NCBI GenBank assembly: GCA_001938485.1
Contig: MQRK01237544.1
Span: forward strand, 1-50,979
DNA: 50,979 nt
Source of the DNA: Girardia tigrina
Lineage: Eukaryota
Reading direction: 5' to 3'
This document shows, piece after piece, positions 1-50,979 of this stretch (position 1 is its first letter; each line of letters opens with the position of its first letter). The position numbers and the translations under genes are program-made. Below the pieces are notes generated by a model. The model had not been told where the DNA came from. It worked only from the letters and a program-made list of their open reading frames with translations, and made no database searches.

Positions 1-585
1 CCCGCAAATATTCATGTAGATCGAGGGAAAGTCTTCGAGTCAAAAAGTTTTAAAGAATATGCTAAATCTATGTTAATTACAATTCACTTTTCCAGTCCAT
101 ATCATCACAGTTCAAACGGGATAATAGAACGTCAATTTCGAACTATTCGAGATGCACTGAATGCAACACTGAAAGATAGAGGAGGTTCAAACTGGGTTGA
201 TATTCTCCCAGAAATTGAATTTAGCATTAATGTGTCCAGACAAAGCACCACTGTTGTAAGTCCGGCGGAAGTTATACTGGGAAAACGTTTAACCTTAGAT
301 GGCTCTCGTCACTATGAATTAGACAATAAAAAGATTATTGAAAAAATTAAACAAAGTGAGGCAAGTAAATCAGGCAAATCAAATACACCAAGACGAGAAT
401 ATAAGGAAGGTGATTTAGTTCTAGTAAAGATAGAGAATAGACAGAAAGGAACAGACCGTTATGAAGGCCCTTATGAAATAATACGGAAACGCCATGATCG
501 ATCTGTTGAAATGAAAAATAAAACCGGAAGAGTTATAGTTAGAAATATAGAATGGCTGAAACCTTTTAAAGAAGGGGGGTGTTAG
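1..585 (+). mobile_element. Ty3/Gypsy integrase C-terminal part (3' end of an LTR retrotransposon)
   Basis: ORF 70-585 has SPYHHSSNGIIER (integrase core E), W..ILPEIEFSIN and GPYEII (GPY/F motif). It ends in a polypurine tract aaaagaagggggg. Confidence 0.9.
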
Positions 586-788
586 GATAGTTAAATTAAT
601 ATCAATACATATTTATATTTAAAATAATATCTCTATTTATAAATATATAAAGGATCCATTATATGATTATATAGACTCCTGAAGTTGTTTGAATCAATCA
701 ACGTAATTATAAATTACGCGCATAATTTAATTTTGATTAGAAATAAATATTTCTTCTAGTTTCGATTTTTTAATGAATAATTCTTACA
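580..788 (+). repeat. Probable 3' LTR of the preceding Gypsy element
   Basis: Starts TGTTAGGA directly after the PPT and ends TTCTTACA (imperfect inverted termini). Contains TATATAAA and AATAAA. The right boundary is inferred. Confidence 0.5.
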
Positions 789-879
789 ATGTTATTTACA
801 TTAGCAATAAAAATTCTCAAATATTGGTTCTCCAGAAATTAATGAACTATGATTTTTTTAAAAAAAAGAATTGTTACAA

Positions 880-1006
880 TTAGAATCATCAAAGGAATGA
901 AAGGACTTGTCTTGAAGCAGTTATCTACTTTTGCCTTTTCGAAGATTAACTCGATTAAAATTGTTATATGAAAATGTTCTCAAAATGCTTCAGCATGAAG
1001 AAATCG
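880..1006 (+). pseudogene. Dbl-homology (RhoGEF, ephexin/ARHGEF16-like) exon fragment with in-frame stops
   Basis: Translation LESSKE*KDLS*SSYLLLPFRRLTRLKLLYENVLKML resembles the DH C-terminal consensus C..L.L.SFL.LP.QR.TR..LL..IL. Two TGA stops; followed by a possible GT donor. Confidence 0.5.
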
Positions 1007-1699
1007 GTAAAATGGTTTTTCAACAAGAAATATTACTGTTTATTAAAAAAATATATTATCTATCATTTGACTTCAACGTTTATTACAAATTACATCGAAA
1101 TGAAATATTTATTCCAATGGGTATTTTGCGATCTCAAATATTTGATACCAATACGACGGCTATGGAAAAATATATCGATCAATAATTTAAAAAGAATAAT
1201 TAATATAATTAATTACCGTGATTATTATGATGTATTGGTTATATGAATGAATAAAATCTTATTTTGTTGACCTCAAGTAAATTGTATTTATTTCTCTTAT
1301 TGTTAGATATATTTATTTTATTATCAACCTTTGACATATTTCGAGTTTTGATTATTATATTATTTGTTCTCTTTTTTTGTTAAAACAAGTCAACTCCAAA
1401 GTATAGTCGAGTGAGTTTATTAGTTGACAAAATACGAAATAAAAAATATTGTATTAATACGACACAAGTGATACAATATTTTTTATACTAATTATTATTT
1501 TATCAGTTAAATCTCCAGGTTTCACTTCAGAATTCATAATATCAATAAGTAGAATATATTTAATATTTACAATCTTTTTAGAATACTTAAACAAATAAAT
1601 AATCACAACTTTCCCCTCTTTTATAATTCGTTTTCAACTTTCTTAATCTACTAGATTCTTTGACTAATTATATTTCAATCTTTCAGATTAAAATATCAT

Positions 1700-2166
1700 T
1701 AAAATATTGTTTCAATTTTTAAGTTCTTCGTCAACAATTGCCTCAGAAACCGATGAACCTTCTCCAGAGACCCGTTTTTGCGTAATACAAAATATTCCTT
1801 TAAATCTTTACAGTTATCCTCTAATGTACAGGAAATCTTCTGGAACATTCCATGATTCCCCAAAATTTTTTGCTGTCCCTCTTAACAAATCATCAGTAAT
1901 AATAATGTTATTGGGACGCTTTTGAATGAACCAGTTAAACAGTGCTTCCTCAAACTCACTAAATTTTCCAACTCTGTCATTTAGAGAAACAGTTTGATTT
2001 ACTTACTTTTTGGTATGAGCAAGAATATCCCGAACAGTTGTTCGTGGAAGTGAGAATCGCTCTCAAATTTCATTTTTCGGCATCATAGGATTATTTTTTG
2101 CGAACTGACATATCTCCTTCTTTTTTCAATTGAAATTGATTCGTGTTTACGCTTTTGGGAATTCAT
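1700..2166 (-). mobile_element. Degenerate pogo/Tigger (CENP-B-like) transposase N-terminus
   Basis: Minus strand reads MNSQKRKHESISIEK..., FSLPRTTVRDIL (psq HTH) and FSEFEEALFNWFIQKRPNNIIITDDLLRGTAK...RG*L*RFK...SGE (CENP-B HTH), with frameshifts and stops. Confidence 0.75.
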
Positions 2167-2390
2167 GATGAAACCTAAAGTATTTGTTACAGGAAAATAT
2201 AAACTAATAGAAAATTATTAATAGTCTAAATAATATTAATATAACAGGGTTTTTCTTCTTTATAAGCATCTGAAATTTTCTTCGTAAACACTGAATGAGA
2301 TTCTTCGAGCACGAATAACCAACGGAAATCCATCAGTCAGACGAATGTATTTGTGTTCATGTCAGGTCAATCATGAGGGAGGTTATAATC

Positions 2391-2530
2391 TGTGAGAGCC
2401 AACATTCAAACACTTATCCTATACTCTGTGTAGATTAGTACCATATATCAGCTAACACAATACACTGTCGGCAGAAAAAAATGAAAAACTGCTAACACAA
2501 CAGAGTATTGGCTTTTATATGGGGTCAAAA
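2391..2530. repeat. Short CA-rich repeat (TGTGA...GGGG(C)TCA), distant relative of 12495-12676 and 18413-18600
   Basis: Shared motifs: TGTGA start, atatca..acacaatacac, cagagt and atgggg(c)tca end. Confidence 0.35.
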
Positions 2531-2618
2531 AAAAGAAGTTAGACAATCATATATGCTCTCAACACTAAGATTGAAGCCTCTCTCATAAAATCCCAAGCAA
2601 TCATACAGTACAATTATC

Positions 2619-5600
2619 TTAAAGAGGGACATCCAAAGGCACATCATGCTCAAATATGTCTCCCTCAGTGTCCAATTTTCCGTCGTCAAAGTCCGCATGG
2701 TTGTGGGCAAGCATCGGGCACTGGATCTCCTGAAGGTTGACTCGCGGGTCCTGAAAGTCCTTCCATTGTAAAGCCGACCATTTGATATTGGAGAGCACAC
2801 AGACACGGGCAATTGGTACTTTCCTTGTTCCTAGAGATAAATCATTAAGAATAAGGTCATTGTTGGGTAACCATGATCCCAATGGTCCAACAATGAAGGT
2901 ATCAAGTTCAGCTTTCCATGAGTCCCCATATGCATGTTGTATTTGTTCCCTTAGGTCCCAGTATTTAACTATATTTTTCCTATCAGCATTGTATATATTT
3001 TTCTCAGTTTCATATGGGCATTTAACATCTACGAGGAAGATTTTACGCTTTTCACGAAAGCAGATTTGAAGGTCCACTCTTTGGGCAGAACGAATGAAGA
3101 CACACTCATTATTGACATAAACCTCTGCATCCGTGAAGGTGGACAATTCCTTGGCAATGATGTCCTGAATTGAATCGTGTCGGGCTTTCTAGAAATTACT
3201 CATGGAAAGACAGCCAACCAGCACATGGGCCAGGGTTTCTTCAACAGGACAACCACGCCTACACGAAATACTTACCAGACACCCAGGTCTACAACGCACA
3301 GGAACTGTGTACGAACGAGCCTAGTGAATGAACCTCCATTCGCTCTGACCAAGGCGACCATTATAGATAGAGGATGTGGAAAGGGGGGATTTTGATAGAC
3401 ATTCAGAGTAGCGACCAGCACTACTCTGTTCATCCCATTGGATAGCCCACGAGTACCCAATACATTTCCTAATGGTTTCTGATAGTTTATCTTTATCCTT
3501 AGCCCTAAAGATTTCAACAGTAATAAAATTATGTCCCCTATTTTGAATATGTTGTTTAAGGGTTATAATTACACCAGGGTTAGAGTATCTAAAGTTAATA
3601 AATATTTGGTGAAATTTTCTAAGATCCCGTATGGCATGCTAGATTTTGTTCCACCATGATGTGTTAACGTATTCCTTGAAGCCATCATTAAGCCAATCAA
3701 AAACCTCGGAGTGCGAAAAGCTCATGTCTCCTAGCGGTCTACGGAGGGTGACATCGTTGGCAGCAATAATATTGAGGTCGGTGGAGTTGAGAAGAGAAAA
3801 TGAGTGGGTAATGGATTGGACATAGTACTCGTCTTTAAGGGAAGTGATACGAACCCCACCAAATACTTTGGGACAATAAAGGTAGGGATTAGATGCTTGG
3901 TCTTGCAGTCCAAGGATAGTTTTATGGAACGAGCGAACATGGATGTCCCAAGCACTGCTTGCCATTTCAATGATATAGAAGGGGATGAAGGTGTTACGAA
4001 AGTAGAAGGTGAATTTGGAGTGCTCGAAGAATTTATATGCATGGAGTTTTTGATTGGCGAAGAGAGATGATGAGTAAATTAGCTTAATTTCACAAATCAC
4101 TTCGTCAAACGCGTTATAAAGCAGCCGAAATATAGATAGCCTTCCTTAGTCGATAGATGGAGGATATTGGCGCCATCTAGGATGTAAACATCTTGTTTAA
4201 TATATGGGATATCGAGCACTGCACATTTGGATGCACGAAACGACATTCCGAGATTTTTGACAGCAGAAGATGCAACCTCAATGATAGCTTGCAAATCTTT
4301 TTTACCGGCAGCAAGGAAGACCAAATCGTCCGCATAAGCCATACACGAGATCTTTCAACTTCCTAATAGAATTCCTCCGCATCTGAATCAATCTATTTCT
4401 ATTACAATTGGGTTAATTACTATATTAAGTAAGAGCATGGGAAGGGGGCACCCTTGGCGAACTCCTATGTTAACTGGTAAAGGTCTAGTAGATTCTTAGT
4501 GGTTGTACAGTTATTATAGAATTCCTTAATTATGTCAGTGGACTTTCTTTCGACATTCATCTTGTTCATTAGTTCAAGGACTGAGATTGTGTCAAACGTA
4601 GCAGCCATATCCATAAAGGAAATTTTAAGTGTTTTCTTAAGATACCTCTGATAATAATCAATAATTGAGCGGAGTAAGAAAGTATGGTCAGCACAACCAT
4701 CATTAGGACCTAGGCTTTTTTGGAGGGGATGAAGTAGGTTGTGTTGCCGGATCCACCCAATTAGTTGTTTACACAAGAGAGTAGTAAGTAGTTTATAACT
4801 GCATTCTTGGAGGACAATACCTCTCCAAGAGGAGGGGAGGTGATATTCACCATCTTTATTCACTTTTGGGATCATTAGAGTTAAATAATTTTTCCAGCTC
4901 CTCGGTGTAAGACATTTGTCAAAGATGATTTTAAATAAGATAGAGGTGATAATACCTGTCGGGTCGCAGTATAGAATGTCTTTATAAGTAATACCGCTGC
5001 TACCTGGAGAGGAAGGGTCATTGGATTGCAAGCAAGCAACAATCTCATCAGGAGTGTGGACATGGAATTCAAAGACACTACCTCTCTTGTAGGGGTCAGG
5101 TTTAATTTCAATACTGATAGGGGCAGTTGCAGCATTCTTTGTATGGAAATCTGTGAAACAATCAGGTGAGGGATGAATATCGGAACTAGTATCCGGTAAA
5201 ATATGTTTCATGGCTGCTTTGGGGTTTTTCATGAAAAGTTGCTGCAGTTGGGGTCCTTTTATTTTATTATCGGCTGACTTGTTCCCCATATATGGTGTTC
5301 TAGGTTTTATGTTTCTAAAAATAAAACAAAGTCATTGTAGAATATTTCGATATCAAATTTATTAGTTGAATTTAACACATTCTGCGCTAAAGCTACTCGA
5401 GATGATTTTATAAGGGTCGTTGTTTTTGTGTTGGGTTTCTTTTTACGGGGGTTGGAGCAAGTTGCAATGATTCTCCAAGCGTGAATCCTAATAACTTTTA
5501 GATTTTGTTTTTAAGATCTGGAAGGGTCGATGGTATATCTCATGAAGCCACAGGTAAGGGGGTCACTGTCGGTAAACTTGTTGGAAGTCTGGAATGATGG

Positions 5601-6020
5601 GGAGGAAATCTCAGTGACACGGAATTTATCGGGTAGGAGGAGTATGTTGGAGCTGAATCGGTTAATGGAGTTAATTTCATGAGAGTAGTAACTTATATCT
5701 AGGTATCCTGTTGGGTCATACACGGAGATTGTGTTGCAAGTAATATTCGCAAATATCAGGATCCATCTTGATTGGCGGTAAAAAATTGGGAAGAAGATGA
5801 CTTTACAAGATGCAATATCTTGAAGGCAAAGTGGCGTAAAACATACTCCTTATTTTTAAGAAGTATTGCTCGCGTTAGTATGGTGGGAAAAAACAAAATA
5901 TTTAGATTTTGATATATATTTAGTGCAGTACGCATCAACATATTTGTGATCAAAGGACAAAAATCCTATGAAGTGACTATTTTGATCTTCTCTATACCCT
6001 ATTGAGTCACTGTGTTTGTT
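2619..6020 (-). mobile_element. Degenerate non-LTR retrotransposon with RT, CCHC finger and restriction-like endonuclease (R2/NeSL-like)
   Basis: RT motifs SSPGSSGITY, IPK..WRGI, QKSL..DGCADH, GVRQGCPL and AYADDL. Zinc knuckle CRRGCPVEETLAHVLVGC followed by ARHDSIQ. REL motifs RVDL..VDVKCPYE, K..KY..L and IVGPLGSW..N. Many frameshifts. The 5' end abuts a Gypsy LTR remnant. Confidence 0.88.
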
Positions 6021-7085
6021 TGGATTGTTGTAGTGACAATTTAAATTGTGATAATAATAAATGTAAAGGAAACTCAATTAATGTTCTTAATATGGCGACC
6101 AACGACTACGTGACTCCGAACATTAGAAGTGCAGAAATATTTGACGGATCTGAGTCAAAAGTTAAGGACTTTTTAAAGAGCTTCGGCAGATATACGAAGA
6201 TCATGGGATTCTCAGAAGAAAGAAGAGTATTGCTGGTGACAGCATTCATGACTCCGGAAGCAATAAACAAATACGAAAATGCACAGGGAGATACATGGGA
6301 AACAAAAATGAGATCTGCATTCACCAGAGAAAAGAACATTCTGGAGATAATGAGGGAACTTGTTGAAATAAAAGTTGAATCAAACGACCCCTCAACCGTA
6401 TTCCGGAAAATAGACGACCTAGTTGGAAAACTAGTAGAAAAGAAATTAGGAAAAAAAGAGATATCAGACTTAGCATATGCTAACGCCGTAGATGATAGAG
6501 AAGTAAAGAAAGAAATAGCTTTGAGAGGTATCTCGAAAGCTGAGGATATCGAATGTATACAGAAGAAAATATACGAATTCGAATCAAAGAGTAAAGATAT
6601 AAGGGTGGACGCGTACACTACAAAAAAAGACAACGAATGGAAAACGGTCGAACATAAGAGACGAAAGCCAAGACCACAAAACGAAGAAAGAATAATAGAA
6701 GAAAGAAAGAGATATTTCAAAAAGAGAAACATTTATTTTTGGGCATGCCACGAAGAAGGTCACGTGAGAAGAGAATGCCCAAATATCAGGTGCAACCACT
6801 GTAATAAAAAGGGGCACGTAAGAACACAATGCTATGAAAATCCAAATAGATTCAGAGAACGGGAGCAATGGAAACGGGACAACGAATGACTGGAAGAGAT
6901 GACAGGAGAAATTACTCGAATGTGAAATATGGAGAGCGAAGTCCAAAGACAAATAGAAAATATTCATTGGCTGAATTAGAAGAACGAAATGAGGAATGGG
7001 ACAGAATGTCGGAAAGAACAGATAGAAGAGAAGATGTTACAAGAAGAGATTACTTCACGAATAATAGGAAATTCAGAGACGAGCA

Positions 7086-7129
7086 GGGAAACGAGGATGC
7101 ACGATCACAGGGAGAAGTGATCAGTGTGC
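7086..7129 (+). promoter_or_regulatory. -1 ribosomal frameshift signal (G GGA AAC plus stem-loop) at the gag/pol junction
   Basis: The slippery heptamer is in the gag frame, followed by hairpin gcacgatcac/gtgatcagtgtgc. The -1 frame joins the protease ORF 7278 with one intervening stop. The same signal is conserved in the copy at ~49297-49342 (-). Confidence 0.7.
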
Positions 7130-8957
7130 TACAATAGGAAGTAAATGTAGATGTATGATTGATTGTATGTATGAATATGTATGTGATTGTATGTTTGATG
7201 ATGTGTTTTAAAATATTCTTCTGGAGAAATGTATACTAAATGGTGAACATGATGGAAATGATGGAAAATGTGATAATATGAAAACCGAAAAAGAGAAGAA
7301 AAGAAAAAAGAATGCAGATGTATTGAGAATACCAATGTTTAACATAAATTATAAAGAATTGAAAGGACGACCAAGTACAGAGTTTCGCATAAAGAATAAA
7401 AGTGTACAGTGTCTGTTGGACACAGTGGCCCGAATCAATGTTATTAAAGCAGAGATTATCAAAGATAAGAAAGATATCAAAATGAAAGAAACAAAAAGAC
7501 GAGTAAACTGTGCAAATGACTCGGAACTTATAAAATATGGAATTGTGCAACTAAAAGTGATAATTGAAAGGTTTGTGAAAACGATTGATTTTTTTGTAGT
7601 TAAAGATCTAGATCCAGAAATGATAGCAGGAATAGATTTTTTTGGACAAATTTGGAATAAAGTTGAAGAAAGAACCATCTCACACAGAAAATGTATTAGT
7701 AATACGAGACAGCCCCTCTGATGAGGATAGACTAAAAAGAATTAAAGAGCTGTACGAAAAAAATTGACGACCAATTAATGAGACTTAACAGAATATAAAT
7801 CAATATTTATGGTCGACAAATGGAATAATGGAATAACCTTACTGACAAAACATAAAATCGAAACGCATGGAGAACCGGTATTAGTGACACAGTATCGACA
7901 GCCGAAACATTTCGAAGAAAAAATAGACGATATCATCAGAAATTATGAAGAAAACGATATTATCGAAAAGTGCAGTTCCCCGTGGAATTTTCACCTGGTA
8001 TATGTTTGGAAAAAGGAGAAACTAGACATAAGAGTGTGCGTAAATTTTCGACAATTAAACAAAATCACTGTCAGATCTGCTTTTCCAATGCCAAATGTAG
8101 AAGAGATGCTGAACACACTAAATGGAGCAAAGTACTTTAGCACGATCGTCTTAGGAAGCGCATACCACCAAGTAGAGCTGGAAGATGAATCAAAAATCAA
8201 AACAGCATTTTCAACAAAGAATGGTCAATACTGTTTCAAGAGAATGCCATTCGGAATTGCGGCGGCACCAGCAACGTTCCAAAAACTAATCGTAAAAGTT
8301 TTGGGCGAATTGAACTGGAAAGAGGCAGTTGTATATTTGGACGATATTTTAATTTTTGCGAAAGATAAAAAGGAACACCTCAAACGAATTGAACATGTAT
8401 TTAGTAAAATAAAGGAATCTGGTCTAAGAATAAACCCTGAGAAATGCCACTTCTTGGTTTAAAGGACAAAGTTTTTAAGATACGTGATCAGCAAAGATGG
8501 CATAGAAACAGATAAGACAAAGATCGATGCGATTAGAAAGTTTCAGAACCCCTCATATGTTAAGCACTTAAGAAGTTTTTTTAGGTTTAACAAACTATTA
8601 CAGAAAATTTCTTAAAGACTAAAATATTCAAAATATTCAAAAGTATTGGAAGGGCTGTGTGGAAAGAATAAAGATAAAAAAATAATATGGATGGAAGAGT
8701 GTAACGAGGCATTTCAGAAATTAAAGGCAAAATGATCAAAACACCAATATTAACATATCCAGATTTTGAAAATGAGTTCATATTGGATACAGACGCCAGC
8801 TTTGATACCATTGGAGCAGTGCTATCACAGAAATATATATATGGAAGAAAAAGAGTGATTGCATATGGATCCCACAAAATGAATAAGCATAAATTGGAAT
8901 ACTGTATTACGAGAAAGGAACTGCTGGCAATCTGCTATTTTACGCAACACTTTAAAC

Positions 8958-9370
8958 CAGGGGTGTGCAACCTTTTTCATTGGCGGGCCACTTTTTAAAA
9001 CTGGAACAACAGCGAGGGCCAGTCACCGTCAAAAATATGTAATCTAATTACGGATTATTACGACTAGTGTATTGAGATATGAATACATTTCTAAACAATA
9101 AAGACAAATAAAATTACCTTTAGTTTTATTAATGTGAGACTTGGCATTGTGTGGCATAATTCAAACGACGCCCTATTGCGCGAGTTAAAAGAGAAGTATG
9201 GTAACAGAGAAGTTTAACTAAGAATTTTTTCCTGGGACGAAAAGCTCTGATCACGAATTAAGAGGCACTCGGCGTCAATTCATTTAACTTTCTGGACGGT
9301 TAGCGCGGGCCACACTGACTGGCTTGGCGGGCCGGATTGTGGCCCGCGGGCCGCGGGTTGCACACCCCTG
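8958..9370. mobile_element. Non-autonomous hAT (Buster/Charlie-like) element inserted in the Gypsy RNase H
   Basis: Perfect TIRs CAGGGGTGTGCAACC / GGTTGCACACCCCTG. 8-bp TSD CTTTAAAC (8950-8957 and 9371-9378) with central TA. GGCCCGCGGGCC subterminal motif. The host frame QHFK|HYLYGK resumes after the insertion. Confidence 0.95.
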
Positions 9371-11319
9371 CTTTAAACACTATCTTTACGGCAAAAAAAT
9401 TTTATTAAGAACAGATTACAAAGCCATCACATTTATGTTGACGACAAAGAACCCAATCACTCCGTAATTTCAAACTTGGATAAATTTTCTTAGTGGGTTG
9501 GATATGAAAATGGAATACCGGAAAGGCGAAAAACACTCTAACTCCGATGCAATGTCGAGGAATTCCTGCGAAATGTGTGTACAAGGTCAGACGATACACG
9601 AAGAAGCTAAGAAAGGAAAAATTAAAACAAGAATCTTAGCCCTTGACGATGAATCAAAAGAAGTCAGGTGGCAGAAAGATAATGATGAGATAAACCAAAT
9701 TAGAGAAGATATTAGAACTGGGAAACCAAAGAAATGGGTATTGAAAGATGATAATCGTGACGACAATGGATAATAAATACTGGATCCCGAAAATCAAAAG
9801 AACTGAATTTGTGGAAGATATACACAAGATGCTATGTCATGCTGGTAGCAAGAAAGTTTACAATTATTTAAAAGATGACTTTGATATGAATAATATGAGA
9901 GAAATGATAAAGGAAATCGTACAAAGCTGTGTAAATTATCAGAAGAGAAAGACCCTAACAACGAAAACAAAAGAGAAGCACATGAAACAATTTGCAGATG
10001 AACCCTTCCAAAAACTATACATGGATTTCTGTGGACCGTTTAAAAGAAATATTAATGGATATCAATACATACTAGCGATAATCGATCAATTTAGCAGATA
10101 CATAAGATTAAATGCCGTTGCCCATCAAGACGAGAAAACCGTAAGAAAAGTACTATTAGACAAATGGATTTGGAAATTCGGACCTCCAAAAGAAATCCAT
10201 GTCGACAGAGGAAAGACATTCGAATCAGCACTTTTTAAAGACACAATGAATAAGTTTAAAGCTGAAATAGTATATTCCAGCCACTACCACCACAATACCA
10301 ATGGGATCGTAGAGCGACAATTTAGAACAATTAGAGATGCCATAAATATACGAATGAAGGATGAAACTCACAAAGACTGGACGGAAATTTTGCCAGAGGT
10401 AGAATTTATGTTAAATAGCACAATTCAAGCTACTATAGGCGTCTAACCAGCGGAAATAATATTTGGCAGGAAGTTAAGACATTGGTGGAAAAACATCAAG
10501 GAAGAAAGGGCCAGGAAAGAAAAGAGCAAAAATGTAGTAGAGACAAATCGAACTTTTCAAGTTGGTGACAAGGTATTGATAAAGAGAGAAAACATAGCAA
10601 AAGAAGAAGATCGATATATAGGTCCGGCAACAATAAAGAACCGTATATACGCAAGTTTTACGGAGAATTGTTGTAGTGACAATTCAAATTGTGATAATAA
10701 TAAATGTAAAGAAAACTCAATTAATGTCCTTAATACTAACAATTTCACAAATATTACTACACGATATTTCTTTTTGAACTTCCTCAATCGATTCTTGTTC
10801 TTCATTTGACATGTTGCTGACTATTACTGTTCTTTCACTTTAAACCAATGTTTCTCTTTTTATTGCAATATATTTAATTATTTCTAAACCAAGTTTCTCC
10901 TCTGTTAAAGGTCGTTCCAGAAACATATGAAATTGTTTTTGTTCTACATTTTGATTTTTAATTTTCTCATATTCTATTTATATTCTCTATTTATTTATTC
11001 TATTTATTTATTCTATTTCTCTATTCTATTTTTACTCTATTTATATTCTCATATTCTATATTCATTTACTTTGAACGCTATTTTCTCTTGTTTCAACATT
11101 TTAATTTAGCTTTCTTTTTCTTCCAAACTTTTTCCTATTTGTTTGATTATTTCTTCTCTATTCACCAAAAGTATTTTCGTTTCCTCGAACTCTTCGCATA
11201 TTTTGACACAATCTTCAATGGACGATTCTAATTCATTTGTTAGAATGCCGATTTCTTTTTCTAAAATTTTCTTATCCGATCTCATTTCCAGTATATCATT
11301 ATCGAATTTTGTTGGTACT

Positions 11320-11707
11320 GTCGGAGTTTTTCCAAATTCTTCTATTTCCCAAAAATATTTTGGGATCATTATTTTCATCATCACATCGCTAATTGGTTGA
11401 GATATTCCCAAATTGGTGATGATTGTTTCCTTCATCTTTTTCCTTCAACTTTTTCTTCAAGTGACTGAGGAAGCTCCGGATCATCCAGACCTATAAGAAC
11501 TTTTACGGTTTCATCTCTTTTTATTTTCGGAAACTTTGTATCTTTTAAATGATTCCAATTTTTTGAAGCGTTTTCCGAATCGATTATATTTATTCCGTTT
11601 ATAACTGTTTTTATGACCAATGGTTTGAAACTCCAATTTTATCGGACTCCAATCTCGCTAATTTTCAATGATACTCTTTCCGTTTGTAATATTTTTTCTG
11701 TGTTGGT
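11320..11707 (-). mobile_element. BEL/Pao fragment (end of protease and post-protease linker)
   Basis: TNTEKILQTERVSLKI...WNHLKDTKFPK..VKVLIGLD..., then KYFWEIEEFG. These are typical BEL/Pao motifs. Confidence 0.75.
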
Positions 11708-12494
11708 CGCGCTGCGATTACTTTGGACCCATTTTATAAATAAAATTAAAAATTAAATTAAATCATTAAATTAAAAAATTAACTTAATTAAATAAAATAT
11801 ATAATTATATATATATANNNNNNNNNNNNNNNNNNNNNNNNNNNNNNNNNNNNNNNNNNNNNNNNNNNNNNNNNNNNNNNNNNNNNNNNNNNNNNNNNNN
11901 NNNNNNNNNNNNNNNNNNNNNNNNNNNNNNNNNNNNNNNNNNNNNNNNNNNNNNNNNNNNNNNNNNNNNNNNNNNNNNNNNNNNNNNNNNNNNNNNNNNN
12001 NNNNNNNNNNNNNNNNNNNNNNNNNNNNNNNNNNNNNNNNNNNNNNNNNNNNNNNNNNNNNNNNNNNNNNNNNNNNNNNNNNNNNNNNNNNNNNNNNNNN
12101 NNNNNNNNNNNNNNNNNNNNNNNNNNNNNNNNNNNNNNNNNNNNNNNNNNNNNNNNNNNNNNNNNNNNNNNNNNNNNNNNNNNNNNNNNNNNNNNNNNNN
12201 NNNNNNNNNNNNNNNNNNNNNNNNNNNNNNNNNNNNNNNNNNNNNNNNNNNNNNNNNNNCCCAAAATCGTTAAATGACAAAGCATGAAGTTCTAAATCAT
12301 TTACCAAACTATTTATATTATTAACCGATGCATCCATTTTTTCGTGAAACTTTTTATCAAAATTAAATTTGATTTCTTGAATACGACAAGGATTTTGTGA
12401 AATAACGTTATCTGATTCGGTTGTAAGCATAATCAATTCTTTGTAAGCATAATCAATCATACTGATCAATGTGTCATTAATTCCAATTACCAAT

Positions 12495-12760
12495 TGTGAG
12501 CCTCATTTTTGGTGTTTATGTGTGTGATCTGTATATGTGTGTGCATGTTGTGTCAGTAGAGTGCGTGTATGTAAGTGTGTTGATATCAGAGGAGGAATTT
12601 ATATATGTAGCTCGTTTTTAATTGGATATGAGTGTGTTGTGTGTGTGTTGGTGTTGATTAGTGAATATCAATCACAATTAACAATTCTCACAATTAATAA
12701 TGCTTTTGAAATGTGAATTTAATTCACAATTGTTTAAAAAAACAAAAATAAAATTTTGAA
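12495..12760 (+). repeat. GT-rich repeat, inverted homolog of 18331-18600
   Basis: TGTGAGCCTCATTT start matches the reverse complement of AAATGGGGCTCACA. Shared aattggat/aattggac and gtgtgtt(t)gatat motifs, repeated TCACAAT, and AATAAAATTT(T)GAA at the inner end. Confidence 0.6.
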
Positions 12761-12797
12761 TTTACCAACTGTTTCTCTTTGTTTTCGAATTAATATA

Positions 12798-14075
12798 ATG
12801 AATTCTAAAGACGTAAGAGTGGTAGTAATACCATATGATTTATCGAAATATAATCAAAANNNNAATTAAAAATGGTTTTGGAAATGTTCCTGGGATATTT
12901 ATAAGTCGAGTTGAAAATAATTCTATTGCCGAAAAATCCGGCTTGATAATCGGTGATCGAATTATTAAAGTTAATAATATCAGCTGTGATCAAATTTCAT
13001 CAAATGAGGTTTTGAAATTGTTAACAGAAGACCGAGATTTGGTTATTGTAATTTCCCGTGAAAGAGAATCGTCTAATATCGAAGCTNNNNNNNNNNNNNN
13101 NNNNNNNNNNNNNNNNNNNNNNNNTAAAATTGTTAATTCTACTAGCGCTTGTGATTTTGAAAATGATACGAATTTATTGAATGACAATACAATAAAGACT
13201 TTTCACATTGAAAAAGATGCAAAGATTGAAGACCTAAAGAAACTTATTTCCATTGATAGAAAAATCGATCAAAATAAGATCAAGTTGTTAATAAACCAAG
13301 AGGAATTAAAAAATGAATTATTGATAGAATCATATGGAATCGATAGAAGCACAGAAGTGATGATGATTTACCAAACGAATAAAAAGCAAATTAGTGTCAA
13401 ACAAATTCATTTACTTCAATATCAAAATTATTTAGAAAATGATAAAGTGATTGATGATAATGAAATCAATGAGAACAGCTTATTGACGTTGAAAATTGNN
13501 NNNNNNNNNNNNNNNNNNNNNNNNNNNNNNNNNNNNNNNNNNNNNNNNNNNNNNNNNNNNNNNNNNNNNNNNNNNNNNNNNNNNNNNNNNNNNNNNNNNN
13601 NNNNNNNNNNNNNNNNNNNNNNNNNNNNNNNNNNNNNNNNNNNNNNNNNNNNNNNNNNNNNNNNNNNNNNNNNNNNNNNNNNNNNNNNNNNNNNNNNNNN
13701 NNNNNNNNNNNNNNNNNNNNNNNNNNNNNNNNNNNNNNNNNNNNNNNNNNNNNNNNNNNNNNNNNNNNNNNNNNNNNNNNNNNNNNNNNNNNNNNNNNNN
13801 NNNNNNNNNNNNNNNNNNNNNNNNNNNNNNNNNNNNNNNNNNNNNNNNNNNNNNNNNNNNNNNNNNNNNNNNNNNNNNNNNNNNNNNNNNNNNNNNNNNN
13901 NNNNNNNNNNNNNNNNNNNNNNNNNNNNNNNNNNNNNNNNNNNNNNNNNNNNNNNNNNNNNNNNTGACAGAAGTATCGAGCTTATGCTTACAAAAATACA
14001 AATGCCTTAAAGTACTCGGAGAAGGAGGATATAGCAAGGTTTTTGAAGCTATCAAATTAAGAACCTCTGCTGAGA
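12798..14075 (+). pseudogene. Chimeric/fragmentary ORF: PDZ domain, ubiquitin-like repeats and protein-kinase subdomain I (spans N gaps)
   Basis: PDZ GIFISRVENNSIAEKSGLIIGDRIIKVNN (12871-13070). Ubl IEDLKKLI...IKLLINQEELKNELLIESYGI (13185-13497). Kinase YKCLKVLGEGGYSKVFEA (~13986-14075), truncated by BEL sequence. Confidence 0.65.
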
Positions 14076-14096
14076 TACAACATGTGTCATTGAGCA

Positions 14097-14510
14097 TATA
14101 ATCGTTATATCTTCGGGTTCACCTTGAATATTTAATTCTTTTACGACATTTTTTGTGATATAACTAGTGTTGCTACCATCATCTAATAAAGCAATAACTC
14201 TGATCGATTTTTTTCCATTTCTGATTCCGACTGGAATGGTTCTCATAGCAATTATTTCATTCGAATCCACAACTCTTACTGTTTTTGTTGTCGTTGTCAC
14301 AGAATTCTTTTTGATCTCTTGATTTCCTTGTTTGTTTATTATCCTTTTGTCATCATCATTGGTCACATGTTTGAATTTGCATTTTTCTCCATACGGGCAA
14401 TCTCCATTTTTAAAGTATTTACAAATGAATTGTTTCGGTTTCTTTTTTTCTTGGTGCTTATACCGACATTTATCTCCAAATTTGTACGTTCCTTTGGCAA
14501 AGTATAAGCT
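14097..14510 (-). mobile_element. BEL/Pao gag-end/aspartic protease fragment carrying tandem CCCH zinc fingers
   Basis: One open frame: SLYFAKGTYKFGDKCRYKH..CKYFKNGDCPYGEKCKFKH...MRTIPVGIRNGKKSIRVIALLDDGSNTSYITKNVVKELNI. Confidence 0.8.
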
Positions 14511-14942
14511 GTTTCACGATGAAATAAGCCTTCAAAATTAGTGCTAGAAAGCGAGATTTAGAGGATTTCTTGTAAGTCAGAACCGGCTCAAACTTATTCT
14601 GAATTTCCACAAATAAATCTAATTCTTCAAAATTTGGATTTTAAAAATTGAAATTTCTATTATACTTTTTTTGGTTTTTATTTGAAAATTAATTTGTAAT
14701 CGGTTTTTTTGAGTGAATCGGACAGAGCAAATGACAATATGTTTATTTTAATTATTCGAGTTGTTTAAATGTATTAATTTAATCTTTTGGCGCAAAAAAG
14801 TTTTAAACAAAAATTGAAGTCGCCATTATTATTTTTTTCATTGAGTGCAGATCAATTTGTAAGTATAAATAAATAAACATTAATTCTGCTTCGATTTTCG
14901 ATTTTCAATTTATCCGGTGTAAATTTTTATTTTCGAATTGTA

Positions 14943-15240
14943 ATGGTAACCAAAGTCGACTTGAAAGTTGTTGTTTTTGGCAAAGAATGCGTCGAAAAAA
15001 CTGCATTAGTCGATCGATTTTTGAACGGGAATTTCCAGGCGAATAATGCCTATCAACCAACGATCGAGGCGGCCTATCGCGTGCGCCATTTGAAGAACAG
15101 CGATAGTATTCCGATTATAATGGACGTTTGGGACACGAATGTATTATCGCGGCGCTAAGGCGATGATTTTGTGTTTCGACTTAACAGAATCGATCAGTTT
15201 CAATAAAATCAATTATTATCAGCTGAGAGACGCTGAGCCG
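14943..15240 (+). pseudogene. RAB24: Rab24-like small GTPase fragment, intronless, with a G3/switch II deletion
   Basis: VDLKVVVFGKECVEKTALVDRF..YQPTIEAAY..MDVWDT, then after a deletion/frameshift MYYRGAKAMILCFDLT..SF. Matches my recall of Rab24 ([47 protein letters not shown]). Confidence 0.75.
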
Positions 15241-15672
15241 CGAATTCTCCACGACAAAGAAATCAAAAGGTCTCACAACTCTGAATTAAAGAAATGTTAG
15301 GACAACGTATTGGCGCAATTGAAAGAGAAAATTACCGACACAAATGGCCAATCAGTCGTCGTCTTACCGTCGATCAAATCCGATGTCGACACTCTCATGA
15401 ACGATCCGCGCTTCTTTCGGTCATTCGAAATGGCGTTCTCGTGCAAGTCTCAGAGCACTATCGTGATCGCACTCGACTGTCTCCAGAAACTGAATGCGTA
15501 CGGCCACATCTCGAACTCGGCACTCTATCGCGACTTCTCCAATGAAAGACTCATCAATAAGATCATCGTGTTCATCCGTGACGCCTTTTAGGACGGCCAT
15601 TCCGGGGACGCCGTGCAGCTGCAGATCATCAAGGCCATTCTCACGATCATCATCAAACAGAGTCTCGAGGTT
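15241..15672 (+). pseudogene. BIG1/BIG2 (ARFGEF, Sec7 family) N-terminal DCB-domain fragment fused in frame to the Rab24 fragment
   Basis: RILHDKEIKRSHNSELKKC*...FEMAFSCKS..IALDCLQKLNAYGHI...LINKII..F*..DAVQLQIIKAILT. Two stops, no introns. Confidence 0.8.
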
Positions 15673-15759
15673 CAAATTTTAAATGTGACCCTCCGACTGG
15701 ATGCTCTCTCCCCGTCGCCGGCGTGCCGCAGCCACAAAATCGATGCGCCCGCTCTTGCA

Positions 15760-17279
15760 CCATCATAAGCATTCCATTTTCTCATTTGAAGTCACACCGT
15801 AATCACTAATTTCTTTTGAAATGTTTTCTCTTCATCCAATCCGAACAAACTTTCATAAACCGTTCTGCGATATTCTGCTTCCCCTTCCAACCATGTAGCG
15901 AGAGTTTCAACCCCTGGAGACCTTCACGCTATTTCTTCTCTCCATCTCTCGTAATTTATAACCATTTCTTCCGGGAGTTTCTTCAATAATACTTGGTATA
16001 GAAATCCAGGTTGAAGATTCGATTCTTTGTTCAGGCTTTTGAGTCTTGTTACTAACGACGTGACCATAATTGAAAATTTCCCGACGTCTCTAAATTTTTG
16101 TCCATTTACTTTTCTAAATTTGTCAACTTCATCCTTTAATGAAATATAGTTCCTTTTGATCCCACCATACTTTCTTTCTAACGCTTTGAGCGCCATATCA
16201 TATGCTTCTTCACTGAAACCGAAACTTTCTACTATTTGTTTAGCCTCCTCAGAAATATATTTCCGAAAATATAGCAACTTGTTTTTCTTGCTCGTATTTA
16301 AATCATCAATACACGATTGAAATATCGCTTTCCAATCTGTGTATAATGATATATTCCCAGTGAATACTGGAATCTGCAGTCGTTCAAACTGCTCAAGTCC
16401 CGTATTCACTATAGGTTCTTTTGGATACATCGGTACAAAATTTTCATTTTTCACACATAATTCAAATTTGCTCATCAACTTCTCAACTTCCATGTCAGCT
16501 GATTCTAACTGTTCCCATTCCTTTTCCATTTTGTCCACTTCTTTTCTTTCAAGTTGTCGGGCCAACGTAATCATCTCTTCATATCGATTTTGTATTTCTT
16601 TATATTTATCCTTGTGAGGAATATTTTAAATTTGGTATGTTGAGTTTAGTTTTTGGAAATGTGTTTCTCCTACCCAGATGGAAAATTGATATTTTAGATG
16701 TTCACGATAAATAATTATTCGAGTATAATTTATATAATTTATATTTTTAAGTACAACATAAGATATTTAAAAATATTAAAAATATTAAATCTTTTCAAAT
16801 CTTCATATTAAAATTTAAATAAAATAAATAGTTTTAACTAAGTTTTGAATTAATTAATTATTCTTTCTTTACATAAAATAATTTTTAAATAAAATTAATA
16901 TGTAAATAAAAATTAATACTAAAACTACAAAATTGAATTTTAAAAATAAAATCAGAAAATAATGAAAAATTTGTTCGAATAATTGTTTATAAACATTACA
17001 AACATTTACAAACATTAATAAAAAATTATCAATTTAGAACGATGTCGAATGACGAGAGTTTTGCTGAGAGTTGTCCAAAAGACAATTCTGATTGTAATGA
17101 AAATAAAAGGTTGAAAAGCCATGTTGGTGTTCTTAATAATCCTCATATTTATTTTTAAAGATTTGAAGTGATTCTTTTGTATCTCCGTCGTAAAGTTTCT
17201 TCCTTGTGTTTGACAGTTGCAATCTCTATCCGCTTCTTTGGTTCAACTTCTCGTTCAACTGCTTATCTTCCTCGGAACT
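15760..17279 (-). mobile_element. BEL/Pao gag (DUF1759-like) fragment interrupted by a solo LTR
   Basis: LQIPVFTGNISLYTDWKAIFQSCID..KLLYFRKYISEEAKQIVE..YDMALKALERKYG..LLKKLP..W..LATWLE. Continues on the far side of the 16613-17138 LTR. Confidence 0.85.
16613..17138 (+). repeat. Solo LTR (TG...TA termini) related to the 6024-10735 Gypsy family
   Basis: Starts TGTGAGGA and ends GTTCTTAATA. Perfect 5-bp TSD ATCCT (16608-16612 and 17139-17143). The 3' end is homologous to 6024-6092. Confidence 0.9.
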
Positions 17280-17504
17280 TCCTCCACACAAACGTAAGAC
17301 CAAATGGAAAGTCGATTCCTTTTGAATGTTGTAATCGCTCAATCGACCATCTTCCAACTGTTTTCCGGCGAATAATAATCTATGCTGGTTTGGTGGGATG
17401 CCTTCCTTTTCTTGAATCTTCAATTTGATGTTCTCTATTTTGTCGTTGGATTCCACCTCCAACATTATCGTTTTACCAATTAAACTTTTTACAAATATTT
17501 GAAT
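17280..17504 (-). pseudogene. Diverged ubiquitin monomer, fused in frame downstream of the Hsp90 fragment and joined to BEL gag
   Basis: [75 protein letters not shown]. Confidence 0.9.
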
Positions 17505-17511
17505 TTTGTTT

Positions 17512-17790
17512 TCTGGGAATACGAGACCTTCTTTAGTGACACACACAGGTTTCTTTCGTTGTACTCCCTCCACTGCTGGACGCTGTACTCCTCGATCTGA
17601 TCCACCATCAACAGAATTTCGAATCCTCGTTTAGTCAGTCTCTCCACAAACGTTGAATGAATCACGTTATCCTTGCTCTCACTGGTAATGTTGTAGATTT
17701 CCTTTTGGTTCTCCCTCATCTGAGACACGTGATACTTCAGACTCGTCATTTTGTTGCCGCTCGATGTCGAAGGAAATCGCAAATGCTCTC
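17512..17790 (-). pseudogene. HSP90: Hsp90 middle-domain fragment
   Basis: [82 protein letters not shown] matches cytosolic Hsp90, with one frameshift. Confidence 0.88.
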
Positions 17791-17795
17791 ATGCT

Positions 17796-17810
17796 CCCTA
17801 ACCCTAACCC
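17796..17810 (-). repeat. Interstitial telomere-type repeat (TTAGGG) x2.5 at the Sec22/Hsp90 junction
   Basis: Plus strand CCCTAACCCTAACCC. Confidence 0.6.
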
Positions 17811-17865
17811 ATTTTTTGAACAGGAAGCCGTGTCTCCATGTTTTGGAAAGAGAAGAACTGTGTCA

Positions 17866-18334
17866 ATTTATCATCTAAAGCACGCAGAGATTCTCCTCGT
17901 TGAATTACATCGTCAATGTTTTTCACCATAATTCTTTGAACGTTTAAATTAGAATTAATTTGAGTAAAAGTTATTGGTGTTCGGGTGTCTATATATTTCT
18001 TTTGTGAATTTTGAATATCTTTATCAAATTCAATAAATGCATATGGTCTAGATGCAATTTCAAATTTACTGTCATATTTATTATGAAACTCATGGGATAT
18101 CTCTTTCAAAAATTCAAATGCTCTTGCCTTAGAAAATTCATTTTCAGTTAAAACGATACAACAAATTCCTCTATCAATCAAATAATAAAACATATATGGA
18201 TCACTTTCTATGGCACAAACTGAGTGAGACAAATTAGTCATTTGTCTAAACAATGGTTTCGCTTGATTTTGATAATTATTTAAACTTTTAACAACGAATT
18301 CAATTTCGTTTTCAAAACCGAAATCCGTTTTCAA
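17866..18334 (-). pseudogene. SEC22: Sec22 (longin R-SNARE) fragment lacking the native N-terminus and TM segment
   Basis: YQNQAKPLFRQM..FYYLIDRGIC..AFEFLKEISHEF..SRPYAFIEFD..YIDTR..VQRIMVKNIDDVIQRGESLRALD. Intronless. Confidence 0.88.
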
Positions 18335-18600
18335 ATTTTATTCAACAAAAAAAAATTTTTATTGTGAAGAGACATTTTTTTTGCAATGAAATTTTTTTTA
18401 ACCTTTTTAAATTGTGACTACAATTAACAATAAAAACAAATCTTCACACACACATTCGTCCAATTACAGTTCATTTTCCTCACATATCAAACACACAATA
18501 CACACTGCATTCAGACATTCACACATATTTATTACATTCCTGCACACACACGCAATCATATTGACAGAGTGAGAAAGATTGAATACAAATGGGGCTCACA
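18331..18600 (-). repeat. CA-rich repeat, inverted homolog of 12495-12760
   Basis: See 12495-12760. Core TGTGA (18413) to GGGGCTCACA (18600). Confidence 0.6.
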
Positions 18601-18936
18601 ATCTGATTAATTATCAATCATTGCGGTTTGTTTAAACTAAATGATATCGATTACGAAGGCTGTATTTCTTCTTGCACAAAAGACGCGTGTAATAGTTCTA
18701 GTATTTCTCAATCACATGACGTTTATTTTTATGTCGATAGTTTTTTCCACTCTCATTAGATTCAATTAAAATCATTTATTTAATTTATTTAGTTATTTAT
18801 TATTATTATGTTTTTAATTTGTTTATTTATTTACTTATTTAATTATTTCTTTTAATTTAATTAATTATTTTATTTATTAATTTAATTATATATTTTATTT
18901 ATATTTTCCTGAAACTAGCAAAAATGTTCGGTCAAA

Positions 18937-21900
18937 TCAGCAATTTTCCGCTCCACTATTATTGTTGGAGAAGTGGTTAAAAAAGTTGTCAATGTCACTA
19001 CCAGCAATTGGGGAGCTAAGAAGGCCTGCTGATAGTTCAGGTAGGGAGTTGGCAAGACCATTTAGGTCATTTAATGGTGAGCCAAGTTGCTTAAGGACTT
19101 CCGCCACCACAAATTTCCTGGGTTTGGCCGATAATTTCCTATTCTTGAAAAGCGTTTCTTTAGGGATAGAGTAAGTTCTGCTGAACAAGTTTAGGAGGGA
19201 GCACATAATATCCTCAGGTCCTCTTGGAAATCGATTACTGAATGTCTCGACAGTCTTGTCAATTATTTGGGAACTATAACTATGTATTGGTATTTTGCAT
19301 ATAATATTATCAAGAATATTATTCACTTGAGCTTCCGAGATGGATAGGTTGATAGTGCTGATATCTTGAGTGCTAGTAGGCTTACTTTCAACCATGGCGA
19401 CAGGGCTATTGGGTGGTCGTGAATATTCTAATGTATGTACGGGTGTTCCAATGGGACTTTGGGTGGTATATGAGGGGGGAAGAGGTCGTCCTGAGACATT
19501 GGGATTTGGGACATTGTGGTATGATGGTTAGGGGTTTGGGTTATAGGGGTGGAGCAAAAATGTCGAAAGGATTGCGAAAGCAGGGGACTAATAGAAGAAA
19601 AGGAACTATTAGAGGACAAGGTAGGCTGTGAGACAGTTGGGGTAAAACTGTGTGTTTTAGGTTCTTCTATAAGGATCGTTGTATGTGGGGATGCTCTAGT
19701 TAATGTTTCATAGTTCGGTACTGGTGTATTATTGGGAACAGACGGACGATATGTGGAGTAATTGTTATGTGGGATATCGACTGTATTATTATATATTGGG
19801 GATCTACGAGGAACATCACTGGGGTAACTTAGATTGGTGCTTGTTCATATAGACATTTTGATTGCTATTAGACACTTGTGTGAGTGGGGGAGTCTCGTCG
19901 TCGTACTGTGTTATTAAAATATCGTCAATATCAACATTATCAGGAAGGGGTGTGAGGTGATACCTCAATCTGTGTGGTAATAACGGGAGGAGTTCGCCCA
20001 GGTTTTTGATCAATCAGCGGCTGTTTGAGCACGGTCACGAATTTCAAAAAAAATCGCATTATTCCTATATATTAAAAAAATGACGAAATGAAATCCAGAT
20101 TCAAATAAATATATTTCGCTAATAATCAACGATTAAAACAATTTTCAAAAATAATCATGATCCATCAATTTTAAAATCAAATATTTGGACAAATGTTTTG
20201 TAAATATAGAACAGACATTATAGAAGAGTAAAAATTACAAATATATACATTTGAAAGTTTTGATTTTTTTATAGAATTATTTTCAATTTCACATTAAAAA
20301 TAATTCTAAATTCAAATGAAAATTGCAAATAATAATAAAATAAGAATAACATTAATAAAGACAGTTCTTGATTTAAGCTAAAATAAAATAAAACGAAAGT
20401 TAATTTACATAAAAATTTACACAATTCCCAATGTACAACCAACAAGAAAAACAAAGCTGAACAATAAAAATAATTTACAAAAGTTACAACAGGGTGTATA
20501 ATTTTCGGTATCACTAATTTGTGGGGATAGTTTAGCATATTGATCGGGATGACAAACTATTTTGATAAAAATTCACTACATTTGTTATTTGGGTGGATAT
20601 GATGTGAGATGATCAAAAAGTGAGATATTTGGGATGGAAAGATTTTTTTTGTTCTATAGATTTCAGGAGATTAGCATCTACAGGGTGGACGGGACCCGGG
20701 GAGTACTCAATATTAGATAATATTGGAGAAAAATAGAGACGGAATGAGGAAGTTGGGAAATTCAAAACTGGCAAGTGAGCATTTGGAGAAAAGGATAAAA
20801 AAGTAAAAAAATTGAGTAATGGTAAATTTATTTCTGTAGTGCATCTACTTAGCTTGGTTATAGAGGACCAAAAAAGGGAGATTCTGTTTGGGTTGAGACT
20901 AGAGAGGTTAATAGGGGAGGTATTAGTTTTGGAGTACCAAGTGGTTAGAAGAGATGAGAAAAGGGTATTTGGCGGGGGAGGTGGGAAGGAGATGGAGAGG
21001 GCAGACGTCCTATCAGAAAAGAAGTTGAAGTCTTTAAGACAGTTCTTGGACTTGTATCCAAAAAATTCATGAAATGGGCAGAGAATAATATTTTGGGGGA
21101 ACAGAGTCATTGTTAGTAGTGTCGGGTTTGCTATTATCCTTAATCTCCTCGTTATTCCTGAAATCACGAAGAGTATTGTAGAATTTACCTAAGTCGCTAT
21201 AAGAGACTTTATGATCCTTAATAAGGAAGTTCCATAGTGGGAGAAAATGAATCTTACGATTAAAAATAGCGGGTTTGTTTGTTTTAGAACAAAAGTCAAT
21301 AAATTGTTTTGTTAACTTATCAAAGGTATCAATTTTGTTAAAAAAATTCTTAATTGTTTCCTCCGTATAGACCTTGGCGCTCATTTTGTCAATGCTGGAA
21401 ACGTAGGGAAAAAAAGTTTGAAAAGTTTCAGCATTTGGGGAAATCTGAGGGAGTATGATTTTAATTCCCTGGCTGAAGCTGGAAAAGTTTCGGGTAAAGG
21501 GTTTTCCTGACTTAAATAAGCCAGCGAGTCAAACAGGTTCTGTTGGTTTTCTTTTATTTATGGTAAGAAAAGACGAAAAAGTTACATCAGAGTAGGAGGG
21601 GGTGGACGTTTTATCAGTCAAAAAATATTTAAAAGAAGCAAAAAGTCTATTATCAATAGTGATATGCTCTAACTTATTCCTACAGATAAATGATTTTAGC
21701 TTATTTTTAAATTATTAAAACCAAGTTGAATGGGATGATCTGTGGATATGTCCTTTGGGGGCGACTTGTGGTCAACAAAGGACTTCAGAACAGATTCAGA
21801 GTAAATCCTCTTATCTCCAAAGTCGAACTCCTTAGTGAAAAATCGACAAAACAACCTAAATAGCTCGGCAGACGTCTTATTTATCTTAATTTTATTTAAA

Positions 21901-22772
21901 TCAAAAAACTTCCTAATTCTCTGCGAGAAACGCTTCCTTTGCAAACTAATAATCTTCCCATTAAAAATATTGACATTTGGTAAAGAAAAGTAAAAGTTAC
22001 AAAAAATTTTAAAATTAAAAAAACTATAAATCTATCCATTAAAATTTTTGACCTTAGATAAAAAATCACAGTAAAAAGAAAAAATGTCAAAATTCAAAAG
22101 AATCTGTGATTTAATACAAAAATTATTAAAATAAAAACCTAATAAATTTTTCTGGACAAAATAATTGCAATTATTGATTAAAATATTCATATCCTCAGAG
22201 TGTGGAATAACACGTTGCAACTCTAGTCCAGGCTGTTGACCAGGATGTAGAAGCTGTGAGTCGTCCTTTTTGGTCCTTGCCTCAGTCTGGCGGGGTTGGT
22301 CGAGATCGCGAGTGTTACGATACACTCCTGCAGCAGCTGCAGCGGGGCGAACACGATCAACTACCCTCTATGAATCAGCATTATCAGTAGGACCAAACTT
22401 ATGTTTTGTACCCCACATGGCGGAGTCACCTCCAGCTGCATTGTTAGATAGAGGACCGTATACAACTGGTCCATCTGAGAACATCCCAGTATTACCTTGG
22501 CTATGCAGCCTTTGGTTATCCACCATTCTTGGAGCACCAAAACCGAATGTGGTCGATTTCGCCTTGCGGTTACTTTCTCCTACAGCCCTAGAATCCCTCT
22601 GAAAATTAATGTACTTGTTCGGCTCTTCCTGGCCCAATACAGGACCGTTACCTGGGCCATATAACGGCCCATTACCTTGTCCCAATACAGGGCCATTACT
22701 TAGGCCATATACCGGCCAATTACCTTGTCCCAATACAGGGCCGTTACCTGGGCCATATATGATGTAAGCCAT
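18937..22772 (-). other. Long degenerate minus-strand coding tracts of unknown, probably TE, origin
   Basis: A chain of same-strand ORF pieces (22772 to 20613 and 20013 to 18937) broken by single stops and frameshifts. S/P/N/F-rich and intronless. No motif recognised. Confidence 0.4.
22630..22757 (-). repeat. 24-bp tandem repeat in a 48-bp higher-order alternation, encoding (Y/L)G(P/Q)GNGPV
   Basis: YGPGNGPV LGQGNWPV YGLSNGPV LGQGNGPL YGPGNGPV LGQ at the start of ORF 22368-22772. Confidence 0.8.
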
Positions 22773-23371
22773 TTCAATATATATATATATATATATTTCG
22801 ACAAACTTAATAAATGATTTGTTAATTTTTTTGTATTAGTCTGTAAATAAATACTTGATTAAAGATTTACACACTTGAAAAAATTGTATTAACGCAGTTA
22901 TTTATATTATTATGTATTAAGAGATGAAATAAAAATGTATGATGCAACTTTAATGATTACGTTGTGGCACTATAATGAGAGATTCTTCCTATTTGTAACA
23001 AGAAATTCACCGGTGTAAGGCAAACAGTGAAGGAATGGCTTTCTATTAATTTAAAAATTTAGATATCGATTGGGACCAGACCAAATACCGGCGGATGTCG
23101 AAGGTAGCGTTATAACGAGAGTAGACTGTATTACAATATTTTTGTTATCGCTAAATGTTTGAGAATTGTTGCTCAGCATAATTTCATGCTGTCATTGGTT
23201 GAATTATTATTGAATGTAACAATAACGAGACAATTCAATTCTTTCTAAAAACCGTTAAGTTTTTATTTATCATATTATTCAATGCTTGTAAAACACTCGC
23301 GCGATTCGGAAGAAGTAAAAACTTTTAAAATCTTTTTAAATACCTTCAAATGACTTTTATCCTAAAATCTA

Positions 23372-26300
23372 TGTGGTACCGAATGCCGAACCGAGTGGCG
23401 ACAACCAGCACCTCTTAATTGTGCGGGAAATTGTCGCTGGCGGACATGATCGGTCGGTTCCAGTGTCCAACAGTCGATACACGGGAGCGCGTCGGCGCCG
23501 CAAACGGCCCACAGCGGCTCGCCAAAGTGTGTTGGTCCTGTCGGCGGCGTCGCATCGGTCGGTGGTCCACTCGATGCGTCCAAGTGGGTTGTCCGGATAC
23601 CGATTCGCTGAGCAATGCGGTGGTAGCTCTGGTCCGCTCGATTTCATTCGTTTACAATTTAAAAAATTTAAAAAGTAAGAAATCAGAAGAATTTATTTTC
23701 ATCGACATTTTTACCACATTGGAATTTTCCATGTTTAATAATTTTAATTTAATTTATTTAAACAAGTCAGTTTTTTTTGTTTGCTATCGATTATCGGATC
23801 ACTACAGGAGCCCCCGCCGAAGAATGCAGAACATGGTTATTGTGGAATTGTGGAGGGTTGCTGGAAGTCTGAGAGGTGCAAGAATGAATATTCCTCGAAA
23901 CGCGATGTGTTGCAGTGTTGTTTTGTTTATGTTGGGTTTTGTTCGTGTGTCTGTTTGCGTGTGATGTGTTGTATTGTTGGGGTATGATGGCATTGTTGCT
24001 GTGTCGGTGATGGTTTTGTTTGGCGTGTTGTTTGTCTCGGTGTGATGTATTGTGTTGTGGATGTGGTTCTGGCGGTATTGGTATGGGAACGTGATGAACT
24101 GCTGTAGATTTTGTTTCTTAAATGTTGTGTGGTTCTTTTCTGGGTTTATTTGCTTGTTACTGCTGTGTGACTGATTTTTAGGATCCTCTGTGTACTCAGT
24201 GATGTTACTTTTGACAGTGCTGGTATTTGGGATTGAATTCTCGCTGTAGTTGGTCTGCTACACATTGTCACATGGTTTGTTATTGTTGATTTGTTCGGTG
24301 TGGTTGTGATTATCTATGTGGTTGCTCATGTTGTCATCTTGAGTGTCGTAATTGTTGGTGTTGTTGTTTTGTTCGATGTGGTTGTGATTGTCGGTGTGGT
24401 TGCTTATGGTGTCATCTTGATTGTCGTAACTGCTGGTGCTATTGTTGTTTTGTTCGGTGTTGTTATTATTGGTGTGGTGTATATTGGAGTCATGTGTGTA
24501 CTGAGTGTTGTTGTTGTACGTGTCGAGATTGTGGCGGTAGCTAATGTAGTTACTTTGTGTACGTGGTTCGTAAATATGGTGAATGTCGTTGCTGTAGATG
24601 TTTATAGTGTGACGATTGTCATTGTTGTTGTTTTATGTGTGTGGTTTGTATATGTGGTGAATGTCGTTGTTGTTGCAGGTGTTTAGAGTGTGGTAATTGT
24701 CATGGTTGTGGTTATATGTGTTTAGTTTGTGAATGTGGTGAACGTTGTTGTTGCTCTGTATGTGTGTGGGGTCGTAGCGGCTTCTTCCACCTGCCTCACT
24801 TGCTGCGATTGTGAGGGGTGGTTTCAGTTTTTTTGCTAATAGTGTACACACCCGGGAGCGCACTCCTTGCTATCCGTGTTGAACTGGGCATGCCATATAC
24901 ATACGCCAGTCATTTGTGGTTCAGACCCATCGCACGGGAACGTGCACCCGGGTTTGTATTTCTTAGCTCCTTTGCGGAATCGACGGTGAAAGTAGCACAA
25001 GACGATATTGACCTCCTTGAATGAGCCGGATAGCGGGGTTGGCGTCCTTCCAGGACATCGGGCGATTGGCATCCGTGCCGTATGGCTCCGCGATCTCCGG
25101 CTCACTGCATTGCTGAGAGACTGTTTCAATAGGTGAGTAATCACGGTTGTGGCTGATAGCGGTCAGACTGGCTTGCAGAGCCGCTATCTGTTCGAAAAAT
25201 GTTGTTACCTCCGTGAAGTGTGCGTGTTGCGGTGTTCTAGAGCTTGGTGTGCGGCTGCTGTCGCTGATTGCCGAGATGATCGGGTAGCAGTGGCCCTTGT
25301 CGTGCCCAACGGTTTCGGTGATTTTGTCCACAATCTTGGCAAGCTCCATGCAGAGCTCCATGAGCTCATGCAGATCGGTTGTCAACTTGTTCAGGAATTG
25401 AGTGGGTTTCATGTATCCCATTGCTGAGTCCTGAAATATTGCTCGAAATGCGCATCGAAAGTCTGCGAGTGTGCCTTCATTAAGTGGTGGCACAACTGAT
25501 CGTATGATCGGTCATGTGTCATGATCACCGGCAGTTCTTTGTTTATTGCCCGCAGTTGATCGATCGGTAATGCGGCTGTGAGGTGTTGAAACAATACATG
25601 TTGACTCCTCACGGTATTCAGACGGAACTCCATTAGTCCATGTCAGGTTCGAGGTGATCCGTCGTCACCTAGAAAAAACGGGGACGTCGGTAGCGCCAAC
25701 GAGTGCACTGCGATTGACTCCTGCACTTGTGGTATGCCGATTTCAGAGAAAATTTCGGGTCCCTCATCGCGATTACCATCGCCTAAAAGTGCCACGTGGC
25801 AAGTGATTGTCGTGTCGGTCACGGTCCCGTACTACTATGAAAGAGAGATGAGAGCGCAACGGTTTAAACCCATGATAGTGTGACTGGATGTCCCGACTGG
25901 CTGGTGAGGTGATTTATGAGGTGTTCGATTAAACAGTCGGTGGACAATTGGAGTGTGGTGACAATGTCCCCTTCAGTGTTTATTGTTATTGTGGTGTGTG
26001 CTAAAGTTATTGTTTTCAGTGTGATTTCGATGTGGTGTGTGCTTATTTGATCGTTAAGTGCTGTGTGAGAGTAAAGTTGTTTAATGTAAGGCATGTGAGT
26101 GTTTGTTGTGGTGCATGCGTGGTGATTGTAGTGTGTATATGTGTTGCAGCAACCGTGTTTCAAAAAACATTCAAAATCGTTTACCTGTGTTGGAACGGTT
26201 GATCCCACTTCTAACACCAATGTGGTACCGACTGCCGAACTGAGTGGCGGCAACCAGCACCTCTTAATTGTGCGGGAAATTGTCGCTGGCGGACATGATC

Positions 26301-26654
26301 GATCGGTTCCAGTGTCCAACAGTCGATACGCGGGAGCGCGTCGGCGCCGCAAACGGCCCACAGCGGCTCGCCAAAGTGTGTTGGTCCTGTCGGCGGCGTC
26401 GCATCGGTCGGTGGTCCACTCGATGCGTCCAAGTGGGTTGTCCGGATACCGATTCGCTGAACAATGCGGTGGTAGCTCTGGTCCGCTTGATTTCATTCAA
26501 TTGCAATTTGAAAAATTTAAAAAGTAAGAAATCGGAAGAATTTATTTTCATCGACATTTTTACCACATTTGAATTTCCATGTTTAATAATTTTAATTTAA
26601 TTTATTTAAACAAGTCAGTTTTTCTTGTTTGCTATCGATTATCGGATCACTAAA
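23372..26654 (-). mobile_element. Non-autonomous Gypsy-type LTR element (gag remnant only, no pol)
   Basis: Near-identical LTRs at 23372-23806 and 26221-26654. TSD ATCTA on both sides. PBS TGGTGTTAGAAGTGGGAT (tRNA-Leu type) at ~26202-26219. Purine-rich GGCGGGGG next to the other LTR. Gag-like FQHLTAALP..YDQL..L at 24963-25633. Long GT/CA-rich filler. Confidence 0.92.
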
Positions 26655-26701
26655 ATCTATTTTTTTGTATTTTAATTACTTAGATAAATTTATATTTGTA
26701 G

Positions 26702-27042
26702 ACTGAAGATGAAAAATCTATATTTACTCTTATTGATGCTTTGAAAATCAAAATGGAAGAAACAAATGTTAAAGTTTAACTTTAAGAAATTTTTAATTAA
26801 TGTTTCATTATTGTTTTTTTAAGGAAATTCATGAAAAAAATCTTACGAACTCTGAGGATTTTAAGTATTCAAAGTTATTTTTCAAAGTTATTTGTTTAAA
26901 ATTATTATTTAGACACAATAAAGGAATTCCAGTTGTGTTTTCAGAAACTATTAAAGTGTTTTATCTTTCAACGCTTTGAAATTATAATTTTATATAATCA
27001 TTTTTAAGGATTTACATCATAAACAAGAACAAATAGAAATGC
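26702..27042 (+). CDS. Four small exons of an unidentified host gene or pseudogene (partial)
   Basis: Exons 26702-26773, 26824-26873, 26913-26955 and 27009-27042 are joined by GT-AG introns of 50, 39 and 53 bp. They give a stop-free frame TEDEKSIFTLIDALKIKMEETNVKEIHEKNLTNSEDFKYSKHNKGIPVVFSETIKDLHHKQEQIEM. Confidence 0.5.
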
Positions 27043-27529
27043 GTATGATATTATTATTATATATTATATTTATTTATGTCAAAAATTGGAAATGCCATTC
27101 ATTCTCTGTTATATTAATTTGAATATACCTATGATCAGCTATTTCAGTAATTAAGTGACAATTCTGACCAACATAGTGTTGCGATTTTGTATCATGTTGT
27201 ATTAATAAAATATAATACGCCTGTAATCAGATACATATTAGTAACGAGTTGTTGGTTGGCATTCTTCTACTCAATTCACCGTTCCAATACATTTGAGTTC
27301 TTTCATGTGCTGTGATTTCATTTATTCAGCACATTCAACTATTCTACAATAAAAAGACTTCCAAATTGACAGCAGAAATTGGAATTAAATTTGACTTTTT
27401 TTAAGGCTAATAAGAAGGACTTACTGCAAATATTAATGACAAATTAGGAAATAATAAGTTTTAAAGTAGTTATTTAAGATTGACAAACATAAGCTCGTAT
27501 TTAGGAATTTTAAATCAAAAGATATTCTA

Positions 27530-28200
27530 AAAGAGACGATATCTACCTTTACCTTCAATTCTTCAACAAAAAGATGATCAAACGATTCAAAACTTGTTAT
27601 AAACCTTCAATGAGGAAAACCGAGTATTTCTGCTAGTGCACTTTTTTTACGGTGTCAATATATTCTACTTTTTATGATTTTATTGTCATCAACTTCCTTG
27701 ATACCTTTTTAGCTATTAATATCTTATAAGATCATCATCGTCTAGTGAATTCAGTGTTTCTTTTTTACAAAACCTTTTTTCCACTTACTATGAGTTCGTT
27801 TGATTTTCTAAATGTAACTTTTAAGTCACGGACCAAATGCATAACCAAATGAAGAATAAAATTTTTCTTTCCAAAAGTGCTGTTAGTTTTTCTTCATATG
27901 TTTCTCCTAATCCTACCTTTTATTTCAATTTTCTGTAAAGAGTCGTGTACGATATTACCAGTAGAATTTGAAAATCCCATAATATTGGAGTATTTATTAA
28001 AATTTCCAAGTAATTCATCTAATTTTAACTTAGATCCATCAAATATCTATAGGTCTTGAATATTTAAAGTAGCTTTGTCGTATGTTCCCTATTAACTTGG
28101 TTTTGAAAAGATTCATTACAAATAGAATTGCCTTCAAAACAATTTTCATTAAATCGTTCATTAGTTTACATCCATCTTGATTTATCTTCATATATCTTTT
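27530..28200 (-). mobile_element. Heavily decayed Gypsy LTR-end/gag relic of the TG...TA family
   Basis: Minus strand LNIQDL*IFDGSKLKLDELLGNFNKYSNIMGFS aligns to gag PNIRSAEIFDGSESKVKDFLKSFGRYTKIMGFS at 6117-6213. Upstream sequence resembles the LTR 3' end. Confidence 0.55.
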
Positions 28201-29639
28201 GTAGGGGTTCCAAGAAGTAAACATTAAAATTTTTACCAGAAATTTTTATAGAATTAAAATTATAAATTGTGAATAATATAATATTTATTTTAATAAAATT
28301 TTGTTAAAATTTGTAAATATTTTGACATTTGTTTTATTTAATCAATTCTCAAGGTTATCAAAAAATGCTATATGAACAACAATTAATTCAGTCATAATTG
28401 TCCAATAAATTTTTACTGTTAAAATAATAAAGAATCCGTATTAAAGCGTTTAGCTTAGAATGAAGTAAAACTTATTGCTGTTCAATAAATATTTTCTTTT
28501 TATTATTATCTAAGTCGAAATTTGAATTCAGTATCCTGTATAGAAGAAAAAGAGATTCGTAACACTTTCATCGATGTCTCATTCGAGTCTTTCGGGGAAA
28601 ATGATTGGTCACAATTATTTAATGCGTTAGATGAGCAATACAAGTAAGCAACACTGTCGTAATCCGCTTGTTTCCGAATTTTCCGGAGAAGGGAGCATCT
28701 GGGCCCATAGAGATGCTCTGAGAGAGTCAAAAATGTCTTTGATCGCATTCGAGCGCTTTTCATTCATTAAATTGTCGTACTGATTAATGACAAATCCATT
28801 CGGACTCCAGAATACACAAAACGCATTCGATTTCTGATTTATAATATTGATTTTTTTCTTTCACACAACACAGTGAAACCGTATCGTTCAAAACCACCAA
28901 AAACGACTCTTTCTCATTTGAATGCCACCGCAAATCGACCAACTGGCTCTCGGTATTCGGTTTATATTAACAAAAATTTGATTCTCCACTCTCCATCAGT
29001 GACCTCTCGACACGGAACAATCCGACAGTCGCCAATCGACCACCATCAGTCACCAAGGCGACCAGCAGAATCGATCCACCGCAACTCAACTCGATCCAGG
29101 CGACACTCAACCGGAATTTGATAGAGAAAATCGGATCAACACTCACGAGCCCGTCCCTATTTAAAACCCGTTCTATTTAAATTTTGATCTAAAATCGATT
29201 CGAGTTTGATAATATCGACGAGAAGAAACGGTGCATCAAAAATCTTATCATTCAATGTTTTTGTAATTTTAATATTTGCGGTCTTTTTTAACATCGCGAT
29301 TAGCATAATTCAGCATCCAGAAAAGAAATTCACTCTTTAATCAATTCAAAACGATATTAAGTCACGTATCGAATTTATTTTCACCAATCAAAATCACTAT
29401 CGTTTTTACAAGTTCATCAATTTTATTCAACAAAAAAACTCAAGGTCATTTCACATTATCAATTTTCAATAACTAAATAATCAAAATTACAATTCAAATT
29501 GTTCAATTTCCATCGAATAATTTCAAATGACAAAAAAATAATGAATTAATTTTTCATTTCAATTTGATTTTCTCCAATTTGAAACGAATATATAATAATG
29601 ATAATAATTAATTATAAAAAACAAAATATAATAATTAAA

Positions 29640-30025
29640 ATGTTCGAATCCCGAACACCGTTTGACACACCAACAAAGATTTTGGCCCATGCAAAATAAA
29701 CTCATCACCGCGTTGCAATAATTGCTTGCAACAGGAGCAAGCAAAACATGTCACGCGATGCACCCGATTAAGTGCATGCGTAGCTACCTCATGAGTCTGC
29801 ATAGGAAGATTGCAGCCGAAACATTTTTTTGCAAACGAACTCTTATAGTAATGATTCCGACAAAAAAATTTATTATCTTTCAACATGAAGCACGATTCTT
29901 CTAACACCTCATCACAAATTGAACACAACGCACACGACTTATGCCAAAACGTGTCGTTTAGAGAAAACAAATCAAACGTTAATCACGGTATTATAACCAC
30001 TACAATTCGGATTGTCGACTTTTTT
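29640..30025 (-). pseudogene. Tandem LIM-domain fragment (LIM-homeobox type), intronless, no homeodomain seen
   Basis: WHKSCALCSICDEVLEESCF..FCRNHYY..FAKKCFGC..HRVTCFACSCCKQLLQRGDEFIL..LVC. The first CxxC is degraded and a TGA lies upstream in frame. Confidence 0.8.
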
Positions 30026-30912
30026 ATGTTTTTTTACTAAAATTTGTTGACAGTTTATTTAAAATTCAATTTTCATCCCAATGAATATTTTCAATGTTGT
30101 TCATTGAATTGAAACGTTTTTGGATTTTTTTATTTATGAATTCAGTGCAATAATATTTTTAACATAAGACAAAATGATATTATGTTTATCAATTTGAAAT
30201 ATTTAACCCCTTCAAAACGAAACGCCAACAACCACGTTGAAAAATTTATTTTTTGATATATTAAAAAATCCAAATAATCTAATTAAATTTTAATCACAGT
30301 TTTTTTAAACTACAATTTTATCCTATTTTTCGCTTTTCACAGATTTACAGAAACAAAATTCTAAAATTCAGTTCATACAAAAAATATTAAAGCTTTAAAC
30401 TATTAAAAATTACAAAAAAACATTTTAATTTCAACAATTTTGATGGTTGAAGATCATGAGAATGACAAAGAATTAGTTGTCCGAATTCCAAAGATTTTTA
30501 CAATTTGATTCAATAAGAATTTTTGAAATGAATTTCAAAAACTCAGCTTCAGTGGAAAATTTGTTTTCACTTAAATTAGAACATAAAAAACAGCAATATT
30601 CAAGTGGACAATCTTATTATTTCACAATTTTCTTATCTTACTTCTTAATAAATTCAAATTACAATAGGAATTTAAAAGGATGAACAAGATATGAAAACGA
30701 ATATTTTCAAAGCAATTATAATTATCAAATCCAAGTTTTCACCGAATAACGTTATTAATCCGCTATTATCGACCGCTAATTGATCTCCACTTTCGTAATT
30801 TTTCTTTTAAATTTGAAGATAAATCAAAGAAATTCTTGATGGTATTTTCAATTTTGATACATTTTTAAACATGCGAACACAAATTCCATATCACCAAGCT
30901 CCTCTCCCTCAT

Positions 30913-31415
30913 TGTGAGGAATATTTTAAATTGTTTGAATGTGTAAATGTATGGATGATGTATGTTGATTTAAGTATGTTGAATTTAGAATGGTGATTCT
31001 CCCACCCAGGTGGAAATTGGTATTTTTTTATTAAGTTTAAAGTGATTGACTATTCGAACATAATTAAAATAATCATTTTATAAGTTCATATCTTTAATTT
31101 CAGAATTAAAATTAAGTTTAATAATTTTTAGTAAAATTTAAATTAAATGTATTTTTAATAATTTGATGTCATTTTTATTATTTTGGGATTTATTGAAAAA
31201 TGGTAAAAATTAATATTTTTAATTAATATTTTTTAGAGGTTAAATATTTTAAAAAAATAATTTAGAAAAATTGTTCGAATAATCATGATTAAAAACAGAA
31301 ATAAGAAAACCAATTAGAACGATGGCAAACGATGAAAGACCTTCTGAGAGTCTTAATGACTCTAAATGTAACTGCAATAAAGATTTAAACGAGACTTGTT
31401 TAAATGTTCTTAATA
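30913..31415 (+). repeat. Solo LTR (TG...TA termini), same family as 16613-17138
   Basis: TGTGAGGAATATTTTAAATT start, TCTCC.ACCCAG.TGGAAA core, GTTCTTAATA end. TSD CTCAT/CTCAC (4 of 5 match). Confidence 0.88.
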
Positions 31416-31837
31416 CTCACCATGGTGATTTAGTAATTAAAATTTATCACAAAACATCACGAACCTATAATGTAACATTATTATTCTAAAAGGAAAAAAG
31501 CCCTGAAATTTACGTATTTATTAATAAGGATTTTATAAAAAAACGCTTTTAAAAACGTTATTTAAACAAAACAAGTAACATAATCATAAAATTTATTCAA
31601 AAAAATAATAATTCTTAAAATTTTACATTTTAAAATATATGACAGTTCCGAAATTTCCTACAGATGAAATTGTCATAAAAATAAAAAAGAAATTTAATGC
31701 TGTATCTAGTAAATTTGTTATTACAGTATTGTTTGAAAATTTTCAAATATTAATGCTGTCGTATCGCTATAACTTAAAAATTAATATTTATGATAAATTT
31801 AAAAATTTAAAATAAATTAAAAATGTCCGATTTTCCA

Positions 31838-31975
31838 GAGGGGGCATTTGCTCCCCCCTCTTGCCCATTCGTGTCGGTACCCATTCATATGAAAAAATGT
31901 CCGTGTGAGCAAATGTCGTGTGAGGAGACGTCCGTATGCAGAAATGTCATGTGAAGAAACATCATGTCGTGAGCA
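31838..31975. repeat. GC-rich palindrome plus ~15-bp degenerate tandem repeats, probable DNA-transposon end
   Basis: GAGGGGGCATTTGCTCCCCCCTC hairpin, then repeated units resembling gagcaaatgtc(c)gtgt. Confidence 0.4.
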
Positions 31976-32011
31976 CAATCATTGTTCTGTAGCGTAATTA
32001 ACTTAATATAA

Positions 32012-35000
32012 TGTTGGATATTTGATATTTTAATTATTTGAAATATTTAATATTTACTTTTTTGATAAATATTTTGTTTAAATATTATCAATTAAACAGT
32101 GTTGTGAAAATAAACTTTTCGCGTGTTACAAGCTATCCGGGCATAATGAATGATATGAAAATCGTTTTAGAGTTTTTAGAGAAATTCGATGGAAGCATCA
32201 GTTTCGAGATTTGGTAGAAGAAATTTGAAATGATCATGAAAATCTAGAAGATTACTGATCCAGCCCCGTATCTCCCTTTTTTACTATCGGGTGTTGCACT
32301 GAACATCTACATCGAATCGGTCGAGAAGACGCAAAGCAGCTGCGATCGGTTCCTCAAGATATTAAACAATTCGTTCGGCCTGACTAGACGTTCTGCATAC
32401 AGTCAATTGATAAACTTACAGTATCACGATGGTGAGACTATCGATGAATATGCATCTCAGGTGAAGATGTTAGCAACGAAGGTCGACGATCTAACAAAGG
32501 CTGCATTCATGGCTGGACTGCCTTTCGAGTTGCAGGTGGATTTTGAACGGACCGGCGACCAACCCCTGACCGAAATGATCGAGTATAGCCGCAGGTATTT
32601 GGGGAGTAAAAAGGGTTTATTACAGGGTTCAATGGCAGCAATACAACACGGAAACAACATCAAAGAAACAAGGAGTTCCGGAAGTCAGGGCGAACTCGAT
32701 AAACCCAGAGCAAATCTTCAGAAAGAACCCTATGTTCATCGTGAGAGAGACACTTAATTGAAGGAAAGTAATCATCATAAGGGTTCTCAGTGGCAATTAA
32801 ACAGACAAACAATATGCTACAAATGTCAGAAACCGGGTCATATCGCAAAATATTGTCGGTCGGGAAACGAGCAGGGGAGTTTGTAGGCGCCGGCTCTCTC
32901 CCTTCACAGTTAACGGCGTTGCCGACAGGTCAGCCATATCGTTGATTGATTCGGGTTGTTCGAAAACGGTTATTTTAAAAGGGTTAGTTAGTGATTGTAT
33001 GTTGTTTTCTGACGGAGAAAGTATGGTTTTGGCGAATGGAATAGGTGTTAGAGTGGGTTCGGTTGAAGTACGGTTGAATATAAATGGCAGGATCATTAGG
33101 GTGGAATGTTCGGTCATGGAACATTTGCCGTATGGTTTAGGGATCTTAATAGGTATGTATGTCATAAGTAAATTGGGTGGAGTGAAAATTAATAAGGGTG
33201 TTATTGAGTTCGGTGAAGAGGAAATTAAAGGGATAGATAGTAGCTTGAGTTGTACTGCATCGGATGCGCCTCTTGTTAGTATAAAAAAACATAATTTTGA
33301 AATTGAGTTTAGGGAAAATTGGCCGATTAAATGGAATTGGAAAAGTGAGGCTCCGAGTTATCTTCCGAATCGTCAATCAGTTTTTAAGGACAAAAAATTA
33401 AAAGATGTTGCAACGTTGAAAAATTTAGACGGTTGGGTAGAAAAGGGTTATCTAATCGAGTACAATGAGGAAGAAATGGGTAAATCGATAGGATCCATAC
33501 CGATATTTGGAATATTACAGGCTAATAAGTCCAAGATAAGACCCATTTTTTATTTTAGAAAATTAAACAATTACGTGGACGTTTATAGTGGTTCTGTGGA
33601 CATATGTTTAGAAAAGCTACACGATTGGCGACGTAGGGGTTCGACTTTTTTAATGCTTGATTTGTCAGAGGCGTCCATGCAGATTCATGTTCATAAGGAC
33701 ATGTGGCGTTACCAATCTTGTATCATTAATAACAAGAAATATGCTTTAACTAGAATGGGTTTTGGTTTAAACATTGCACTAACTATAATGACCGAAATCG
33801 TCAGGTGGATTCTGAACTCTGACGCCAGGATGCGTGAAAATACAGACTCTTATATTGATGATATTTATGTAAATGAAAGTTTCATTTCCGTTGAAGAAGT
33901 AGAAAAAGGGTTCAATAACTTCGGTCTCAAATGTAAGAAACCAGAAAATCTGTCACAAGCCAACGAAATTCGAGTTTTAGGCATGAAGGACCAACATGTT
34001 GTGAGATGGAAAAGGGGCAATCATGTAAGAGAAGAGTCGGATGTGGAATCAATTTCACGTCGTGAGTTATATTCGTTATGTGAACAATTAGTAGGAATAC
34101 ATCCGGTAGCTAGTTGGCTACGTCCGTCATGTTCATATCTTAAACGACTTAGTGAGGGAAGGTGGGAAGAAAAGATAGACGAGGAATTATTCGAGAAGAT
34201 GAAATGGGTTTTAAAGACAGTGAGGGAGAGTGATCCTTGCAGAGGTTTATGGGCTATTGATGACTGCAGGGAAGGTATTATATGGTGCGACGCAAGTTCG
34301 ATAGCCATTGGTGCTGTGTTAGAAGTCAAAGGGAACATAATCGAGGACGCATCATGGTTGAGAAAAACTGATGATATTAATGTAGCAGATATAACTGATA
34401 TTAATGTAGCAGAACTAGAAGCAGTTGTAAAGGGTTTAAACTTATGTGTGAAATGGGGTTTAAGGAGCGTGATAGTAAAATCGGATAATAAGTCAGTAGT
34501 TTCGTGGGTAACCACAACAATCTCAGATCGCGAAAAATTAAATACCAAAGCTTCATCTGAGCTTTTAATAAAACGAAGACTGTCGATGATCAAGGAACTG
34601 TGTCAGGAGTATGAGATCGAGTTGAAGATCGAGTTTGTTAATAGCGAAGTTAACAAGGCAGATGAGTTGACAAGAATCCCAAAACAATTTAAAAGAAGCA
34701 ATTGTTTTTTATCGGTTACGGATGATCTACTCAAGCTGCAGCAACTTCATGATAAGTGTCATTTAGGCGCAAACAGAATGCGATATTTATGTGCAAAGCA
34801 AGGAATAGATGTGTCAAACGCGGATATCAAGGATCTGATTTCAAGATGACAAGAATGTCAATCCATCGATCCGGTACCCGTAAAATGGAAAACCGGGAGG
34901 CTGAGCGTCAACGAAAACTGGACAAGACTTGCTGCGGATGTTACAAAGTACAATCAACTAAAATTTTTAAGTGTAATCGATTGTGGTCCTTCTCGCTTTG

Positions 35001-35850
35001 CGATATGGAAATTAATTAAGACATCAAGTCAATTGTCTCAGAATTCTCAAGTTTGTTCTGTGAACGCGGGTCTCCCAAGGAACTAATTATCGATAATTAT
35101 ACCACATTTCATTCAGTAGAATTCAACAAACTAATGGAAAAATGGAACGTTCGAGTCATGTATCGTGCCATCAATCGACCCAACTGCAACGGAATAATAG
35201 AAAGGAATCATAGAACAATCAAAAGAATTGCGTCNNNNNNNNNNNNNNNNNNNNNNNNNNNNNNNNNNNNNNNNNNNNNNNNNNNNNNNNNNNNNNNNNN
35301 NNNNNNNNNNNNNNNNNNNNNNNNNNNNNNNNNNNNNNNNNNNNNNNNNNNNNNNNNNNNNNNNNNNNNNNNNNNNNAGATTATGTTGAGAATCAATTAG
35401 TGTGGGTAAAACCGGAAAACAGTACACCATGTACACAGCAATGGACCAAGGGTGTTGTCGTGAAAAGAATAGATCAAAGAAAATATCTAGTAAATTACAA
35501 CGGATTTTGTGGTCCAAGACATATCGCAGATATTCGACCTAGACAGCCTGACTTGGTTGAAAATTCCAAGTCATACTATATGAATATGGAGGAAACTGCA
35601 TCACTACCAGACAATCAAACACAAGAGGAACAATCATTGAACTGTAGGCCTAGTAGAGAAAGACGAAAACCGCCTTATCTAAATGATTACATTGTGGATT
35701 CAGATTCTTCTGTGGACGAATTTGGTGGGAGTGTTGGATATTAGATATTTTAATTATTTGAAATATTTAATATTTACTTTTTTGATAAATATTTTGTTTA
35801 AATATTATCAATTAAACAGTGTTGTGAAAATAAACTTTTCGCGTGTTACA
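32012..35850 (+). mobile_element. Structurally complete 3.8-kb LTR retrotransposon (gag, PR-RT-RH-INT) with 119-bp LTRs
   Basis: LTRs 32012-32130 and 35732-35850 (TG...CA, 1 mismatch). TSD TATAA. Gag from ATG 32146 with CYKCQKPGHIAKYC. Protease LIDSGC, RT YIDD, RH WCDAS...INVAELEAV, integrase H..CH..C and PNCNGIIER. Several stops and frameshifts. Confidence 0.95.
32131..32142 (+). promoter_or_regulatory. Non-canonical primer-binding site complementary to nt 1-12 of tRNA-Lys(UUU)
   Basis: AGCTATCCGGGC lies immediately after the 5' LTR. Its reverse complement GCCCGGATAGCT is the conserved 5' end of metazoan tRNA-Lys(UUU). Confidence 0.75.
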
Positions 35851-35969
35851 TATAACTTTTTAAAATATTAACTCGTGCTGAAAATACCGGTACTTCGAAA
35901 TATTCTAATAAATTTACATTTTTAAAGGTTAATTTAAAATATATTTGATTTGGAAATATAACGTTTTTT

Positions 35970-36300
35970 AGAAGGTTTGGACTATCATGAATTTTATTCT
36001 GATATTTATTTGAGAGAAAGTCATCACAGATTTAATTATTCAAAAAATGTTCCACACATTTTAAAGGAAAATCCCTCATCTTTTCATTTTCTACCCTTAC
36101 CCCTGACGGATTTATATGATATAATTTTTAATACCAAAAACAATGAAATAAATATGTTTGAAGAAGATAATTCTCAGGTATTATTAAATTAAAATTATTT
36201 TTTATGATTCCATTTTGTTTAGAAAGATTTTATGGATATATTATTTTTGGAAATTCATAAGATAACTTCTTATATCAAAGAAAAACTAATCAATTCTTTG
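35970..36300 (+). other. Possible host exon(s) with a short GT-AG intron (36178-36222)
   Basis: Open frame 35977-36177 ends at CAG|GTATT, followed by a 45-bp AT-rich intron ending TTTAG. No recognisable homology. Confidence 0.3.
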
Positions 36301-37799
36301 TTCCCTAATACAATTTTAGTTGAAAAATCAAGTAGTAAAGAATTTAATTTCATTACATATGATAATTATGTTTATATTAGGAAAGGAGTTACTTAGACAA
36401 AAGGTGATATATTATTATAATTATAAATAAACATAGAAAATAAAATTTATGTACTTTAATATTTAAGACAACGCATTTCGAAATATTTAAAAAAATATCA
36501 CCAGAAAAATTTTCATTCTGATTTTGGGTACACAGAGAAATAAATAAATCTTTGGATATTAATTTATTAAAAATTAATATAACTAATCATAAATAATCAC
36601 ATTCTCATTACACAAACATTAGCGAGACAAAACATTGATCATGTCTGAATTACATAATCAAGAACTACTTAAAAGCAATTTAAATAATTTTAAATTAACT
36701 TAATTACTATGTTTTCTAAATTTATAGTTTACCCCTTAATTGCAACCAATCGATTGTTATCCATGAAAATATTGATTATTCATAATCAAAATATTTTGAA
36801 TAAAAGTTTTTATCTAATTATAATTCACAATGAACATATAGAGCATGGGATGCATTATTTAAATATTGTAAACTTGTCAATCATTTTATAAACCAAAAAA
36901 AATAGGTTCACATCTGATTTCATTATGTATAAGTGTATCATGGTTGCATTGTGATCTTAACAATTCAATTACCAATTAAAAAATAGTACAGATAATTGAG
37001 TACTAAGAAATTTCATAAAATGAAACAACGAAACTCATAATGAAAAATTCGGAAAGTGTACAAAAATATTTAGAAAGTTTTGTTAAAATAAGTTGTGGGA
37101 CCTAGATATGCAGGCTTTAAATCATGAATGTATATTTATTCTGAATTTTTTTTTGATCTGATAAAGATAATTATATGTTCGAAATTGATTATCTAAAAAT
37201 TTTCATTGTATTAATGAATTTTTATATAACTTGTTGCAAATATTTTTCAGCTATATTTATTTATAAAATATATGTTATAAAAAAAATTAAGTTTACACGA
37301 TTTATTCAGTTAAAGGACTCTAAAGACTCATCCTTTAGTTCTTTCAAAAATCCAATATTAGGAGTGGAATTAAAATCCGTAAATATTTTTGTAATGTAGA
37401 AAATAAATACAAACATTTTTAGACTAAAAGGGATACACTTCAATCAATCTTGACAAGCAATAAATGGAAACCACATAATCTAGTTAACGAAGAAAACCAG
37501 ATTATTCAAATGAATTTGACTAAAAAGGAGTATAATTTACCGAAATTAACTCCCAGTCAAAATATGATAACGAATAGTTCGTGAGTATTTTTAATTCTTT
37601 TTGTTAAAGTATAATGGTAAAATAAAAATTTAATATTGTTTATAAATATATTAAAATTAAACATTTTAATAATTTTGTCTAAAAGACTTTAATTTTGATT
37701 ACAAAGTGAATTAGATTTGAATTTAAAAAATAGCATCGAGTGAAATAGTCAATAAACTTTCTTATGGTCTATAAACTTCCATTTGTGTACCAAACCTAA

Positions 37800-39038
37800 A
37801 TTACGAAAGTATTCATTTTCGTCTTGTTACGAGTCTTACAATTATTTAAGTATTATAATTATAGGCAGTCTAATCACTAAATACTGACAAATCTGCATGC
37901 TCACGACCATCAAATTATTATTTCGAAGAAACGTTACGACTTTAACTATTGAATGGCAAATCACCATGAAAAAAATAAAAGGACTGGTATCATCCTGGTA
38001 CCTAGAAGGGCTTCCCCTGACGAAAGGAAATTGTATATTTGTCCTTTAGTCATTGAGGTTGACACTCTACACATTCTCTTCTCTATGAGTCATTATATCA
38101 TCTGTCTAATTAGAGTAAAATCACGAATGCCAATCTTTTAAAACGCAAATACTCATACAGAAAAACCGCGGACACGACAACACATGATCACATATATTAG
38201 ACTCTGATATGTCGGGCAAAAAAGAGTCGAGGTAGTTTCTTTGGTGGGAAGAGAATAAGCGCTTTTCTGATATGATCATCGCAGTACTCATGACGATTTG
38301 AGAACATATGTACAAAAAATCGAAAATATACTCGTCAAAAGCGCCAATGTAAAGGGGTAGTGTTATGGTCTGGGTGATGGTTCTGCATAACGGACTTCTT
38401 TCATACAAAATCATAGAAGGAAAATTCGGATCTAAAGATTATAAGCAATATTAATACATAATGCTATTCCTATCATAAAACTTAAGTGTGGTGATAATTT
38501 CTACTTCCAGGAAGACAATAGTCCGGTTCATAAAAGCTAACTTATAAAGGACTTTATGAAAGAAAGTGAAATTTCTGTACTAAATTGGCCTGCGAAAAGT
38601 CCAAATTTAAATATTACTGAGTACATGTGGAAGAAAATATCCGACATTGTTTCAATGGCGCTCAGTATAAAAATAAGGCAGAATTATGCTTATCCATCAA
38701 AAATGCCATACACTTGATTAACTATCTAGAAGACATATTGTTATCGAATTGTATATGTCAATAAGAAGTCGACTGTGCAAGATATTAAAAGTGAATGGAA
38801 ATCTGTACAACAGTTTAATGTCCTAGAATAAATGTTACTGTTTTAAAAAAATTTCGTTTTTAACTATGCATGAAATTTAATTTTTCAATAAATTTTTTGC
38901 ACAAATGCAAATTAGTGAAATTTTTTTTACTCTTTCTAAACTTTAAAATTTAAATAACACATAAAAATTTTAATATTTGTACATATCATTACGATATAAA
39001 CTAAAGTGTAAGTGTGTTAAAAAATTTATCGCTCAGTA
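37800..39038 (+). mobile_element. Degenerate Tc1-like (DD34E) transposon
   Basis: RFSD, GGSVMVW, FYFQEDNSPVHKS and LNWPAKSPNLNITEYMW motifs. Right end ...ATCGCTCAGT lies next to (TA)n. Left TIR not found. Confidence 0.8.
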
Positions 39039-39049
39039 ATATATATATA

Positions 39050-40140
39050 TTAAGAAGGAATCATGGAAAAATAAAGATAAACATAAATACAGGTAAAAAA
39101 ACCTTGTGATTATAGATGGTATAATAAAGACGAACAAAGGAAAAATTTGGATACCGGAATCAAATAGAGAAGAAATGATGATGCAGATACACGCGTTACT
39201 GTCTCACGCTGGTAAGGTAAAAGTGACAAAATATATTGCAGAAAAGTATGATATGACTAACCGAAATGAAATGATAAAGGAGGTAATAGGACCATGTGAA
39301 GCATTTCAAAAAAAGCAAAACAGTAACGACGGTCACGAAAGAAAAACGAATAACATTTGTCGCAAAGGAACTATTTGATAAATTATATATCGATATTTGT
39401 GGACCACTAAAAGAGACACAGAGAAAGAAAAATTACATCGTCGTAATCATCGATCAATTCAGTAGATATATTTCATTAAAAGTGGTTAAGACGAAACAAC
39501 AATACAGAATACAATTATGACAAAATGGATTTTACGATTTGGTGCTCAGAAAGAGATTCATACAGATTGTGGTAAAACTTTCGAATCGAAGGTAATAAAA
39601 GACATGGCTAAAAGTGTGAGCATTAAAATGTGTTACTCAAGTCCGTACCATCATAACTCGAATGGAATAGTAGAAAGACAATTTCGGACGATAATAGAAT
39701 ATTTAAACGCATTGTTACATACAAAGAAAGGATCAGACTGGGAGGAACTACTACCGGAAATAGAATTCACATTAAACGCAACTTTTCGGACAACAATATG
39801 GAAGAGACCAGCGGAAATTATATTCGGTAAGAAAATATATAGAGAAGGATGGCATAGTCAAGATACAAAGGTACAGCGAGAGAAAGAAAAAGAAGAAACA
39901 ACATCCAGAAGAAATTTCGAAATTGGAGAGGAATTACTAGTCAAAGCGGAAACGGGGATAAAGAGTAAAGATACCATATAAAGAGTAAAGGACTGTATAA
40001 AGTAATAGAGAAAACACATGACAGAAGGTATAAAATAATAAATGACGATGGAAGAATTTTAGATCGCAACGGGGAAAAATTGAGAAAATTCTTAAAGAAG
40101 TAGGGATATTAGGGATTAATTTAAATTTGCATTTCTCCAA
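39050..40140 (+). mobile_element. Gypsy integrase fragment with PPT and LTR stub
   Basis: IHALLSHAG, LYIDICGPL, IIDQFSRY, HTDCGKTFES, SSPYHHNSNGIVER. Ends KFLKEVG followed by a purine tract. Confidence 0.88.
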
Positions 40141-40194
40141 AAAAATTTTGGTGTTAAATTATGAGTATTGATTTCTAGTGATGGAGTGGGGGAG

Positions 40195-42277
40195 CTGGTA
40201 TTTCTGGGACATACAATTAACAAAGAAGGTATCTCAACAAATAAATTGAAAGTGGCAGAAATTCAAAATTTTCCGATTCCGAAGTGTACTCGAAATTTAC
40301 GAGCATTTTTGGGTCTGTGTAACTACTATGGACGATTTATCAAGAATTACGCAGAATTAGCAGCACCGTTGCACATTGCATGCAGCGGAAAATGTAAAGA
40401 AATATTTTGGTCAGACGAGTGCGACAGAAGTTTTAACGAATTGAAGCAAAAGTTATGTGGTGCACCAATATTAGCATTTGTGAACCCGAATAATAATTTC
40501 CTCTTAGACACAGATGCATCATTCGGATCGATAGGAGCAGTTCTTAGTCAGATATCAGAAGAGAAAGAAGTAGTAATCGCGTATGCATCGAGGACTTTAA
40601 CCACACATGAAAAAGGGTACTGTGTGACAAGAAAGGAACTATTAGCTTTACAAGAGTTCATGTTACATTTCAAGCAATATTTATATGGCAAGCGATTTAC
40701 AGCAAGAACTGATCGTAAAGCACTGGTGTATATGAAGAGTACTTCCAAACCAATAAATCCTCAATTCCAGATATGGTTAGCAAACATGGTTGATTTTGAC
40801 TTTGATTTGAAGTATAGAAAAGGTGACGAACATGAAAATGCAGATGGATTATCACGGCTATACGACGACGTTTGTGCACAGTGTGAAACAAAACACGAAG
40901 AACCAAAATCAACAAAAGCAAGGGTGAAGCACATCAATACAGTGGTGATTCAGTATACAATTCAATGGATAAAAGACGAACAAGAAAAGTGCTCAGAGTT
41001 GAACCAGTTGAAACAAATACAGGAGATAGCAGAGGGTGAAAAGAATGAAATCACCAAGGAGTTATTACAACTGAAGGACCAATTAGTTTATCAGAATGGG
41101 TTATGGGGTAGGCAAGAAGGAAATTGTGTGTTACCATTGGTTCCGAAGCAAATTAGAAGAGATTTCATCAGGAACATACACAGAGATTTATGTCATGTAG
41201 GTATCAAAAAGACAAAGAAGTACATCCAAAATCATTTTATACTACCAGATTTAGCGAAAGAGGTGCAAATTGTTATAGGAGAATGTCAGGAATGTATACG
41301 CAGAAAAATTCCAAGTGAAGAAACAAAAGAGAAGTTGATTCCAATAAGAAGTGACGAGTTTTTAGAGCAAGTCGTGATGGATATCGCATATGTAGGTGAC
41401 AAGAATAGCAAGTACCCATATTTATTGGTCATGGTGGACCAGTTTTCGAAATTGGTCTCTTTGACAGAGATTAGAACTCAAAACGAAGACACTATAGTTC
41501 AATGCGTATAGATATGGGAAGCCAAAAACAATATTAATAGACAATGGAAAATATTTTACCGGCGGAAAATTTAAAGATTTTTGCAGGAAATATGGAATCG
41601 AACAAAGATTTAGTAGCCCATTTCAACATCAATCAAACGGGTTGGCAGAAAGAACTATTCGAACAGTGAGAGACATGATAGTAACAAGCAGAGGAGATAC
41701 AGACAAACGATCATGGTGGCAAATTGTTCTGAAGATAGAATTCTGTCTAAATGCAACAGTTCAGAGTACGACCGGATATTCGCCTTTCGAAGTTGTGTTT
41801 GGTAGAAAAATAAACTTACATGCTACAGCAGGAATAGCTAAAACAGAAGAGAGCAACGTGATTAAGATGAAGGTAAGAGAAAATTAAGAGAAAGCGGCAA
41901 GACGAATGGAAAATTGGGAGAGAGAGACGAGAACAAATCGACATTTCGAGGATGGTCAGAAAGTCTTTGTAAAACAAGATTCTACAAAACTGAGAAAGGA
42001 TACCTTCCCATTCGATGGACCGTACCAAATTTTAATCGTCACACCAATTGGAACTACAGAATTTGAAAGATGGAAAAATAATTCGTCGAAGAATTGAGTG
42101 GATTAAGAAAGTGAAAAACGAATTATAAAAGAGGGAAAGTTGTGATTATTATCTGTTTAAGTATTCTAAAAAGATTGTAAATAATTAATAAATTCTACTT
42201 GTTGTTATAATGAATAATGAAGTGAAACCTGGAGATTTAACTATGAAAGTGGCATAAACACTACTTACATTCTAACA
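40195..42277 (+). mobile_element. Gypsy RT-thumb/RNase H/integrase fragment plus probable 3' LTR (~42141-42277)
   Basis: FLGH, LRAFLGLCNYY, LDTDAS..GAVL, NADGLSR, H..CH..C..C, VDQFSK, QSNGLAER and FDGPYQI. PPT AAAAGAGGGAAAG, then TGTGA...CTAACA. Confidence 0.9.
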
Positions 42278-42318
42278 AATTTTCGAGGAACAATTTTTTT
42301 TTACACAAACCTTTTATA

Positions 42319-43547
42319 TTAGGTTGTTCGATATGAAACGGGTCAAAATTAAAGTAAAATGTAAATCGATTTTTTTTAAATAATAACATTTTATTTTTAA
42401 TCAAAATATCCCCCCATGTTGTCAACACANNNNNNNNNNNNNNNNNNNNNNNNNNNNNNNNNNNNNNNNNNNNNNNNNNNNNNNNNNNNNNNNNNNNNNN
42501 NNNNNNNNNNNNNNNNNNNNNNNNNNNNNNNNNNNNNNNNNNNNNNNNNNNNNNNNNNNNNNNNNNNNNNNNNNNNNNNNNNNNNNNNNNNNNNNNNNNN
42601 NNNNNNNNNNNNNNNNNNNNNNNNNNNNNNNNNNNNNNNNNNNNNNNNNNNNNNNNNNNNNNNNNNNNNNNNNNNNNNNNNNNNNNNNNNNNNNNNNNNN
42701 NNNNNNNNNNNNNNNNNNNNNNNNNNNNNNNNNNNNNNNNNNNNNNNNNNNNNNNNNNNNNNNNNNNNNNNNNNNNNNNNNNNNNNNNNNNNNNNNNNNN
42801 NNNNNNNNNNNNNNNNNNNNNNNNNNNNNNNNNNNNNNNNNNNNNNNNNNNNNNNNNNNNNNNNNNNNNNNNNNNNNNNNNNNNNNNNNNNNNNNNNNNN
42901 NNNNNNNNNNNNNNNNNNNNNNNNNNNNNNNNNNNNNNNNNNNNNNNNNNNNNNNNNNNNNNNNNNNNNNNNNNNNNNNNNNNNNNNNNNNNNNNNNNNN
43001 NNNNNNNNNNNNNNNNNNNNNNNNNNNNNNNNNNNNNNNNNNNNNNNNNNNNNNNNNNNNNNNNNNNNNNNNNNNNNNNNNNNNNNNNNNNNNNNNNNNN
43101 NNNNNNNNNNNNNNNNNNNNNNNNNNNNNNNNNNNNNNNNNNNNNNNNNNNNNNNNNNNNNNNNNNNNNNNNNNNNNNNNNNNNNNNNNNNNNNNNNNNN
43201 NNNNNNNNNNNNNNNNNNNNNNNNNNNNNNNNNNNNNNNNNNNNNNNNNNNNNNNNNNNNNNNNNNNNNNNNNNNNNNNNNNNNNNNNNNNNNNNNNNNN
43301 NNNNNNNNNNNNNNNNNNNNNNNNNNNNNNNNNNNNNNNNNNNNNNNNNNNNTCCATTGCGCTGTTTGATTGTTTGTTGACAAGAAACTATTCAATATAT
43401 TTGAAATTAAATAATTGATTTTTAAAGAGGAATAATATATCTGTCAAGAAATACCTTATTTATTTTCATACCATAGTTCAAAGTTAAGTTATACGCGATT
43501 GAAATGTAAGGTGTGAAGTTTGACCCGTTTCATATCGAACAACCTAA
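42319..43547 (-). mobile_element. Mariner transposon (interior mostly N gap)
   Basis: Perfect ~29-bp TIRs TTAGGTTGTTCGATATGAAACGGGTCAAA with TA TSDs (42317-42318 and 43548-43549). About 1.23 kb. Transposase C-terminus CVDNMGGYFD* on the minus strand. Confidence 0.92.
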
Positions 43548-43792
43548 TACATAAAGATAATGTTACAGAAATATTAATACTTAAATTATTATTTCTTTTT
43601 TTTGGAATTTACCAAATTAATTTAATAACATTTATTTTATTAAGATTTGATCCTTTAAAGATTTTTTAAAAACTTTTTCCTTTTAATTTATTATTTAAAA
43701 AATCTTCATATTAGAAATATATCAATTATCCAGATTCCATTTTAATTATTAAACGTACTGTTTAAAAAATCTTAAACTAACCTTTTCATTTT

Positions 43793-44232
43793 TATTAACA
43801 ACATCAATATGATTTTTTTGAACATTTATTAATATCACTAGCAGAATTGTCATTACAACAATTTTTCAAACCACTTTCGCTATTCGACGTTTTTCTTGAT
43901 TAATATATTTCTGAGTTTCATCCTAATTTTTGAAAATAAATGAAAAATATTTATTAATACTAATTAATTATCAAGATTCTAATTTTTTCAAATTAAATCT
44001 AAACATTTTTTTAAAAAGTACCAATTAAATTAATATTTTTAATTTTAAATTACATTTAAAATTAAATATTGCATTAGAAAAATTTTTTTAATCTTTTTAC
44101 TTTAAAATTAAATTCAATTATTTTCAATTAGTAAGGATCAAAGAAAATTCCAATCAGCCATCTGGGTAGGAGAGACAATCCAAATCAACATGTAACATGC
44201 AAAATATAAAACAAAAAATAATTCAAATCACA
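43793..44232 (-). repeat. Solo LTR of the TG...TA family, reverse orientation
   Basis: Minus strand has TCTCCTACCCAGATGG and the 3' end ...TTGTTGTAATGACAATTCT...GTTGTTAATA. The 5' boundary is uncertain (44232 or 44375) and the TSD is unclear. Confidence 0.7.
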
Positions 44233-44689
44233 ATTCGATTTTATTTCTTATAAAATTTGCACTTTTATAATATGTTTAAATAATAAAATTCTCATTCAAA
44301 TTTTATTATAAAATCTTTTTAAATATTTTAAATATTAAAATTAAAACATTATGTGAGTTCCCCAAAATCCTAACAATATCGTTTTTAAATCACGCATTTG
44401 AGCTTCATCGACTCGAGGTCCAAATAGCTACTGTCAAAATAGCGACCAATTCAAAAAAGAGAATTTAAAAAATAAATTTATAAATAAAAAGCTATACAAT
44501 AAAAAAACATTTATTTCCAAGTTTAAGAACTCTCGTAAATTGCATTGATGTTGAAATTGTTGTAGTACAATAATTCTTTTATTCAAGGCTGCATATTTTA
44601 TTTCTTTTCGGAACTAAATCTGTCTTGTAAAATTTGGATGTAATTTAATTCGAGATTCAAAGGAGTTGAGAAAAAATTTGCCTTTTTTC

Positions 44690-47060
44690 CTGAAAGGATC
44701 TGTTTTTAAAATATATGAAAATATGGATGAAAAACAGAGAGACTATGATTAGATAATGAGTATTTTAATTAAGGCGTTTGATATAGACGAGTTCGACTCA
44801 TTTAAGCGGTTATTGAACCGCAGGTTAAAGAATGATGAAACCGTAGATGAATATTGGGCTGACATGAATGAGCTAGTAAGAAGTGTAGAAAATCTAACCC
44901 TATGCGCAATATATCATGGTTTACCGGTCGATGTAAAAAAGGAAATCAGACGAAGTCAGGTAGTGTCGCTTTCCGAAATGTTGAAGCTCGCTAGAGAGTT
45001 GTTGATATTTGAAAGGAATGCTGGAAATGGTCACTTCTCGAACTAATATCACAAGAAGACGTGATGGGTTTAACAATTGCAATGTTAAAGTCTATAAAAA
45101 GCCACAAGAGTCAAATGACGGTGATGTTAGAACTGCGGAAGAGAATCGCCATAACAGTTCTCCACGGTCGTCAAATAAGTTTAACGTAACGTGTTTTAGA
45201 TGTTTGCAGCAAGGTCATTTTGCCAACGAGTGTAGAAATGGGTTAAGGTGCAAAGCATGCAAGAGTTATGGTCGTTCGCATAAGAATTATCATTCGGGAA
45301 ACGGAGATGGGAGTACCTCTCAGTAGAGGCCGCATGTACTCCTGGATTAAGATTAATTACTAGTTCGCTTATCATTAATGTCCGTGAAGTTGAAGCTTTA
45401 CTCGATTCCGGTGCATCTAGAACTATCGTCGTCGGAAAGCCGTCGAAATTTGATAGGACGATAACTATGATGGATTGTAGTAGAGTAGGAGGGTATTGTT
45501 GGTGATGAAAAATGTTCTACGGCAGATTTGATTGTTAATAAAAGGTTGTCGGGTTATAAATCGGTCTTGATGTGATTCAGAAATTTGGAGGTGCGAAGAT
45601 TGATAAAGAGGCCTTTTTCGGCTGTGAGAAAGTAAATTGCACAGTGACGGATGTCTTGCACAATCGACTGTATGAAAATATCAGAGAAAAATTTTGAGGT
45701 GTCATATGAAAAGTGTTGGAAATTGAGATGAAAATGGTCGTCAGGAGAAGAACCCAAATTTGATTATCGTTGTGATTACTTCAATGTCAGTGCATCATCA
45801 AAGGTCAAATTCAAAGAAGTTATAGAACAGTAGAACGAAAAGGAATTTATAATTTTGTATGACAAATGTAAATTTGGGCCGCTTAAGTGTACTATTCCCA
45901 TCTTTCCGATAGTGCAAACAAATAAAGACAAAGTTCGACCTGTTTTCGATTTTAGAAATGTCAATAAGTACGTAGATGTGTATAGTGGAAATATTGCGGC
46001 CTGTGGTGAGAAGCTCCGGAAGTGGAGAAAAAAGTCAGACAATTGTGTGATGTTGGATTTGAAGAACGCATATATGTAAGTGTTCGTTGGAGAAGAAATG
46101 CTGTCGTATCAAACGGTGTTGTATAAACATAAGAGATATGCGTTAACCAGAATGTGTTTTGGTTTAAACGTGCGACCAACGGTTATGACGAAAATAGAGG
46201 AGACAGTCTTGTCCATGGATCCTGATATTAATAAAGCCACTGACGTGTATATTGATGATATATTCATGGATGAAAGTATCAGTAGAGAGCGTGAGGGAGC
46301 ATTTACTGAAATTTGGATTAGTTTCGAAAGGTCCTGAAAAATTTAAGCAAGAAAAATCAGTGAGAGTTTTAGGTCTAGAAGTGTACCGAGACGATCGCGG
46401 TGTGTTTTGTTGGAGACCGGTGAATTTAAATCATGAAGACGTCAAAACAAGACGAGATTGGTATTCCTTTTGTGGTCAAACCATTGGTATCAACCCTGTC
46501 TGTGGTTGGTAAAGAATTGCAACTTCGTATCTTAAAGTGCAATCTACCGGAGACTGGGACAGTCAGATACATGACGAGTTGAAGAAAGCGGTCGGGGACA
46601 GTGTGGTAAGGATGAAGGTAAATGATTGCGCGAAAGGAATTTGGTCAGTGAAGAATAATAATAGAGCCACCATCTGGTGTTCTGCCAGTTTATTGGCATT
46701 ATGAGTCTGTTTAGATGTTGATGGTCAAAGAATTGAGGACGTTTCATGGCTCCGAAAAATTAATGACTGTATGCATATTAATTTAGCAGAACTAGAAGCG
46801 GTCATTAATGGGTTAAATTTAGCAATCGCTTGTGGTTTTTCCGATATTGAACTGAGACTCAATAGTCAACTGGTAAGTGGGTGGATATTGATTGTAATGA
46901 TAACACTCAAAGAAACAAGATTAAGGATGATTCCGAATTATTAATCCGAAGAAGATTTAACCTGCTAAAAGATCCCGTGAGTGAATATAATTTAAAATTG
47001 CGTGTGGTCTACGTCAGGTTCGAGATGAATGATGCAAATATTCTCACGATAATTCCTCAA
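44690..47060 (+). mobile_element. Decayed relative of the 32012-35850 element (gag, PR, RT, RH)
   Basis: CFRCLQQGHFANEC, LLDSGAS, KVRPVFDFR, YALTRMCFGLN, YIDD and IEDVSWLRK..HINLAELEAV. GGGAAAC at 45296 has a -1 frame that runs into the protease. Confidence 0.88.
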
Positions 47061-47079
47061 AAATGTCACAGCATCTTGT

Positions 47080-50075
47080 GAGCGCCTTCCATGAATTATG
47101 TCCTTGTGGTTCGCGTAATCCAATATTTGTTATATATTATTGTCACAAAATTGTCTTTCAGCATCCGTTTATTTGTTCTTCCCATTCTTATATATTCTCT
47201 TATCTGATTTATTTCGTCATTATCTTTCTGCCATTTGAACTCTTTTGATTCTTTGTCTAAAGCCAAGATTCGTGTTTTAATCTTTTTTTTCTTAGCTTCT
47301 TCGTGCATTGACTACATAATTCATAAGAATTTCTCTGCTTTTTCCCACCTTTTCGATATTCCATTCTCATATCCAGACTACTAAGAAAATTTATCCACGT
47401 TTGAAATGGCAGTGTTATTGGGTTTTCGTATTCAGCATAAAGGTAATAGCTTTACGATCAGTTCTTAGTAAAAATCTTTTGCCGTATAAGCGTTTAAAAT
47501 TTTGCGTAAAATAATAAATTGCTAGCAGCTCTTTCCTCGTAACACAATATCTAAGCTCGTGTTTGTTCATTTTATATGATTCATACGCGATCACTCTCTC
47601 TCTGCCATACGTGTCCTTCTGTAATAATACTGCCCCGATTGTATCGAAGCTTGCATCCGTATCCAGCATAAACTCCTTCTCAAAATCTTTATACGCTAGT
47701 ATCGGGGTGTCAATCATTTTTTCTTTCAATTTTCGAAAAGCTTTCTCGAATTCTGCAGTCCATATTATCTTGTTGTCTTTATTCTTACCACACAAACTCT
47801 CTAATACTTTTTGATTATTTTGCGTAATCTTTTAAAAATTTTCTGTAGTAATTTGTCAGATCCAAGAAACTTTTCAAATGTTTAATACATGATGGGTTCT
47901 TAAATTTTTTAATGGCCTCAATCTTTGTTTGATCAGTTTCTATACAATTTTTACTGTCAATATATCCTAAAAATTTGTTCTTTCTTTTAAAAATTGGCAC
48001 TTTTCAAAATTATTTCTTAAACCTGCTTCCTTAATTATTTCCAGTACATGTTTTATTCATTGCATATGCTCTTCCTAATTTTGTTTCAAAAATCAAAATA
48101 TCGTCCAAATATACTAATGCCTCTTTCCAATTCAAGTCTCCTAGAATTTTGACCATTAGCTCTTGGAAAGTTGCTGGGACTGCTGCTGTCCCGAAAGGCA
48201 TTCTTTTGAAACAATACTGACCGTTCTTTGTTGAGAATGCTGTTTTAATCTTTAATTTTTCTTCTAACTCGACTTGGTAGTACGCGTTTCCAAGATCGAT
48301 TTTACTAAATACGCACACCATTCAGTGTGTTCAGCATATCATCTACATTCGGTATAGGAAATGCTGGTCTGATGGTAATTCTATTTAACTGGCGGAAGTC
48401 TACACACATTCGAATATCTTGATTTTTTTATAGAGTTAAGAGTAGGTTGCGGTATCCCGTATATTAATAGAAAATTAATGGGGATCTACACTTTTCGATT
48501 ATGTCATTTTCTTCGAAATTTTTAATAACATCATCCAATTTTTCCTTAAAGTGTCTTGGTTGCCGATAAGGCTGTACTAGTATTGGATCCATATGTGCTT
48601 CTATTCTGTGTTTTGTCAATGATGTTTTCCAGATATCCCACTTATCGGCTATGAATACTGATTTAGAATCTGTTAGAGTCTTCAGTTATTGCTCGTCAAT
48701 TTTCTTGTTAAATATTTACATTATTCTTTTTAATCTGTCCTCATCTGATGGGTTGTCTCTAATCACAAATATTTCCCAACCTCGAGGTATCTGTCTTTTC
48801 AGTTTTATTCCGAATTTATCAAAGAAATCTATACCTGCAAACATTTCGGGGTCTAGTTCTTTGACCAGATAAAACTCTATTAACTGGCTGTGTTCCCTCA
48901 ATAATCACCTTCAATTGAACGATTCTATAATTGATCAGTTCTGAATCATTTGCGCAATGAATAAGTTTTTTCGTTTCTCTAATTTTAATATCTGTCATAT
49001 TTTTAATTATATTTACTCTGGCTCCGGTGTACAAAAGGAAATGAACTTTTCTTTCTTTCACGAAAAAATCCACACTTGGATCTCTCTTCAATTCTTTATA
49101 ATTTATTCTTAAACTTTGATACCTTCAATATTTTCGTTTTACCATTTAGTTTCTTATCATATTGAGTTTTCATACTTTTACACTGTTCTCGATTTCCAAA
49201 TTGTTCAAGTTCAAGTTCACAAATCTCTCGAGGAATATTTTCATACGTAAAATCAAACATACAATGAAACATACATTTACATTGATTTTCTAATGAAGCA
49301 CACTGATCACCTCTCCATGTGATCGTGCGACCTCGTTTCCCTGTTCGTCTCCGAATCTTCTTTTACATTTAAGATAATCTCTTGTTGCAAACTCTTCTTT
49401 CCTATCAGACATTTCCGAACTCCTGTCCATTTCATTATCCTTGTATTTTAACTCCGCTAAATGTTGTTTCTTATTCATATATCCCGGTCGTTCATTATAT
49501 CTTTAATTAGAATAATCTCTCCTCTTATTCCAACGATTACTATTATTGTCCCATTTCCGCTGGTCACGTTCTTTAAACCTATTTGAGTTTTCATAACATT
49601 GTGTTTGCAGATTTCCTCTTCTTTGACAATGGTTATACTGAACGTTTGGACATTCTCTTCGAACATAACCTTTCTCATGACATGTGCAACAAATAATTTT
49701 TTAATTTTAAAATTTCGACTTTTACCTTCTCTCTTTACTTTTTCGTTCCGTGGTTTTGCTGTTCTTCTTTTATTCTCTACAGTTTTCCAATCGTTTTCTT
49801 TCCTTGTATTATATATTGCTATCGGTGAATTTCTTTTCTTTTTACCGTATTTATACATCCTCATTAGTATGTTTTTAATCTTCTCTGCCTTTATTATACC
49901 TCGAATCGCTATCTCTTGATCAACGTTATCATCATCAATCATATTAGCATAGACCAAGTTTGATAGTTCTTTCTTAACAAACTTTTTCTCCACTAGTCTT
50001 TCGATTATCTCATCTGCTTTGCGAAACGTAATAGACGGATTACCGCAACCTACTCTTAACTCTATAATATTGTTG
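47080..50075 (-). mobile_element. Decayed Gypsy gag-pol, same family as 6024-10735
   Basis: Collinear homology: EQGNEVARSHGEVISVL, KTAFSTKNGQYCFKRMPFG, YLDD, LDTDASFDTIGAVL and KIKTRILALDKESKE. Confidence 0.92.
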
Positions 50076-50979
50076 AGGTCTTGTGTAAAAAAAAGTTCTG
50101 TCACGACCCATTTTTTGTTGTAACAACTTTGCGCGCTCAGAGCCCCCAGTGACTGTTAAGGGTCAGCCACAACCCGGTTTCAGTCTATGCTATTTTACTA
50201 ACTGTTTTATCACTCATTTAAACATTAAACTTATCTATGGGTCGGACGCCTCTNNNNNNNNNNNNNNNNNNNNNNNNNNNNNNNNNNNNNNNNNNNNNNN
50301 NNNNNNNNNNNNNNNNGATGGGCTATGGGCCCCCCACCTAGCGGAGTGTCGCTCGGGGATGATTTTCCTTCTTAATTATAATCGAATGTCTGAACTCCTA
50401 AGATGAATAAATCGCATTTATCTGTATCAACAAATTCTATAAAATAGATTACGTTCGCTTGTCTCTCGAGGTTTTAACGCTAATTTAATTATGGGCTTAT
50501 GTTAAAATTATCTTTGTCTTAACTAGTGAAATCTGCTAAACCACAAATATAATCGTTACCCGTCTTAACTCCTAAAAAGCGCCCTCAAGTGGATCATCAA
50601 CAACAGCGCTAAATAAATTCTATAANNNNNNNNNNNNNNNNNNNNNNNNNNNNNNNNNNNNNNNNNNNNNNNNNNNNNNNNNNNNNNNNNNNNNNNNNNN
50701 NNNNNNNNNNNNNNNNNNNNNNNNNNNNNNNNNNNNNNNNNNNNNNNNNNNNNNNNCTTCATAACACTAAGTTACAGGGTCGTTGTTTCATAAAAATTAA
50801 ATTATTGCTCTTGAACATTACTCCTAATCGCTAAATTTCGTAAAATCAAATCTGCTCGAAATACAAATGTTCCCCTTACCCAAAACGCGCTTAAAAGTTT
50901 TGTCGGAGCAAACCATTTATAAGACTCCCCATATTAGTAATTTGATCGTAACATTCAATTCAATATAGATATATATATA

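Follow-up and report, generated by a model that had tools for sequence, protein, structure and literature searches.

Known primers of minus-strand DNA synthesis in LTR elements are the 3' end of a tRNA, a tRNA half and the element's own 5' end; copia and Ty5 use an initiator tRNA-Met that is cut in the anticodon region. For Tf1, the accessible part of PMC7175516 describes an 11-nt primer which RNase H releases by cutting an RNA duplex. The ICTV profile of the Metaviridae gives an 18-nt primer site that is complementary to the tRNA 3' end (PMC7879559). Here we describe a 3.8 kb LTR element from Girardia tigrina (32012..35850 of the window, the whole stretch of 50,979 nt that was analysed) in which the 12 nt adjoining the 5' LTR are complementary to the 5' end of a host tRNA. 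This is almost certainly a binding site for tRNA 5' ends.

The Girardia element and its putative primer site

The features of the window copy are listed in Table 1. The first-pass annotation had set the LTR boundaries by the second LTR and the TATAA duplication, and both stand. The coding regions of this copy are damaged. There are in-frame stops in gag at 32215, 32245 and 32755, and the integrase is broken by a stop at 34847 and a frame change, with an assembly gap at 35235-35377. The inverted repeat next to the polypurine tract is kept throughout the clade while its arm sequences change; it contains one G-T pair in the window copy and is perfect in another copy (L212). Contigs from four RNA runs, one of them a recorded metatranscriptome, cover the element with mixed identity; as such contigs cannot reveal starts, strand or small RNAs, they were left out of the evidence. 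An ESM Atlas search with one of the relatives (P0004) led to unnamed DUF7047 clusters and generic RT clusters.

Table 1. Features of the LTR element in the window (positions are those of the window).
Feature	Position	Strand	Remarks
Left TSD, TATAA, 5 bp	32007..32011	+	matching copy on the other flank
5' LTR, 119 bp, TG...CA	32012..32130	+	paired with 3' LTR
Putative primer binding site, AGCTATCCGGGC	32131..32142	+	exact complement of host tRNA-Lys(UUU) nt 1-12; spacer to LTR = 0
gag	32146..32886	+	starts 3 nt past the primer site; Retrotrans_gag E 3e-4, below cut-off
CCHC zinc knuckle in gag, single	near 32815-32856	+
GGGAAAC, where a -1 frameshift from gag into pol likely takes place	32862..32868	+	motif and frame overlap
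pol open frame, 682 aa stop to stop	32801..34849	+	protease, RT, DUF7047, RNase H, integrase start
Protease	about 32927-33169	+	inside pol frame
DUF7047	34055-34225	+	RT core on one side, RNase H on the other
RNase H	34253-34687	+	inside pol frame
Integrase region	34745..35744	+	3' of RNase H; rve E 0.02, weak
Inverted repeat, 7-bp arms	35701..35724	+	directly 5' of polypurine tract
Short polypurine tract, GTGGGAG	35725..35731	+	adjoins 3' LTR
3' LTR, 119 bp	35732..35850	+	1/119 mismatch to 5' LTR
Right TSD, TATAA	35851..35855	+	matches left copy

In the host assembly (1.43 Gb), tRNA-Lys(TTT) genes begin with GCCCGGATAGCTCAG (four pattern matches; four genes called by ARAGORN). The site of the window copy pairs with the 5' strand of this tRNA exactly, also at a G-U wobble position, where a site copied in sense from the 3' acceptor strand would read differently. 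Pairing ends on one side at tRNA nt 1, the -1 base of the gene being an A that is unpaired with the element, and on the other side at nt 12, where the terminal A of the LTR cannot pair with C13. The host genes thus bear out what had been claimed from the window alone, namely a site complementary to nt 1-12 of tRNA-Lys(UUU), without spacer and without TGG, which ends exactly at tRNA nt 1 and at the LTR edge. The 5' end of the host tRNA-Lys is as the first-pass annotation had stated it.

No second match to AGCTATCCGGGC was found in the window on either strand at up to two mismatches. A two-mismatch match somewhere in the window is produced by 43 of 100 shuffles, so that a single 12-mer match is unremarkable on its own; it is the position of the site and its covariation across families that exceed chance. 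In 11 elements of the window family, there is no complement of at least 8 nt to the tRNA 3' end. A bipartite site, involving the tRNA 3' end or the tRNA arms, was considered and rejected: only matches of 8-10 nt were found, a chance number for 3.8 kb, and none to nt 69-76.

Occurrence of the site in the host genome and in related families

The 12-mer is kept among sister copies. At the 30 best-scoring 5' junctions of the window family, a set that was picked by similarity to a site-containing query and leans to intact sites, the site is exact in 22 cases, has one or two substitutions in 7 and contains an N in one, while TGG occurs in none. Matching 5-bp duplications were found for 7 of the 10 copies with two LTR hits. 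The same primer site is present in a second host family, which has a different LTR and a pol that is 38% identical. A degenerate search for the site in the host genome gave 2,414 matches as compared to 55 for the control. The first 100 of these matches listed comprise 87 of the Lys(TTT) type, the others being single-change variants; none of these 100 is of the Lys(CTT) type, though the host has tRNA-Lys(CTT). Met-type sites were searched in the host genome and none was found, though the host has tRNA-Met.

A second class of sites, AGCTATCGCGGC after ACA, has 824 exact matches in the host genome (control: 0) and precedes LTR ends and gag starts of many kinds. The host tRNA-Phe whose 5' end it complements was put together from two overlapping fragments, one 5' and one 3' (with GAA anticodon and matching acceptor strand), no whole gene having been called. 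Of 20 stretches of this class that were fetched, 9 have a clade pol downstream, and in 5 a second LTR ends within one base of the site edge. The corresponding Drosophila-type site, AGCTATTTCGGC, is the end of an antisense probe, published in the accessible part of PMC7038984, that targets Drosophila tRNA-Phe at its 5' end. It occurs twice in the host genome, as opposed to the 824 sites of the host's own Phe type, and is used by 13 foreign families. The putative primer site thus tracks the host.

To extend the analysis beyond Girardia, a profile was built from 23 relatives and 78 metagenome loci were fetched. Junctions were first placed by inspection and with a pattern biased towards AG[CT][CT], which resulted in 60 loci from 43 families (80% protein identity). 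As a less biased check, gag starts were placed with a gag profile (38 of the 43 families). The gag start is covered in 58 loci, and 57 of these have a 12-nt site at the corresponding position; the 58th (L063) is cut at the contig start, yet keeps the last 8 nt of the site. A junction had previously been placed in 56 of the 58 loci, and one locus with a Met-type site (L083) was added. In the 43 families, information at site positions 1-12 is 1.05-2.0 bits, with the exception of position 8 (0.12 bits), at which tRNA acceptor stems differ. Conservation drops sharply past position 12, and positions 13-24 fall to 0.05-0.57 bits. The first ATG follows at a median of 4 nt downstream of the site. The LTR edge is fixed by a second LTR in four of the loci (L034, L049, L052 and L064).

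An exact match to a tRNA 5' end that we have seen exists for 28 of the 44 families. Fifteen of them match one of six host 12-mers (12 Phe, one Lys-TTT, one Lys-CTT and one Tyr variant), and a further 13 match the Drosophila Phe end. The other 16 families are an exact match to none of the eukaryotic tRNA 5' ends seen. Nine families, both Met-type families included, are one mismatch away from a host tRNA, and the remainder differ by two to four; the 12-mer of L094, for example, has four mismatches to the nearest tRNA 5' end. A literature look-up of six 12-mers (extended by CA) that were not matched to a tRNA returned one irrelevant match. In IMG/VR, some tRNA-Phe genes start with GCCTAGATAGCT or GCCGAGGTAGCT, and Thr/Ile genes with GCCGGGATAGCT; this is based on 51 tRNA calls in 80 of 121 loci which are not the hosts' tRNAs, and these sequences are thus tRNA-like only.

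While the register remains unchanged, the site switches between tRNA-Phe, Lys(UUU), Lys(CUU), Tyr and Met, the last at one mismatch. The Lys(CTT) match is found in L056. In L093, AGCTATCATCGG matches a 5' variant of host tRNA-Tyr that starts with C; this variant occurs in truncated Tyr copies, whole Tyr calls being one base different. In L083 and L102 (CGCTACCGAGGC), site position 1 is changed as nt 12 of tRNA-Met changes, with one mismatch to host Met. The Tyr and Met cases weigh most, because both ends of the site change as those tRNAs differ (nt 1-3 and nt 12) and the register is kept. In a quick tree of all 44 families and the window, in which the window row is on a long branch, switches fall inside supported branches (L093 with L087, SH-aLRT 98). 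Covariation with tRNA 5' ends across families, which the first-pass annotation had named as a check, is therefore strongly positive, and its interpretation of the site is supported by these sequence comparisons.

Named relatives are from Hydra, Watersipora, Chionoecetes, Trichuris, Sycon, Nymphon and Amphibalanus, a host range of sponge, Hydra, whipworm, bryozoan and arthropods. A profile of the RNase H retrieved 1,038 protein clusters at E 1e-10 or better; a search for relatives in viral contigs found none. The putative 5'-end primer site is widespread across an animal LTR-element clade.

RNase H and the origin of the primer

The predicted RNase H domain retains the four acidic catalytic residues. 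Pfam RVT_3 is matched in all 34 members, while the gypsy-type RT_RNaseH is matched in only 4 of 34, with E 0.006 at best. The pol model is confident (pLDDT 85.7). When compared to known structures, its RNase H scored highest with Halobacterium RNase HI (Z 17.5, rmsd 2.2, 123 aligned), followed by the enzymes of S. tokodaii (Z 15.7, rmsd 3.2, 126 aligned) and LC11 (Z 14.9), and then by those of E. coli, human and HIV (Z 11.6-12.6). The predicted fold thus appears closest to archaeal RNase HI among the isolated chains scored, which do not include Ty3 RNase H, and the ranking may reflect only a shared short fold. According to the accessible part of PMC4408406, archaeal-type RNase H is marked by an Arg that replaces the active-site His; at what appears to be the corresponding position, with the alignment judged by eye, we found a near-invariant Ser. 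For the S. tokodaii enzyme, cleavage of dsRNA is described in the accessible part of PMC9719913. Sequence searches with the RNase H against the PDB returned nothing significant (best E 0.12-0.8), and a single-sequence model of the isolated domain was unusable (pLDDT 37). The RT model ties between CaMV (Z 21.2), MMLV (Z 20.9) and Ty3 (Z 20.8), and reaches Z 7.3-7.7 with retron RT. In sequence, RT matches are weak, the best being to foamy virus (E 1.5e-8).

A minus strand has to begin at the LTR edge. As nt 12 of the tRNA pairs there, it should be the growing end of the primer, and by geometry the hydroxyl at nt 12 alone points into the LTR. The element site, directly after the 5' LTR, is complementary to nt 1-12 of the host tRNA and tracks tRNA identity and host. 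We propose that, inside the particle, the element RNA would invade the mature tRNA at its acceptor and D stems. The RNase H of the element would then, in analogy to Tf1, cut between nt 12 and 13, at the edge of the RNA-RNA duplex that faces the LTR, and so free a 12-nt primer that ends in a 3'-OH. Extension of this primer by the RT from the terminal A of the LTR would produce a DNA end that is flush at CA. Plus-strand synthesis would proceed to the primer's 5' end and run off there, which would account for a site that ends precisely at tRNA nt 1. In a crude model, which ignores modifications, invasion of the tRNA is favourable, with a net -8.9 kcal/mol for Lys-TTT; the values are more favourable for a 3' site of 12 nt (-13.1) and for a site of 18 nt (-28.5).

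On balance, we lean towards priming of the minus strand from tRNA nt 12 after an RNase H cut made by the element between nt 12 and 13. The element-made cut is preferred because the catalytic acids are kept, RVT_3 is matched, the model is archaeal-like, S. tokodaii RNase HI cleaves dsRNA, and Tf1 provides a precedent. More tentatively, the elements may form an unnamed, animal-wide lineage, at roughly the same distance from gypsy elements, retroviruses and caulimoviruses, with a new way of starting reverse transcription in which the archaeal-like RNase H would act as an RNA-guided tRNA endonuclease that cuts a 12-nt primer off the 5' end of the host tRNA specified by the primer site.

The primer might already be cut by the host, as a 5'-tRF (a half, or a fragment of about 14-18 nt) whose nt 1-12 anneal and which is 3'-trimmed to the duplex edge by a nuclease of host or element, so that the element would not have to cut an intact tRNA. 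Such an origin fits every sequence result equally well, the free fragment makes unfolding of the tRNA unnecessary, and 5'-tRFs of tRNA-Lys(TTT) have been probed as expressed RNAs in zebrafish (accessible part of PMC4688932). However, an exact 12-nt register that holds for five or more tRNA types in many hosts would be easier to obtain from an element-encoded ruler, and the RNase H of the element is unusual; we consider a host-made primer rather unlikely. If the tRNA stayed whole, the RT might prime from the 2'-OH of nt 12. Retrons prime in this way, giving branched RNA-DNA, and such a branch would have to be resolved later. The geometry would be the same, with nt 12 as the last paired base facing the LTR, and position 12 tolerates U or G. 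We know, however, of no LTR-type RT that uses a 2'-OH, and the RT model is near caulimovirus, retrovirus and Ty3 (Z about 20-21) and far from retron RT, which makes 2'-OH priming improbable.

The primer 3' end would be elsewhere than at nt 12 if the site only tethered the tRNA, be it for packaging, dimerisation, translation from the gag start or 5'-tRF silencing, or if a freed CCA end did the priming. The closeness of the first ATG would agree with this, as would the fact that pairing to nt 1-7 frees the 3' strand of the tRNA. We nevertheless regard these functions as quite improbable in view of the missing complement to the tRNA 3' end in the window family and of a site that adjoins the LTR without spacer, where the minus strand must start, with no other primer site seen. 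That the element primes itself in cis, or is primed by the 3' end of an unrelated host RNA so that the tRNA match is incidental, has next to no probability. A short site adjoining the LTR is also found in Tf1, but the best self-complement of the site is only 7-8/12 in the window copy and in ten copies with two LTR hits (several with N gaps), and upstream of the site it is 6-9/12 in the 42 families with upstream sequence. A U5-leader stem as in Tf1 is absent from these families (mean z 0.1, 1/42 below -2; 40 nt on each side, site held open). With no complement in LTR or body and no such stem, self-priming is largely refuted, in agreement with the first-pass annotation, which had found it unsupported. 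As the site switches among several tRNA 5' ends, it is improbable that another host RNA primes with its 3' end, and the exact matches to five tRNA 5' ends, together with the tracking of the host's own Phe end, rule out an incidental match.

Significance and comparison with known systems

The priming mode, which the first-pass annotation did not know to be described, is apparently undescribed: a search of the open literature, with subscription papers and Repbase outside its scope, returned tRNA probes and general reviews and no description of a 5'-end tRNA primer site. Families of the clade may be catalogued in Repbase, and the site is perhaps noted there. The accessible parts of PMC7472051, PMC7773854 and PMC3601003 do not mention a 5'-end site, and primer sites are not discussed in those of the papers on the gypsy clades MolGy, PolGy and Tor (PMC6238403, PMC8556966, PMC4402516). 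None of six marker motifs occurs in the readable supplements of two papers. Use of the tRNA 5' end by a large clade would add a priming mode that links the tRNA-primed and self-primed modes. It predicts either an element-encoded tRNA cut at a site set by base pairing or the direct use of 5'-tRFs as primers, and further that elements of the clade would escape control by 3'-tRFs and be open to 5'-tRFs. Annotation tools that seek TGG would miss the primer site of thousands of copies (more than 3,000 site matches in the host genome) and of about a thousand protein clusters.

With the Metaviridae (Ty3/gypsy), the element shares TG...CA LTRs, a CCHC gag, the pol order PR-RT-RH-IN and a polypurine tract (PMC7879559). 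It differs in having a putative primer site of 12 nt that is complementary to the tRNA 5' end and not to its 3' end, and an RNase H that matches RVT_3 and rarely the gypsy-type RT_RNaseH. RVT_3 is common to the RNase H of the element, to the aRNH of plant Tat elements and to archaeal-type RNase HI, which provides the best matches of the RNase H model among the isolated chains scored (Halobacterium, Sulfolobus tokodaii, LC11). The characteristic Arg of the archaeal type is, however, not evident here, and in Tat elements the aRNH is a second RNase H, while it is the only one in this element.

Hemiviruses of the Ty1/copia group (copia, Ty5) also use a shortened tRNA as primer (PMC8515867), which for our element is suggested by the site. 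In contrast to an internal segment of initiator tRNA-Met, the sites described here are complementary to nt 1-12 of elongator tRNAs (Phe, Lys, Tyr, Met), and the integrase, which precedes the RT in hemiviruses, follows the RNase H. The element is thus no hemivirus, nor is it a member of the Tf1/sushi self-priming group. With Tf1 and Tf2 of Schizosaccharomyces pombe, the common trait is a short primer made of the 5'-terminal nucleotides of an RNA and placed beside the LTR (11 nt for Tf1 in the accessible part of its description, 12 here). Tf1 takes this primer in cis from its own transcript, with a supporting RNA structure, whereas the site here complements a host tRNA that would act in trans. 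The proposed priming would thus likely represent the cut-to-prime mechanism of Tf1, applied in trans to a tRNA.

Inverted repeat before the polypurine tract

An inverted repeat of 5-7 bp is found immediately 5′ of the polypurine tract in 25 of the 29 elements examined, a few of which are close relatives, compared to a mean of 1.2 and a maximum of 5 in the shuffle control. The arms vary between elements while their complementarity is kept. As only 2 nt separate the arms in many elements, the repeat may act as a palindrome, for dimerisation or as a protein site, rather than as a hairpin.

Other repeats and host tRNA genes

The window also carries a decayed, 5′-truncated member of a second family from the same clade, with a pol about 38% identical to that of the main element. 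Sister copies of this second family have an LTR unlike that of the main family and the same Lys-type site, the 12 nt that abut the 5′ LTR. In 11 of 13 sister copies, the LTR end TACA is followed by this site, which mostly shows substitutions. Three further repeats have integrase-like matches and probably represent a different LTR family; one of them carries 69-bp direct repeats separated by 4.6 kb.

Near the anticodon arm, host genes for tRNA-Phe and tRNA-Tyr are often interrupted or cut short. The pieces of split genes lie about 1-2 kb from each other, and those of tRNA-Phe overlap by 16 nt. The pattern looks as though a tRNA-targeting mobile element inserts at this place. The tRNA-Lys(TTT) genes at L032 are tandemly arrayed, and the repeat unit measures about 520-550 bp.

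Features of the window and of fetched loci
Feature	Position	Strand
Inverted repeat before polypurine tract	window 35701-35724; relatives L034, L035, L039, L043, L044, L047, L056, L068, L079, L092, L093, others	
Second-family member	window 44647-about 47060	+
Repeat with integrase-like matches	window 6024-10735	+
Repeat with integrase-like matches	window about 38000-42000	+
Repeat with integrase-like matches	window 47063-50026	-
Direct repeat pair (443 bp, 96% identical, 2.85 kb apart) flanking a tandemly repetitive core	window 23362-26652	
Split/truncated host tRNA-Phe/tRNA-Tyr genes	L178 and L181 (contig C181207), L183; L151, L154, L159, L164, L169	
Host tRNA-Lys(TTT) array	L032 (G000:C249670)	

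Choice of tRNA

Two 12-mers, at L094:3233-3244 (situated at a contig end) and in L055/L065, have the complements GAAAGAATAGCT and CGCGTGATAGCT, which match none of the tRNAs seen; the D-stem half is kept. All cognate host tRNAs that the clade uses (L032, L153, L162, L178, L210) have A at position 9, and the site position pairing with it is invariant. Where a tRNA has G9 instead, this base often carries an N1-methyl group that would prevent pairing, and avoidance of this modification may account for which tRNAs the clade uses.
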